From Candidatus Poribacteria bacterium (GTDB lineage: Bacteria; Poribacteria; WGA-4E; PCPOR2b), in the NCBI GenBank assembly GCA_965208675.1, contig OZ242351.1, forward strand, positions 1,152,001 to 1,216,000: a stretch of DNA of 64,000 bases, in the 5' to 3' direction. Each line of letters starts with the position of its first letter. Within the stretch, counting starts at the first letter, position 1. This document shows positions 1 through 64,000 of the stretch, one piece after another. Made by a program: the position numbers and the translations under genes. Below the pieces are notes generated by a model, which saw only the letters and a list, made by a program, of their open reading frames with translations, was not told the DNA's origin and ran no database searches.

Positions 1-316
1 TTACTGCAAATCCAAGCAATATTCCCAGTCCCATCAATATTATAGAAAACACCATGGCGCCCTGTCGGGAAATCCTTGCGGACGGAATCGGACGTCCGGG
101 TTTGTTAATCCGATCTATCTCGTAGTCACAATAATCGTTGAGCGCATTTCCCGCCGATAGGAGGAGAAACGCCGAAATCGCTGCCAAAAACACATCGATA
201 TTAGTAACAACGACCCATTCCCCCATTCCGACTGCAAACTTGGCTCCGAAATAGACGGAGCAAAAAGCGATCAATCCGTTTATTGGACGTGAAAGTTCAA
301 GATAAGCTGAAGTCAT
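1..316 (-). CDS. UbiA-family prenyltransferase, DGGGP-synthase-like (5' part; runs off the window start)
   Basis: Not in the ORF track. Manual translation from ATG at 316: MTSAYLELSRPINGLIAFCSVYFGA...SAGNALNDYCDYEIDRINKPGRPIPSARIS, which contains the UbiA NDxxDxxxD motif and the 'DRINKPxRPIPS' segment. Confidence 0.85.
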   Translation of the reverse strand, partial: MTSAYLELSRPINGLIAFCSVYFGAKFAVGMGEWVVVTNIDVFLAAISAFLLLSAGNALNDYCDYEIDRINKPGRPIPSARISRQGAMVFSIILMGLGILLGFAV

Positions 317-344
317 ACGGGTAACCGCCAAATGCGTAGGGTTG

Positions 345-1370
345 TTACGCGTCGCGCCCTGGATATGTGATGCCGAATCTTGCGGAATAATACCAGCGTA
401 TGAGAATTAGACTTCCTGCGAGTAAAATAAGATAAAATGGGACTAAAACACAAGCGATTAGTGAAAGAATGAGTATACCAGCCCGTGCCGCGAAGATAAT
501 TACCCTTCGTTCTCTCCTGAAGTTCATATATATGAAAGGCGGTAAACAGAGTAATGCGGTAAACAATGGTATCATATCTCTGACCCGCCATGCGGCCAAA
601 ATTGCGCCTACCAATAGCAACAAGCTCAACAAGCAGGATAGCTTGGCGCCTAATATTACGCCGGTGGTACGATCTCCGAATTCACTGTCGCCGTTCAAAT
701 CTGGGAGCGTTGTGTTGACAAAGGCTGCCCCCACACACAAGGCATAAGGGATTATCCGCCGCAAGGCTTCGCTGTTAATCGGCGCTGCTATCGCCCAGCC
801 GATTAAAAATGCGATGCCGCCATAGCCGACAGCGTTCGCTAAAAGGTCGAGGAAGGGTCGCCCTTTTAATCGAACTGGACGAACGGAATAAATCACGCCA
901 AGTAAGATTGAAAGCCCAATTAGGACGAGATAACTCAGGTTGTTTCTAAACCATAAGCCTGCCCAGACCACGGCAGAAACCAGTAACATGCCGGCTTCCA
1001 ATACAAGCAGCCGTAATTTCACATGTCCCTGAGCAACGAGAAAGAGTTTGTTGTTTGCGGCGTCTGTTTCTTTGTCGCAGATTTGATTGATGATGTAAAT
1101 TGCCCCCATCAGCATAGAGTACAAACAGAGGGTACCCATCAACTCATGATTGGGACGAACCAATATATTAAATTTCGGTAGAAATGAGAGCTGTACTGCC
1201 CTCAATCCTTCGTATGTAGGATTTTCAGTCAATGCGCCATAATGGCCAAGCAACACAAGCGTCCAAACCGGCAACAGTAGTGTTGGACGAAGGACAATCA
1301 GATAATCCAAAAGATGCAACGCTTTTTGTGTCGCGGATTGCAGCTTGTTTTGAGTGAGTGAATTTCCCAT
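345..1370 (-). CDS. UbiA-family prenyltransferase (second paralogue)
   Basis: Multi-TM protein with NQICDKETD and DLNGDSEFGDRT Asp-rich motifs; start at 1370 or 1412. Confidence 0.8.
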   Translation of the reverse strand: MGNSLTQNKLQSATQKALHLLDYLIVLRPTLLLPVWTLVLLGHYGALTENPTYEGLRAVQLSFLPKFNILVRPNHELMGTLCLYSMLMGAIYIINQICDKETDAANNKLFLVAQGHVKLRLLVLEAGMLLVSAVVWAGLWFRNNLSYLVLIGLSILLGVIYSVRPVRLKGRPFLDLLANAVGYGGIAFLIGWAIAAPINSEALRRIIPYALCVGAAFVNTTLPDLNGDSEFGDRTTGVILGAKLSCLLSLLLLVGAILAAWRVRDMIPLFTALLCLPPFIYMNFRRERRVIIFAARAGILILSLIACVLVPFYLILLAGSLILIRWYYSARFGITYPGRDA

Positions 1371-1434
1371 TACAAATCCGACCGCGCCCGAGATGCCGCG
1401 TCTACAATACATGGGAATTCTTGCGTATGACGCA

Positions 1435-2271
1435 TTATGCGAAACGTAACATGTTTAAGTATGCGAATCGATTGATGAGTCTGTTTTTGAAGCACTCAAT
1501 TTGAAAACGATGTCTTCCCAATAAACCGAGTTTTCCCTGGAAGGAACGAAAAGTATCACATCGATAGATTCCCATCCGCGGGAAACGGTACATCGCGTCA
1601 CGGGATAATTCCCGGACTGGATCCAAGCAAAACGCGATACGATATCCCGCAGATTTCACCAAATTTGAGGTCTCGGCATCCACACTCCCATACGGATATG
1701 CGAAACTCCGAACAGGGTGGTCTATAATATGCTCGAGCCGAGATTTAGATTCCTCAAGTTCTGCCTTTGCCTCGATTCGGCTGCAATGCGTTAAGAAGCG
1801 GTGATGCAATCCGTGGGACCCAAACCCAATGCCATTTTGGAAGAGTGTTTTGATTTGGCTTTCGCTCAGATGTTTAGGGCGCTTTAAACTGCGCTGCACA
1901 TCCCACTCATTCAACCGTCCAATGTACGCCGCAAGCATAAACACGGTTGCCGTTAAGCCGTATTTTTTCAAGATCGGGTAGGCGTAATTATAGAAGTTTT
2001 CATAGCCGTCATCGAACGTAATCAGGATTGGATTGGATGGCAAAGCGGAATGAGATGAAATGAATTGAATTAAGCTATCCGGAGTGATAGCGGTATACCC
2101 CTGCGCCGCAATAAATCGCATCTGGGACTCAAAAGTTTGCGGAGAAATAGAGTTTACCCCAAGTTCAAATTCAACATCCACTTGATGATAAGCCAGTACA
2201 GGAATACACCATTTCATTGAGAGAGGAGATAGGTGTTTTGAAACTTCTCTACGACTCAGTCGATTCCTCAT
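1435..2271 (-). CDS. Polysaccharide deacetylase (CE4/NodB, IcaB-like)
   Basis: IPVLAYHQV, ITFDDGY, GSHGLHH and FAYPYG motifs. Confidence 0.9.
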   Translation of the reverse strand: MRNRLSRREVSKHLSPLSMKWCIPVLAYHQVDVEFELGVNSISPQTFESQMRFIAAQGYTAITPDSLIQFISSHSALPSNPILITFDDGYENFYNYAYPILKKYGLTATVFMLAAYIGRLNEWDVQRSLKRPKHLSESQIKTLFQNGIGFGSHGLHHRFLTHCSRIEAKAELEESKSRLEHIIDHPVRSFAYPYGSVDAETSNLVKSAGYRIAFCLDPVRELSRDAMYRFPRMGIYRCDTFRSFQGKLGLLGRHRFQIECFKNRLINRFAYLNMLRFA

Positions 2272-3325
2272 TAATTCGGCGGCACTTGTCTTCTAGCTCA
2301 AGCACTCGCTGCTGAAGCCGGGAGAACTCTTGCAACATAGTTGGAAGCTTGCGCAGGGAAGCCTGGATACGTAATTGCTGCGCGTGCGGCCGCGCCGGGA
2401 ATCCGGACACATAACTTCCCGCCGGCGTATCCTTTGTGACCGCGGATTTTGCGAAGATAATGTTCCCTTCGCTTATTGTGAGATGTCCTGCAACCCCTGA
2501 TTGCCCCGCCATCGTGACCCTGTCTTTGAGTTCGCTGCTGCCTGCGATTCCGGACTGTGCAGCGATACAACAATCTTCACCAATAGTGACATTGTGGGCG
2601 ACCTGCACCAGATTGTCGATTTTGGTGCCGCGTTTGATTATTGTCGCCCCATTCGTCATCGTAGCGCGGTCAATTGTCGAATTGGCGCCAATTTCCACAT
2701 CATCTTGAATGATTACCGTGCCAACCTGCGGAATCTTATAGTATCGGTCGCTGACGGCCGCAAAACCAAACCCATCGCTGCCAATTACCGCTCGACTGTG
2801 AATAATGACACGATTCCCAACCTTGACCGCATTGTAAATGGTGACACCGGGATAGAAGAGCACATCACTCCCAATCTCGACGTCATCTCCGATATATACA
2901 AATGGGTTGATAACCGCGCCATTCCCAATTTTGACGTTATCTCCGATGACGGCAAATGCTTGGATGGAAACCTGCTCCGCAATCTGGGCGTTTTTGCCGA
3001 TGATTGCAGTTTCATGGATGCCGTACTCGATTTTCCGTTTTGGCCATGCAAACATCTCCATCACTTTGACGAAAGCAAAATACGGATTATCCGTACGAAT
3101 CGTCGGCTTGCCATTTTCTCCATTCATCGGACAAAAGTCCTTGCCGATGATGACTGCGGAAGCTTGGGTGTGCTCCATTTCCCCGCGGTACTTTGCGTTT
3201 GCCACAAAGGTAATTTCGTGCTCTTGCGCCTCCTTAATACCCGACACGCCCCGAATTTCAATCTCGCCGTCGCCGCATAACTCTCCGCCAATTAACTCAC
3301 TTACTTCCTTCAACTTCTTTATCAT
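2249..3325 (-). CDS. lpxD: UDP-3-O-(3-hydroxyacyl)glucosamine N-acyltransferase
   Basis: Hexapeptide repeats, GSDGFGF, IPQVGTV, IDRAT and KIDNLVQVAHNV. Confidence 0.97.
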   Translation of the reverse strand: MIKKLKEVSELIGGELCGDGEIEIRGVSGIKEAQEHEITFVANAKYRGEMEHTQASAVIIGKDFCPMNGENGKPTIRTDNPYFAFVKVMEMFAWPKRKIEYGIHETAIIGKNAQIAEQVSIQAFAVIGDNVKIGNGAVINPFVYIGDDVEIGSDVLFYPGVTIYNAVKVGNRVIIHSRAVIGSDGFGFAAVSDRYYKIPQVGTVIIQDDVEIGANSTIDRATMTNGATIIKRGTKIDNLVQVAHNVTIGEDCCIAAQSGIAGSSELKDRVTMAGQSGVAGHLTISEGNIIFAKSAVTKDTPAGSYVSGFPARPHAQQLRIQASLRKLPTMLQEFSRLQQRVLELEDKCRRINEESTES

Positions 3326-3473
3326 CGTTCTTCGAGTTGACGATTGCTGCGCATCAACCGTGCCCCATTAAGCTGCTCTTTTTTTTCACTCCCGGCCGTC
3401 TGCAAGCGGACAATCCGCCAACTGCTTGCTCTACTGTACATTGATAACCGTAAATGTGCGAATGTGCGAGCAG

Positions 3474-4067
3474 CTACTCTTCTTTAGCGTCATCAGTAAC
3501 TGCAGCGGGTTTATCATCCTCAGCCGCGGCTTCTTGTTCGTACGCCGTATTCAATATCGCAATTATGTTTTCCGTTAGATCGTGCTTCGGGTCAACATAC
3601 AGCGTCACTAGCCGTTTTTCCAGAATTAGACTATAATTTTCGTTCGTACCGATCTGTTGAATTAACGCTTGAATTTCGTTCAAAATGGGCTGGAACAGTT
3701 CCGTCTGTTTTTCCTGTAGCGCGCCTTGGCCGACCTCCAGCTCACGCTGAAACTCCTGCTTTTTCCGCAGAATGTCACCCTCAAAAGTCTGTGTGGCCGA
3801 TTCATCAAGGAAAAGTTTTTGCTTGGTCAGACTGTCTTCCATGTCTACGATTTCTTCCCTAAGTGCTTCCAATTTATCGCTAAGCCGCTGTTCCGCAGTT
3901 TTCAGAACATTTATCGCTTGCTCAGCTTTTTTGTAACTTTCAAACACACCTTGGGTGTCAACAACGCCGATTTTGAAATTGCTTTGCGCCAATGCACAAA
4001 AGTGGAGTAGAAACAACCCCGATGAAACGATGCTCAAAGGTAAATATAATTTCCGATTTCGAATCAT
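3474..4067 (-). CDS. skp: Periplasmic chaperone Skp/OmpH
   Basis: Signal peptide, KIGVVD, coiled coil, DLT..I near the C-terminus; lies between bamA and lpxD; start reassigned to ATG 4067. Confidence 0.9.
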   Translation of the reverse strand: MIRNRKLYLPLSIVSSGLFLLHFCALAQSNFKIGVVDTQGVFESYKKAEQAINVLKTAEQRLSDKLEALREEIVDMEDSLTKQKLFLDESATQTFEGDILRKKQEFQRELEVGQGALQEKQTELFQPILNEIQALIQQIGTNENYSLILEKRLVTLYVDPKHDLTENIIAILNTAYEQEAAAEDDKPAAVTDDAKEE

Positions 4068-4125
4068 GCTTTTTTCCTTGTAAGAGTATGCGCACCTTCT
4101 GGTAGTTGCAGTTCCCTGAAGGCAA

Positions 4126-6504
4126 TTAAAAACCTGGACCAATAGTGAAGTGAATCTTACCTCCCGGCTCTTTAATCCCGTCGCCGTCTCTATCGCGATC
4201 AAATCCATATCCCCATTCTAATCGTGCGAGCATGCCTAGCAAATCAAAGCGGATGCCAATGCCGGCACCTTTCTTGAAATCAAGATCTTTGAAGATATTT
4301 GGGGTACTCTCGTGCCACACATGTCCAATATCAAAGAACACGGCGCCGGTTAACTGTGGGCTGATTGGAATACGATATTCAAAATTCCCGTAAACCATCT
4401 TGTTTCCACCGAAAAATGCGCCATCGCTCGGACTGATTTCATGCCACTCATACCCGCGGATGGTGTCGTCGCCGCCGAGGCGGAAGCGTTCATAGCGAAG
4501 GACGCTGCTATCCTCAATGCGGCTTTTCAAGTATCCGGCTCGCACATGGCTGGCAAAGACAAAATGCCGCCCCGTATTTACAAATAAACTGGAGTCCAGA
4601 GAATATCTTTGAAACCGATTTTCTGCGCCAAAAATGCCACCCGCGTATTCATAAGAGGCTGTGTTGAGAAGCCCAGATACCGGGTAGTAGGAACTCCGCC
4701 AATAGTCGCGCGTATCCCTTGACAAGTAAAACGTCACGCTACGTGTTAAGCGACTAACAATATTCTCACGCTCTCCGGTGACGGGGTCAAAGGCATTGGT
4801 GTAATGAATTCGCTCGTTTTTAAGGCGTACGGATGCATCCATATCTCTAGTGATTGGACGCCCGAGCGTTACAGCGCCGCCTTTACGCGTAAAAACATCC
4901 CGATTGCCCCAAGTATTCAAAGGCCGGCTTGAGTAATTGCTGGTAAACGGCGAATATCTATTATATCGATATGACCTACGGGTATTGTACAAACTCAGAT
5001 TGAGGCGCGTGGGGGTCCCGAGAATCCAGGGTGTATTGAACCGAAGTTCAGCGGTGTGCCGATCTCTGGCGCCTAACTCGCCCTTCAAGTGAATACGGTA
5101 AGCGCGTCCGAAGAGGTTATTTTCGCCGACTTCCGCGACGCCGAAAATTCCACCTTCAGTGCCATAACCGCCTCCCAAACTAAACATACCCGTGCGTGGG
5201 GATTCCGCTACGTTGACGCTAAGATCCCGCAGTGTTCCTTCCGATTCACTTGGTACAAAGTCCACACCTCGAATGAAGGGGCCCATCTGGAAAAGCCGCT
5301 GACGCGCTTTGCGCAGGGAGGCTACATCAAAAAATTCGCCCGATTTTATATCTAAATGATTAAGCTCGCGCCGTATCACATTCTCTCTTGTCTTTTCTAA
5401 ACCGTTGATGCTAACTTTATCAATGACGATGACATCCCCTTCGTTCACGTTCAACGAAATCTTGAGGCTGCCACTTTCTTCGTCATAATCGGGATGAGGA
5501 ACAATCTCGGCTAAGATATAACCCTTATTTTGGTAGGCTTCTTGAATCTCGTCAAGGGATTTTTGGAATTCGCCGCTATTGAAGATTTCGCCCTCAGGCG
5601 GCTCTAACATATCACGAATCTTTTCTTCGGAAAACGCCGGTTTATCCGACTGTTGAAGTTTGATGTCGTACAAATCAACGATGTATTGCGTGCCTTCATC
5701 GACGGTAATGTCCAGCATCATCCCCGTCTTATCATCAGTAAAGCGTTTTGTATAATCGTCGTTGATTTTTGCCTGAGTGTATCCCCTGTCCTGATAATAG
5801 TGAAGCAATGTGAGTAAATCCGCTTTAAGTAAATTTTCGTCAAAATGCTTTCCAACACGGATTTTCATCTGCTTCCCAAGTTTTTTCGAGGAGATTTCAT
5901 CATTGCCAATGAAGTTTATTTCTTGGACTTTTATTCTTGGACCTTCACTAATGTCAAATGTTACCGAAATCGTATTGTTATCTGGATTCAAATCCGCATG
6001 GGTTTGCACGGCAACTAGATAGTAACCAGCGTCTTTGTACGCATTAAGAATCTTCTGCTCGCTTTCCCAACGGCGTTGATCGCTGTAGATTTCGCCTGGT
6101 TTGAGTGTAATCTCTCCATTGATTTTTTTGTAACTCAACTTTTCATTCCCAATAATGTTAATGCCGCCTTCGATTTTGGGGCTTTCCGTCAATCGGTAAA
6201 TGACTTCAAGTCCACCTTCATCTAGCGGTTCAACATCAACGGCAATGTCGGAGAAAAAACCTGTGTCTTTGTAAAGATTTTTGATATCCTTCGTTAATTG
6301 GTCAGGGGAAATCTCTTCGCCGACTTTGGTCTGTATAATAGCACGAAGCATGTCCTCCGGACCGCCTTCCGCTCCTTGAAACGAGATTTTCTTGACAGTC
6401 AAGGCGTCATCGTTTGCGGGTGTTGTTTCTTCAGCATAGAGGCTTACTGAACCCATGACTACGGTAAGCATCACAACCAATAAAACGGTTCTAATCGGGT
6501 TCAC
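4126..6504 (-). CDS. bamA: Outer-membrane protein assembly factor BamA
   Basis: Signal peptide, five POTRA-like repeats, beta-barrel with IRGY motif and C-terminal Phe. Confidence 0.95.
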   Translation of the reverse strand: MNPIRTVLLVVMLTVVMGSVSLYAEETTPANDDALTVKKISFQGAEGGPEDMLRAIIQTKVGEEISPDQLTKDIKNLYKDTGFFSDIAVDVEPLDEGGLEVIYRLTESPKIEGGINIIGNEKLSYKKINGEITLKPGEIYSDQRRWESEQKILNAYKDAGYYLVAVQTHADLNPDNNTISVTFDISEGPRIKVQEINFIGNDEISSKKLGKQMKIRVGKHFDENLLKADLLTLLHYYQDRGYTQAKINDDYTKRFTDDKTGMMLDITVDEGTQYIVDLYDIKLQQSDKPAFSEEKIRDMLEPPEGEIFNSGEFQKSLDEIQEAYQNKGYILAEIVPHPDYDEESGSLKISLNVNEGDVIVIDKVSINGLEKTRENVIRRELNHLDIKSGEFFDVASLRKARQRLFQMGPFIRGVDFVPSESEGTLRDLSVNVAESPRTGMFSLGGGYGTEGGIFGVAEVGENNLFGRAYRIHLKGELGARDRHTAELRFNTPWILGTPTRLNLSLYNTRRSYRYNRYSPFTSNYSSRPLNTWGNRDVFTRKGGAVTLGRPITRDMDASVRLKNERIHYTNAFDPVTGERENIVSRLTRSVTFYLSRDTRDYWRSSYYPVSGLLNTASYEYAGGIFGAENRFQRYSLDSSLFVNTGRHFVFASHVRAGYLKSRIEDSSVLRYERFRLGGDDTIRGYEWHEISPSDGAFFGGNKMVYGNFEYRIPISPQLTGAVFFDIGHVWHESTPNIFKDLDFKKGAGIGIRFDLLGMLARLEWGYGFDRDRDGDGIKEPGGKIHFTIGPGF

Positions 6505-6665
6505 GATGAATTCTCCTTTCTATCGTGTATCCTGCCATCAAGACTCAAGTCAATGCGGCCACCATAGGATGACCTACGTCGAATATGCATTATCGCCGCA
6601 AAAAAATTTTCTAAACGGGAGAATTGTCTCCCTAAAACTCTAAGGTTTACCGAATTATGCCCACA

Positions 6666-7541
6666 TCAATCGGGATAAATTGGGGAACCGACTAGGCCTG
6701 TAATCTGGTGAAATTCCTCAATCAATTTCTGCGTTACGACACCAGGACTCCCAATGCCGATGACTCGGCTATCAATTTTCACAACAGGAATAACTTCAGC
6801 GGCTGTGCCCGTTAAGAAACATTCATCAGCGGTATAAAGGTCATGCCGCGTGAAAATTTTCTCCTCCACAACAAGACCCAGGTCCCTCGCTAAATCAATA
6901 ACGGTATTGCGCGTAACGCCCTCTAGAATGCCAATATGAATGGGTGGGGTGACAACTGTACCATTTTTGACAAAGAAGATGTTGTCACCCGAACACTCGA
7001 CAACATAGCCATCAGCATTAAGCATCAGTGCTTCACCGGCTCCAGCCTGTTTTCCCTCTATATTCGCTAAGATATTGTTGAGGTAGTTCATCGATTTGAC
7101 CCGCGGGTTTATGGCTTCCGCGTAGTTCCGGCGGGTCGGAACCGTTACGATTTCAAGACCGTCCTCATAGCATTCCTGTGGGTAAAGCGCTATGTTATCT
7201 GTGATGATAATTATCGTGGGTTGGTCGCACTTGTCCGGGTCCAGACCGAGATCGCCGACACCACGCGTGATTATCAGACGAATATAAGCGTCGTAAAGAT
7301 TATTTCGGCGAAGCGTTTCCAATACGGCGGCTTCCATCTCCTCGATTGGAACCGCAATCTCCAGCATAATTGCCTTTGCTGAATCGAAAAGCCGCTGTAG
7401 GTGCTCGTCCAACTTAAACACCCGTCCTCTATAGGATCGAATACCTTCAAAAACCCCATCGCCATAGAGGAGGCCGTGATCGAAAACAGAAACCTTAGCT
7501 TCTCCCTTCGGCACATATTGTCCATTAATATAAACTAACAT
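6666..7541 (-). CDS. ilvE: Branched-chain amino acid aminotransferase
   Basis: DHGLLYGDGVFEG, KSMNYLNN and FLTGTAAE; start reassigned to 7541. Confidence 0.95.
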   Translation of the reverse strand: MLVYINGQYVPKGEAKVSVFDHGLLYGDGVFEGIRSYRGRVFKLDEHLQRLFDSAKAIMLEIAVPIEEMEAAVLETLRRNNLYDAYIRLIITRGVGDLGLDPDKCDQPTIIIITDNIALYPQECYEDGLEIVTVPTRRNYAEAINPRVKSMNYLNNILANIEGKQAGAGEALMLNADGYVVECSGDNIFFVKNGTVVTPPIHIGILEGVTRNTVIDLARDLGLVVEEKIFTRHDLYTADECFLTGTAAEVIPVVKIDSRVIGIGSPGVVTQKLIEEFHQITGLVGSPIYPD

Positions 7542-7686
7542 AGCAATTTTCCTTCGCACGGCGGGCGACCGTGCGGGTTCCCCTGTAAGAACCATTACTT
7601 AATAAATCGAATACGCATTGCCCGAGATTTCGAACCTCGTTCCTAAACCGGGATACAATCTTCGCTAATGCTCTAAATTTAGCTCC

Positions 7687-8388
7687 TTATGAAGATTGGC
7701 TGTCTATTTGCACCAAATCTGACACTTTTCCATCGGCGAGGATAATGTGTCGATCTGCTCGTCGCGCAATCGCCTGATTATGCGTCACAACGATTAAAGT
7801 TTGACCCAACTGCTTATTAAGGTCCCACAATAAATCAATCACGGCTTCACTTGTCCGACGATCGAGGTTACCCGTCGGTTCATCTGCTAATACGGCTTGG
7901 GGTTGGTTGATTACAGCGCGCGCGATTGCAACGCGCTGCCGCTCGCCGCCGGACAGTTGGCTAGGGTAATGGGCAAGCCGACCTTCTAAACCCACGTAGT
8001 CAAGCAAGTCTTTGGCTCGGACGTATCCCGCCTCTGAGTTTTCGCCGGCAATCCACGCTGCCATCGCTACATTTTCGACTGCTGTAAACTCCCCCAATAG
8101 GTGGTGAAACTGAAAGACAAATCCGATTTCCTGATTTCTGAATCCATCTAAACGTCTGTCATTAAAGTCAAAAATATCTCGATTTTCGTAAAAGATTTGC
8201 CCCCGCGTGGGGCGGTCTAACCCGCCAATTAGATGAAGTAGTGTACTCTTACCAACGCCTGACGCGCCGACAATCGCCAGGATTTCACCTGACTCCACCT
8301 CTAAATCCACCCCTTTGAGAACCGGAAGTTCTGTTAACCCGTCATAATAGGATTTATATAAATCCACAACCCGAATCAGATTACTCAT
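7687..8388 (-). CDS. lolD: Lipoprotein-releasing ABC transporter ATPase
   Basis: [26 protein letters not shown] and DEPTGNLD. Confidence 0.93.
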
Positions 8389-9862
8389 ATCTCAGCGCCT
8401 CGACGGGGTTAAGATTCGAAGCTTGCCATGCAGGATACATCGTCGCCAACAGGCAGATTGAGAATGATAGGACGTTCATAAAGCCAACGAAAAACCAGTT
8501 AATTTTAACTGGTAACCGGTTGAGTTGATAAACCTGACTAAAATCTTGCCCAAATATGCTGTCGAGATAGATGGGTTGAATTAGGCAGAAGAGAGACAAA
8601 CCGATTGTCGCCACCCAAACCAATGTGAGTGAGCCTTTTAGCCCGAAATGCAATTTTTTCATTCGCCGCAACGCGAAATGTATCGCAATCGGCAGCAGAA
8701 TCAGCAATGCAAACCAGCGTGAGGGACGGAGTATTTGCAACTCAAGGAACCAACATACGACTAGGCCAAACCCTGTGCCCATTAGCGACCCTAGAATGCC
8801 GATGACAGTTCCTTGAAAGACAAAAATCTTCCGAATTGACCCTTTTGAGCCCCCCATCGCCCTAAGAATTCCAATGTCACGTGTTTTTTCCATGACCATC
8901 ATGATTAGTGTACTTGCGATATTGAATGCGGCGACAATAATAATTAAAGCCTCAATAATCACTGTCACAATTTTTTCTAACTTAAAGGCATCAAATAGGT
9001 GCCCGTGAAGTTCCATCCATGTCTGGGCAATGGGCATAGACCGTAACCCCTCTCCAAAACGAAGTTGTTCAAGGATTCGATTACGGATCGTTTCCGCTAA
9101 ATCGGCATTATCTATATGCACCTCAATCATATTAATTGCGTTCGGTTGTCCATAGGCTTTCTGCGCTGTCTCAAGGTCAATAAAGCCGAACGCATTGTCA
9201 TAGGTATACATCCCAGACTCATAGAACCCGATGACGACAAAATTGCGAATTAAAGGAAGAAAACTGTCAGGTTGAACGGGAGACTGCCGCATTTGGAATA
9301 TCAGCCGGAGAACATCGCCCTTTGAAACTTGCATGCGACTCGCAACATGGTGACCCAAGATTATACCGCCCGCAATCGTTTCTTTTCCAGCCAAACGTTT
9401 CCGCACGTCTTCAATTAGTCGAGCACTCTGGAATTTAACTGACCCGTCGACAAAATTCGAGAATCCTGTTACGTTATCCTCCTTTGCCAAATCAATGCCT
9501 TTGAGGTAAATTGTCGATTCAATTGTGTCTCTATCCTTGGGCCAAACGGCTAGTTGCGTATAAATTACAGGTGAAGCAGCGACAACCCCTTCTACCGATT
9601 CGACTTGTTGAATTTTTTCCTGATAATCCTTAAAGTAAACATCGGGGGATCGAATGATGATGTGGGCTTCATTCGCCAGAAATTTCTGCCTTAAGCCGTA
9701 ATCAAATCCGTTCAAAACAGAGATAACTAGAATGACAGTAGCAATGCCGAGTGCTACCCCGCCGATAGAGATTACGGTGATAATAGAGATAAAAGACTGC
9801 TTGCGCTGCGACCGCAGGTATCGAGAACCAATGAACCATTCATACTTCATAATTTGTAACAC
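8381..9862 (-). CDS. lolE: Lipoprotein-releasing ABC transporter permease (LolC/E/F family)
   Basis: N-terminal RYLRS..SFIS..S..GV, VAAFNI..TL.M.V.EK..DIGIL and C-terminal [16 protein letters not shown]. Confidence 0.88.
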   Translation of the reverse strand: MLQIMKYEWFIGSRYLRSQRKQSFISIITVISIGGVALGIATVILVISVLNGFDYGLRQKFLANEAHIIIRSPDVYFKDYQEKIQQVESVEGVVAASPVIYTQLAVWPKDRDTIESTIYLKGIDLAKEDNVTGFSNFVDGSVKFQSARLIEDVRKRLAGKETIAGGIILGHHVASRMQVSKGDVLRLIFQMRQSPVQPDSFLPLIRNFVVIGFYESGMYTYDNAFGFIDLETAQKAYGQPNAINMIEVHIDNADLAETIRNRILEQLRFGEGLRSMPIAQTWMELHGHLFDAFKLEKIVTVIIEALIIIVAAFNIASTLIMMVMEKTRDIGILRAMGGSKGSIRKIFVFQGTVIGILGSLMGTGFGLVVCWFLELQILRPSRWFALLILLPIAIHFALRRMKKLHFGLKGSLTLVWVATIGLSLFCLIQPIYLDSIFGQDFSQVYQLNRLPVKINWFFVGFMNVLSFSICLLATMYPAWQASNLNPVEALRYE

Positions 9863-10012
9863 ATTAAATGCACAACGTACCTTTCCACGTTATCCAATCC
9901 CTGCCGTTACCTACGGACTCTAGTGACGCGCTTGAGGGATAGCCCCTCAAATCGACCATTAATCCTCCACGCTGCAAAACACGGCATTATAACTAAATCA
10001 GAATTTCGGTAA

Positions 10013-11491
10013 TCACCCATTACGTTCCGGGCGCATTTGCGGGAACAGAATGACATCGCGGATTGAACTCTGGTCAGTGAGCAGCATCGTGAGCCGATCT
10101 ATGCCAATACCGAGTCCTCCCGTCGGCGGCATGCCATATTCCAAGGCACGCAAATAATCTTCATCCATCATAAACGCTTCCTGCTCTCCCGCCTCCCACT
10201 TCTTGGCTTGCTCCATAAATCTTTCCCGCTGGTCAATGGGATTGTTCAATTCACTGAAAGCATTTCCAATTTCCATGCGGCCGATAAAGGGTTCAAACCG
10301 TTCGACCAAGTCGTCATTCCCTCGTTTTTTCTTTGCAAGCGGCGAGATTTCTATGGGATAATCGCAAACGAATGTCGGTTGGACAAGGTTGGGCTCGACC
10401 AACTTATCGAACAGCAGCGCGATTAGATGCCCCTTAGATTCCATGCCCTCTTGCTCGATACCGGCCTGTAATGCAATATCCGCCAACTGCTCGCCACTCA
10501 GATTCCCGACATCAATTCCAGTTTCATCCTCAATAGCCTCAATCATTGAGACTCGGCGCCAAGGAGGTGCAAGGGAGATGTTCTCGCCTTGATAAGTAAT
10601 TTCTGTAGTGTTGAGAACCGTTTCAGCGGTGTGAGCAACGAGGTTTTCCGTCAATTCCATCATATCCCCATAATCCGCATAGGCTTGATAAAGTTCAAGC
10701 ATCGTAAATTCGGGGTTGTGGTCGCGATCCATACCCTCATTCCGAAAATCTCTTGCAAATTCGTACACGCGTTCAAAGCCGCCAACGATTAACCGTTTGA
10801 GATATAGTTCGTTTGCAATGCGGAGATAGAACCGCGAATCTAATGCGTTGTGGTGCGTAACAAAGGGACGAGCAAAAGCACCGCCGTAAATTGGTTGGAG
10901 GATAGGCGTCTCTACTTCAATAAAATCTTGGCGATTGAGGAACTCGCGAATGGCTTGAATAATTTGCGTACGTTGAATAAAGACCTGTTTTACGTCGGGA
11001 TTTACGATTAGATCCGCATACCGCTGACGATACCGTGTCTCCTTGTCCTGAAGGCCGTGCCATTTCTCCGGAAGCGGACGAAGAGATTTTGCCAAAAGCG
11101 TAATTTCATTGACCATCACTGTAATTTCGTCGGTTCGAGTCCTAAAAACGAGTCCTTCTACACCAATGACATCTCCCACATCAAGTGATTTGTATACTGA
11201 ATACGCTTTTTCGCCTACCAAATCCTGTCGCACAAAAATCTGAATTCGGCCTGACATGTCCTGCACATGCGCGAATCCGCTCTTGCCGTGGTCGCGCTTC
11301 GTCATAATACGCCCGGCAATGCAAACAAGCTCAGATTCATCAGGTTGGTGCTCAATGTTGGCAAATTGTTGGTGAATTTCGCGGGTAGTAAAATTTGGCG
11401 AGTAGTTATATGGATATGGCTGAACGTCGAATTGAAAAATCTCTTCCAATTTTTCTCGGCGTTGACGCAACAATCCGCTAGAATCTTCCAA
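10013..11491 (-). CDS. lysS: Lysyl-tRNA synthetase (class II)
   Basis: LPEKWHGL, RYRQRY, HNPEFTMLE and GMPPTGGLGIGIDRL. Confidence 0.98.
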   Translation of the reverse strand: MEDSSGLLRQRREKLEEIFQFDVQPYPYNYSPNFTTREIHQQFANIEHQPDESELVCIAGRIMTKRDHGKSGFAHVQDMSGRIQIFVRQDLVGEKAYSVYKSLDVGDVIGVEGLVFRTRTDEITVMVNEITLLAKSLRPLPEKWHGLQDKETRYRQRYADLIVNPDVKQVFIQRTQIIQAIREFLNRQDFIEVETPILQPIYGGAFARPFVTHHNALDSRFYLRIANELYLKRLIVGGFERVYEFARDFRNEGMDRDHNPEFTMLELYQAYADYGDMMELTENLVAHTAETVLNTTEITYQGENISLAPPWRRVSMIEAIEDETGIDVGNLSGEQLADIALQAGIEQEGMESKGHLIALLFDKLVEPNLVQPTFVCDYPIEISPLAKKKRGNDDLVERFEPFIGRMEIGNAFSELNNPIDQRERFMEQAKKWEAGEQEAFMMDEDYLRALEYGMPPTGGLGIGIDRLTMLLTDQSSIRDVILFPQMRPERNG

Positions 11492-11530
11492 TGGTGATTC
11501 CTTCCGGAACTGGCTACCTAAACAGCCTGT

Positions 11531-11559
11531 AGTATAGCACGCCTCTAGCTTTTCGGCAA
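11531..11559 (-). promoter_or_regulatory. Sigma70-like promoter for lysS
   Basis: TTGCCG-N17-TATACT on the minus strand. Confidence 0.55.
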
Positions 11560-11592
11560 CAAAAAAAAGTGAAACCTGAGAGGCAATACGAG

Positions 11593-12694
11593 TTAAGTTT
11601 GGCTTCTCTTTTTCAAGTAACTTTCGATAAAAATCTCTAAATTGCCATCCATGACTGCGTCAATGTTTCCCGTTTCAACATTAGTCCGTAAATCTTTTAC
11701 TAACCGATAGGGATGAAACACATAGGATCGGATTTGATTGCCAAAATTGATATCCGGGCGTTCCCCCTGCAGCTTTGTAATCTCTTCGCGGCGGCGCATC
11801 TGATAATGTTCGTAGACCCGTGAACGTAATACTTTCATTGCAAGTTCCCGGTTCTTATGTTGCGACCGCTCATTCTGGCATTGAGCGACGATTCCTGTTG
11901 GAATGTGAGTCATTCGGACTGCAGAATCTGTTCGGTTCACATGCTGTCCGCCGGCGCCGCTTGATCGATAAGTATCAATTCTCAGATCAGCGGGTTGGAT
12001 GTCAATGTCAACAGTCTCGCCGATTTCAGGGGAAACGGCAACCGCAGCGAAGGAAGTGTGGCGGCGGTGATTAAAATCGAATGGCGAAAGACGGACAAGT
12101 CGATGTACGCCGACTTCAGCACTGAGGTAACCGTAGGCATACTCGCCTGAGACCAAAACGGTCGCACTCTTGATTCCCGCTTCCTCACCGGGCATCAGTT
12201 CAATAGTTTCGGTTTGGTAGCCGCGTCGTTCGCACCAACGCGTATACATTCGCAAGAGCATGAACGCCCAGTCCTGGGATTCTGTGCCGCCTGCTCCGGG
12301 GTGAATCGTCAAGATGGCATTACTTAAGTCATGCTTTCCATTAAGCAGGAGCATTGTTTCTACCTGCTCAATCTGCTCCTCAATGCCTTCTAGGTTTTTA
12401 CTAATTTCTCCACTGACACTCTCATCGTTTTCTTCAATTGCCAGTTCAAGTAGAATTTGAATATCTTCTAGCTGGGAGTGGAGTTTCCCATATTGTCCAA
12501 TTTCTTCCTGTAAATTTGCGAGCCGCTGCGTGACTTTTTGGGCGTGTTGAGAGTTGTTCCAGAAATCCGGCTTTGACGCCTCGCTTTGAAGTGCGTCTAT
12601 CTCTTCCGCTTTACTCGCAATGTCAAAGACACCCCCTGAGGTCAAGGAGTCGATTAGAGACCGCTTGGACGTTGAGTTTCAAATCAGCTAGCAT
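11593..12694 (-). CDS. prfB: Peptide chain release factor 2 with programmed +1 frameshift
   Basis: SPF and GGQ motifs. The upstream frame MLADLKLNVQAVSNRLLDLRGCL from ATG 12694 ends at CTT TGA C (12628-12622), preceded by internal SD AGGGGG. Confidence 0.97.
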
Positions 12695-12762
12695 ACTTTC
12701 TTCCTTTCAATTTTGCGGTTTACATTGAATCATTTTAGATTCAGGTTCAAGTGCATTCGTGT

Positions 12763-14316
12763 CTACTGTTGCTTTATCTGTTTGCGAAAGGGGATGAATT
12801 TGAAGGCGGTTCCGGCAGCACGAGTGTAGAGCAACAAAACAGTGCAAACGACCGTGCAGATGATTGGCAACCAATCCCCAAAGCGTGTATAGAAGGTGCG
12901 CTGCTGTTCGTTTATGGGGACCTGCGCTATCAAAAAATCCTGGTCGTCCTTGGGAAAAATCGGCTTGGATATTACGTTGCCGTGCGAGTCAATTATACAT
13001 GAAATACCGCCATTCGCGCAACGGAAAACTGGGACGCGGTTCTCGACTGCACGAAGCGGGGCAACTGAGAAATGTTGATGGGGCGCTGCCGTCCCCTCAA
13101 ACCATGCATCATTGGTGAGAATACCCATCACTGTTGCTCCCTTTTTAACAAACTTTCGAAAATGGTTTGGAAACACGGATTCGAAACAGATGGAAATTCC
13201 CATTCGAGCGTCTTCAGTAAATGGAATAGGAAAGATTCCAACCGACTTGCCCGGTTCATAAGGTTTAAACTGGATGAAATTCGGAAGGTAGCGCCCAAGC
13301 GGGACATATTCGCCGAAAGGCACAAGATGCATCTTGGAATAACTGCCGATTTCCTCGCCGTTTGGGGCTAGCAGAAACACCCGATTATAGACCTTAGAGT
13401 CGGGGCTATAGTGCGGCGCCCCAATGAGTAAATTAATCTGTCCATCAGACAATTTCTGCTTCAATTTTTCCCGGTAGGCATTTGGCGCGGAAAAAATTGC
13501 GCCGGGGATAGCAGTCTCAGGTAATACAATGAGATCGGGCCGGGGAGCATTGGCTTTTTCAATCAGATTTACGTACTTATTAAAAATCTTGTTCAAGTTT
13601 TTCCTTTGCCATTTCTCTTCCTGCGGCACGTTGCCGGGGACAAGTGCTATATTTATCGTCGAGGCGGCCTTACGTGGAATGGACATTGAAAATACACCGT
13701 AAATGAGCGAAGCGATAACAACTATGAGCGGCAATGCCGCCGCCTTGAGATGCCTCCGCCAGAATGGACGCGCACATATTAGATTCGCGATCGCGGCATT
13801 GAGGAGTACAATGATGAAGCTGACGCCATGCACACCCGTAATAGATGCAATTTGGATTGCGTACGGGTTGTTCCATTGGCTATATCCCATGCTTCCCCAA
13901 GGAAACCCGGTAAGCATCCAGCTGCGAACCCATTCCAACGCTGTCCAAATCACCGGAACAATGAACATATACCGCAAATTGGATTTCCAGGGAAACCGAA
14001 ACAAGATGGCAGCAAAAATAGCTGGGTAGAGGGAAAGATAAGCAACCAGTGCGGCACATCCTAAAGATGTCACAAAGATGTTCGCAAAGGGATAGAGCAG
14101 TACTATCCAATAGGTCATGCCGAAGAAAAATATGGCTCCGGCAACGTATCCACACCAAAATGCTGTCTTCCAACTCGATGCCGAATTCAAGCTCACCAGA
14201 AGCGGGATAAGCCCCACCCACGCGAGAGGAAACAGATTAAAGTTCGGTTGGCTGAAAATTAGCAAAAGGCCGGATAGGCCTGCGAGGACGAAATTCTGAT
14301 AACGTCTCATGCTCAA
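12763..14316 (-). CDS. lnt: Apolipoprotein N-acyltransferase
   Basis: TGFPW, LPETA, KMHLVPFGEY, ICFES and TNDAWF. Confidence 0.96.
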   Translation of the reverse strand: MSMRRYQNFVLAGLSGLLLIFSQPNFNLFPLAWVGLIPLLVSLNSASSWKTAFWCGYVAGAIFFFGMTYWIVLLYPFANIFVTSLGCAALVAYLSLYPAIFAAILFRFPWKSNLRYMFIVPVIWTALEWVRSWMLTGFPWGSMGYSQWNNPYAIQIASITGVHGVSFIIVLLNAAIANLICARPFWRRHLKAAALPLIVVIASLIYGVFSMSIPRKAASTINIALVPGNVPQEEKWQRKNLNKIFNKYVNLIEKANAPRPDLIVLPETAIPGAIFSAPNAYREKLKQKLSDGQINLLIGAPHYSPDSKVYNRVFLLAPNGEEIGSYSKMHLVPFGEYVPLGRYLPNFIQFKPYEPGKSVGIFPIPFTEDARMGISICFESVFPNHFRKFVKKGATVMGILTNDAWFEGTAAPHQHFSVAPLRAVENRVPVFRCANGGISCIIDSHGNVISKPIFPKDDQDFLIAQVPINEQQRTFYTRFGDWLPIICTVVCTVLLLYTRAAGTAFKFIPFRKQIKQQ

Positions 14317-14679
14317 AATAAAAAGTCAAATACGAGTCCTTTATCCCATGCCGCAAACTACTCATCTCAGAGTCAGAGCAAATAGATGCATCCGAATTAA
14401 TGACGAAAACTTCAAAACGCGATGAATCTCAATTACCCACCGCAATACAGAGAACTTGCATTCGCCCCCGCTTGATGTGTAATTCGACCTGGTAAGCTAA
14501 ACTCAGAAAATAGCATGAATGGCGATGCAAGCCAAATGATTGAAATTGGAATAAGAATCTTTGGAGTAGATACAGCGGGGAAAAGGCCGTGCCAAACGGC
14601 AAAAATCTGCTCAAAATCGGAATGCGGGCGAATCCGTGAATCTCAGTGACATCTCGCATGGGAATGCTGGTCAAATCTG

Positions 14680-15783
14680 TCACCGAAGCTTAAGCGTGCT
14701 TAATGCCATTAGCATCAGTATGAATGCAATTATCCAAAATCGAATGACGATTTTCGATTCCTTCCAACCGATTTGTTCAAAATGGTGGTGCAAAGGAGAC
14801 ATCTTGAACACGCGTTTCTTCCGTGTTCGATACGACCAGACTTGGATTATAACGGAGAGTACTTCTGCAACAAAGATACCGCCGACAAGTATAAGCAGAA
14901 TTTCGGCCTTTGCTAGAATGGCGACCGTTCCCAACGCGGCGCCGAGTGCCAATGAGCCTGTATCTCCCATAATAACCTGAGCTGGATGGCAATTGTACCA
15001 CAAGAACCCCAAGCCAGCCCCGATGAGCGCGGCGCAGAAGATAGCAACTGCCTCACCGCTTGCTGGCAGGTGTGCAATGTCCAAATAACCCGCCATCTGT
15101 TGGTGAGTCGTCAAATAACCCAAGGCGCCGAACGTTGCCGCGACAAACAGTGTACAACCGATCGCCAGTCCATCAAGCCCATCTGTCAAGTTAACGGCGT
15201 TGGAAGTTCCCACAATTACGATTGTGGCGAATGGAATAAACAAGAATCCTAGGTTGGGACGAAGCTGTTTGAAAAATGGGATGATAATTGATGTTTTGGT
15301 TGTCAAATCGTCCTTTGGGGCGGGCCCCCAATGGTAAAGAAAATAAGCGATAGCTAAAGCGCCAATCGTTTGAAGGAAAATTTTATGCCAGCCCCGCAAA
15401 CCAAGCGATTGTTGTTTCGTGATTTTCAGATAATCATCAAGAAAACCGATGCCGCCAAACCATAGTAAACTTAAAGCTAGCAGAAAGATATAAGGTTGAT
15501 CCAACCGCGCCCACAGAAGAGTTGAAATTAACACGGACGAGATAATTAACACACCGCCCATTGTCGGCGTACCAGCCTTAATTACGTGGCTTCGGGGGCC
15601 ATCCTCCTGGATGTACTGGCCAATCTTCAATTGGCGAAGATGTCGAATGACGAGCGGTCCAAAGACCAGAGCAATCAACAACGCCGTTACCGTCGCATAG
15701 ATTGCCCGAAAGCTAATATACCGGAAAACGTTAAACGGCGAAAAAACGTCTGTTAATAGTTCAAAAAATAGGTAGTAAAACAT
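14680..15783 (-). CDS. mraY: Phospho-N-acetylmuramoyl-pentapeptide transferase
   Basis: KAGTPTMGG, NAVNLTDGLDGL, MGDTGSL and PLHHHFE. Confidence 0.98.
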   Translation of the reverse strand: MFYYLFFELLTDVFSPFNVFRYISFRAIYATVTALLIALVFGPLVIRHLRQLKIGQYIQEDGPRSHVIKAGTPTMGGVLIISSVLISTLLWARLDQPYIFLLALSLLWFGGIGFLDDYLKITKQQSLGLRGWHKIFLQTIGALAIAYFLYHWGPAPKDDLTTKTSIIIPFFKQLRPNLGFLFIPFATIVIVGTSNAVNLTDGLDGLAIGCTLFVAATFGALGYLTTHQQMAGYLDIAHLPASGEAVAIFCAALIGAGLGFLWYNCHPAQVIMGDTGSLALGAALGTVAILAKAEILLILVGGIFVAEVLSVIIQVWSYRTRKKRVFKMSPLHHHFEQIGWKESKIVIRFWIIAFILMLMALSTLKLR

Positions 15784-15832
15784 CGTAAAAAAATTGGGAG
15801 ATTGAGATTTGATGGTACGTTTAATCGGACGC

Positions 15833-17026
15833 CTAATTTTTCACGCCAGCGCCCGATTTAGTTTTGCCTGATTTGAGATTCAGCCGACTCAGAAGATTAG
15901 CACCGTAAGAATACGCAACGCTGTTTTTCTCTGCATTCACTTCAAGAGCAAGTTCAATCAGGTTGTCAACTAACAGCGGGAAATCGACATTTTCGCGTTC
16001 CCACAAGTAAAAACTAAATGAGCCGGGAATAGTATTGATTTCATTTACAAAGGGTATCTCGCCCTTTCCAACCAGGAAGTCAACCCGAGCGATGCCCTTG
16101 CAGTCGAGAACTTCGAAGGTGCGCTTGGCCAAATCTTGGATTTTGGAAGTTAGCTCGGGCGAAATTGGCGCAGGGATCGTTCTGTCAGCACCCGCCATGC
16201 CAGATATTTTACTTTCATCGTGAACGTACTTATCGTCAAAACTCAGGAATTCACCGGAAGACACCGGTTGTTCACATACGGACGCAGTTAAATCGTAGTT
16301 ACCCATTACCGAGCAATTAATTTCGATTGCGTCCGCTAATCCCTCTTCTACAATTACACGCATGTCGTATTGGCACGCGAGATCAAGAGCCGACTTAAGA
16401 TCGCCCTGATTTTGAACTTGGCTAACTCCGATACTGGAACCGGAGTTTGCAGGTTTAACGAAAACAGGATAATTCAGGTTATGTTCAACCTTCTTTGCGG
16501 CGCTTTCCGGATTAGCTTCCAACATTTTCTTTGTGAACCACAAGTACGGTACAACAGGGAGGTTTTCCTCGCTAAGGACGGCCTTCATTGCGATTTTGTC
16601 CATTCCCACTGCCGATCCAAGAACCCCTGCCCCAACGTAGGGTATATTCATGAGTTCCAGTAATCCCGGCAGCGTTCCATCCTCACCGTGTGCCCCATGG
16701 ATTACCGGAAAAACGACATCTATCGGCAGGTTCTTATTTCTGTGAAATCGCCCAAATCCACGTTTGCACACCCGAAATTGCGGTTTTTGCCCGAACTCAA
16801 TGATTACTTTGTCGGAGTTGGCGTCATTCGGAAGGCTCCCGCGCGTAAAAGTGTCCAATTCAAGAAAATTATTGCTGGTTAACCACTCACCGGTTTTCGT
16901 AATGTAGATGGGTGTCACCCGGTATCTTCCATTTAGAGCAGCAAGAACCTGATGAGCCGTTATGATGGACACTTCGTGCTCCGGCGAACGGCCGCCGAAA
17001 ATTATGGCGACATTTTTTTTCCGCAT
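15833..17026 (-). CDS. ddl: D-alanine--D-alanine ligase
   Basis: FGGRSPEHEVSI, HGAHGEDG, GSSIGVS, FDDKY and EINTIPGS; start reassigned to 17026. Confidence 0.93.
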   Translation of the reverse strand: MRKKNVAIIFGGRSPEHEVSIITAHQVLAALNGRYRVTPIYITKTGEWLTSNNFLELDTFTRGSLPNDANSDKVIIEFGQKPQFRVCKRGFGRFHRNKNLPIDVVFPVIHGAHGEDGTLPGLLELMNIPYVGAGVLGSAVGMDKIAMKAVLSEENLPVVPYLWFTKKMLEANPESAAKKVEHNLNYPVFVKPANSGSSIGVSQVQNQGDLKSALDLACQYDMRVIVEEGLADAIEINCSVMGNYDLTASVCEQPVSSGEFLSFDDKYVHDESKISGMAGADRTIPAPISPELTSKIQDLAKRTFEVLDCKGIARVDFLVGKGEIPFVNEINTIPGSFSFYLWERENVDFPLLVDNLIELALEVNAEKNSVAYSYGANLLSRLNLKSGKTKSGAGVKN

Positions 17027-17167
17027 GCCCTTAATGAATTCCTTTCTTGGCTCGAAATGCTGCGCCTTGGCTTTGGCGGCGTTGACACTTTGGCGTTGTC
17101 GTGAATTTACGCTCAACTATCACAAAACCCGGTCCACTGATGATGTGTTCAGTGTTACCTAAATTGT

Positions 17168-18841
17168 TCAAACTCCCTCGCTGTAGCTGTCTGGAAGGTC
17201 ATTTTCAAATAATACTACATCGCCGGATTTTAAGATTTTCCTCAAGGATTCCGACGCCCGCGGCAGGCTTTCAACTTGCAAAACCTTCTCTTTAGGATAC
17301 CCAGCAGTTTCTAACCCTTCCAAGATCGGCTTGGTTTGCGTGGGGCCCACCAAGATAACGAAATCACATACGTTGGCGGCTTTAACGCCGAAAGCTCTGT
17401 TTTCATCGAATTCCATGTTACCTAGCTCTACCATGCCCGGTGTAACGAGGATTTTTCTGCCGTCACTAAACCCTTCCAAAACCTCGAGCGCCGCTTTAGC
17501 CCCCACCGGATTAGCATTGAACCCATCGTCAATAACGGTTACGCCGCCAGCGCCCTCAATTAACTGCAATCTGTGCGGAATGGGTTCGAGGGTGCTTATC
17601 GCTTGGCTAACTTCATCCAACGTCAACCCGCATTCTAAAGCAACCGTAGCGGCAGCCAAAATATTATAAACGTTATTTCGCCCAAGCAGCTTGGTTACTA
17701 CCTTACACGTTTCGCCCGAAGGTTTTTCGATAATGAAGGAAAGTCCGCTTCGAGTATTTTCAATTTCACGCGCCGTCAATCCGACCTTTTCATCTAGTCT
17801 ATCCACTGCATACCTGGCGACTTTGATGGTGGTTTTATCCGCAAGTTCCGAACAGATTTCATTATCATCATTGAAAACCGCAGTTCCATCTTCAGGCAAT
17901 GACTCAATCAGCTCATATTTTGTGTGTGCAATGTTTTCTATGTTTTTGAACCGTTCCAAATGCTGCGCGCCAACTGCGGTAAGTATTCCGATTTCAGGGT
18001 GTACTAACCGGCACAATTCCGCAATATCACCCCTTTTATACGCTCCCATTTCTACAATAAATACCTCGTGATCCGCTTCAAGTTGACCCCTTATCACTTT
18101 ACAAATCCCCATAGGAGTGTTGTAACTGTCCGGCGTCATTAAAACGTTGAATTTTTGCGAGAGCATCGAGTTTAGAATGTACTTTGTGCTTGTTTTGCCA
18201 TAACTGCCCGTGATTCCGATGACCGTCGGTTGGAGATTTTTCATCTTTTTGCGGGCGGACCGAAGGTAACTACGGTTAATAGTTCGCTCTAAGGGATGGA
18301 TAAGGAGATTGGCTGCGGTCAGATTGATAGCGGCGAGCTGATTCAAAAAAAATGTGAATATGAGTAATATCGTAAATTCCGGGTAAAGTTGAGGTGACGA
18401 TAGCCGCCAGAGGAATAATCCTCCGCTTAACCACAAAAATGACATGGCTGCGGCGGCGAGAAGTATAATAGCTAGTCCAAAGACCCGTCTCGCTCTCGCT
18501 GTGTAAACCAGAGGCTTCTTCGCTTTGAATCTATTCTCCTTTACAGTAAAGTATGCTTCGCTTGCAATCCAACACAAGATTAAAAAAGGCAAAAATGACG
18601 TCTTTATGCCGAAGGGAATGAGGATTAGCGTTAGAAAGATAAGACAGCCAATAACTACAGTCTCTCGGACATCAATCAACCGTTTCGGGTGTTTTCCTAA
18701 CCAACCCAAAAACCGTCCGCTTTTATATCCTTCTAATTGGAGTATATGGAGCGCACGCACCGTTCGAACGACGACCCTCGCCAGCCAAACTATTATTGCC
18801 GGAATTACAAGCAGTGCAGAATAGTTGATAAAATCAGACAT
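17168..18841 (-). CDS. murF: MurF ligase with N-terminal transmembrane extension
   Basis: GITGSYGKTSTK, SYNTPMG, EMGA, HLE and DDGFNANP; the first ~190 aa are hydrophobic TM segments. Confidence 0.88.
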   Translation of the reverse strand: MSDFINYSALLVIPAIIVWLARVVVRTVRALHILQLEGYKSGRFLGWLGKHPKRLIDVRETVVIGCLIFLTLILIPFGIKTSFLPFLILCWIASEAYFTVKENRFKAKKPLVYTARARRVFGLAIILLAAAAMSFLWLSGGLFLWRLSSPQLYPEFTILLIFTFFLNQLAAINLTAANLLIHPLERTINRSYLRSARKKMKNLQPTVIGITGSYGKTSTKYILNSMLSQKFNVLMTPDSYNTPMGICKVIRGQLEADHEVFIVEMGAYKRGDIAELCRLVHPEIGILTAVGAQHLERFKNIENIAHTKYELIESLPEDGTAVFNDDNEICSELADKTTIKVARYAVDRLDEKVGLTAREIENTRSGLSFIIEKPSGETCKVVTKLLGRNNVYNILAAATVALECGLTLDEVSQAISTLEPIPHRLQLIEGAGGVTVIDDGFNANPVGAKAALEVLEGFSDGRKILVTPGMVELGNMEFDENRAFGVKAANVCDFVILVGPTQTKPILEGLETAGYPKEKVLQVESLPRASESLRKILKSGDVVLFENDLPDSYSEGV

Positions 18842-18843
18842 GG

Positions 18844-19602
18844 CTATTTTCCCAAGAATCTTGAAACAATTCGGCAAAACTGCGGGAAATTATCTAGATA
18901 AGAAAAATGCCCCGCATTTTGCAGAATGACCAACCCTGCATCTTCTATTTCATTTTCCATTATTTTCGCATGTGAAATTGGCGTCGCCGTGTCTTTTTCT
19001 CCCCAGACAAGCAAAGTCGATGCTCTGATTTTGGGCAATAGCTGCTTTAAATCTTCATTGACGACTTTCACAAATGTCCCGCGCATTTCACCTGCATCTT
19101 GATAGTCCTTCGAGCCGACCAATCTAGAAATAGCGTTCCTGGCTCTTTCTCCGAAAGTTCCGAATAGCCGCGCTGAAAACAGCAATTTCCCCATCTTGGC
19201 AAGGGACACACGAACATGGTATTTGACCGTACGCCGCGGTTTTAATCCGGCGCTATCAACTAGGACTAGCTTATCCACCTTTTCTGGTTGCTTGGCGGCT
19301 AACACAATAGCAATCCGTCCACCGAAGGAATGTGCGATTATGTTCGCTTTAACGATTTGCAGCTTTTCGAAAAAACCTAAAATTAATCTCGCGTAGTCAT
19401 CAGCGCCCCACGGACAAGGCGGCAAATCGCTGTCGCCAAATCCGGGCAGATCCAACGCATACGTTTTATAGCCGTTGATGAGATAATCAAAGACAGGTTT
19501 GAAGCTTTCTGATTGGCCGCCCCATCCATGAAGCAGAACGACGGTTTCGCCCGTCCCTCCAACTTCGTAAAAAACTTTAAGCCCGTCAATCTTAACATTC
19601 AT
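18844..19602 (-). CDS. Alpha/beta hydrolase
   Basis: HGWG, AHSFGG nucleophile elbow, GEKDTATP and AGHFSY. Confidence 0.92.
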   Translation of the reverse strand: MNVKIDGLKVFYEVGGTGETVVLLHGWGGQSESFKPVFDYLINGYKTYALDLPGFGDSDLPPCPWGADDYARLILGFFEKLQIVKANIIAHSFGGRIAIVLAAKQPEKVDKLVLVDSAGLKPRRTVKYHVRVSLAKMGKLLFSARLFGTFGERARNAISRLVGSKDYQDAGEMRGTFVKVVNEDLKQLLPKIRASTLLVWGEKDTATPISHAKIMENEIEDAGLVILQNAGHFSYLDNFPQFCRIVSRFLGK

Positions 19603-19812
19603 CTTTACATTTAATTGTAACGTACTAATCTTGCAACGGGTTGCCGTAAATTTTAAGAATTTCTGCCCATCTTTCTGCCTTTATTGGATTACCCTAGTTC
19701 GGCAGCACCATCATCTTGCCAGTGGATAGGTATTCCAGCAGTGCGCGCACCAATCAGTTTAGTGAGATTTAACAGCTTCAACCCGCAAAGCCGGCAGATT
19801 CGGGCAGGTTTT

Positions 19813-21297
19813 TCATTTGCTCAACTTCAACAGTTCAAGAGACGCCGATGCAATTTCACGATCATCGAAATGGAAACGCTGCCCATTTATTTCTTGATAA
19901 GACTCATGTCCTTTTCCCGCAATTGCCACAAGATCGCCGGGCTCGGCAATCATTATCGCATGCTCAATCGCCGCTTTCCGATTCACAATCTCAATATAGT
20001 TTGCGCCATCTGGCAATCCGTTTACGATATCGGAGATAATCCGATCGGGGTCTTCGGTACGCGGGTTGTCGGAGGTGATTACGCTGAAATCAGCAATTGT
20101 CGTAGAAATCTTCCCCATCTTTGGACGTTTACCTGAATCTCGGTCTCCGCCGCAGCCGAACACGCAGATTAACCGCCCTTTCGCAATCTTTCGTGCGGAC
20201 GCCAGAAGATTTTCGAGACCGTCCGGGGTATGTGCATAATCTACAACCACGGCGAAATCCTGCCCATTATCAACCCGCTCAAATCTCCCCGGCACTACGG
20301 TCGATTCTAGTCCTTCTTTGATTGTCTGAAGAGAAAATCCGTGATGCAAGCCTACGCCAATTGCGGCAAGTGCGTTGTAAAGATTGTAATCACCTAACAA
20401 GTGCAACTTCACGCGAACGTTGCCCGATGGCGTCACGGCGGTAAAAAGGAGACCGTTAAGCGTAGATTTTACATCACGAGCGGTAAGATGGGCTTGGCGT
20501 TGGAGCCCGTAAGTCAAGACATTGTCGTGACCTACGGTTAAGTTTATTCGCTGTCGAATTGTTTCATAAACTTCGTCATCCGCATTGAGAATCGCCATCC
20601 CATTTTTCGTACGAAGCTGCTGAAATAGCATGAGCTTCGCATTCAGGTAGTTTTCCATCGTCTGGTGGTAGTCCAGATGATCCTGTGTCAAATTTGTGAA
20701 CACAGCCGTTTCAAAAGTGATGCCCGCCAACCGATGCTGCGCTAGTCCTTGGGATGAAGTCTCCATGATGGCATACCCTATATCTGCATTAGCGATTCTG
20801 GCAAATAGCCCATGCAAGGCAAATGGATCAGGGGTTGTAGTCGCCGCTGGAACGGTCACATCGCCGAAACGATGACTAACTGTTCCCATAATTGCGGATT
20901 TGATGCCAGCAGTTTTGAAGATGGAATGCACAAAGAATGCCGTCGAGGTCTTACCGTTTGTTCCAGTAATTCCGATTAGCTTCAGTTTAGCGGCGGGGGT
21001 ATTGTGCCAATTGGCTGAGATTACCGACAGCGCAATTCGTCCGTTCGGTGTTTGAACGTAAGTCACATTTGGCGGAAGGTCTGTCGGGGGTAGTTTTTCA
21101 CCGACTACTACAATTGAACCATTCTGAATTGCCTGCTGAATAAACGTGTGGCTGTCAACATTAACACCTTCGTAACATATGAAGGCGCATCCTGCATATA
21201 CCTCGCGATGATCGCTAACTATGCCATTAACTTCTAGATCGATATCGCCAACTGAAGAGAGTACGTCCACACCGCGGAGTAAATTTTGGAGATTCAC
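19813..21297 (-). CDS. murE: UDP-MurNAc-L-Ala-D-Glu:meso-DAP ligase
   Basis: GITGTNGKTS, DHLDYH, DYAHTPD and the DNPR meso-DAP motif. Confidence 0.97.
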   Translation of the reverse strand: MNLQNLLRGVDVLSSVGDIDLEVNGIVSDHREVYAGCAFICYEGVNVDSHTFIQQAIQNGSIVVVGEKLPPTDLPPNVTYVQTPNGRIALSVISANWHNTPAAKLKLIGITGTNGKTSTAFFVHSIFKTAGIKSAIMGTVSHRFGDVTVPAATTTPDPFALHGLFARIANADIGYAIMETSSQGLAQHRLAGITFETAVFTNLTQDHLDYHQTMENYLNAKLMLFQQLRTKNGMAILNADDEVYETIRQRINLTVGHDNVLTYGLQRQAHLTARDVKSTLNGLLFTAVTPSGNVRVKLHLLGDYNLYNALAAIGVGLHHGFSLQTIKEGLESTVVPGRFERVDNGQDFAVVVDYAHTPDGLENLLASARKIAKGRLICVFGCGGDRDSGKRPKMGKISTTIADFSVITSDNPRTEDPDRIISDIVNGLPDGANYIEIVNRKAAIEHAIMIAEPGDLVAIAGKGHESYQEINGQRFHFDDREIASASLELLKLSK

Positions 21298-21353
21298 ATC
21301 ATGGTACCTGCAGATTCAGACAATCTATTCGGTAATTCCCTCTCACCGTTTTC

Positions 21354-23078
21354 TCAATTCGTATCATAGCCGTTAGTGTTTCTTTGGGCGAAAAGATCTT
21401 TCTGGGTAAGGTAACGCATCACGGGATTGGCAATCTCTCGGAAAATTGGTGCAGCCACTCGACTACTCAGCGGCGCACCTGCGGGTTCGTCAACAACTAC
21501 AATAATTGAAATCAGTGGGTCTTCCGCTGGCAGGAAACCTGCAAAACTCGTAATGACTTTGCCATCCACATACCCTCTACCTTTTTCCGCTTTCTGTGCT
21601 GTACCTGTCTTGCCGGCTACGCGGTATCCCCCTACCCGTGCATGAAAGCCGCCGCCGAGTTCTGTGACCTTGACGAGCATATCGGTGATAATCTCCGCTG
21701 TTTCAGGCGATATCACACGGCGCATCTTTGTCAGGTGAAAACGCTTCAACTGACGGCCATCTTTATCAAGAATCTGTTGGGTCACGTAAGGCTGTAGCAG
21801 TATTCCGTCCGTGGCGATTGCGTTCATGGCGTTCAACATTTGCATTGCTGTCCCGGAAATTCCCTGGCCGAAAGGCACCGTAGCCATAGAATAGCCATCC
21901 CATTTGCGAAATCCTCTCAGACTGCCGTCTTGCTCGAAAGGCAAATCAATGCCGGTTTTCTGCCCAAAGCCGAACCGCCGGGTATAATCCTCCAACCGCT
22001 CCTTTCCGAGACTATTCGCAATCTTCAAGATGCCGATATTACTCGATTTCTGAATCACTTCCGTAAGGGTTAGCCAAGCGTTTGGTTTAATATCGTTGAT
22101 GACATGTCCATTCGGCAAACGGTATCTACCCATTTCGCAATACACTTCCGAATCAGCGGTCATAATTCTTTCGTTGATTGCTGCGGCAGCCGTGACAATC
22201 TTAAACACTGAACCCGGTTCATATTGCGCCCAAATCGAGAGATTTCGTTTGGATAACTCTGCACTCCGAGAATACTGATTTGGGTCATAGTTAGGATAGT
22301 TCGCCATCGCCAGAATCTCACCGCTTTTTGAGTGCATCACGATGACCGATCCTGATTTGGCGCGCCACTTCTTACATCCGGCGATCAGTTCTTTTTCTGC
22401 AATGAACTGGATAGCTTCATCTATTGTAAGGACAACGTTGTGCCCGAACGCCGCTGGATCGGGACGAAGATGTAAAATGGGACTAGCGCTGTCGTCCGTA
22501 TCCGAACGCTGAGGTTTCGTCACCAAAATTTTCGGCGTCAAATGAGAATTGTGTTGATGTTCAATACCTTCAATCCCCCTGCTCTGAAAATCCGTAAACC
22601 CCACAATGTGGCACCCCAATTCATCTCTGGGATAACGCCGCATTCCATCAACTTCATAATCCAACCCATAAATATCTTCCGTTATCCCTCGAAGTTCCTT
22701 CAAGAGACTGTAATCCAAATTCCGGGCGAGCACAACATACTCTTTATCCTTTTTCCGAAGATTCGGCAACAATGCGGTCGCTTTGGTCTTTAACAAAGGT
22801 GCAAGTTTGCCAGCGACCTCGTGCGGAGCTTTTTTCATGACCTTGGGATCCGCAACGACTGAAACTAAGTCCTGGTGGATTGCAAACACATTACGGTGCC
22901 GATCTACAATCTTACCGCGCTTAACTTGAGCTTTAGGATCAGTAATCCATAGGTTCACGAGGTGTGCCTCGCGCTGAACATACTGAACCAGAAAAAGTCG
23001 GGCAATTAGTGCAACCATGCAAATTTCTAATACAATGAGCGTCTTTAAAATTCGAGAATAATATGCAGGTCGGATCAT
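21354..23078 (-). CDS. ftsI: Class B penicillin-binding protein (FtsI/PBP3)
   Basis: EPGSVFK (SxxK), KSSN and KTGTAQK; dcw position. Confidence 0.93.
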   Translation of the reverse strand: MIRPAYYSRILKTLIVLEICMVALIARLFLVQYVQREAHLVNLWITDPKAQVKRGKIVDRHRNVFAIHQDLVSVVADPKVMKKAPHEVAGKLAPLLKTKATALLPNLRKKDKEYVVLARNLDYSLLKELRGITEDIYGLDYEVDGMRRYPRDELGCHIVGFTDFQSRGIEGIEHQHNSHLTPKILVTKPQRSDTDDSASPILHLRPDPAAFGHNVVLTIDEAIQFIAEKELIAGCKKWRAKSGSVIVMHSKSGEILAMANYPNYDPNQYSRSAELSKRNLSIWAQYEPGSVFKIVTAAAAINERIMTADSEVYCEMGRYRLPNGHVINDIKPNAWLTLTEVIQKSSNIGILKIANSLGKERLEDYTRRFGFGQKTGIDLPFEQDGSLRGFRKWDGYSMATVPFGQGISGTAMQMLNAMNAIATDGILLQPYVTQQILDKDGRQLKRFHLTKMRRVISPETAEIITDMLVKVTELGGGFHARVGGYRVAGKTGTAQKAEKGRGYVDGKVITSFAGFLPAEDPLISIIVVVDEPAGAPLSSRVAAPIFREIANPVMRYLTQKDLFAQRNTNGYDTN

Positions 23079-23099
23079 TTTTCTTTTGATTTACGATCG

Positions 23100-23399
23100 T
23101 TAGTTTTTGTCATCTCGAAGAATCTGGACAGGATTGGAAGATTGTACCATGTTAAGTTTTTTCGCAATTTTATGTATGTTCTTCACCGAAGTCAATTTCG
23201 CTTCCTGCCTTTCAAGCTCGCTGATTTCGTCGAGCAAAAAATTCTTGTGCGGCTCAAGTTCCTCGCGAACCTCTTCAATGGTTTTGTCTTGGTAAGAGGA
23301 AAACCATACCGTCACCAAAAACATGCAAACAAACAAACCCAGGACTAAATACGCAATTGGAGTCAGTTTTTTCGACGTTCTCAATCTTGTACGATTCAT
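23100..23399 (-). CDS. ftsL: Cell division protein FtsL-like
   Basis: Single TM plus coiled coil, IAKKLNM, between rsmH and ftsI. Confidence 0.75.
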   Translation of the reverse strand: MNRTRLRTSKKLTPIAYLVLGLFVCMFLVTVWFSSYQDKTIEEVREELEPHKNFLLDEISELERQEAKLTSVKNIHKIAKKLNMVQSSNPVQILRDDKN

Positions 23400-23601
23400 A
23401 AAGCTATCTTAAGAAGGAGGTTGAGGTCGTTTTCCGCACAATCTCAAAATTGAGTCCAGTGAAGCGCACGTAAGAAAATTACGCCGCGTCCGCCATGACC
23501 TAATCACGGCCGATATGTACCATTACTCACTATAAACCTAGTAAATAATCTGGGCGTGTGAAGCGAGACGGAATCGTTTTTATACCGTTGATTATAAACG
23601 T

Positions 23602-24588
23602 TCAATCGGTGACTTTAGATTCACAGATCTTCATTGCGGCACGCAACTTCGCACTGCGTGAACGGGGGTTTTTCTGAATTTCATCAATAAGTGGAGTTAT
23701 AGGACGCTTCGTCAAGATGTGGAGAGACGCCTTGTGATGGCACATACATATTGGCGATTTAGGTGGGCAAACGCAGTCACACGCAAGACTTCGAAACCGT
23801 TGTTTCACGATTCTGTCCTCAAGAGAATGGAATGAAATGACGCAAATTCGCCCGCCCGGCGTTAATGCCTCCACCGCGCAATCTAAACCCATTTTAAGGC
23901 GCTTTAATTCATCATTGACAAATATTCTGAGCGCCTGAAAGACCCGTGTTGCATTGTGGATTCGCGATCTTCTTGCTTTTGGGGGAATTGCATCTTCAAT
24001 AATCTCTGCAAGTTGAAGTGTCGTTGTGACTGGTTGGGTTCTTCGAGATTGAACTATTCGGTGAGCGACACTTCGCGCATTGCGTTCTTCGCCAAAATTC
24101 CAAAAAATCTCAGCTAGTTTTTCCTCACTGCTGCTGTTTACAACCTCCTTCGCAGAAAGCGGCTGATTTGGGTTCATACGCATATCTAGAGGACCGGAGC
24201 GCGTAAAGCTAAACCCCCGAGCCGGCGAATCAAGTTGCAGAGATGAAACCCCCAGATCCAACAACACCCCATCGACATTATTTAACGAATGTCTTTTGAG
24301 AATCACATCCAGATTCGCGAAGTCTTCATGAATCAGGGCGCATCGATCGTTGAATTCACCGAGTTTTTCCTTGGCAATCGACAATGCTTCTAAATCCAAA
24401 TCTACCCCGAGGAGCCAGCTGTCCGGTCCAGAAGACCGTAATATGGCAGCCGCATGTCCCCCCAGCCCAACGGTGCCATCAATATACCGGCCATTGTTCC
24501 TCGGTTGCAATTGTTCAATGACTTCATTGACTAAAACAGACTCGTGTACCGTCTCAGTTTTCCGCTGTGATTCCTCGACCGACGACAT
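23602..24588 (-). CDS. rsmH: 16S rRNA C1402 N4-methyltransferase
   Basis: DGTVGLGGH, DLGVSS, FQALRIFVN, SFHSLEDR and NPRSRSAKLR. Confidence 0.98.
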   Translation of the reverse strand: MSSVEESQRKTETVHESVLVNEVIEQLQPRNNGRYIDGTVGLGGHAAAILRSSGPDSWLLGVDLDLEALSIAKEKLGEFNDRCALIHEDFANLDVILKRHSLNNVDGVLLDLGVSSLQLDSPARGFSFTRSGPLDMRMNPNQPLSAKEVVNSSSEEKLAEIFWNFGEERNARSVAHRIVQSRRTQPVTTTLQLAEIIEDAIPPKARRSRIHNATRVFQALRIFVNDELKRLKMGLDCAVEALTPGGRICVISFHSLEDRIVKQRFRSLACDCVCPPKSPICMCHHKASLHILTKRPITPLIDEIQKNPRSRSAKLRAAMKICESKVTD

Positions 24589-24653
24589 GATTAGTGATCC
24601 TCGGCCAGAGTGACCATCTGACCCTCCTTGCGTTCGTCATAAATGCGGAGTCT

Positions 24654-24681
24654 ATTATATCATAGGTGTAGCCAGTGTCAA
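24654..24681 (-). promoter_or_regulatory. Sigma70 promoter of the dcw/envelope operon
   Basis: TTGACA-N16-TATAAT with extended -10 TG on the minus strand. Confidence 0.75.
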
Positions 24682-24709
24682 GCCAAAACCTCGAGTCTTG
24701 TGATCCGCG

Positions 24710-24738
24710 TTGACACCAATTTGCCGATGTGTTATTCT
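24710..24738 (+). promoter_or_regulatory. Divergent sigma70 promoter for the SDR gene
   Basis: TTGACA-N17-TATTCT. Confidence 0.6.
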
Positions 24739-24843
24739 ATCTGAAAAAATGATGGCCAAACCTAACCTCAAGCGGACTATCCGAAGTAAAATTTACGGTG
24801 TCTCAAGCAGTTTGCCTACGAACGCATAAGGAGAAAATGTACC

Positions 24844-25593
24844 ATGCGGCTTGCAAACAAAGTTGCCATAATCACCGGAGGCGCCTCTGGAATCGGACAA
24901 GCAACCGCCCTTCTGTTTGCGAAGGAAGGAGCGAAGATTGTCGTGGCAGATTTAAATGAGGAAGCCAGCCATGAAACCGTAGAGAGCATCCGAGTTGCGG
25001 GAGGCGAAGCAGTTAACGTCCGCACCGACGTAACCTCAGCGAAGGAAGTTGAAGAGATGGTGCAATCTACGCGCGGCGTTTACGGCAAACTTGATGTGCT
25101 GTTCACCGGCGCCGGAATCGCAATGCGCCTTCCCGTCGTGGATTTGCCGGAGGAAGAATGGGATCGATGCATCGCTATCAATTTGAAAGGGATTTATCTC
25201 TGTTGCAAATACGCAATCCCTGAATTAATCAAGAACGGCGGGGGTTCAATTATCAATGTGTCGTCAATTTACGGAATTGTTGGATCCAAGAACCGTGCCG
25301 CTTACCTCGCCTCCAAAGGCGGTGTTGCGAATCTGACACGCGGTATCGCGCTTGACTATGCCGCCGACAACATTCGGGCAAACTGTATCTGTCCCGGTTT
25401 CACTGACACTCCGCTTGTTCGAAGCATCGTAAAAACACAGGAAGAATACCAATCTCTTGCAGAACAACACCCGATTGCCCGTCTCGCCACCCCGCAGGAT
25501 ATAGCCTACGGCGCATTGTACTTGGCGTCGGACGAAGCTGCTTTCGTTACCGGAATTACCTTGCCAATTGACGGCGGGTATACGGCGGGATAA
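24844..25593 (+). CDS. Short-chain dehydrogenase/reductase
   Basis: TGGASGIG, YLASK (YxxxK) and DGG at the C-terminus. Confidence 0.95.
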   Translation: MRLANKVAIITGGASGIGQATALLFAKEGAKIVVADLNEEASHETVESIRVAGGEAVNVRTDVTSAKEVEEMVQSTRGVYGKLDVLFTGAGIAMRLPVVDLPEEEWDRCIAINLKGIYLCCKYAIPELIKNGGGSIINVSSIYGIVGSKNRAAYLASKGGVANLTRGIALDYAADNIRANCICPGFTDTPLVRSIVKTQEEYQSLAEQHPIARLATPQDIAYGALYLASDEAAFVTGITLPIDGGYTAG

Positions 25594-25607
25594 ATTCACC
25601 GCGCTCC

Positions 25608-28472
25608 ATGCGTCGCACCTACATGAGGGAATGGCCGAAAATGAAATTTTGGTCAAAGCTATGCTATGTCGCGTTTCTCGCCTTGTTAATTAACAGCACT
25701 TACAAGATAAGCTTCGGAGAACCGACAAAATTCTACATTGCGAACGGGTTAATTCACATTCTCCTTGGGGTTGCCTTGATTATCCCGTTCGTCCTCTACG
25801 CGTGCAGGCATTTCACCGCTTTGACTGCTGTTGGAAAAAGCGCGGTGGTCTTGCTTGGGCTAGGTGCAGTTTCGGGCGGTTTCTTGATGAAAGTCGGCGC
25901 GACGACACCCTATCGTTGGCTGCTCACACTCCACATTATCACCGTGACGCTCGGCACGATTCTGTTTATCGGCGACCTGTTCTACCGCTCAAGACTGCAC
26001 GCCGCTACGATTCAATTCAAGAAGGCAGCGAACACGGGAGTAGTTGTCCTCGGAATCGTCTTGCTTTTTCCATTCGCAGCGAGAATTGTCCAGCATTACC
26101 TGCCAAACCCGGACTACCTCGTTCAGAATCCGCTGTCCCCGCCAACCAGCATGTATGAGGAAGGGGGCGGAACTGACGGGCCATTTTTCCCCGGCTCCGT
26201 CGAAACATTCTCCGGCGATATTATCCCGACTGACTTCTTCCTAACATCTGACTCCTGCGCCGAGAGCGGGTGTCACCCCGACATCTATGAGCAGTGGAAC
26301 GAGTCGGCGCACCATTTTGCCTCCTTCAACAATCAGTGGTACCGAAAATCAATCATGTACATGCAAGATATGAACGGGATTCAGCCGTCCAAATGGTGCG
26401 GCGGTTGTCACGATCCCGCCATCCTGCTCAACGGCGTGATGGATTTTCCAATCCGTAAAAATTTGCACACCCCCGCCGCCCAAGCCGGACTCTCGTGTAC
26501 GGCATGCCATTCGATGGAGAAGGTGAAAGATACCATGGGCAACAATGGGTACATTATCAAATACCCGCCGCTGCATGACATCGCCGCAAGTGATAATCCA
26601 ATCGTCCGGAAACTCCATAATTACCTCATCCGCCTCGACCCGGAACCGCACAAAAAGAGCTTTCTCAAACCTTTCCATCGTGAAAACACCGCGGAATTTT
26701 GCTCGACGTGCCACAAAGTACACCTTGATGAACCCGTCAACAATTTCCGCTGGTTCCGCGGATTTAATGACTACGACCAATGGCAATCCAGCGGCGTTTC
26801 CCACCAGGGCGCGCTGTCGTTTTACTATCCTGAGAAAGCGAAGAAATGCACAGACTGCCACATGCCGCTTGTTGCCTCAAATGACGCTGGAAATATCAAC
26901 GGTAAAGTCCACAATCACCGGTTCCCGGGCGCAAATACGGCGTTGCCTTTAGTAAACAAACATGACGAGCAGCTCAAGTTAGTAACCGAATTTCTGCAAG
27001 ATAATCAAGTAACCGTCGATATCTTTGCGTTGAGTCCTGCGACGCCGATTCAAATTTACGGCGACCCTGGCGCCGCTGGCGGCCCCTCCGTCTTCAGTAT
27101 GACGGGGGAAGAGAGTGACAAAGGCCGAGCGGTTGGCACAGTGACAGACATTGCGAAGATTATTGCCCCAATTGACCAATCTAACGCAGCAGTCAATCGC
27201 GGCGATTCGGTTCGCGTTGATGTCGTCGTACGAACTAGAGGCGTAGGACACCGGTTCCCCGCCGGGACGATTGATGCTTTCGATGTCTGGGTGGAGTTGA
27301 AAGCCACCGACGAAAACGGCAAGATTCTCTTCTGGAGCGGGATGATTGAGGCAGAAGACGGAAACGGCCCTGTTGATGAAAGCGCGCATTTCTACCGCGC
27401 TTACATGTTGGATGAGCACGGAAACCTCATCAATAAGCGCAATGCGTGGGCAACTCGGACGGTTCTATACGCTCGCACCATTCCACCCGGCGCCGCTGAC
27501 ACGGTTCACTACAGGATATCCATTCCCGATGACTGTGGTGACAAGATTTACCTGCACGCAAAGCTAAATTATCGCAAATTCAACTGGTGGCATACCCAAT
27601 GGGCGTATGCAGGGGTTCGCGATCCTGACGACACCGATTATAAATTTGGTAAAGGGTACGATGATGGGCGCTGGGTATTTACGGGAGACACTTCGGATGT
27701 CGCTGGCAAAATCAAAGCCATTCCCAACCTACCAATCGTCGTGATGGCGGAGGACACAGCGTCGCTGAACGTAATTGACGCCGATGCCGCCCCGCCAGAA
27801 CCACAAATCATCGCTGGAGAAAACGACCGTGAGCGATGGAACGACTACGGCATCGGTCTCTTCCTCCAAGGTGATCTCAAAGGCGCCGAGGCAGTGTTCA
27901 AGAAAGTCACTGAGATTGATTCGGAATACCTAGACGGCTGGGTAAACATCGCGCGATGCCGCATTCGGGAGGGGAACATGAGTGGCGCAAACGAAGTGCT
28001 CAATAAGGCTTTTGAAATTCAGCAGAATTTGCCGCCTGAAAATCCGCATCGCGCAAAAGTGCATTACTTTTATGCATTAGTCAAAAAGGCATACGGCGAT
28101 TACGATGACGCAATCCATCAATTGCGGTTGGCGGCCGCGCAATTTCCGCGCGACAGAAAAGTGCGCAATGAAATTGGCCGTCTGCTGTACCTCCAACGCA
28201 AATATGAGGATGCACTAGTTGAATTTCAGAAAACCGTGGAGGTTAATCCAGAGGATTTGGATGCCCACTATAACATGATGCTCTGCTATCGCGCACTCAA
28301 GAATCAAGTTATGGCGGCAAAAGAAGAAAAGTTGTACCGGCGATTCAAGGAGGATGAAGCCGTCGAATCCATTACGGGACCCGTGCGCCGCACAAATCCT
28401 TTCGCCAATATAGAACGTCAACAGATTCACGAACACACATCCGCATGGAAAAGCGGCGCCGCCGGTTACTAA
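25608..28472 (+). CDS. Membrane-anchored multiheme cytochrome c with C-terminal TPR repeats
   Basis: N-terminal TM helices; CGGCH, CTACH, CSTCH, CTDCH and a non-canonical CAESGCH; TPR-like helices after about residue 740; the start may be 25641. Confidence 0.85.
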   Translation: MRRTYMREWPKMKFWSKLCYVAFLALLINSTYKISFGEPTKFYIANGLIHILLGVALIIPFVLYACRHFTALTAVGKSAVVLLGLGAVSGGFLMKVGATTPYRWLLTLHIITVTLGTILFIGDLFYRSRLHAATIQFKKAANTGVVVLGIVLLFPFAARIVQHYLPNPDYLVQNPLSPPTSMYEEGGGTDGPFFPGSVETFSGDIIPTDFFLTSDSCAESGCHPDIYEQWNESAHHFASFNNQWYRKSIMYMQDMNGIQPSKWCGGCHDPAILLNGVMDFPIRKNLHTPAAQAGLSCTACHSMEKVKDTMGNNGYIIKYPPLHDIAASDNPIVRKLHNYLIRLDPEPHKKSFLKPFHRENTAEFCSTCHKVHLDEPVNNFRWFRGFNDYDQWQSSGVSHQGALSFYYPEKAKKCTDCHMPLVASNDAGNINGKVHNHRFPGANTALPLVNKHDEQLKLVTEFLQDNQVTVDIFALSPATPIQIYGDPGAAGGPSVFSMTGEESDKGRAVGTVTDIAKIIAPIDQSNAAVNRGDSVRVDVVVRTRGVGHRFPAGTIDAFDVWVELKATDENGKILFWSGMIEAEDGNGPVDESAHFYRAYMLDEHGNLINKRNAWATRTVLYARTIPPGAADTVHYRISIPDDCGDKIYLHAKLNYRKFNWWHTQWAYAGVRDPDDTDYKFGKGYDDGRWVFTGDTSDVAGKIKAIPNLPIVVMAEDTASLNVIDADAAPPEPQIIAGENDRERWNDYGIGLFLQGDLKGAEAVFKKVTEIDSEYLDGWVNIARCRIREGNMSGANEVLNKAFEIQQNLPPENPHRAKVHYFYALVKKAYGDYDDAIHQLRLAAAQFPRDRKVRNEIGRLLYLQRKYEDALVEFQKTVEVNPEDLDAHYNMMLCYRALKNQVMAAKEEKLYRRFKEDEAVESITGPVRRTNPFANIERQQIHEHTSAWKSGAAGY

Positions 28473-28670
28473 ATTCCCCGCCGCCGTCCTACGAGACGCG
28501 AATCATCCCGCAATGGCGGCGGCATTTGGACATACGTGCCGACTTGAAGAGAAGCACCCTTCGCGCTCAACTCGAAACGAGAAAAAAATAAAAGAACTCG
28601 AGAACGACAGAATTGTCAGCGTCAGCTTTTATAATCTGCTGGTTATTGCATTCCAATTTAATGGAGGTCA

Positions 28671-29624
28671 ATGATGCTAAAAGTCGGCTTTATCGGCGCG
28701 GGCCGGCGTGCGCAGGGCGGCCATTACCCGTGCGTCAATCGCCTTGGCGGCGTCACGATTGAATCTGTCGCCGAACTCGACGAAAACCGAATGAAGCAGG
28801 TTGTGGAGACGTACAATATCCCGCGTACGTTCACCAACTATCTCACCATGCTCAATGAAGTAGACCTCGACGTGGTTTACATCATCATGGGCGAGACGCT
28901 TGTAACCCGCCCTGCCATTGACTGCATGAACGCGGGAAAGCACGTTTTTGTCGAAAAACCGCCGGGTGCGGACACTAATGAATCCCAAGACCTGCTAAAT
29001 GCCGCCGTTAGAAATAACGTCTACTGTATGGTGGGCTACCAACGGCGTTATACTGCATTAACCCAAGAAGCAATGCGGCGAGTTAAAGAAAAGGGACCTG
29101 CAACACTCGCGGTAGGAGAGTTTCACAAGCTGTTACGCGAGGGGCCAGGTGCCACCAGCACAATGTGGAATGATGCCTGCCACGTGGTGGATCTCGTGCG
29201 CTACATGGTCGCCAGCAGCGTCGTTGAAGTGCACGCCTACCAAGACAGCCACGCGTCAACTTGGCCGAATTGTTACAACGGTTTGATTCGATTTGCCAAC
29301 AATGCGGTTGGAATCGTCACGGCGAACCGTGCGTCTGGAGCCAGGTACTTGCGTGCAGAACTGCATGGGCTAGGTGTTGCCGCTTATATGCAGTTACCGG
29401 AACGAATGGAAATTTACGAAGACAACAGCGGTCCTGAAATCTTAACGGGCGCACAAATCTGCGGTACAGATCCTTGCAACGCAATACGCTATGAAGGCAC
29501 ATTGGAAATGCACTCACATTTTGTCCAGTGTATTCATAACGGCGCGACGCCCTGCAGCGATATACGCGATGTCATACAAACATCACACCTCGTTGACCAG
29601 TTGGAGGGGCTGACACACTCATAA
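28671..29624 (+). CDS. Gfo/Idh/MocA family oxidoreductase
   Basis: GFIGAG, HVFVEKP and GYQRRY. Confidence 0.92.
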   Translation: MMLKVGFIGAGRRAQGGHYPCVNRLGGVTIESVAELDENRMKQVVETYNIPRTFTNYLTMLNEVDLDVVYIIMGETLVTRPAIDCMNAGKHVFVEKPPGADTNESQDLLNAAVRNNVYCMVGYQRRYTALTQEAMRRVKEKGPATLAVGEFHKLLREGPGATSTMWNDACHVVDLVRYMVASSVVEVHAYQDSHASTWPNCYNGLIRFANNAVGIVTANRASGARYLRAELHGLGVAAYMQLPERMEIYEDNSGPEILTGAQICGTDPCNAIRYEGTLEMHSHFVQCIHNGATPCSDIRDVIQTSHLVDQLEGLTHS

Positions 29625-29684
29625 CCATGTTGTCAGTTTGGTTTACAGCCGTTCAATAACCTCTATTCAAGCGATAATGAAGCC

Positions 29685-30485
29685 TCAAACCAAGTATTTC
29701 CCGGGCGTTCTGGTGCGCTCATATTCAGCTTCAGGATCGCGTCGGAGGATAGCCTCCGGCACCTCATCGGTCCAATACTTGGGCGCGGTGCACGGGCGAT
29801 CGTGCCATCCTAGCAACAGCGTGCGCCGCTGTGTACTGCGGTTACCACGCGCTGCATGCAGCACGCGCCCCTCACCAATGACCAGAGAACCTGCGGTCGC
29901 CGGCACATCAATGGCGTCGGGATGGTCGTAAAACATGTGCGGATCGCTCTCTGAAACGTAATATGCCCCTTGGTCGTGAGCCGGCGTCAGGCGGTCGTGC
30001 AGCGGAATGCGATTGAGATGCGTCCCGGGAATCACTCGAAAACACCCGTTTTCGACGCTCGTATCCACCAGATAATAGGATAGGAATATATACTGTACCC
30101 ACGGCGCCGTGCTTATCGGGTCGTTCCAGCGCATCCAGTCTTGGTGCCAATAGAGCGGCGGCGCAGCCGGTGGTTTACTGAGGATAATGAAGCCGCCGTG
30201 GGAATAGAAATCGTCCAGCTGCATTGCATTTAGCACCTCCCACGTCGGCTCCCAGTGAATTAACCGATCGATTACCGGTTCCGCAGTGCCCCGTACCGAC
30301 AAATCAGAACCCTGGTACTTCCATTCCGGAGGGTGTTCTACGGAGTCAAGTAACCGGTCTGTCTCCCGCCGCAACTCTTCAAGAAAATCCTCGGACAATA
30401 CATCCTCCACCACGCAGTACCCATCCTTGATTAACTGGTTGCGCTTCTCAAGCGCGGTATCAGGTTCCACGATAACCGGGTTCAC
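29685..30485 (-). CDS. Phytanoyl-CoA dioxygenase (PhyH) family protein
   Basis: WHQD, ENGCFRVIPGTH and LHAARGN. Confidence 0.9.
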   Translation of the reverse strand: MNPVIVEPDTALEKRNQLIKDGYCVVEDVLSEDFLEELRRETDRLLDSVEHPPEWKYQGSDLSVRGTAEPVIDRLIHWEPTWEVLNAMQLDDFYSHGGFIILSKPPAAPPLYWHQDWMRWNDPISTAPWVQYIFLSYYLVDTSVENGCFRVIPGTHLNRIPLHDRLTPAHDQGAYYVSESDPHMFYDHPDAIDVPATAGSLVIGEGRVLHAARGNRSTQRRTLLLGWHDRPCTAPKYWTDEVPEAILRRDPEAEYERTRTPGKYLV

Positions 30486-30572
30486 CCTCTCATTCTGATG
30501 TTAGCGAAGCATCTCACGCGCCCTATACCAACTAAACTGTCAATTACTGTCTGATGTGATAGTTATGGATAA

Positions 30573-32969
30573 TTATTCGCGGGATTCGCTGTCGGAATCC
30601 TCTGATTTTCCGGCTTGAATGATTCGGTGCGCAAAGCCGCCGGGGGCGCAAAATTCTCGCATGTCTTGCCCGAACAACGCCGGCGGCACCGCCCATATTG
30701 CCATACCAAAGTAATCGTCGCAAGCGCGCGGCACTGCGCCGTCCGTCTTGAAGAAACCTTGCGGAAAATCCCACGCAAAAAGGTGTTCTAGCACCAAGTT
30801 GCGGAGCATCTGCTCCATGATTTCCGCCGCCGCTTCGGGACGCCCCTGATAAGCGAATTCCGCTGAAAGCAATGCGTTGTGTGACGGAAATATACCTTCT
30901 GAATCCACCGACCCGGTGCTATCAATTGACCCATCCGGACGCATTGAGTTCGCGGCGCCTACCGCTACCGGTTTAACGCACAGCCGTTCAATGGTATCCA
31001 GCGCGGCGTTCAATCGGTCCGCAGGAAACACCTCCGGCAGTCCGAGGAGCGCGCAATTGAAAGACCCTTCCAACTGGTAGGAAAAAACGGTATCCGATCG
31101 GTATTCAGTGCCCGGTGCGTTATACGTATAGTAGGATTGCGCATCCGCATTCCACAAAGTCTCCTCCATCGCCCGGCTTCCCCGGCCAATCCAATCCCGG
31201 CACGTCTCGGCGAACGTTCTGTCGCCAAGGTGCTCCGCCATTCGCTCAGCAACTCTCAGCGCACATAGCCAATGCCCCGCCGTATACGACGCGTTGCCGC
31301 GCCAATCCCACGAATCGTAAGGCTGGCCCCGCGGAGCGGTAATCGGATCATATGAAACCAACCCGTCATCGTAGACTGACTGGGTCATGTGCAACCGCAT
31401 GGCGCGCTTGATAGTCGGATAAAATTCATGCACCACATCATTATCGCCAGTCCCCTGCCACAGCCGATCCACCATTTCAGTAAACAGGAAGCCGTTAACC
31501 AACGGGTGCGCGTAAGCAGGCATGTCGTGCTCATTTATGCCGAGTTGCAACGGTATCCGGCCGTCATCCAGTTGATATGCCGCTATCGCGCGAAGTGTTC
31601 CTCGCCTTAGTTCGGGGAAAAAATAGGTGATCGCAAAATCGCCCCAAACGGCTTGACAGATGACTTCTCGCAGCGGCATCGTCCGCGCAGCTTCAACAAG
31701 GGTTAGCAGCCCGTCTCGCGGATCCGCGCCCGGTAGGCGTATGTATGAACTGTCCTTAGTAATCAGGTGAAGGATGTTCACGAGTGCGTCGCGCAAGTAA
31801 TCCGGCAATGTCTCTTCGGAATAGATTTCCTGCTGCCAAGCGAGCACATTCGACAGCAAGGACGAGTGTTCATTCGCTAAGTGTTGGGCAACCTCAAGCG
31901 GACTCTTATAATGTGTATGGTACATGTTGATTGTACGAGTCTTTGGCCAATACGGTGCGTACCAAGACAGCACAAACCGAACTGTTTTCGTTTGGCCCGG
32001 ATTGAGTGTTATATCCGCTGCCACGGAACTACCTAAATCCCCGTGCTGCGGCTGCGGCAGGGTTTCTGCGATTTTAGCCCATCCATTGTCACCCAGCGGC
32101 CCGCCGGTACGGATGTCTTCAGTCCCCAAGACGCCCAAGGCATATCCGTTCGGTACCCAATTCTCGGAAACCGGATATCCGCCGGGGAATTTATCGTCCG
32201 GATCGGGGCCGGGCCAACCGCCCGACCAAGCAGTAACCGTCACCCCGCGAACAGGGTTTGTGACATCCTCACGCTGAACATCGGAGGCGCCTCGCATTTC
32301 ATCCTCGTCCGGACCCGGGAAGCTAAACGCGACCGTGCCGCGTTGCACACGATTGCTCGTGTTTCTCAGGCGTAACTCAAAGACCGCACCGGGAATGTTC
32401 GATTTCACCGCATCTCCCGGGATAAAGGGCGTCCACGCCCGTAATCCGATACGGATAGGCGCATCAAGTTCGTATTCCAAATCTGCGACCGGGTAGTGCC
32501 CCCAATAGTGAATCTGCTGCGCACCCTGTACACCGTCCGGCGCATCTAGGCTTAGCACGTAGCAGTCGTCTCCCAACGCCAGTCCCAAGAAAGGCAGGTC
32601 CACGTTACGCGTCTGCGGCACCGGCGTTGTCCACCAGTTCAATTTCGCCCCAGTATCCGGGTTAACCAGGTTGTTGTAGAGAGACCAGCCGCCAAGTCGA
32701 CCGTCCAGACGCAGCGTCACATAACCGGTGCCAATGCCTCCCAACGGTACGCCGCATTCTCGAATTAACGGCCAATGCGCTACGTGTGACGCCGTCACTT
32801 CGGGATTGCTGAATCCGGTATACGGAACGCCGCCGCCGTTACGGTAAATCACACCCACCACCGGTTGTAGGAATCCTTGAGCGTGAAATGTCTGCCATTG
32901 CCGTTCGGGCAAGTCAGTGGGAAATAGTCCGTGATGGTGCGAGTTTCCAACTGTAGAGGAGGGGCTCAT
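30573..32969 (-). CDS. Glycoside hydrolase family 116 (GBA2-like)
   Basis: GVPLGGIGTG, YWGHYPVAD, PFIPGD..SN.P and YDSW. Confidence 0.85.
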   Translation of the reverse strand: MSPSSTVGNSHHHGLFPTDLPERQWQTFHAQGFLQPVVGVIYRNGGGVPYTGFSNPEVTASHVAHWPLIRECGVPLGGIGTGYVTLRLDGRLGGWSLYNNLVNPDTGAKLNWWTTPVPQTRNVDLPFLGLALGDDCYVLSLDAPDGVQGAQQIHYWGHYPVADLEYELDAPIRIGLRAWTPFIPGDAVKSNIPGAVFELRLRNTSNRVQRGTVAFSFPGPDEDEMRGASDVQREDVTNPVRGVTVTAWSGGWPGPDPDDKFPGGYPVSENWVPNGYALGVLGTEDIRTGGPLGDNGWAKIAETLPQPQHGDLGSSVAADITLNPGQTKTVRFVLSWYAPYWPKTRTINMYHTHYKSPLEVAQHLANEHSSLLSNVLAWQQEIYSEETLPDYLRDALVNILHLITKDSSYIRLPGADPRDGLLTLVEAARTMPLREVICQAVWGDFAITYFFPELRRGTLRAIAAYQLDDGRIPLQLGINEHDMPAYAHPLVNGFLFTEMVDRLWQGTGDNDVVHEFYPTIKRAMRLHMTQSVYDDGLVSYDPITAPRGQPYDSWDWRGNASYTAGHWLCALRVAERMAEHLGDRTFAETCRDWIGRGSRAMEETLWNADAQSYYTYNAPGTEYRSDTVFSYQLEGSFNCALLGLPEVFPADRLNAALDTIERLCVKPVAVGAANSMRPDGSIDSTGSVDSEGIFPSHNALLSAEFAYQGRPEAAAEIMEQMLRNLVLEHLFAWDFPQGFFKTDGAVPRACDDYFGMAIWAVPPALFGQDMREFCAPGGFAHRIIQAGKSEDSDSESRE

Positions 32970-33034
32970 ACTTAACTCCCGTGGTCGTCTTTGTTCATTA
33001 AAATTGCGCTTTTTCTTAGATTAAGTATGAGGCG

Positions 33035-33063
33035 ATTATAGCACTATTCTTGAATCCGGTCAA
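33035..33063 (-). promoter_or_regulatory. Sigma70 promoter for the GH116 gene
   Basis: TTGACC-N17-TATAAT on the minus strand. Confidence 0.65.
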
Positions 33064-33279
33064 GAGCAATGCTCCGTATCATTTTTGATGCAGCATCACG
33101 TCAATTACAACCATAATCCGCCGCACTTCACAGCCGCAGGCCGCGGCGCTGTTACGGTTGAACAGAACCACTGTTAACGCATCAGAGTAACTCCGCCGTT
33201 TACATTTTTCTCTTGACAATTCAGTCGACCTGTGAAATTATATGGCTTTTTGGCTGATCATTCGAGAGGAGAGAATTCT

Positions 33280-33624
33280 ATGGAGATAAATGTTCGTGAA
33301 AGTGAAGGCGTTACGGTCTTTGACCTCAGTGGCAGGATTATCGGCGCCGACAGCAACCAACTCAAGCAAGCTATAGACCAATCAATTGCCGAATCGGAAA
33401 AACCGAAACTGTTGTTCAATCTATCCGGGGTTTCGATGTTAGATAGTACCGGTTTAGGAACCTTGGTCGGATCTCATCTGTCGGCGTCGCGAAAAGGCGG
33501 GCGTATCGGTATTATCAATGTTGCGGAGGGCGCGCAGAGCATATTGATCATTGCCAAGTTGGTGTCAGTGTTGGAACGTTTCGAATCGGAGACGGAAGCA
33601 GTTGAAGCGTTATCGTCTAGTTGA
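33280..33624 (+). CDS. STAS-domain anti-sigma factor antagonist
   Basis: LDSTGLG phosphoserine motif; SD GAGGAG before ATG 33280. Confidence 0.9.
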   Translation: MEINVRESEGVTVFDLSGRIIGADSNQLKQAIDQSIAESEKPKLLFNLSGVSMLDSTGLGTLVGSHLSASRKGGRIGIINVAEGAQSILIIAKLVSVLERFESETEAVEALSSS

Positions 33625-33773
33625 GCGCGATTTCGAGTCGGCCTGCCGTCCCGCGTGGTTGGTTTTCAACGTGGTTTGGCAGTATAACCAAGCGCTTATA
33701 AGAAGCGAAACCTCACGCATAAATCTTCATGATGCGAGCGCAAATTAGACGGTCAAGTTTCATCTCGTTTCCG

Positions 33774-34415
33774 CTAGACACTCAACCCCCACTCGAGTTG
33801 TTCGTTTTTCACGTAGGGCAAGAGCAGTATTTGAAGACGGCGATGAGCGTGGTGTAAATGCGCCTTGATGGTACCTTCCGATCTGTCCAGCCGGGCGGCA
33901 ATTTCCTTTAGCTGCAGACCCTCCTGATAACGGAGATTAAACACGCGTTGTTGTCCGGGCGGAAGTTGCCTGACTGCTCTGCCGATAATCTGTCCGAGTT
34001 CTTTCGTTACAGCTTGGTCCTGCGGAAGTGGATTAGAATCGTTAAATGTCCACTCCTCATCGGTAGCAGACGGCGATGTGTCAATCGGCAATATCTGGAC
34101 ACGTTTCTGTTGGCGAATGAAATCTATGCACTGATTGGTCGCGATTCGATAAAGCCAGCTATAAAATGCCGCCTGTTTCTTGAACTGGGGTAGCGCTTGA
34201 AAGGCTTTGATAAATATATCTTGGCAGAGATCGTTCGCTGATTCAGGGTTGGAGACATATTTGTAAACGACATTATATATTTTTCCTTGGTACCGCAAAA
34301 CTAGCTCGTTGAAAACCTCCTTCTCACCCTTCTGAAACCGGTCGATTAGTGCGCTTTCGTTAATGGATGCATTTCTCATTTCATTTGATGGGATGCCGCC
34401 AAATTCATTAACCAT
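33774..34415 (-). CDS. ECF (RpoE-like) sigma factor
   Basis: D..QDIFIKAF, FYSWLYRIATN and EIA....SEGTIK. Confidence 0.93.
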   Translation of the reverse strand: MVNEFGGIPSNEMRNASINESALIDRFQKGEKEVFNELVLRYQGKIYNVVYKYVSNPESANDLCQDIFIKAFQALPQFKKQAAFYSWLYRIATNQCIDFIRQQKRVQILPIDTSPSATDEEWTFNDSNPLPQDQAVTKELGQIIGRAVRQLPPGQQRVFNLRYQEGLQLKEIAARLDRSEGTIKAHLHHAHRRLQILLLPYVKNEQLEWGLSV

Positions 34416-34668
34416 CTAGGTCTCCTCCCGTTGGGATTATGTGGCACGGCTTACCTCGCAATTAAACTGTAGGCGTGCACACTGCATCGCTGTCTTTAAG
34501 TCTATACACTACAGTCTCTTCAATTAGTTCCATATCTTTTTTGTTATAGTGTTGCCACGGCGAAAAACCCAAGATTGATTAGCTGCAACAGCCTAGGTTC
34601 CGAAGACTTTCAATTTTCTGCGACGCAGGTTCCGGAGATGCGGCACGCACAGCTGAATCATCTATATC

Positions 34669-36090
34669 ATGCGCCGATATAGCATCCAAACCAAAATCAT
34701 CTTGCCTTTCATGGCGTTCTCGGCTGTCGTCGTATTCGGTGTAGCGCTCATAACTATGGACCAATTCAATCGAATTTACGATGAGCAATTTAGCCGGGAG
34801 ACTAGAGAATGGTTAAAGGTAATCGTGGGCACCGGTTATATTGACCATCCTAATAAGGTTAAGGAAGCATACGGTGCAGAGGTTATAGTGTTTAGTTCCC
34901 ATAATGTCCTAAACGCCACAACATTGCCGGAAGAATTGTCTTATGAAGAATTGGCTAATTTAACCGTGAATATGAAACTCCGCGAAGCCCGGAAACTCAT
35001 TGAGGAGTCAGACGCCGACCTTGTTATCAAGAATGTGACCGTTGGCGGAATGCCGTACAAAGCAACTTATTATCTGCTGCCGCATAATCGCCTGTACTGT
35101 TTGATGCGTCCAATGGACAAGATTGCGGCTGCAAAACGCCACGCCACGATGTTGATGTTGGGAATTACAGGCCTTGTCATCGTATTAGTTGCAATCATCA
35201 GCCATTTTATTGGCAAAAATTTAGCAACTCCAATCAAGTCGCTGGTACGGTTCACAAAGCAGGTTGCCGAGGGTGATTTAGAAGGGCAATGTAAAGTAAA
35301 GACGCATGATGAGATTGACGATTTGGCAACCGCATTTAATCAGATGACCCGCGATTTAAGAAATTCTCGAGTTGAACTGATAAGTGCGGAACGTCTCGCT
35401 ACGGCGGGAAAAATGGCAGCATCTTTTGCGCACGAAATCCGGAATCCACTTTCATCAATGCGCATGGTCGCCCAAATGTTGTCGCGGAAACAGGAACCAG
35501 CGAAAGAAAAACAAAAGCAGTCCGTGGCGCATATCTTGGAAGAGATTGAACGGATTGATGTTATTGTCAAGGGTTTTATGAATTTTGCGCGTCCAGCTTC
35601 ACTTGAAAGTGCGCCCCACAACCTAAATCAAGCCGTGGAAGCGGTGCTGAACCTCATGGAAGCCAACCTCAATCACCATCAGATTGCTTTGAAAAAAAGA
35701 TTCGACACCCGCCTCCCCGCTGTTTCGTTCGATTTGGATAAGTTTAAACAGGCGTTTATGAACATCGTGTTAAACGCCATGGATGCCATGCCTGACGGCG
35801 GCATTCTCAAAATTGTAACGTTGCGAGACTCGGACGACGTTCATATTGATGTTGCGGACACAGGCGGCGGCATCCCGCCAGAAGATTTAAATCGGCTGTT
35901 CGAGCCGTTCTTCACAACGAAACCCCAGGGCACAGGGCTTGGACTCGTAAATGCGAAACGGGTTTTTGAGCAGCATGGCGGGGACATAAAATTCAAGAGT
36001 GTCGTTGGAAGCGGCACAACGGTATCTTTGCGGATGCCGCTAACAAACAACAAAACACAGGGTGTGGAAAATCGTGAAAATCCGCAGTGA
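34669..36090 (+). CDS. Membrane sensor histidine kinase (HAMP-HisKA-HATPase)
   Basis: Two TMs, HAMP, AHEIRNPL, N box, DTGGG, FEPFFTTK and GTGLGL. Confidence 0.95.
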   Translation: MRRYSIQTKIILPFMAFSAVVVFGVALITMDQFNRIYDEQFSRETREWLKVIVGTGYIDHPNKVKEAYGAEVIVFSSHNVLNATTLPEELSYEELANLTVNMKLREARKLIEESDADLVIKNVTVGGMPYKATYYLLPHNRLYCLMRPMDKIAAAKRHATMLMLGITGLVIVLVAIISHFIGKNLATPIKSLVRFTKQVAEGDLEGQCKVKTHDEIDDLATAFNQMTRDLRNSRVELISAERLATAGKMAASFAHEIRNPLSSMRMVAQMLSRKQEPAKEKQKQSVAHILEEIERIDVIVKGFMNFARPASLESAPHNLNQAVEAVLNLMEANLNHHQIALKKRFDTRLPAVSFDLDKFKQAFMNIVLNAMDAMPDGGILKIVTLRDSDDVHIDVADTGGGIPPEDLNRLFEPFFTTKPQGTGLGLVNAKRVFEQHGGDIKFKSVVGSGTTVSLRMPLTNNKTQGVENRENPQ

Positions 36091-36153
36091 GACGGGGAGG
36101 CATCCGAATTCGTAAGCCGCCCGAGAAGCCGCGCCCGCTAAGGTGAAAAATCT

Positions 36154-36774
36154 ATGGTTCAACAAAAGGCAACTAATGTCACCTGGTTTGAAGGTATTGT
36201 CACACAGAACGCCAGGGAAAACCTGCTCGATCAGAGTGGGTGCGTACTTTGGTTCACAGGGCTTTCCGGATCTGGAAAGTCCACACTTGCCCATGAAGTC
36301 GAAAATGTACTATACCAACGCGGACATCTAACCTACGTCCTTGACGGTGATAACGTCCGCCACGGCTTGAACAAAAATCTCGGCTTTTCACCCGAAGATC
36401 GGGCTGAAAATATCCGGCGCATCGGCGAAGTGTCAAAGCTGTTTGTCGACGCCGGCGTCATCGTCATGACAGCGTTCATTTCACCCTACCGAATCGACCG
36501 AGACAACGCACGAGCGCTGGTGAGCGAAGGCCGGTTCATTGAAATTTTTGTCGACTGTGCCATTGAAGTCTGCGAGGAACGGGACACGAAAGGGCTGTAC
36601 AAGCGCGCACGCGCCGGTGAAATCAAGGAATTCACCGGAATCAGCGCTCCCTATGAACCGCCGATTCATCCCGAAATCACACTGAATACGGACGCACAGA
36701 GCATCGCAGAAAGCACGAAACTGGTGGTTGACTTCCTTGAGCAGAAGAAAATAGTTCCGGCGGACGTGGAATAG
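36154..36774 (+). CDS. cysC: Adenylyl-sulfate kinase
   Basis: WFTGLSGSGKST, LDGDNVRHGL and FTGISAPYE. Confidence 0.97.
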   Translation: MVQQKATNVTWFEGIVTQNARENLLDQSGCVLWFTGLSGSGKSTLAHEVENVLYQRGHLTYVLDGDNVRHGLNKNLGFSPEDRAENIRRIGEVSKLFVDAGVIVMTAFISPYRIDRDNARALVSEGRFIEIFVDCAIEVCEERDTKGLYKRARAGEIKEFTGISAPYEPPIHPEITLNTDAQSIAESTKLVVDFLEQKKIVPADVE

Positions 36775-36828
36775 CCGCATGTCAATAGCGGAAAGATTTC
36801 GGCCGCATAATCTGAATTACAGCCAACA

Positions 36829-36917
36829 AAAAAGGCGTCTACGATTGTCGCGGCGCACTATTTTCTGCGCTCCCTTTTTGAGAGCGCCGCACACGCCGTG
36901 TCAAGCAGACGCCTTTC
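36829..36917. terminator. Long hairpin between convergent cysC and rpsU (possible bidirectional terminator)
   Basis: AAAGGCGTCT...AGACGCCTTT inverted repeat with an inner GCGGCGC/GCGCCGC stem. Confidence 0.5.
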
Positions 36918-37005
36918 AATTATTCATTTCTCTTACACGAATCCGTCAATCCATTGAGTTCTGCGACCGAGCGAATCGGTGAGTCAGCGGTATTGAAACT
37001 GCCGC

Positions 37006-37203
37006 TCAGCGATTGTCATAATAGCTGCGGGATTTGAGCTTTCGCTGTCGTTTCAATTCGAGCCGCCGCCGTTTCTCGCTCGGTTTTTCATAGAAGCTGC
37101 GCTTCTTGATTTCTGTGACAATACCAGCCTTGCCACACATTTTTTTAAATCGGGCGAGGGCTCTGTCAAATGTTTCGTCTGGTCCAACCGTAACTTGAAT
37201 CAT
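37006..37203 (-). CDS. rpsU: 30S ribosomal protein S21
   Basis: FDRALARFKK...GI..E.KKR.FYEKPSEKRR. Confidence 0.95.
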   Translation of the reverse strand: MIQVTVGPDETFDRALARFKKMCGKAGIVTEIKKRSFYEKPSEKRRRLELKRQRKLKSRSYYDNR

Positions 37204-37348
37204 ATTTTTGTTCTACCCTTCCTTCGATACTCAGCCTTCAGTACCTAGGCGCAACGGCACAGCGAACTGTTTTATCCAATAGCCGCGCTGTCAGACGACC
37301 TAGCACGAAATTCCAAGCTTAAATTTTGTAGTCTACATTCAATATCAT

Positions 37349-37377
37349 ATTATATCAAATCGTCTCTATTTTCTCAA
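37349..37377 (-). promoter_or_regulatory. Sigma70 promoter for rpsU
   Basis: TTGAGA-N17-TATAAT with extended -10 TG. Confidence 0.7.
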
Positions 37378-37467
37378 CACAAAAATTCGGTATCGAAACG
37401 AATTTCAAATCTGATCCAAGAGCGCCTTAGCGTCAAGACTCACGCAACGACGTGCTGTACCACAGCT

Positions 37468-38472
37468 TTGGCGCGGGTTGAATCGAAAATGACCGTACAG
37501 CCGCAAGCGCACATAGATTTCAGTGATATCCAACGTATCCTGATTCTCCGTATGGGTCCGCTCGGCGAAACCATCCTGACGACGCCCGTAATTCGGGCGC
37601 TGCGCAACCGTTTCCCAAACGCGCGCATCGCTTATATGGTCGCACCGGAGCGCGAGGATCTCGTCTCTGCGAATCCGTTTCTTGACGAGGTCATGACGTA
37701 CGATATAAGCGTACCAAAGCTGGTTTATGGTATAATGAAACGGTCGTTTCAGATGGCGGTCGTCCTGCAACCCACATTCCGTCTGGTGCTGCACACCTTT
37801 CTCGCGCGTATCCCGTTTCGAATCGGGTTCGAGACCAACTGTTGCAGCGGCAGATTGCTGCATGTCGCCGTGCCCAATAACACCGCTCAGCACGAAACCA
37901 GCCGCTATCTTGATGTAGTCCGCGGCATCGGTATCCAGCCGGATTGCGGCGAACCGGAGATGTTCGTGGATGACCGTGCGCAGCGATGGGCGGACGATTT
38001 ACTTGTGAATCTCGATTTTGATACCAATCGCCCGCTTGTTGGGCTTAATCCCGGCACAGGCTCCGTTTCGCGTCGTTGGCAAAAAGAGCGGTTTGCCAAG
38101 ATTGGAAATCTGCTCCATCGGGAACACAATGCACAAATCATAATTACCGGGGGACCTCGTGAAGGTTCACTGCCGTACGAATTGGCGGATATGATGTGCT
38201 GTTCACCGATTGTTCTCACGGGTGCGACGCCCATGCAACTGGGTGCGGTGATTCAGCGGTGCCATTTATTCATCAGCAACGACACGGGACCGATGCACAT
38301 GAGTACCGCAGTGAAAACACCGACGATTGCGCTGTTCGGGTCGTCAAATCCGTCGCGGTGGGGACCGTTTTGGCATGGGCATACAATAATCGCCCGAAAC
38401 AGTATGAACGAAATTGCCGTCAATGACGTGCTGTTAGCAGCGGAAAAACACCTGTCTATAGCCGATCGCTAA
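37468..38472 (+). CDS. Glycosyltransferase family 9 (LPS heptosyltransferase-like)
   Basis: ILILRMGPLGET and SNDTGPMH...TIALFG. Confidence 0.92.
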   Translation: MARVESKMTVQPQAHIDFSDIQRILILRMGPLGETILTTPVIRALRNRFPNARIAYMVAPEREDLVSANPFLDEVMTYDISVPKLVYGIMKRSFQMAVVLQPTFRLVLHTFLARIPFRIGFETNCCSGRLLHVAVPNNTAQHETSRYLDVVRGIGIQPDCGEPEMFVDDRAQRWADDLLVNLDFDTNRPLVGLNPGTGSVSRRWQKERFAKIGNLLHREHNAQIIITGGPREGSLPYELADMMCCSPIVLTGATPMQLGAVIQRCHLFISNDTGPMHMSTAVKTPTIALFGSSNPSRWGPFWHGHTIIARNSMNEIAVNDVLLAAEKHLSIADR

Positions 38473-38575
38473 GAACACAAGCAACACAATAGCCATTTAC
38501 ATGCATATTTACACACATTCTGATACCCCCCTGATAAGGGATCAACTGAGTGGATAGCGAAGGCGATAGTTTTGG

Positions 38576-39990
38576 GGGTTGACACCTCTTTTCGATCGGA
38601 CTGAAAGAATTTGTAGGTTGGGTTAAGCGGAGTAAATGAGAGACGTGAAAAATGTCGAAAGGATATCGGTATTTGAATTCGTTTGGTATTTTTTTAGATG
38701 TAGCGAACCCAACGCTTTTGGATATTGCGGGGCGTTTGGTTTATTGGAAACCGTTCGCAAATACGAAAAGCGTTGGGTTACGCTCCCCACATCGGGTCTT
38801 GGACGTCGTTAAGCTCCCAGAGCGAAAAGAAAAATTGTACATCATTCCGTGAAATTCGCTCAACCCAACCTACACGAAGCTTGACTTGTGGGTAATAGTA
38901 AGCTGATAAGGGGGCTAGAGCGGGTTGACACCTCTTTTCGATCGGACTGAAAGAATTTGTAGGTTGGGTTAAGCGGAGTAAATGAGAGACGTGAAAAATG
39001 TCGAAAGGATATCGGTATTTGAATTCGTTTGGTATTTTTTAGATGTAGCGAACCCAACGCTTTTGGATATTGCGGGGCGTTTGGTTTATTGGAAACCGTT
39101 CGTAAATACGAAAAGCGTTGGGTTACGCTCCCCGCATCGGGTCTTGCACGTCGTTAAGCTCCCAGAGCGAAACGAAAAATTGTACATCATTCCGTGAAAT
39201 TCGCTCAACCCAACCTACACGAAGCTTGACTTGTGGGTAACGGTAAGCTGATAAGGGGGCTAGAGCGGGTTGACACCTCTTTTTGATCGGATTGAAAGAA
39301 TTTGTAGGTTGGGTTAAGCGGAGTAAATGAGAGACGTGAAAAATGTCGAAAGGATATCGGTATTTGAATTCGTTTGGTATTTTTTTAGATGTAGCGAACC
39401 CAACGCTTTTGGATATTGCGGGGCGTTTGGTTTATTGGAAACCGTTCGTAAATACGAAAAGCGTTGGGTTACGCTCCCCGCATCGGGTCTTGCACGTCGT
39501 TAAGCTCCCAGAGCGAAACGAAAAATTGTACATCATTCCGTGAAATTCGCTCAACCCAACCTACACGAAGCTTGACTTGTGGGTAATAGTAAGCTGATAA
39601 GGGGGCTAGAGCGGGTTGACACCTCTTTTTGATCGGATTGAAAGAATTTGTAGGTTGGGTTAAGCGGAGTAAATGAGAGACGTGAAAAATGTCGAAAGGA
39701 TATCGGTATTTGAATTCGTTTGGTATTTTTTTAGATGTAGCGAACCCAACGCTTTTGGATATTGCGGGGCGTTTGGTTTATTGGAAACCGTTCGTAAATA
39801 CGAAAAGCGTTGGGTTACGCTCCCCGCATCGGGTCTTGCACGTCGTTAAGCTCCCAGAGCGAAACGAAAAATTGTACATCATTCCGTGAAATTCGCTCAA
39901 CCCAACCTACACGAAGCTTGACTTGTGGGTAACGGTAAGCTGATAAGGGGGCTAGAGCGGGTTGACACCTCTTTTTGATCGGACTGAAAG
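38576..39990. repeat. Tandem array of 4 full 345-346-bp units plus a partial unit, each carrying a GTAG-type REP doublet (REPIN-like)
   Basis: Units start with GGGTTGACACCTCTTTT at 38576, 38922, 39267, 39613 and 39959. Each has an outer IR TGTAGGTTGGGTTAAGCG/CGCTCAACCCAACCTACA and an inner IR AACCCAACGCTTTT/AAAAGCGTTGGGTT. Confidence 0.97.
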
Positions 39991-40034
39991 TAATGTGTAC
40001 ATTTTAGTTGCAGTGACTATAAACAGGGGATGTC

Positions 40035-41501
40035 ATGCGCACCGCCATCCAAAACCAACCCGAGCAGATTATCGAAAGCCGCCTTATTGAAATTCGGCGG
40101 CGAATGCACTTGAACCTATTCTTGAGCCGTCTCGCGCATTTTGGGTTCTGGGGGCTTCTCCTTGCCGGAATCCTGCTCATCCTCAATCGACTTATCCCGC
40201 TGCCAATTCCCGTCAGTCTCGCTGCGCCGCTTCCCCTCGCCATCGGATTCGCCGCCGCGCTGTGCCTTTCCCTGTTGCGCAAATCAAATCTTTTCGCAGT
40301 TGCGCGCACTGTGGACACCCGTTTAAATCTAAAGGAACGCCTCAGTACCGCCTGTGAAGCCATCCAACGCGGAAAGCCAGACGATGACTTTGTCCGCTTG
40401 CAAATTAAAGATGCGGGTCATGTTGCACGGGCGATCGTCCCGGGGGTGTCCTTTCCTTACACCGTCCCGTCAACGCTCAAGTGGATCCCAATCGCCCTCT
40501 TGCTCATCGCCTCCGCTTTTGTGATTCCCCAAATGTATGAACTGCCACCTCCGTTGTCCGCAGCCGAGCGTGCAGCCATAGATCATGCGGCAGAAACGCT
40601 CGAATCAGAGCAAAACGTGGTTCCTGATACTGACCTCGCCAGAAAAATACGGGATACCATAGGTAAATTACGCCATAGTGACATTGATGCTAATCGGTCG
40701 CAAGCGGAGTTAAGCGCACTGCGTGATAAAATCCGAGCCAAAAAAAGCCAAGTTGAAAGCGGAACAGATAGTATTGTAAAGGCGATTTCTGAAACGGACG
40801 AACTGTCCAAACATTTCAAAGGCCGCACAGCGAGCGACATCGCCTCGGATTTAGAAAAACGGGCGGCACAGATGAATGGACTTACGCCCGGGCAACGGGC
40901 GGAGTTGGAGGCGTTGCTGAAGAAGATTGCCCAAAGTCTCGGTGATAACCCCGCTATGGAAAATCTGACGAATCAGTTGGCAGAGCTTCAGACAGAAGCG
41001 GTGAGTGCCGAAATGCTTCAGCGAATCGCGCGGGCGCTCCTTCAAAGTACAGATGAAATCGCCCAGTTGGATAAGCTATTGCAACAAATAAGGACGAATC
41101 GCCGAAACATTGCGTTAGCCGGCATCGAGTTGGATCGAAAAACACCGGGCGCTGCGGGCAGCGGAAGCGGATCCGGTGAAGCATCGGATGCAGCGGATTC
41201 ACAAGACACGATGAGTGGGTCAAAGCCCCAGCCGCTCAATCCCCCATCGGACAATTCCTTACCTGACCTTGAACTCACAGCTCCCCCATCCGACTCGCAG
41301 GCGTTCACACAGGTCTACGTTGACGAAGACCCCACCGGTGAAGGCGAGCCTACCTACATGCCCTACCGCGAAGTCTATCTCCACGCCCAACAAGCCTACG
41401 CCCAAGCAATAGAGAGAGATGAAATTCCCGTAAAATACCGGGAACAAGTCAAGGCTTATTTAGAAGCCATCGCCAACCTAGAAAACAAAGATTCGCAATA
41501 A
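40035..41501 (+). CDS. Membrane-anchored coiled-coil hypothetical protein
   Basis: N-terminal TMs, LKERLSTA, long helical region, G/S-rich linker and C-terminal IPVKYREQVKAY. Confidence 0.8.
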   Translation: MRTAIQNQPEQIIESRLIEIRRRMHLNLFLSRLAHFGFWGLLLAGILLILNRLIPLPIPVSLAAPLPLAIGFAAALCLSLLRKSNLFAVARTVDTRLNLKERLSTACEAIQRGKPDDDFVRLQIKDAGHVARAIVPGVSFPYTVPSTLKWIPIALLLIASAFVIPQMYELPPPLSAAERAAIDHAAETLESEQNVVPDTDLARKIRDTIGKLRHSDIDANRSQAELSALRDKIRAKKSQVESGTDSIVKAISETDELSKHFKGRTASDIASDLEKRAAQMNGLTPGQRAELEALLKKIAQSLGDNPAMENLTNQLAELQTEAVSAEMLQRIARALLQSTDEIAQLDKLLQQIRTNRRNIALAGIELDRKTPGAAGSGSGSGEASDAADSQDTMSGSKPQPLNPPSDNSLPDLELTAPPSDSQAFTQVYVDEDPTGEGEPTYMPYREVYLHAQQAYAQAIERDEIPVKYREQVKAYLEAIANLENKDSQ

Positions 41502-41507
41502 ACTCTT

Positions 41508-41959
41508 GTAGGATCGGTAGGAGCGATCTCCGAATCGAGACCCTCATTTAAAACCGAGTTTTTTCTTCAAAACTCGGTTTTTTAAACGCAGCTTTTGTAG
41601 GTTGGGTAGAGCGGATATGCTGATACATACATAGTACTTTTTAAGCAGTTCAGCTCTTGTAGGTTGGGTTAAGCGGTGATGACGAAAGAGAGTGTATGCG
41701 CTGTATGCGTGTCGAGGTGAGAGCGCATTTGAAATTTTGAAAAGATATAGCGAACCCAACGATCAACTGAGCGAATAGATCAAGCGACCGAATAGGGAGT
41801 GCGATAGAACTCTTTGGCGGTAGTCTTCAGCATTAATAGCCTCCCGGCCTCCCCGAAATTGTGTTTCGCTCCACCCCTACAAATCTTGATCGCTGTCAAT
41901 GCACCAACCTCATCCTCAAAATAAATCCGTTTAATCATCTCCGCTCTACCCAACCTACA
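41508..41959. repeat. Mosaic of REP-like/palindromic elements including nested GTAG-REPs
   Basis: Perfect 20-bp IR at 41596-41615/41940-41959 encloses a second REP at 41658-41760; also an AAACCGAGTTTT/AAAACTCGGTTT palindrome and GTAGGAGCGATCTCCGAATCG. Confidence 0.8.
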
Positions 41960-42057
41960 GAAACGCCGCGCACACGAATTTGCGCAAATTTTGAATAATA
42001 TGGTACAATTCCGAACAATTCATTTCAATCCATCTTTTAATCGTGTGAGGATTTTAC

Positions 42058-43626
42058 GTGAACAATAACCTAAACGAAATCGAACGGCGGCTGTGGAGCG
42101 CCGCCGATGTACTCCGAGCCAATTCGCGGCTGCGGCCGTCTGAATACTCAACGCCGGTCCTCGGTCGAATCTTCCTCCGCTACGCCGACCACAAGTTTAC
42201 GCAGACAGAATCCGAAATCAACCGTGAACCGACCGCGGGCAGGCGTAGACGAGCCGACAAGACCGAATTTCAGGCGCGCGGCGCATTCTACCTCCCTGAG
42301 ACTGCGCGATTCAACCATCTCCTGAACCTGCCCGAAAGCGAAAACATCGGACAAGCTATCAACAACGCCATGAAGGCGATTGAGGAGGAAAACAGACAGG
42401 TTGACGGTGTGCTGCCCAAAACCTACAACCGGCTCGAAAAGACCACGCTTCTTGAACTGCTCCGCATCATGGAACGTATTCCGATGGATATTGAGGGCGA
42501 CGCATTCGGTAAAGTCTACGAATATTTCCTCGGCAACTTCGCCATGACCGAAGGCGCGCGCGGCGGCGAGTTTTTCACCCCTACCTCGCTCGTAAAGCTA
42601 ATCGTCGAAATCATCGAACCGTACCAAGGACGCATCCTCGACCCCGCCTGCGGCTCCGGCGGCATGTTTGTCCAGAGCGCTGATTTCGTGCAGCGGCACC
42701 GCGAAAACGGAAACGGGCAAATCAGCATTCACGGAATCGAACGCGTCGCCGAGACTATCCGCCTCTGCAGGATGAACCTCGCTGTCCACGGACTCGAAGG
42801 CGACATAAAGCAGGCGAATAGCTACTACGAAGACGCGCACCGCGCCTTCGAAAAGTTCGACTTCGTCATGGCGAATCCCCCTTTCAACGTCGATCGCGTC
42901 GACAGAGAACGCATCAAAGACGACCCGCGTTTCCCGTTCGGCATGCCCCGCGTGGACAACGCCAACTATCTCTGGATTCAACTCTTCTTCAGCACGCTTA
43001 ACACCTTTGGGCGTGCCGGCTTCGTCATGGCGAACTCCGCCGCCGACGCCCGCGCATCGGAACTCGAAATCCGCCGGCAGATTATCGAATCCCGCGCCGT
43101 TGATGTCATGGTCAGCATCGGGTCCAACTTCTTCTACACTGTTGCATTGCCCTGTACCCTCTGGTTCTTCGACAAGTCAAAAGGGCACGGCGATAGACGG
43201 GATTCTGTGTTGTTCATTGATGCCCGCCACATCTATCATCAAGTCAGTCGCTCGCATCGCGAGTTCACGCCCCAACAACTGGAGTTTCTCGCCAATATCG
43301 TCCGGCTCCATCGCGGCAAACCGCCCGAAAATCGCCACGACAGTGCGGAATTGATGGGGTCGAAATTCCCTGATGGTACGTATGCCGATGTGCCCGGTCT
43401 CTGCAAAGTCGCGTCAATTGCGGAAATCGAAGCGCAAGGCTGGAGCCTCAACCCCGGCCGTTACGTCGGCGTCGCCGATCGAGAGGCGGATGCCTTCGAC
43501 TTCGCCGAACGGCTGGGCGAACTCAACGAGGAACTGGAAATCCTGAACGCTGAAGCGCATCAGTTAGAGGAACGCATCGGGGAGAATGTAGCCATGATTT
43601 TGGAGGAGTCAGTGAAAATCGTCTGA
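42058..43626 (+). CDS. hsdM: Type I restriction-modification methyltransferase subunit
   Basis: [24 protein letters not shown] and NPPF. Confidence 0.96.
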
Positions 43627-43724
43627 ATCAGGATATCCAGAATTAAAGGATTTTCAGGATAATAAACGGGTGCGGCACGGACAAATCCTGTGAATCCTTT
43701 AATCCTGCAAATCCTGATTCAGAC
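43621..43724. repeat. Inverted ATCC-periodic repeat ending in GATTCAGAC
   Basis: GTCTGAATCAGGAT...AATCCTGTGAATCCTTTAATCCTGCAAATCCTGATTCAGAC. Confidence 0.85.
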
Positions 43725-43777
43725 TGAATTCAGCGACAATTTTGGAGGTAGACGATGTAACAATTGTCGAAAAAAAC

Positions 43778-43807
43778 TTGACAACTGTAATTCCTTGAGG
43801 GTACAAT
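43778..43807 (+). promoter_or_regulatory. Sigma70-like promoter
   Basis: TTGACA-N18-TACAAT. Confidence 0.55.
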
Positions 43808-43812
43808 ACTGC

Positions 43813-43900
43813 TAATACAATCTAGGGGATAGGACGGGCATGTTATTTACTAACCGAGGGCATGATCACCTTCGGCGTAGACAATGTGCCTTTTTTTGTT
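43813..43900 (+). ncRNA. Candidate small non-coding RNA
   Basis: Lies between the promoter and an imperfect C-UUCG-G hairpin followed by a T-run; no substantial ORF. Confidence 0.25.
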
Positions 43901-44112
43901 TTGTATAGAAAATGGCAGTGTGCCTAGTTTCCGTGGAATCGCTTAGCCCAAAGTTATCGCCGTCCAAATGCCCGTTAAGGCATGTTCGAAAATACAGGAC
44001 TTTTGAAACGTGGTTGAACTTCACTTACAAACGATGATTCCAAAAAAAACTTCTAGGTCATGGATGAGCTAGCATATTATAGATTTAACCAAATCCTGGA
44101 AATATTAAAAAT

Positions 44113-44399
44113 ATGTGACATGATGTGAGGTTTTGTGACATTCATCAAGATTTTGCCAAATTCAAAAATTCGTGGAACCCTTGTCGGAAGCGGATTTGAG
44201 AGCCTTTTGCTCCCCGCGGTGCTGCCACGCACAATATCGCTCACTATGTCACATATTGTGACATTGGAATTAAAGGTGAATCCACCTAAAATTCCATTAA
44301 ATTCACACTACAAGCGGAATTACGTAAGAAACAACGCCGCAAATTTGAATGTCACACGTAATATCACAAAATGTGACATGATGTGAGGTTTTGTGACAT
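44113..44399. repeat. Array of phased TGTGACA/TGTCACA boxes
   Basis: Identical 29-bp direct repeat ATGTGACATGATGTGAGGTTTTGTGACAT at 44113-44141 and 44371-44399; palindrome TGTCACA-TAT-TGTGACA at 44247-44263; TGTCACA at 44350. Confidence 0.85.
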
Positions 44400-44469
44400 C
44401 CTGTCGACGGAATTGACAGAAATTAACCGTGAAACTTTCTCGAAATGTAGGGAATGAGGAGGCACTACA

Positions 44470-45216
44470 ATGGATAATAACGGAAATAAACCCTTACCTG
44501 CTGCAGCACCTGCTAGCGGTACAGTATTAGACCTTCCAGAAGAACAAAAATGGGCGGCTTCCGTGTGGGACACGAAAAGCACGACCGAAATCGCAAGCGC
44601 CCTCGGCATTCCGCTTAATGTCGTAGAGGAATGGTGCGAACAGCCCCGTTTCCAAGTCGAACTCTGCCAACAAGAATGGGACATTCAGCCGGAAATCGAG
44701 GTAACACACGCTGTCGTACTGGTGTTGGAAGATGTCTCTTATGCCGAAACCGAGGTTATGGTCGGATTGGAAAATGGCACCCTTATGGCTTGGGCACAAG
44801 ATGAGGAAAGCGACTTTAATAGACTACTGTATTACCTGAATGACGAGGCAAACAATTCGTCGCTATCTGGTCTTTCACCAGAAGATCGAATTTTTGAAAA
44901 TCGTGCAGACGGCTTGAGCGAAGAGCAACTGCAAGCAATTCCTCTTATCGTCGAGGGAAAAACGGATGCAGATGTCGCCGAATCAATCGGCAAAGCGCGA
45001 GAAACGGTCAACCGGTGGCGAAACCGTGACAATGCCTTCAAGACAGCATTGGATGATGCAAGCAAGTCCCATTACGATTCACAAATCGCGGCGCTGACGG
45101 CACGTACACAGAAAGCGCTCTCAGTCCTCGATGGGCTGCTCGAGAGCGATGACGAAAAAATTCGCCTGCAAGCGGCAAGCTTGCTTATAAAATCAACGCC
45201 AGCGCTAAGAAAATAG
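44470..45216 (+). CDS. Multi-HTH DNA-binding protein (phage terminase-small-subunit/phBC6A51-like HTH)
   Basis: SD GAGGAGG; HTH LSEEQLQAIPLIVEGKTDADVAESIGKARETVNRW plus two degenerate upstream HTH units; C-terminal EKIRLQAA. Confidence 0.75.
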   Translation: MDNNGNKPLPAAAPASGTVLDLPEEQKWAASVWDTKSTTEIASALGIPLNVVEEWCEQPRFQVELCQQEWDIQPEIEVTHAVVLVLEDVSYAETEVMVGLENGTLMAWAQDEESDFNRLLYYLNDEANNSSLSGLSPEDRIFENRADGLSEEQLQAIPLIVEGKTDADVAESIGKARETVNRWRNRDNAFKTALDDASKSHYDSQIAALTARTQKALSVLDGLLESDDEKIRLQAASLLIKSTPALRK

Positions 45217-45307
45217 TGTCGAGGCGCTTCATTCATAGTATTGGCGTACCTCTGCAAAGGGAGCTATATTCCGGTGTTCTAAGGATTTCCTTGGTAGGTT
45301 GGAGAAT

Positions 45308-45424
45308 AAAATCGCCTGAATCAACCTTGGCGGCGTAATAGGATATACAGGACAATAGACGTAGGTCGACAGAATGAATCCTGTAAATCCTTTAATCCTG
45401 AAAATCCTCATTCAGACTCAATTC
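45308..45424. repeat. Second copy of the ATCC-periodic repeat
   Basis: AAAATCGCCTGAATCA...AATCCTGTAAATCCTTTAATCCTGAAAATCCTCATTCAGAC. Confidence 0.8.
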
Positions 45425-45448
45425 GACGGTGCAACTGGAGGACACGGT

Positions 45449-46684
45449 TTGTTTGGAAAATTGCCTAAAGGTTGGAAAATCAGAACACTTGGAGATGTTA
45501 CACACATCTTTAAGGGAGGCACCCCTAAACGCAATGTTGAGAGATATTTCCAAGGCGATATTGCATGGGCCACACCGACTGACATTTCCAAATTGAATGG
45601 GGCATTGTACATTGATGATACAGCAACACATATATCCGAGGAAGCTCTGGGAAAAAGTTCCGCAAGATTGTTGCCGGTTGGAACTGTACTTTTGACGAGC
45701 CGAGCAACAATTGGAAAGGTTGCAATCACTAGGGTTCCCATAGCAACAAATCAAGGCTTTGCCAACTTCTTATGCAAAGAGGAGATTGTAAATGTCTTTC
45801 TTGCCTACTTTCTCAGAGCCGTAACGGACATGCTAGTGTCGCTCGGTACGGGAACAACATTTTTGGAGGTTACGAAGGCAACACTTCTTGACGTTGAAAT
45901 TCCGCTACCCCCTCGCCCCACCCAACGCAAAATCGCTGCCATTCTCAGCGCCTACGACAACCTCATTGATAACAACACCCGCCGCATCAAAATCCTTGAA
46001 GACATGGCGGCTACCATCTACCGGCAATGGTTCGTCGAATTCCGCTTCCCCGGCCACCAAAACGTCCCAATGGTCGAGTCCGAGCTAGGCTCAATCCCGC
46101 AGGGGTGGGAAGTAATGCCACTTGGTGAAATTTGCCATGTGTTAATGGGCCAGTCACCGAAATCTGAGTTCTATAATGAAACAGGGGAAGGGTTACCATT
46201 CCACCAAGGCGTAACAGACTTTGGGAACCGATTTCCAACAGATCAGGTATATTGCACTGTTGAAAATCGCATTGCAAACGAAGGGGATATCTTATTTAGC
46301 GTTCGTGCACCTGTTGGAAGAATCAACCTCGCAAATAAAAGGATAGTAATTGGTCGTGGACTTGCTGCAATCCGAAGCAATCGTGGAAATCAATCGTTTT
46401 TATTTCAACAATTGCGAGATGAATTCCGAGAGGAAGACACCATGGGCAGTGGGAGGATTTTTAATGCAATCACGAAGGGAGATTTGTTGGGGATTCAACT
46501 CCTAAAACCAATAGAATCAAATATCGATCACTTCGAGGAAAATGTCGAACCAATCTTCTCTAAGTTGGCAAACCTAACACTTAAAAGCACCAACCTCCGC
46601 CAAACCCGCGACCTCCTCCTCCCCAAACTCATTTCAGGAGAGATTGACGTATCCGAACTTGACATTGACACCGAAGGGATATAA
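45449..46684 (+). CDS. hsdS: Type I restriction-modification specificity subunit
   Basis: Two TRDs, QRKIAAILSAYDNLI..N, IPQGWEV and LRQTRDLLLPKLISGE; TTG start at 45449 with GGAGG upstream. Confidence 0.95.
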   Translation: MFGKLPKGWKIRTLGDVTHIFKGGTPKRNVERYFQGDIAWATPTDISKLNGALYIDDTATHISEEALGKSSARLLPVGTVLLTSRATIGKVAITRVPIATNQGFANFLCKEEIVNVFLAYFLRAVTDMLVSLGTGTTFLEVTKATLLDVEIPLPPRPTQRKIAAILSAYDNLIDNNTRRIKILEDMAATIYRQWFVEFRFPGHQNVPMVESELGSIPQGWEVMPLGEICHVLMGQSPKSEFYNETGEGLPFHQGVTDFGNRFPTDQVYCTVENRIANEGDILFSVRAPVGRINLANKRIVIGRGLAAIRSNRGNQSFLFQQLRDEFREEDTMGSGRIFNAITKGDLLGIQLLKPIESNIDHFEENVEPIFSKLANLTLKSTNLRQTRDLLLPKLISGEIDVSELDIDTEGI

Positions 46685-46999
46685 CCGCGAGCTAGTGCGA
46701 GCTAATGCAGTTATGGTGCGTCACTTCAAAAGCTATGAAATTTCATAGTAACATTTTTTAAAAAGTCGGCTAAACCCGCGCCCCACCTAAGTTTACAGAC
46801 ATTCGTCGTCCGCTCTTTTTCACAGTTTACTATGAAAACTATGAAATTCTGCACCAAAATCACCCATCGCTTCACCGTTACGCTAATTTCACCGCAACGT
46901 AATATTAACGAAAGTTACGATTATCTTTCGCAATAAACCAACATGTGATAAAATAGCTTCGTCTTATGACCGCAAGGTAGCTAGGAAAGGTGCCCACCC

Positions 47000-48223
47000 A
47001 TGCCACAAGCGAAATCATATTTGGAAAAAGTTCATATCAAAAACTTCTTGAGTTTTTCTGATGTGGAGTTTCCGTTAAAGCCTTTGACAATCCTTGTTGG
47101 TCCCAATGCTAGTGGGAAATCAAATGCGCTTGAAAGTTTGCATCTTCTCAACAGAACAATCACACACGGTGCGCTGCCCGCGCTTGTGGTAATCCGAGAT
47201 ACATCCCCGATGAATGAAGCGGACCGCGTTCGCTTTAGATTTCAAGCACAAATTGGACAAGCTGAAACAATATACAATCTAGTTCTAGAAGCGCAGACGG
47301 ACGGGAGTTCAGTCAATACGGAATCATCAATGCACGATCGGGCGACATCTCCAGTGCGAATTGTTGATGAAGGGCTACTGGTTAATGGTGTAAATGTAAT
47401 TTCATTCCAAGGCGGACAGCTTCTGCTCAAAGACGAGAATGGCGAGAATGAGACAACATTCAAATCTGACACTCTCGCACTGAAGTCTGCTGGGAATTAC
47501 GGAAACAAACCTATCACCCGTGAATTAGCGGAATTTATTGAGAAATGGGAATTCTTTGATTTTCGGTCAAAACTCGAATCAAGTTCCTTCACAACCCCTA
47601 TGGTTTGGTCGCCGAGACAACATGGTTTTCCAAATTCGCACGCTACTTATAAGGACCTTCAGATATCGTCATTATCTTCGTTGCTTTTAGATTGGTATGA
47701 AAGCGATCGGGATCGATTCGACTGCGTCAGTGAACGCCTTCAGGCTTCTACTAATCTCAAAATAGAAAGGCGTTCAGTTGCCGGAGTTAACGTACTCACT
47801 CTAGAAGGGCACAAGTCTTGGTCATTCCTAGATACTGCATCTGACGGCACATTACGTCTAATGGCATATTACACCATGCTTAACCGCCCAGAGTTGCCGC
47901 CGCTAATTGCCATTGAAGAACCGGAACGGAATCTTCACCCCGCTGCTTTGACTGAAATAGCAAATGTCCTTGAGCAACTTGCCGAACAATCCCAAATCAT
48001 TATCACTACCCATAGCTCACAGCTTCTTGATGTCTTCACTCCCGAAAAATTATCGGATTCTATTGGTGTTTTGCTTTTGCGCAACCCGCCTGAACGTGGC
48101 ACGGAGTTCATCAGCCTTCAGGATATCCGTCGCAACCGTGTCGCATTAGATGGTTGGATTGCAGATTTTGGGATAGGCAGTGCCATTTTCGAGAGTGAAC
48201 TTCTGCAAGACCTAATGGAGTAA
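47000..48223 (+). CDS. ABC-type (AAA_21/AAA_15) ATPase
   Basis: Walker A GPNASGKS, signature ASDGTLR, Walker B/D-loop IAIEEPERNLHP and H-loop ITTHS. Confidence 0.92.
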   Translation: MPQAKSYLEKVHIKNFLSFSDVEFPLKPLTILVGPNASGKSNALESLHLLNRTITHGALPALVVIRDTSPMNEADRVRFRFQAQIGQAETIYNLVLEAQTDGSSVNTESSMHDRATSPVRIVDEGLLVNGVNVISFQGGQLLLKDENGENETTFKSDTLALKSAGNYGNKPITRELAEFIEKWEFFDFRSKLESSSFTTPMVWSPRQHGFPNSHATYKDLQISSLSSLLLDWYESDRDRFDCVSERLQASTNLKIERRSVAGVNVLTLEGHKSWSFLDTASDGTLRLMAYYTMLNRPELPPLIAIEEPERNLHPAALTEIANVLEQLAEQSQIIITTHSSQLLDVFTPEKLSDSIGVLLLRNPPERGTEFISLQDIRRNRVALDGWIADFGIGSAIFESELLQDLME

Positions 48224-48228
48224 CCAGC

Positions 48229-48756
48229 ATGTCAACCGTAAGAATCTGGGATTTAAACCCCCACTTTGATGCCAATGCGGTCAAACGTACCGCATATCAG
48301 GTGGTAAGAGATTCGCAACTTGATAATCTTTTCATCCAAACAGTTGACAAAAAGGCATTCTTGATTCGAAAAGGGAAAGCCTTGAGCAACACCTTGAGGC
48401 AAGCGATTCAGCTTTACCTCCAACAAGATGACTATGTCATTTTCGTCGCCGATTCCCATAGTCCGCCGCAAACCGATCAACAACCACGAGTGTCGGATTC
48501 TTTGATCAGTCACGTTGCACAGGTCGTAAAAGACAATATATTTGACGGCAGGGTATTCCTCGCACGAAGTGTTCAGGAACTGAACGCATGGTTGCCAATT
48601 ACGCAAAAATCCTTTGAAGGGAACTCAACTGCGTGGCAGAAAGAGTGGAACAACATAGTCACATCATTCCACGACGCCTTTGCCAACACGCCAGAGAATG
48701 AGGTTGCGCGGGATCTTGATGCAACATTGGAGGAGGTGAGGCGTGAGCGAACCTGA
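48229..48756 (+). CDS. Short DUF4276-like protein with an antitoxin-like C-terminal helix
   Basis: VIFVADSH and VFLARSVQELNAWL resemble ATPase-partner DUF4276/TOPRIM-like motifs; acidic C-terminal helix overlaps the PIN gene. Confidence 0.55.
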   Translation: MSTVRIWDLNPHFDANAVKRTAYQVVRDSQLDNLFIQTVDKKAFLIRKGKALSNTLRQAIQLYLQQDDYVIFVADSHSPPQTDQQPRVSDSLISHVAQVVKDNIFDGRVFLARSVQELNAWLPITQKSFEGNSTAWQKEWNNIVTSFHDAFANTPENEVARDLDATLEEVRRERT

Positions 48757-49210
48757 ACATCGGTGGCGCGTTTACCGGATAACAATTGACACCAATGTCT
48801 TTTTGCGTTCATTAATTCGTCGCGAAAACGACGCTAATCATCTGCTCTCCCTTTGGATAGATTTACGGTTTGTCCTTGTGTTATCGCAGGCAATTCTTGA
48901 TGAAATTCGAGAGGTGCTGTCAAGGCCCGCACTCATCCAAAAATACTCATTTTCGCCGCATTCAGTCTCCCATCTAATCGATCTATTGGGCGGACGAGCA
49001 GTCATTGTTGAAGTACCTTTCTCATATGAATTATGCCGCGATGTTAAAGATGATCCGGTAGCCGATTGTGCGGTCTGGGGAAGAGTACAATTCTTGGTAT
49101 CCTATGACAACGACTTTTTAGATGATTCCACACTCAGACAGGCTTTGTTTGAATTCGGCGTGGAAATCGTTCATCCCGGTACGGTTCTGGAGAACATTCA
49201 GGGCGCATAA
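48743..49210 (+). CDS. PIN-domain ribonuclease (TA toxin family, TIGR00305-like)
   Basis: ITIDTNVFLRSL, EIREVL.RP, CRDVKDD and LVSYDND. Confidence 0.9.
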   Translation: MSEPEHRWRVYRITIDTNVFLRSLIRRENDANHLLSLWIDLRFVLVLSQAILDEIREVLSRPALIQKYSFSPHSVSHLIDLLGGRAVIVEVPFSYELCRDVKDDPVADCAVWGRVQFLVSYDNDFLDDSTLRQALFEFGVEIVHPGTVLENIQGA

Positions 49211-49304
49211 GTCAACGCACCCGATCCCGTCATTGATCGAGAGACGTTACATCTCAACAAATCTCTCCGCAAGTTAGGAAACGCGCTAGCCCAATTCAAT
49301 TGAC

Positions 49305-49325
49305 GGGACTGAAAGCCCTTTTTTT
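49305..49325 (+). terminator. Possible intrinsic terminator after the PIN operon
   Basis: GGGACTGAAAGCCC followed by T7. Confidence 0.4.
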
Positions 49326-49420
49326 ATAGACTGTAAAAACTGTAATTTTGCAACAAACGATGCCCCAGAAAAAAGGCGCAACTGGAGGAGAATATGCGGT
49401 AGGAGAGCGTTTTAATCTGA

Positions 49421-49501
49421 CCCTCTCTCACTCCCCCTTAGCAAGGGGGAGAATGTGTGTAGAATCCTATGACCTGTAGGGGCGCCCCTTGTGGGTGCCC
49501 A
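49421..49501. repeat. Short palindromic REP-like elements
   Basis: CTCCCCCTTAGCAAGGGGGAG and GTAGGGGCGCCCCTTGTGGGTGCCC. Confidence 0.6.
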
Positions 49502-49541
49502 CTTACTGACCGGCACCACCCCCGATTAGGAAAGAATATCA

Positions 49542-49754
49542 ATGCAGCCCAAACCTGTGCAAAATTGGACAGACCGAATCGTTATTGACGAAGCAATTTT
49601 GACGGGAAAGCCCGTCATTAAAGGCACCCGTTTAGCTGTTGAATTCATCATTGACCTATTAGCGAACGGATGGAGCGAAGCAGAGATTCTTGAGAATTAT
49701 CCTGGAATTGTGATTGAGGACATTCGTGCATGTATCGAACACGCTAACACCTGA
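49542..49754 (+). CDS. DUF433-family antitoxin (orphan)
   Basis: RIVID..ILTGKPVIKGTRL.V..I...LA.GWSE.EIL.NYP.I..EDIRAC. Confidence 0.9.
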   Translation: MQPKPVQNWTDRIVIDEAILTGKPVIKGTRLAVEFIIDLLANGWSEAEILENYPGIVIEDIRACIEHANT

Positions 49755-49833
49755 ATCAAGGATAAAGCAACTTCATTGCGAAGAATAAATCTCAACAAAC
49801 AACGACTCAGCATCAATAGAGACGAATACGAAA
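49755..49833 (+). pseudogene. Decayed 3' remnant of a HigB/RelE (Gp49-like) toxin
   Basis: With indels it reads QG-ATSLR-INLNKQRL, resembling the GIATP..E..LIKQRL C-terminus of toxins paired with HTH_37 antitoxins. Confidence 0.45.
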
Positions 49834-50163
49834 ATGAATCAATTTGCCCAATTGTATCCGAGTTCCGGTAATGTGTTTCGGGACATCGGTATTCCCGTAG
49901 CCGAAGCTGAACGTGAACTCTTGAAGGCCGACCTCGCCTTTGTAATCCACACAATTCTTGAGAAACGAAAACTGACACGGTCAAAAGCGGGGAATATGCT
50001 CGGCATAGATTTGTCGGATGTGTCCCGACTAAAGAATGGCAATTTCGGTTGTTTTAGCGTGGAGCGTATGTTCACGTTTTTGAACAGTCTCAACTACAAT
50101 GTCGAGATTCACATTACGCCTTCGGGCGAGAACGGCGTACACCAGCGGGTCATTGCGGTTTAG
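49834..50163 (+). CDS. XRE/HTH_37 (HigA-like) antitoxin
   Basis: SSGNVFRDIG...LLKADL...VSRLKNG...FSVERM. Confidence 0.88.
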   Translation: MNQFAQLYPSSGNVFRDIGIPVAEAERELLKADLAFVIHTILEKRKLTRSKAGNMLGIDLSDVSRLKNGNFGCFSVERMFTFLNSLNYNVEIHITPSGENGVHQRVIAV

Positions 50164-50248
50164 CTGCCTACCCATATCCGCTGTGGGAGAGGCATCCTTG
50201 CCTCGATAATTGGGTGAACGCCCTTCGCCTCACTTCGGTTGAAGGGGT

Positions 50249-52003
50249 ATGTTTACTTCTAGGTCAACAAACATGAATCGACAGCGCCAAATACAGTTTG
50301 GAAATTATGCCGCGGCACGTATGCTAACAGCGACTCAAGTCGGCTATTCCACGTCACAAGAACGAATAACGGAAATTCTCCGCTCATTCAATTACACGGA
50401 ACTCGTGATTGTACTGGTAAGAATCAATCTTTTTCTCCACCGCAGTGAAGATCTTTTTGAATGCGAACGAGTTCTTAGAAAGAATTTTTGCACGTCGGTG
50501 TTGCAACATTCTATCACCGTTTCTGGAATTCTGGAAGACAGCATCATTTTCCACAGAAACCCAACACTTCGACTGTTAAGCAGGAGTGTGTGCGATGCTA
50601 ACCGAAATTCGACGCGGTCGCCGGATATTGCGGACGATGCACGGAATGACTTGGCGACATGTTATCTCGTCGTGAACGAATTGCTTGCTGAGGAAGCTCC
50701 CCCTCCTGGAATGGGCTCAGAGGAGAAATTAAGGAATGATTTAGCGGAATTAATTGCAATTTTCGAATACTCGGTCAATCCTTCGCCTTGGCGCCACATA
50801 AAACATACAATTGTTCGGTCAAACGAATTTCTGACTCTTCTTCAGGAGAAAGCGTCGACATTTGATGTGAACGCGGCGTTTTTAGAGGCGACAACCGGGT
50901 TGACATTACAGCACTACCAACATCTCATTTTTAGCATATTCGCGGTATACTCTAGATTTTCACCCGAGGAAATTTTGGAAGGCAACGCGCTATTCATTGA
51001 TACAAAGCCATCTCCAGCCCTTGCGACATTGTACGATAAGCTGCTCCAACACACCTGTATCCCAATTGAAGAACTTGCGCGCTGTGCGGAAACAATAACC
51101 TCACTGACAAACGAGTTTCGCCTATGGCGGCAATTTCCACTTGTAAAGTTAAGTGATGACCAAATCATGTGCGTCGATATGGGGTTCCTCGTAGATAAAA
51201 TTGAAACGGGAGTGTTTTGGATCGTACGCGATTACCTTGAAGATAAAATTGCCGGCAAAGGAGAACAGATTATTCGCTTGCGCGGTGCGGTTTTCGAGGA
51301 TTATGCCGCGTCAATTGTTGAGCGAGGAATCAATGCACAACAGCCGCCCGGCAAAGAGAAGTTCATAATTAAGCCGATGTATGATCAGAAAGGAGAGGCG
51401 GAGTGTACCGATATTGCAGTATATGGTGGGGACACGCTCATCCTGTTGGAATGCAAAGCGCCACTATTATCTGCCGAAGCGAAGTTCAGCCGAGATTTTT
51501 CTGAATTCTACAAGGCAATCAAGCCCAGTGTAATTAAGGGCATAGGGCAGCTGTGGGCTTCCATTCAGGACATGTGTCATACTGACAAAAAGCAAAGGCG
51601 AAAGGTAAAAGGCATAAGTATTTCAAAGATTAAAAAGATTTACCCAGTGATAGTGCTTCCTGATCGCCTTTTCTCACTTCCGGGTATGAACAGGTACCTG
51701 GACCTGGAATTTCAACAGCTATTGAAACGCAAAAATCTGAAAAAGCACTTAGCTGACATGCGCTTAACTGTTTTAACCATATCTGATCTTGAGGATTTAG
51801 AGCCCTATCTATACGACAAACCCTTCCATGTTCACCTAGAAACTTGGCTGCAAGATTTCAAAAGAGACGAATACTTCTCCTTCAGCCGATATTTACGGTC
51901 ATTGAGGGAAAACGAACCACGTGAGAATTTGTACGTGAATAAGGAATTTGATCGGATTGGTGCCGACATGCAGGCGTTTTTCTCCGCGCACGGCCTTAAT
52001 TGA
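50249..52003 (+). CDS. Hypothetical protein with a C-terminal PD-(D/E)xK (NERD-like) nuclease motif
   Basis: GAVFEDY...ECTDIAVYGGDTLILLECK...KGIGQL. Confidence 0.65.
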   Translation: MFTSRSTNMNRQRQIQFGNYAAARMLTATQVGYSTSQERITEILRSFNYTELVIVLVRINLFLHRSEDLFECERVLRKNFCTSVLQHSITVSGILEDSIIFHRNPTLRLLSRSVCDANRNSTRSPDIADDARNDLATCYLVVNELLAEEAPPPGMGSEEKLRNDLAELIAIFEYSVNPSPWRHIKHTIVRSNEFLTLLQEKASTFDVNAAFLEATTGLTLQHYQHLIFSIFAVYSRFSPEEILEGNALFIDTKPSPALATLYDKLLQHTCIPIEELARCAETITSLTNEFRLWRQFPLVKLSDDQIMCVDMGFLVDKIETGVFWIVRDYLEDKIAGKGEQIIRLRGAVFEDYAASIVERGINAQQPPGKEKFIIKPMYDQKGEAECTDIAVYGGDTLILLECKAPLLSAEAKFSRDFSEFYKAIKPSVIKGIGQLWASIQDMCHTDKKQRRKVKGISISKIKKIYPVIVLPDRLFSLPGMNRYLDLEFQQLLKRKNLKKHLADMRLTVLTISDLEDLEPYLYDKPFHVHLETWLQDFKRDEYFSFSRYLRSLRENEPRENLYVNKEFDRIGADMQAFFSAHGLN

Positions 52004-52049
52004 TAATGATTAGTTGCCAATCGCAACTTCACTGAATATGGAATGCATG

Positions 52050-52385
52050 ATGCATATCACAGGGATTTTTGAATTCATCAGCCCCAAGTCAATTTGAATC
52101 AAAGGCACTCGAGTCGGTATCGAAATTGTCATTGAGAAATTTCCTGACGGTGCAAACCCGGATGAAATTCGACGACAGCACCCACATCTTACATTAAAGC
52201 AGATTCATGGGACGATTACCTACTACCTGTTCAACAAAGAGCCAATCGACGCCTATATTGAAGCCGGGCGAAAGCAAGCCGAACAGACTTATGCCCAACA
52301 GCGAAAAAACCCGTCGCCGGGCGTGGCGCGGCTCATGAAAATCAAAGCCCAGCGCGAAGCCGCACAATTACAACCCCATAACTAA
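52050..52385 (+). pseudogene. DUF433-family gene with an in-frame stop
   Basis: MHITGIFEFISPKSI*IKGTRVGIEIV...PHLTLKQIHGTITYYL; TGA at 52095-52097 where Arg (CGA) is expected. Confidence 0.8.
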
Positions 52386-52484
52386 ATGGGATGAACAGAA
52401 TCTATTGTAGTGCTAGCAATAACGAAAATAATTTCGCGTTAATTATCGCCTCTGTGCACATCGTCTGATGGAACTGACTTCATC

Positions 52485-55400
52485 ATGCCAAACCCGTACA
52501 GTGAAGACCAACTTGTAGAACAACCCGCCATCGCCCTGCTCGAAGAACTCGGGTGGAAGACGCTCGACTGCTACGGTGAATTCGATCAGGGTGGCAGTCC
52601 GATCGGTAGAGAGCACAGGGGCGAGGTCGTTCTAACGATGAGGTTGCGCGGCGCACTAGAACGCCTCAATCCTGATGCGTCCGCCGTGGCAATTAACGCG
52701 GCGATTGAGGAGTTGACAAAATCCCGTGCGGCTATGAGCCTCGTCGAAGCCAACTGGGAGATTTACAGCCAACTGAAGGATGGCGTGAAAGTTGCCGACA
52801 CGGCACCCGACGACGAAGGCGAATCCGTCGTAGACCTAAAGGTGATTGACTGGGAAAATACGGAGAACAACGATTTCTTCCTGGCGTCACAGTTCTGGAT
52901 TGCCGGCGAAATGCACACTCGAAGACCGGACGCAATCGGCTTTATTAACGGACTGCCGTTGGTGGTGATGGAGTTCAAACGGCTTGACGAGAACGTCCAC
53001 TCCGCCTACCACGATAACCTACGGGACTATAAGGACACCATTCCCCATCTGTTCTGGTACAACGCCCTGATTATTCTCTCCAACGGTTTGGAGAGCCGCG
53101 TCGGCAGCCTCACAGCCAGTTGGGAACACTTCGCCGAATGGAAACGAATTAAAGGTGAAGATGAACCTGCCGCGGTTTCGTTGGAGACCATCCTGCGCGG
53201 CCTCTGCAACCATCGCCGGCTGCTTGACATTGTCGAGAACTTCACCCTCTTCATGAGTCCCCAAGGCGGATCAATCAAGCTCACCGCCAAAAACCATCAG
53301 TATCTGGGTGTGAACAACGCCATTGAAGCCTTGAAGAGTATTGAATCTAATCGCGGACAGCTCGGCGTGTTCTGGCATACACAGGGCAGCGGGAAGAGCG
53401 TCTCGATGCTATTCTTCGCCCAGAAAGTTCTCAGGAAAATTCCGGGTAACTGGACCTTTGTCGTTGTCACGGATCGGAAAGAGCTGGACACTCAAATCTA
53501 CAAAACCTTCGCGAGTGCGCGCGGCGTTGTGGCAAATCAGGAGGTTCATGCCGAGAGTGTCGCGCACCTCCGCCGTCTCTTGCGTGAAGACCACCGCTAC
53601 ATCTTCACCCTTATCCACAAATTCCAGACCCAAGGCTCTGAGAAACACCCCGTTCTCTCAAACCGATCAGACATCGTCGTCATCACCGATGAATCTCACC
53701 GCAGCCAATACGACACATTGGCATCCAATATGCGAACGGCGCTGCCCAATGCCGCGTTTATCGCCTTCACCGGCACGCCGCTAATCGCGGGCGAAGAAAA
53801 GACCCGCCAAGTGTTCGGGGAATACGTCTCAATCTACGACTTCAAGCAGTCGGTCGAGGACAACGCAACCGTACCGCTCTATTACGAAAACCGCGTTCCC
53901 GCCGTGCAATTAGTCAACGAGGAACTCAACGAAGATTTTGCGGGGATCCTAGAGGCGGCGGAACTTGATGAAACACAGGAAACCAGGATTGAGCGCGAGT
54001 TTGCCACACAGTATCACGTAATCACGCGTGATGAACGCTTAGAAGATGTCGCGAAAGATATTGTTTCGCACTTTATGGGGCGTGGATATCGGGGCAAGGC
54101 GATGGTCATCTCCATCGACAAAGCCACCGCCGTCAAGATGTATGACAAGGTTCAGAAGCATTGGGCTGAGTACCTTGAAGCGTTGAAGGTCAAAAAAGAG
54201 GACGCCCATGGGAACGTGGAACTTAAACCCCTTGAGGCAAAAATCCAATACATGGAAGAGACCGATATGGCAGTCGTAGTCTCACAGTCGCAGAACGAGA
54301 TTGACGATCTGAAAGCCAAAGGGGCGGATATCGTTCCGCATCGCAGACGCATGAATACCCAGGACCTTGAGACTAAATTCAAAGATCCGGCAGATTCGTT
54401 CCGGGTCGTTTTTGTCTGTTCAATGTGGATGACCGGTTTCGATGTGCCGGCTTGTTCCACGATTTATCTTGACAAACTGCAACGCAACCATACCTTGATG
54501 CAGACAATCGCCAGAGCCAACCGAGTCTTCGGCGACAAAGTCAACGGCTTGGTCGTCGATTATATCGGAATCTTCCGCAATCTTGAGCGCGCGTTGGCGA
54601 TTTACGCGGAAGGCACCGATGCGGAAGGCAGACGCCCAATTCGCGATAAATCGGAGCTTGTCGACGTACTTAGACGCGCAATTGCTGAAATTAAAGAGTT
54701 TTGTGCGAACCGCGGCGTTGACCTCACCAAGATTCAGGCGGCGGAAACAGAAACTTTTGAACGCGCTCGGCGAATCAACGACGCGGTAGACAAACTGCTG
54801 GTAAACGATGAAACTAAACGTGACTATTTACAGCGCGCAAATAACATCTCCAAGCTATACAAGGCGATACTGCCCGATCCCGCAGTGAATGAATTTAAGG
54901 AAATCTGCAGCCTCACCAAGCTGATTGCGGAAAAAATCAAAAACTTGACTCCGTCTGCGGATCCCTCCGATGTGAGGAAGGAAATTGAAGTCCTACTGGA
55001 CCAGTCAATCCTGCCGATTGGTTACATCATAGCGGAAGAAGGGGAATATGAAACAAACCAGATTGTCGATTTGAGTCAGATAGACTTCGATAAGCTCCGC
55101 GAAAGATTCAAGACGCAACGCAAGCAGATTGAAGCCGAAAAACTCAGGAGCGCAATAAACAGGAAACTATCACAGTTGATTCGGCTTAACAAAACACGAA
55201 TGGATTATCAGGAAAAATTCGAACAAATCATCGCCGACTATAACGAAGCCGCCATTGACGTTGATGAATGGATTGAAGAATTAATCGCATTGGCGGGTGA
55301 ACTCAATGAGGAAGAACAACGCACCGTCGCCGAGCAACTATCCGAGGAAGAGCTGACTGTCTTTGACCTGCTCACTCGTCCCAAGCCCGAATTGACCGAA

Positions 55401-55652
55401 TCTGAAAAGAAACAGTCGAAAGACGTAGCCCGAAAACTGCTTGAGACACTCAAAAACGGCAAGCTAGTGCTCGATTGGCGCAAGCAACAACAATCGCGAG
55501 CCGTAGTTAAGCTCAGTGTTCGAGAGATACTCGATGAACTGCCGGAATGTTATACCCGGGAGGTATACGATCAAAAATGCGAAGCAGTGTATCAACACAT
55601 CTTCGAGTCTTACTACGGAAATGGCAAGAGCGTTTATAGCATTGCGGCGTGA
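52485..55652 (+). CDS. hsdR: Type I restriction endonuclease subunit R
   Basis: RPD...NGLPLVVMEFK nuclease motif, WHTQGSGKS, DESHRSQY, FTGTP and QTIARANR. Confidence 0.97.
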   Translation: MPNPYSEDQLVEQPAIALLEELGWKTLDCYGEFDQGGSPIGREHRGEVVLTMRLRGALERLNPDASAVAINAAIEELTKSRAAMSLVEANWEIYSQLKDGVKVADTAPDDEGESVVDLKVIDWENTENNDFFLASQFWIAGEMHTRRPDAIGFINGLPLVVMEFKRLDENVHSAYHDNLRDYKDTIPHLFWYNALIILSNGLESRVGSLTASWEHFAEWKRIKGEDEPAAVSLETILRGLCNHRRLLDIVENFTLFMSPQGGSIKLTAKNHQYLGVNNAIEALKSIESNRGQLGVFWHTQGSGKSVSMLFFAQKVLRKIPGNWTFVVVTDRKELDTQIYKTFASARGVVANQEVHAESVAHLRRLLREDHRYIFTLIHKFQTQGSEKHPVLSNRSDIVVITDESHRSQYDTLASNMRTALPNAAFIAFTGTPLIAGEEKTRQVFGEYVSIYDFKQSVEDNATVPLYYENRVPAVQLVNEELNEDFAGILEAAELDETQETRIEREFATQYHVITRDERLEDVAKDIVSHFMGRGYRGKAMVISIDKATAVKMYDKVQKHWAEYLEALKVKKEDAHGNVELKPLEAKIQYMEETDMAVVVSQSQNEIDDLKAKGADIVPHRRRMNTQDLETKFKDPADSFRVVFVCSMWMTGFDVPACSTIYLDKLQRNHTLMQTIARANRVFGDKVNGLVVDYIGIFRNLERALAIYAEGTDAEGRRPIRDKSELVDVLRRAIAEIKEFCANRGVDLTKIQAAETETFERARRINDAVDKLLVNDETKRDYLQRANNISKLYKAILPDPAVNEFKEICSLTKLIAEKIKNLTPSADPSDVRKEIEVLLDQSILPIGYIIAEEGEYETNQIVDLSQIDFDKLRERFKTQRKQIEAEKLRSAINRKLSQLIRLNKTRMDYQEKFEQIIADYNEAAIDVDEWIEELIALAGELNEEEQRTVAEQLSEEELTVFDLLTRPKPELTESEKKQSKDVARKLLETLKNGKLVLDWRKQQQSRAVVKLSVREILDELPECYTREVYDQKCEAVYQHIFESYYGNGKSVYSIAA

Positions 55653-55768
55653 TTCACGGCGGCTAACCCATCAATCTCCCCGCCGCTCACGTAAATACGC
55701 ATGAGGAGGATGTGCAACTAGCTGAATTGCTGGAATAACAGATTTTTCGAAAAACTCAACTGATTTGG

Positions 55769-56089
55769 AATCCGTGCAATCCATTAATCCGCGGTAATCC
55801 GCGATTCAGACAATAAGAAGTTCGCCATACGGAATACATTTTCATTTTCTCTCATTGATTCTCCGAAAGCATCCCGGACTTCGACCGAAAAATTATGGAT
55901 GTCTTCAATCCGCGCAATCCATTTATCCGCGGCAATCCGCGATTCAGACAACAAGAAGTTCGCCATACGGAATACATTTTCATTTTCTCTCATTGATTCT
56001 CCGAAAGCATCCCGGACTTCGACCGAAAAATTATGGATGTCTTCAATCTGCGTTATCCGTAAAATCCGCGGCAATCCGCGATTCAGACA
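55769..56089. repeat. ~138-bp tandem repeat: three (AATCC)n-GCGATTCAGAC elements separated by two near-identical ~95-nt spacers
   Basis: GCGATTCAGACA at 55801, 55939 and 56078; another partial copy at about 56698-56737. Confidence 0.92.
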
Positions 56090-56176
56090 GAGCATTGCCA
56101 AATACGGACGGCTGATCAACGCTTTACGTCTTAGTTTGTGATATACTGATTTGAGATTTTAATTGAAAGGAACATT

Positions 56177-56407
56177 ATGCCAAAAGCATCTTTGCAACAA
56201 CAAGCAGTTGACCTAATAGAGCAGCTTTCGACAGAAAAGCTGAAGACGGTTATTGACTATCTGAGCTACCTGCAAGATAAAGAAGCGTGGGAAGCCACCC
56301 GCGAATTGGCGAGCAATCCGGAAATCGTCAAAAGTTTAGAACGTTCAGAATCAGATGTGCAGGCAGAAAAGCTAAAGCGTTGGACCGATGTTAGACGGGA
56401 CGTTTGA
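56177..56407 (+). CDS. Type II antitoxin (DUF2281/Phd-like)
   Basis: Small protein, IEQLSTEKL..VIDYL.YL...EAWEATREL, upstream of a RelE-like gene. Confidence 0.75.
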   Translation: MPKASLQQQAVDLIEQLSTEKLKTVIDYLSYLQDKEAWEATRELASNPEIVKSLERSESDVQAEKLKRWTDVRRDV

Positions 56408-56665
56408 TGTACAACTCACTGAGATGAGGCAGCGACGCACTACGACGCGCTTGACGCAAACATGACGCGGCGAGTGAATGAAGCGTTTGATATGTTAGCC
56501 CAAAATCCGTTCTTTGGACGGAACATTGTCAAATTGAAGGGAGAGTATGCCGGACGGTACAGGTACCGTGTCGGAAGTTACCGAATTGTCTACAGTGTGA
56601 ACACGCAGCGTCGGGTGTGCATCATCAAAGGCATTTATCGGCGTGGCAGAGCAAATCGTCCGTAA
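56400..56665 (+). pseudogene. RelE/ParE-family toxin, probably inactivated
   Basis: KLKG...RYRYRVGSYRIVY. The expected N-terminus (M)FDVQLT-DEA starts with ACG at 56400 and is out of frame by an extra GA at 56421-56422. Confidence 0.7.
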
Positions 56666-56747
56666 TTAGGCAAATGACATGGATTCGGCGCATTGCATCT
56701 GCGTCCAACATTTATCCGCGGCAATCCGCGATTCAGAGGTTTGGAGA

Positions 56748-57545
56748 ATGAAAATGAGTCCGACAAATACAGATGAAAATTGGGAAATTACGTCGTCCGT
56801 CACCGATGAACAGGTTTCATTTTACAACGAAAACGGATATCTCACATTTGGCAGGATTTTTACTCGGGCAGAATTGGACGAATTGCGCGGTTACGTCGAT
56901 GATATGGTCGCTACGCTCCCCGAAGGCAAACGCCCCGAACACATGGACGTGCCGCACTTTGAACACCCGTATCTGTTTAAGTACCTTGCGGATCCGCGTG
57001 TGCTGGATGTGATAGAACGCTTCATCGGACCCGATATCCTCCTCTGGTCGAGCCATTTCGTCACCAAACCCAAGACCGACGGTATGCCCGCGCCGTGGCA
57101 TCAGGACGGCGTCTACTGGAACGGCCGATTGGAACCGATGCATGTAATCACGATGTGGCTCGCTGTGGACGAATCGTCAGTCGAAAACGGCTGCATGCGC
57201 GTAATCGCCGGGAGCCATAAACTCAGAGATCGGCGCTACGAGCATGTCGATCCGACAAAAAACATATTCGGCACCGAAGTCGTCGCTGAAGATTTGGATG
57301 CATCGAGGATTGTTAACCTAGAACTGGCCGTCGGCGAATGCCATTTTCACGACGCCTTTACCATCCACGGATCGGCTGCAAATTCCTCGCAAAATAGGCG
57401 ATGCGGTTATACGATGCGTTACATGCCGGCGACTGTCCGCTGCCATGACCCGATGTTGGCACCTGCCCATCGCATCTACCTGTTGCGGGGCGAAGATCGA
57501 AGCAACGGTTTCAATTTCTACACCCCGGCACCGAATTTCCCCTGA
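56748..57545 (+). CDS. Phytanoyl-CoA dioxygenase (PhyH) family protein
   Basis: PWHQDGVYW, ENGCMRVIAGSH and HGSAAN..RR; start reassigned to 56748. Confidence 0.9.
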   Translation: MKMSPTNTDENWEITSSVTDEQVSFYNENGYLTFGRIFTRAELDELRGYVDDMVATLPEGKRPEHMDVPHFEHPYLFKYLADPRVLDVIERFIGPDILLWSSHFVTKPKTDGMPAPWHQDGVYWNGRLEPMHVITMWLAVDESSVENGCMRVIAGSHKLRDRRYEHVDPTKNIFGTEVVAEDLDASRIVNLELAVGECHFHDAFTIHGSAANSSQNRRCGYTMRYMPATVRCHDPMLAPAHRIYLLRGEDRSNGFNFYTPAPNFP

Positions 57546-57740
57546 ACGGCTCGCCGAAATCCTTTACTCCCAATACATTGCCATTGATATCAGACATGCG
57601 ATTACACTTACACGGTTTGACGGGCGATTGAGCGAGAAAGGGGCGATTGCAACAAGCGCAATCGCAAGTTGAGGCCGCCCAACCTCTACCCGTTGAAGTC
57701 CCCGCAATTCCTAACCCGTGCCGATCCAGACGATACCCTC

Positions 57741-57770
57741 TTGTAATAGACACGGATTTGGTGATATAAT
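57741..57770 (+). promoter_or_regulatory. Sigma70-like promoter
   Basis: TTGTAA-N18-TATAAT with extended -10 TG. Confidence 0.5.
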
Positions 57771-57820
57771 CATGGCGCGATTAATTCAAATCCCGAAGAA
57801 ATGACCATCGTGGAGGACAA

Positions 57821-58489
57821 ATGACGAACATAGAAAGCGACGATTCCAACGATTTTGCGCGCCGCAGTCTAGATCGAGGCATGGAGATGCAGCGGCGAGG
57901 GTTTTTAGATGTCGCTATCCCTTACTACACTGAAGTCATACGGTTAGAGCAGGGAGACCCGGATATACTCATTGATGCCTGCGGCAAACGGGGCGAGTGT
58001 TATTTGAAAAAAGGCGATTTGCAGTCTGCAATCAAAGATTTTGACAGAGTGATAAATGAGTTGCCTGAAAACCCCGACAATGCCAGTGTCTATAAGAATC
58101 GAGGTGCCGCTTACCTCGGAACGGGCCGTTTTGACCGCGCCGCCGAAGATTTTACCAAGGCGATAGAACTGAAACCCGGTTACGCTAACGCCTTCCGCCT
58201 TCGCGGTATAGTTTACTGCAGGAAAGGCGAGTATAGCAGTGCTATTGAAGACTTTTCCATAGTGATTGCATTGAAGCCCAATTATGCCAAGACCTATTAC
58301 AATCGCGGTATAGCCTGGCTGCATTTGGGCGAGTGGGAAAAAGCCAAATCTGACCTGATGAACTCCTCGAGTATGAAGATGGACACTATCGCAGCATTCC
58401 GCGAGGAGTATCAAAGCCTTCAAGAATTCGAGCAGAAACTTGGGATTCAAGTGCCGGTTGACATCATCCCATTGCTTAGGCGCGGTTAA
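57821..58489 (+). CDS. Tetratricopeptide repeat protein
   Basis: About five TPRs (NRG..Y...G.F..A..DF..AI.L.P.YA). Confidence 0.92.
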   Translation: MTNIESDDSNDFARRSLDRGMEMQRRGFLDVAIPYYTEVIRLEQGDPDILIDACGKRGECYLKKGDLQSAIKDFDRVINELPENPDNASVYKNRGAAYLGTGRFDRAAEDFTKAIELKPGYANAFRLRGIVYCRKGEYSSAIEDFSIVIALKPNYAKTYYNRGIAWLHLGEWEKAKSDLMNSSSMKMDTIAAFREEYQSLQEFEQKLGIQVPVDIIPLLRRG

Positions 58490-58511
58490 TGTCAATTCGT
58501 GAATTGACATT
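58488..58511. terminator. Inverted repeat after the TPR gene
   Basis: AATGTCAATTC-GT-GAATTGACATT. Confidence 0.45.
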
Positions 58512-58921
58512 TTAATGGAACCGCCATCGGCAATTAGGCGGCAACGGCGGCTAGCAAATTTAACGGCGCCAATGTGGGGAAAGGGTTGCTAGCGGCGACG
58601 CGCGGCGGATACAACGCGTACTCCATTGAGGGTCGGGACCTCCTGCACCAAAGTCGGTGACAATTAGACACTTCTTGAAATACTAACGGATTCCTTGATG
58701 CGAAATTGATTCAAATGACCATTCATACCGGTTCCCACCATTCCATTCGAGCGAAAATTATATCTGCATCTGATCACTTGCCCCGAATGTGCATCATGAT
58801 ATGTTGGAACACTATGTCGCCGTCCGGCTGCCTTTAAACCCAACGGTTACACAGCGCTTTTGTACCGAATTTCTTGAGTTTTGAATCCGTCGCAGTTCCA
58901 TCTAAAGGGAGAAAACCTCTT

Positions 58922-60814
58922 ATGAGAATAACCCAAATTTTCAAGACCTTGCTCTTGTCTACTTCTCTTTTTCTGCTGCTGAATGGATGCGGAAAAACTG
59001 TCAAAATTCAACCTCCCCCTGAATACAACAATTGGAATCTGCCGCATGGCGCCGCAATGCGGCTCGGAAAGGGTGAAGTCAACGACATCGCTTATGCACC
59101 AGATGGCACTAAGCTCGCCGTGGCGAGTAGTATCGGGGTGTGGCTTTATGATGCCCGCGACGGTACGGAAATCGCCTTGATTACGGCGCATACAGAAGGT
59201 GCGAGCGCGGTGGCGTTTTCCCCGGACGGTAGTACCCTCGCCAGTGGAAGTTCGAGCGATATCATCACCGGAGGTGAGGAAGGTTCCATTTGGCTGTGGG
59301 AAACCGCCACGGGACGGCACAAACAGACGCTTCAAGGGCATGATCGCCTTGTTAATTCGTTAGTGTTCTCACCTAACGGAAAAACTCTTGCCAGTGCAAG
59401 TCAGGACGATACGGTACGGCTCTGGGACGTCGCTACCGGGTACAGCCTCCGCACCCTTGAGGGGCATACGAGTGAAGTGAATTCCGTCGCGTTCTCGCCG
59501 GACGGAGCCACGCTTGCGAGCGGCAGCCGAGACAATACTGCACGGTTGTGGGAGGTCGCCACGGGTCGCCCCATCAAAACCCTTGAAGGACATGAGAAAT
59601 CTGTCAATTCAGTGTCATTTTCACCTGATGGACATATCCTCACTTGTGCAAGCGAGACTGTCTGGATGTGGGATGTTGCAGCAATGGAACCGAAATGGAC
59701 CCTAGAGGTCGGTCCGCACGTGTGGGAGGTAGATGACGTGGCGTATTCCCCGGACGGCATCACGGTCGCCAGCATCTGCTCGGGAAATATTCAGTTGTGG
59801 GACGCCACGACCGGCGGGCTAAAGCGCACACTTCCAAGGACCGGCTGGATTCAGTCCCTCGCGTTTTCCCCTGACAGCGGCACCCTCGCGGCTGCAAGTC
59901 CGTACGACGGAATTTACATTTGGGATTTGGAAACCACGCAGCTCAAAGCCACGCTTGAGGGACACATAGCTAGTGTCGAGTCCTTTGCTTTCTCCCCGGA
60001 TGGAGAAAGTCTTGCAAGCGGCGGTACGACGTTCAATCTGTGGAATGTCAGCACGGGCCGCCCAAAACTCATTTTTGATGACAAAAACATGGAACATCCC
60101 GTGGCGTTTTCTCCCGACGGTAGCAGCCTCGTCACCGGAATTAGGTATAACGCACTTAGGTTATGGGATGCCTCCACCGGTCAACGAATTCAAGTTTTTG
60201 AGGGACATAGTCAGTACCTAAACGCTGTCGCATTCTCCCCTAACGGTTCTCTTCTCGCTAGCGGCGGCAGCGACAATACCGTTCGGTGTTGGGACGTTTC
60301 AAGCGGTCAACTGAAATATGTCCTTGATGCCCACACGGGCGCTGTTGAGTCCGTAGAATTTTCACCAAATGGACGTACCCTCGCCAGTGCGAGTAGAGAC
60401 AAAACCGTACGGTTGTGGGACGCTGCTACGGGTGAAGCCAAGGCATCCCTTGACGGACATGGTTCCGGAGTCGATGCTATCGCATTTTCGCCTGATGGTC
60501 GGATTCTTGCCAGCGGGAGTTGGAACGGGATTCGATTGTGGGATGCCGATACGGGCAAGTTCCTGCGTAAACTAGCTGGCGATCCCGGTGGTGTCGAGTC
60601 AATTTCGTTCTCTCCAGATGGGAACTTCTTAGCAAGCGGAAACCGGAATCACACAATTTGGTCATGGGACGTAGCCACAGGCAGACATTTGCGCATTCTA
60701 TCAGGGCATATGGACAGTGTCGAACACCTGTCGTTCTCTCCGGACGGTTCCGTCCTCGCTAGCGGGAGTCGGGACGGCACCATTCTGCTCTGGGCGTCGT
60801 TCTTACCGCACTGA
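58922..60814 (+). CDS. WD40-repeat lipoprotein
   Basis: Lipobox LLNGC; about 14 GH...FSPDG...WD repeats; start reassigned to 58922. Confidence 0.92.
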
Positions 60815-60940
60815 CAATGCGGGTACGCGGGCAGTTTTAATGGCGGGAGACATTGGTGTTGAGTCGCGAGTATTGACCGAACACCCGAAGATTTAGAAAG
60901 TCGAATCGTCCACTGTAAAATCAAAAAGGAGTACCCACCG

Positions 60941-62857
60941 ATGAAAAGATCGCTAGAATTTAAATTCGCACTCGCGCTTCTCTGTTTCCTTTTCATCCTG
61001 AATAGCTGCGGCAAAACCGACAGAATACATCCAATTGAAGAATTAAACCGTTGGCGCCTGCCCAAAAATGTCAAGTACCGTCTCGGGAAAGGTAGCGTAC
61101 AGGATATCGCGTATTCACCGGATGGCTCTCAACTTGCCGTGGCGAGCAGTATCGGGATTTGGCTCTATGACGCGAAAACAGGCGAGGAAACTGCTCTGCA
61201 TACACCGAGTAGGGGCGGTGCCCGCTCTGTCACCTTCTCTACACGTGGTCAATTCCTCGCTGTTGGAACTGACGTGGATATTTTCAGCATGAGCGGCGAA
61301 AGCAAGGTTCAGTTGTGGGATCCAAATACAGGTCAACTCAAGCTAACGCTTAAAGGACATGGATATCAGGTCAACGCTGTGACATTCTCTCCAGACGGAA
61401 GAACACTTGCCAGTGGCGGTCAGGACGAGACAATTCGGTTGTGGGATGTTCCAACTGGTCAACTCAAAATAACGTTCCATAAATCTGAAAGCGGCGTCAA
61501 CTCATTAGCATACTCACCTAATGGTGAGACCATTGCAAGCGGCGGTGATGACTATTCTGTTCGGTTGTGGGACACAAACACCGGAAAACTAAAGGCGGTG
61601 CTTGACGGACACACGAGTGCGATTACCTCCATCAAGTTTTCTCCAAATGGCAACACGGTTGCTAGTACATGCCGAGACGAGACAATTCGGTTGTGGGATG
61701 CTAATTCCGGGAAACTCATTCACAATCTAAAAGGGCATACCGCTGGAGTTGAATGCCTAGCCTATTCACCAGATGGAAGTACCCTCGCAACTGGGAGCAT
61801 GGACCATAGCATCCGACTCTGGGATCCGAAAACGGGAAAACCCACGCGGACACTGGAGAAAACCGGTTGGGTCAAGTCAATCGCGTACGCACCGGATGGG
61901 AGTGCGGTCGCGGGTGTCGTAAATGACAATGCTATCCGAGTGTGGGATGCTAATACAGGGGAATTGAGATTGTCCATTGATGGGCATTCACGTGAAGTAA
62001 ACTCGGTGGCATTCTCTCCAGATGGGACGGTTTTAGCGAGCGGCGAAAATACTATTCGGTTTTGGGATGTTGCCTCTGGACAGGCCATTCAGACTGACGT
62101 AAAACGCAGATCTGCCAAGTGTATTGCTTATTCCACCGATGGTCGTACCGTTGCCAGCGGCGGTTGGGACAAGAAGGTCAGGCTGTGGGACACCAACACC
62201 GGGCAAGAGAAACTGGTCCTTGAGGGACATTCGGAACTGGTCAATGCTGTCGCGTATTCACCGGATAGCGAAATTCTCGCCAGTGGGAGTCAGGACAAGA
62301 CTATTCGCTTGTGGGACGCTAGCACCGGGGAACTCAAGTTGATACTTGAAGGGCATTCGGAAGAGGTCATTGCAATCGAGTTGTCACCGAGTGGCAGCAC
62401 GCTTGCTAGTGCGAGTGTGGACAAGACGGTTCGGTTTTGGGATACTGCTACCGGTCAACATTTGCTAACCTTGGAGGGACATACGGGAGGCGTTGAATCC
62501 GTTGCGTTCGCGCCGGATGGAAAGACCCTTGCTAGCGGTAGTCGAGACCATTCAATTCGGTTATGGAACGCTGAAACGGGCGAACACCAACGGACCCTCT
62601 CTTTAGAAGACAGCTTTGCGTGGTTCGATTCAATAGCGTTTACGCCGGACGGTCGCGCCCTCGCGAGTGGAAGTTCGGACAGCTTAGTTCGATTGTGGGA
62701 TGTCCAGAGCGGACATCTATACCAGACGCTTGAAGGACATGTGTTTGGCGTCGACTCTATCGCGTTTTCGCCGAACGGCAAGACGCTCGCCAGCGGAAGT
62801 CAGGATGGAACAATCTTGCTTTGGACGGTAGAACCGCCACCGGCTTCGCTGCGCTAA
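60941..62857 (+). CDS. WD40-repeat lipoprotein
   Basis: Lipobox ILNSC; about 14 WD40 repeats. Confidence 0.92.
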   Translation: MKRSLEFKFALALLCFLFILNSCGKTDRIHPIEELNRWRLPKNVKYRLGKGSVQDIAYSPDGSQLAVASSIGIWLYDAKTGEETALHTPSRGGARSVTFSTRGQFLAVGTDVDIFSMSGESKVQLWDPNTGQLKLTLKGHGYQVNAVTFSPDGRTLASGGQDETIRLWDVPTGQLKITFHKSESGVNSLAYSPNGETIASGGDDYSVRLWDTNTGKLKAVLDGHTSAITSIKFSPNGNTVASTCRDETIRLWDANSGKLIHNLKGHTAGVECLAYSPDGSTLATGSMDHSIRLWDPKTGKPTRTLEKTGWVKSIAYAPDGSAVAGVVNDNAIRVWDANTGELRLSIDGHSREVNSVAFSPDGTVLASGENTIRFWDVASGQAIQTDVKRRSAKCIAYSTDGRTVASGGWDKKVRLWDTNTGQEKLVLEGHSELVNAVAYSPDSEILASGSQDKTIRLWDASTGELKLILEGHSEEVIAIELSPSGSTLASASVDKTVRFWDTATGQHLLTLEGHTGGVESVAFAPDGKTLASGSRDHSIRLWNAETGEHQRTLSLEDSFAWFDSIAFTPDGRALASGSSDSLVRLWDVQSGHLYQTLEGHVFGVDSIAFSPNGKTLASGSQDGTILLWTVEPPPASLR

Positions 62858-62972
62858 ACTTTGAAATCATCACTAAATAAACCATCGCACCTTGTAGATT
62901 TTGGGCGCACCCGCCCTGAAATCCCAAGTATCAATAAAGGCGCCATTCCATCAGAATAGAGGAAAGTGTAAA

Positions 62973-64000
62973 ATGTATAGAAGGCTGTTTTTCAGCATTT
63001 GGCTCTGGTGTGTGGCTCCGCAGTTTCTACCCGCCGTAATTGCGCAAGACTACAATCAATGGCACTTACCCGAAGGCGCCATAATGCGTCTCGGAAAAGG
63101 TACCACCTACGATATTGCCTATTCACCGGATGGTAATCGAATTGCCGTAGCAAGCGGTATAGGCGTCTGGCTCTATGATGCCCATACTGGCGCGGAATTT
63201 TCCTTGCTCAAATCACACCCAGTGGGCGTTAGGTCTATAGCGTTCTCGCCGGACGGCAATATCCTCGCTGGAGGCAGCGCAGACAACATTTCCAGCGATA
63301 GTTTGGAAAGCGCGGTTTGGTTATGGGATGTTGATTCAAGGGAACTAAAACATACGCTTGTGGGACATTGGTGGAGTGTCAACTCTGTAGCATTCTCGCC
63401 GGATGGCAAAACCCTCGCCAGCGCCGCTTGGGAAGAGATTCGGCTGTGGGACACCGAATCTGGGAAACACAAGCGGACATTTGAAGGGCATAAACGCACA
63501 GTCTACTCTATAGCTTTCTCTCCAGATGGAAACACCCTCGCCAGCGCTGGAGCAGACAACAAGATTCGGCTGTGGGATATCGGATCGGGTGAACACAAGC
63601 GCACACTGAAAGGGCACACGGGTACGGTCAATTCCGTCGCCTTTTCGCCGGACGGTAAAACCCTTGCCAGTGGTAGTGAGGACCAAACCATTAGGATATG
63701 GGACGCAAAAACCGGGAAACGCAAAAAGACTCTGCGAAAGAACATTCGGAATTTCAACCAATTGTGGGAGGACGTAAAACTTTCCCTAAAGGGGCTTAAG
63801 ATTGGCGTAAAGTCCGTAGCATATTCGCCAGATGGGAGCACCCTCGCCAGCGCGGGAATGACAATTCGGCTGTGGAATGCCGCCACAGGAGAACTAAAGC
63901 AGAAATTTGAGAAGACAGGGTGGGTCGATGTCATTGTCTATTCGCCGGACGGCGCCACACTCACCAGTGGGAGTGATTACAGGCCAGTTCATCTTTGGGA
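62973..64000 (+). CDS. Secreted WD40-repeat protein (truncated by the window end)
   Basis: Not in the ORF track. MYRRLFFSIWLWCVAPQFLPAVIAQDYNQWHLPEGAIMRLGKG followed by WD40 repeats. Confidence 0.9.
   Translation, partial: MYRRLFFSIWLWCVAPQFLPAVIAQDYNQWHLPEGAIMRLGKGTTYDIAYSPDGNRIAVASGIGVWLYDAHTGAEFSLLKSHPVGVRSIAFSPDGNILAGGSADNISSDSLESAVWLWDVDSRELKHTLVGHWWSVNSVAFSPDGKTLASAAWEEIRLWDTESGKHKRTFEGHKRTVYSIAFSPDGNTLASAGADNKIRLWDIGSGEHKRTLKGHTGTVNSVAFSPDGKTLASGSEDQTIRIWDAKTGKRKKTLRKNIRNFNQLWEDVKLSLKGLKIGVKSVAYSPDGSTLASAGMTIRLWNAATGELKQKFEKTGWVDVIVYSPDGATLTSGSDYRPVHLW

Follow-up and report, generated by a model that had tools for sequence, protein, structure and literature searches.

Long-loop GTAG-tagged REP elements with loops of near-constant length in a Candidatus Poribacteria genome

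The window, by which we mean the whole stretch of 64,000 nucleotides that was analysed, carries a group of related repeats, listed here with their strand where one applies.

38540..38569, + strand: 30-nt 'GATC..GATAG' mini-element copy just upstream of the tandem array (sequence reading)
38576..39960: tandem array of four 345/346-bp units with one REP doublet per unit (repeat family D1)
38612..38713, + strand: left arm of doublet 1, a long-loop GTAG REP whose insert falls in cluster 25 (arm 1)
38714..38771: spacer of doublet 1, 58 nt
38772..38874, - strand: right arm of doublet 1, a long-loop GTAG REP whose insert falls in cluster 3 (arm 2)
38958..39219: doublet copy 2, with arms on + and -
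39303..39565: doublet copy 3
39649..39911: doublet copy 4
41596..41657, + strand: truncated long REP arm of junction type GGGTAGAGCGG, which stops after 62 nt at the start of the next arm
41658..41760, + strand: long-loop GTAG REP, insert cluster 29 (arm 3)
41761..41807, + strand: GATAG-type mini-element sequences adjoining arm 3 (sequence reading)
41859..41959, - strand: long REP arm, head intact, 3' half-stem degenerate (AAACACAA)

A sequence-only reading of this DNA had named three arms, at 38612-38713 (+), 38772-38874 (-) and 41658-41760 (+). All three are present; in each, the head TGTAGGTTGGGTTrAGCG and the tail CG(T)AACCCAAC enclose an insert that measures 74-75 nt by the boundaries of that reading. 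The doublet and tandem array, as well as the arms at 41596-41657 and 41859-41959, had been missed. Arms 1 and 2 belong together as a single tail-to-tail doublet of 263 nt (38612-38874), in which the spacer and its flanking half-stems form a central inverted repeat (I3; 38706-38729 / 38756-38779, 24 nt, 83% complementary), and this doublet is present four times in the array. The array copies are 73-100% identical without gaps, the low value of 73% being due to a 1-nt shift. Further downstream, the arm at 41859-41959 and the one starting at 41596 form a 364-nt inverted pair (I1). With up to one mismatch, the window holds 12 occurrences of the head 11-mer GTAGGTTGGGT where 0.5 would be expected, a count reached in none of 100 shuffles. 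The array and its flanks (38488-40019) are absent from the orthologous gene junction in three genomes of the same genus (G001-G003), where the intergenic gap is 0-30 nt. A promoter and terminator scan of 38400-42100 was unremarkable, with 5 promoter-like sites against 3.6 expected, and the GATAG mini-element family numbers at least 126 copies by regular-expression search.

The same architecture recurs throughout the genome. The head GTAGGTTGGGT is found 270 times against 2.3 expected, and in 154 of these instances AACCCAAC follows 90-99 nt downstream. The 157 complete units, which were chosen by a head 11-mer that itself includes GTAG, measure 91 nt (1 unit), 97 nt (2), 100 nt (14), 101 nt (37), 102 nt (72), 103 nt (23) and 104 nt (8), so that 154 of them fall within 100-104 nt; the near-constant insert length first suggested by three copies is thereby borne out genome-wide, with a narrow distribution around a mode of 102 nt and not a broad one. 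ACCCAAC, pairing with GTTGGGT, stands at the 3' end of every one of the 157. The units are extragenic, with 153 of 154 outside ORFs of at least 150 aa compared with 17% of random 102-mers, and they are dispersed (density by 500-kb bin) in equal numbers on the two strands; no orientation bias relative to replication was detected, the + and - units being balanced and the GC-skew extremes poorly defined. Thirty-two tail-to-tail doublets were counted, with GTAG facing outward and a spacer of 58-59 nt in 19 of the 32. Their arms are complementary only over the 18-nt ends and carry differing loops in many pairings, cluster 29 alone being paired with 7 other clusters. Short contigs from four DNA runs end at these repeats.

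The arms are best explained as a long-loop variant of the GTAG-tagged REP (repetitive extragenic palindrome). In the REP core, GTAG is followed by the half-stems GTTGGGT and ACCCAAC, with a short mismatched junction (..AGCGG / NAGCGAA) between them. The short form of this core is a hairpin of 31-33 nt; the long form has about 70 nt more, placed exactly at the apical loop, to give the 102-nt unit, and the insertion between GCGG and NAGCG is the sole difference between the two. The conserved outer stem of the long units is only 7-8 bp. Short forms exist here as well (partner 20-29 nt from the head in 9 of the 270 occurrences, interiors of 12-16 nt), and at 31-32 nt the short form is the common one in cyanobacteria, Syntrophobacteraceae and others; it may correspond to one of the cyanobacterial families GTAG-12, GTAG-15 and GTAG-16 of PMC3733652. 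The short form of the core spans several phyla, and the insert of about 70 nt at the apex was seen in Poribacteria-type genomes. That a few-nt-loop form of 31-33 nt occurs both in this genome and in other phyla supports the assignment to GTAG REPs made at the outset.

The inserts had been described as unrelated, and pairwise comparison gives that impression: the three inserts of the window show no direct mutual alignment (global scores -16, -1 and -12, none of them above the shuffled null), and most insert pairs in the genome lie near the shuffled identity of 0.49. Taken as a family, however, the inserts all stand in one orientation relative to the REP and show faint in-register similarity. 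The between-cluster alignment score is -5.6 compared with -11.2 for shuffled and -10.6 for reverse-complemented inserts, and identity in register is 0.31-0.34 compared with 0.25 at offsets. At a threshold where 1.2 false links are expected, a similarity network drew 974 links and placed 151 of 154 inserts in one component, whereas the reverse-complement control gave 0 links; a weak consensus spans the entire loop. These data show that the inserts descend from a single ancestral loop and have diverged to near saturation with indels kept out, which is the very outcome that the sequence-only reading had set against its own proposal.

The inserts could not be traced to a source of captured cargo. 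Within the genome they have 611 matches, and the 28 of these that fall outside REP context are all GATAG mini-element matches or lie beside degenerate REPs; no match was found in phages, and in plasmids only a single one of 34 nt (E 5e-3). The loop has no recognisable ends of its own and no copies outside REPs. Among its substitutions transitions dominate (G>A 0.53, C>T 0.40, A>G 0.36, T>C 0.35), and strand-specific hypermutation of an exposed loop was rejected, there being no strong asymmetry between complementary transitions. Descent of the loop from the GATAG mini-element was likewise rejected: the best sliding identity of 0.30-0.31 is within the shuffled range (up to 0.35), and a by-eye likeness in one cluster failed at the level of the family.

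Unit length does seem to be under constraint. This genome (G000) and G038, a member of another family, share a modal length of 102 nt, and greater divergence brings no increase in length differences: the mean squared difference is 0.31-0.76 at a divergence of 0.05-0.17 and 0.5-0.7 at 0.25-0.8. The length variance of the whole insert set is 0.93, and the neutral expectation used for comparison is a rough one. To this extent the proposal of a tightly held length stands. A fixed loop length is not explained by a hairpin model; our best guess is that it is set by a requirement on half-site spacing or by a phased protein-binding array. A tentative idea, to be held with little confidence, is that the loop is a measured spacer, nearly free in sequence, whose length would be sensed by the RAYT or by a DNA-binding protein of the host, that this length corresponds to some four phased modules of 18 nt with A/T-rich patches at intervals of ~9 nt, and that the REPs serve as nucleoprotein scaffolds instead of simple hairpins. 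If this were so, the core sizes of ~32, 66 and 100-102 nt across phyla would represent modular steps of ~35 nt. A length ruler is not part of REP/RAYT mechanisms as these are set out in the literature consulted, PMC3733652 included.

A possible but doubtful alternative is that the constant length has not been selected at all, having been inherited from a single founder and preserved by a low indel rate. The register is kept along the whole insert, which implies that few indels were ever fixed, and part of the +/-1 variation in length is slippage in T runs; constancy could in part reflect fast, reversible homopolymer slippage in combination with a low rate of true indels. On the other hand, there are already 0.31-0.5 gap events per pair at a divergence of 0.05-0.17 and the length differences are flat beyond it, the modal length is identical in two families despite nearly saturated loops, and the adjoining doublet spacers have gone from 12 to 59 nt between clades over the same span.

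It has also to be considered whether the loop arose by nested insertion of ~35-nt modules at the REP apex, twice in the lineage, with subsequent amplification of the composite. We regard such an origin as rather unlikely, and it is compatible with our main explanation. When shifted by 18 or by 36-37 nt the inserts resemble themselves (0.28 and 0.31, compared with 0.25), other copies in this genome carry one or two 30-nt GATAG mini-elements at the same apex, the core unit lengths in other phyla (31-32, 60-67 and 100 nt) ascend in steps of ~35 nt, and at locus L049 the paralogous doublets on either side of the RAYT gene differ by the presence or absence of ~70 nt. Nevertheless, the inserts are unlike the present GATAG consensus, as the sliding identities above indicate, their periodicity is weak outside this genome, and it is not clear that the loops of 100 nt in Desulfobacterales are homologous.

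It is very improbable that the units are a family of small structured or guide-like RNAs in which conserved ends frame a variable targeting region; a guide-like family had been among the suggestions of the sequence-only reading. Conserved ends, a variable middle, a fixed length and an extragenic location would suit such a family, but no Rfam match was found within 37000-43000 at E up to 1, the inserts fold no better than their shuffles (mean z -0.3; DNA folding energy of 31 cluster representatives), pairing beyond the outer stem of 7-8 bp is no more frequent within units than between them, the units are equally numerous on both strands and form inverted doublets, and elsewhere in the genome the inserts have no match that might serve as a target. 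An extended hairpin was rejected on the same folding energies and on covariation, which was absent from all six diagonals inspected. A tRNA-derived, SINE-like element was rejected too, ARAGORN reporting 0 tRNAs at default settings and 1 at a 90% threshold in the 157 units with flanks.

Hardly any credence is left for the proposal, already close to refuted, that each REP took up unrelated DNA of fixed size as a cassette or spacer by ruler-type capture or at an attC-like site: the lack of alignment among the window inserts, the near-shuffled identity of most pairs and the fit of GTTGGGT / ACCCAAC to the attC core consensus can be cited for it, but against it stand the common orientation, register and network of the inserts, the want of a donor, copies that are dispersed instead of forming gene-cassette arrays, half-sites of opposite polarity (GTTGGGT comes first within the arm, while attC sites run R''-L''...L'-R', with RYYYAAC first and GTTRRRY last) and a search of the genome for an integron integrase (TIGR02249) whose best score was 41 bits against a cut-off of 265.

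A search for the cognate RAYT, which the sequence-only reading had recommended, led to relatives of this bacterium. REP heads (up to one mismatch) lie on both sides of a TnpA-REP-type RAYT gene in 7 of the 30 RAYT (NF047646) loci fetched, namely L056 and all six loci of a class scoring 195-202 bits against a cut-off of 80 (L047-L052), two of which come from the same-genus genomes G001 and G003. The G001 RAYT matches E. coli TnpA-REP (4ER8) at E 3.9e-40, and its HUH (DHLHT) and tyrosine (YIHYNP) motifs can be read. IS200-like Y1 genes were rejected as partners: 30 of their loci were fetched, and at no locus did these REPs lie on both sides of the gene. No flanking REPs were found within 1.5 kb of the RAYTs scoring 168-181 bits in G032, G038 and G006 (L053-L055), although G032 and G038 hold 122 and 86 long units.

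In the present genome, a RAYT of the G001 type was not found; the best match is 27% identical and belongs to RAYTs adjoined by other REP families. Three RAYT-type genes exist here, none of them flanked by GTAGGTTGGGT and two adjoining other REP families, and a synteny search with the G001 RAYT locus returned repeat matches only. Dispersed insert pairs (more than 5 kb apart) reach at most 95.7% identity, and identities of 98% or more are confined to pairs within 5 kb, near-identical copies being local tandem duplicates only, such as the 4 x 345-bp array of the window. Together these findings show that the matching RAYT is missing and that this genome harbours an orphaned, ageing REP population. 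It should be noted that long units are more numerous in genomes without the matching RAYT class (G000 162, G002 195) than in those with it (G001 58, G003 55), which is unexpected if copying depends on that gene. The 1.5-kb block in the window was gained after the split from G002. This leaves two possibilities, a recent loss of the RAYT or a different route by which the elements move. An alignment of a repeat-rich spacer between G000 and G002 was too patchy to be informative.

We consider it probable that the units as a whole are long-loop GTAG REPs that were copied by a RAYT, whose ancestral loop diverged while indels were kept out, and that were orphaned in this genome. By analogy with known REP/RAYT systems, they would be non-autonomous and rely on a RAYT (TnpA-REP) to copy them on single-stranded DNA, an enzyme that would recognise GTAG, the stem and the mismatched junction and be indifferent to the sequence of the loop; the flanking position at the seven loci suggests that the RAYT and these REPs belong together. 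As a rule the units stand in tail-to-tail pairs, which are doublets of the REPIN/BIME type, and in this lineage the ~70 nt at the apex of the 31-33-nt hairpin bring a unit to 102 nt.

REPs are treated as hairpins of 20-40 bp whose information resides in stem, tag and bulge. Here, the same core tolerates and has long retained a loop of ~70 nt. In no fewer than three families of one order, it is only the length of this loop that has been preserved. If that length is truly read, the poribacterial series of 32, ~66 and 102 nt may constitute a natural means of finding out what a RAYT or host protein measures. A large REP population that outlives its transposase and grows only by tandem duplication is also of consequence for models that make REP populations dependent on their RAYT. 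In annotation, the 100-nt units and 263-nt doublets should be masked as one repeat family, and the units should not be read as cassettes, guides or cargo.

IS1397 and ISKpn1 insert into REP loops. An analogy with ERIC elements, which may have variants with insertions of ~70 bp, found no confirmation in the papers searched and is set aside. Like IS elements and mini-elements in REP loops, the present units have additional DNA at the apex, where GATAG copies also occur, but unlike those insertions the ~70-nt loop lacks ends of its own and copies outside REPs and does not resemble the GATAG consensus.

The closest likeness is to the GTAG REP/REPtron systems, for which we drew on work on the E. 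coli group 2 enzyme (PDB 4ER8; PMC3479197), on PMC8266576, on the catalogue in PMC3733652 and on Nunvar 2010 (PMC2817692). The two share a 5' GTAG beside an imperfect palindrome with a mismatched junction, high copy number, extragenic location and inverted pairs, a homologue of E. coli TnpA-REP that is flanked by the repeats (here in relatives), and a loop whose sequence is unimportant, as has been reported for the E. coli loop. REPs are given in PMC3733652 as 20-40 bp with mostly very short loops, whereas the dominant form here is 102 nt with a ~70-nt loop insert kept in length and not in sequence, and the matching RAYT is absent from this genome.

REPINs (Bertels and Rainey 2011, PMC3116915) are two inverted REPs with a spacer that spread in intergenic DNA; in such systems the RAYT is single-copy and evolutionary persistence is long. 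They resemble the present doublets in their inverted arms, spacer, intergenic distribution and long duration. The two arms of our doublets carry different loops, however, so that a doublet cannot fold into the one long perfect hairpin by which REPINs are defined, and the copies here are old, with no dispersed insert pair at 98% identity. Finally, spacers between REP partners are conserved in length and free in sequence according to PMC3733652, and the 58-59-nt doublet spacers behave in this manner; in contrast to those spacers, the pattern here concerns the loop within one REP hairpin and extends over several families of an order.

The repeats belong to a known kind of selfish repeat, in a variant form with a long loop, and in this genome they are orphaned; their single unexplained property is that the loop keeps its length and not its sequence. 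The three arms that the sequence-only reading took for GTAG REPs with unrelated inserts of fixed length are present in the window, as read from its sequence, at 38612-38713 (+), 38772-38874 (-) and 41658-41760 (+), each consisting of the head TGTAGGTTGGGTTrAGCG, 74-75 nt of differing DNA and the tail CG(T)AACCCAAC. The first two are the halves of a single 263-nt element (38612-38874), which has inverted repeats of 18 nt at its ends and 58 nt in the middle. The head 11-mer occurs 12 times in the window with at most one mismatch, against 0.5 expected, and none of 100 shuffles reached this count. A lone head with one mismatch (GTAGGTTGGGA, 27722-27732, minus strand) is distant from all other copies. 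Further features of the region are:

38540-38569, copy of a 'GATC..GATAG' mini-element
38576-39960, tandem array, four copies of the 263-nt element with 82-83 nt of flank
41596-41657, truncated arm
41761-41807, copy of a 'GATC..GATAG' mini-element
41859-41959, minus strand, further arm with a decayed 3' half-stem

The mini-element, 30 nt long, has at least 126 copies in the genome by regular expression, and is also found within REP loops and doublet spacers. Between the array and the third arm lies a 488-aa ORF (40035-41501) that matches no Pfam family at E 0.001 or better and is conserved in three genomes of the same genus at 75-90% DNA identity. Directly after it, a hairpin resembling a terminator, with a T run behind it, is visible by eye at 41550-41585; it is not among the calls of the promoter/terminator scan. 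A different small GTAG REP type (GTAGGAGCGATCTCCGAATCGAG), present elsewhere in the genome too, occupies 41517-41539, and in four runs, of which three are from sponge metagenomes, summed contig depth is very high in the bin holding it.

One contig of 4.89 Mb contains the window and carries 270 heads, against 2.3 expected, and AACCCAAC follows the head at 90-99 nt in 154 of them, at 20-29 nt in nine and at 50-59 nt in six. Unit lengths (n=157) were 91 (1), 97 (2), 100 (14), 101 (37), 102 (72), 103 (23) and 104 nt (8); the near-constant insert length claimed from three arms thus extends genome-wide, with 154 of 157 units at 100-104 nt. Insert analyses were made on these 154, the three units of other length being left out. 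All but one of the 154 lie entirely outside ORFs of at least 150 aa, versus 17% of random 102-mers. There are 32 tail-to-tail pairs with GTAG facing outward, their spacers measuring 58-59 nt in 19, 22-30 nt in three and other lengths up to 188 nt in the remainder; several of this remainder are enlarged by the mini-element.

The identification as GTAG REPs was borne out, as the arms share their GTAG core with short copies in the same genome, 31-33 nt in total, which read GTAG, GTTGGGT, a junction such as AGAGC-CGTA-GCGAA, and ACCCAAC; two of these form a 95-nt doublet at genome positions 2691052-2691146. The sole difference between long and short units is the approximately 70 nt between ..GCGG and NAGCGAA.., exactly at the apex, a site occupied in other copies by one or two GATAG mini-elements. 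At locus L049 of a relative, a RAYT gene lies between two doublets (1235-1461 and 2044-2202) with a common right arm and differing left arms, one with the long loop and the other in the short form; these doublets directly show that the approximately 70 nt can be gained or lost.

The inserts are, taken pair by pair, mostly close to what unrelated DNA would give: pairwise identity peaks at 0.50-0.55, compared with 0.486 +/- 0.035 in shuffles, and average linkage at 60% identity yields 31 clusters. This part of the earlier claim stands, but the lack of common descent does not. Between-cluster same-strand alignments had a mean score of -5.6 versus -11.2 in shuffles, with 15.4% above the null's 99th percentile, whereas reverse-complement comparisons were null-like (mean -10.6, 0.4%). 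Ungapped identity in register was 0.31-0.34 across nearly the whole insert and 0.25 at other offsets. At a threshold for which 1.2 false links are expected among 11,781 insert pairs, there were 974 links, and a single connected component took in 151 of 154 inserts; the reverse-complement control gave no links. Outside it were one unit whose 'insert' contains a GATAG element and a pair from one small cluster. The three window inserts are separated by 3-5 links in this network, and a cluster-weighted consensus is discernible over the entire loop. The inserts are thus diverged copies of one ancestor, the outcome that the sequence-only reading had named as fatal to its proposal. The inserts matched nothing in the rest of the genome except mini-element copies and degenerate REPs, nothing in phages, and plasmids only once, at chance level. 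Capture, attC and guide-RNA readings of the arms are rejected.

We conclude that insert length is under stabilising constraint. Within clusters, 0.31-0.5 gap events per pair are present already at a divergence of 0.05-0.17, and the mean squared length difference remains 0.5-0.8 out to a divergence of 0.8, with a whole-set variance of 0.93. Between clusters, divergence is approximately 1.8 substitutions per site, as estimated from in-register identity, and a free random walk at the low-divergence rate would, by rough extrapolation, give a several-fold larger length difference. The +/-1 scatter is partly slippage in T runs. Doublet spacers, used as an internal control, vary among clades (58-59 nt in this genome, 12-41 nt in the relatives G038 and G037) with an unchanged arm mode. 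An extended stem was rejected as the cause of the fixed length: inserts fold no better than shuffles (mean z -0.3), and beyond the outer 7-8 bp pairing is as frequent between units as within them. The loops do carry an in-register A/T-rich pattern with approximately 9-nt spacing (period-9 power 11-16 versus 0.5-0.7 in rotated controls, matched by 0 of 200 controls) and are self-similar at offsets of 18 and 36-37 nt, a signal that is weak in other families. This self-similarity looks like four degenerate 18-mers, which may be left over from the way the loop arose or may form a phased binding array.

Four families of the order were searched, and in three of them the head is enriched. Of 41 genomes, 30 carry the long form (head, 78-94 nt, AACCCAAC), the present one among them; leaving this one aside, it is found in 23/24 of family f1, 2/6 of f2, 4/5 of f3 and 0/5 of f4, and a reversed control pattern matched none of the 41. 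In G038 (f3), all 86 units measure 97-105 nt, with a mode of 102. Fifteen units sampled from each of G038 and G037 had in-register likenesses to the inserts of this genome of 0.295 and 0.286 (other offsets 0.24-0.27), and 29 and 12 of 2,310 pairs, respectively, exceeded the 99.9th percentile, versus 1-2 in controls. The likeness across families is faint. The long loop is therefore older than the split of these families, or was exchanged between them.

Within this genome, insert identities of at least 98% are confined to copies within 5 kb; no pair farther apart reaches that level (maximum 95.7%), and dispersed relatives of 90% identity or more exist for 19 of 154 inserts. The window array is a local duplication of near-identical copies, its closest dispersed relative being 90-94% identical. 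In three same-genus genomes the junction between the same two genes is just 0-30 nt, and window 38488-40019 was therefore gained in this lineage.

The 19-nt head pattern, scanned over one genome per species (596 Gb; approximately 17 chance matches expected by our own arithmetic), gave at least 112 stretches, and these reach far outside the window's lineage. Among the matches listed, cyanobacteria, Syntrophobacteraceae, Sulfuricella, Hydrogenophilales, Oleiphilus and Chloroflexia have several copies per genome, and many records are of Candidatus Poribacteria. These records, which share the repeat, and the sponge-metagenome runs in which part of the window is present are in keeping with a poribacterial label for this genome.

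Length classes among the matches listed (titled rows L120-L199)
31-32 nt: cyanobacteria, Syntrophobacteraceae, Pseudoalteromonas, one Thermodesulfobacteriota record
35-37 nt: Sulfuricella, Hydrogenophilales, one Chloroflexia record
60-67 nt: Oleiphilus, Oceanospirillum, Chloroflexota
100 nt: Desulfosarcina, Desulfocapsa
95-105 nt: Poribacteria, 31/31 measurable copies

From these classes, the short REP is the widespread form, and the approximately 70-nt loop marks Poribacteria-type genomes. Four Desulfobacterales and Thermodesulfobacteriota records (L128, L129, L130, L196) have the REP core in a 100-nt unit with an inner GTTGGGT in the loop; homology of these loops to the poribacterial one is not clear.

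A matching RAYT was found in relatives and not in this genome. Each of the six loci in the highest-scoring RAYT class (195-202 bits; L047-L052, in G001, G023, G012, G018, G011 and G003) is flanked left and right by the REP head or by its GTAGGTCGGGT variant, as is locus L056; such flanking is absent at the other 23 of 30 RAYT loci, among which are those of G032, G038 and G006, scoring 168-181 bits. None of the 30 IS200-like loci, from 40 relatives, had these REPs on both sides. The G001 protein (180 aa) contains both HUH and Tyr motifs, and its match to E. coli TnpA-REP (PDB 4ER8) reaches E 3.9e-40. Searched against this genome, its top match is only 27% identical and is the RAYT of another REP family, and the matching RAYT is therefore absent from the assembly (96.4% complete, one contig). 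The genome has four Y1_Tnp matches, with no GTAGGTTGGGT heads near them; its top RAYT (NF047646, 132 bits) sits between copies of a different REP family, and a second RAYT-like gene has a third family on its flanks. The two RAYT-type genes with flanking REP families of their own are at L002/L064 (genome 3522656-3523069) and L078 (190448-190873), one family reading CTGTGGGAG... and the other GTAGTAGCGCAAT..ATTGCGC; the genome therefore has at least three separate REP systems besides the orphan one. In this genus, the two genomes lacking the matching RAYT class carry 162 and 195 long units, more than the 58 and 55 of the two that possess it, and these higher counts remain an unexplained point.

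A full-text literature search gave no relevant account of poribacterial repetitive extragenic palindromic elements, and the portions of the REP literature consulted do not describe an approximately 70-nt loop of conserved length inside a REP. In terms of known systems, this is a GTAG REP together with a RAYT. REPs are described as 20-40 bp long with mostly very short loops (PMC3733652), and published REP descriptions, as far as their available text goes, fit a loop of free sequence.
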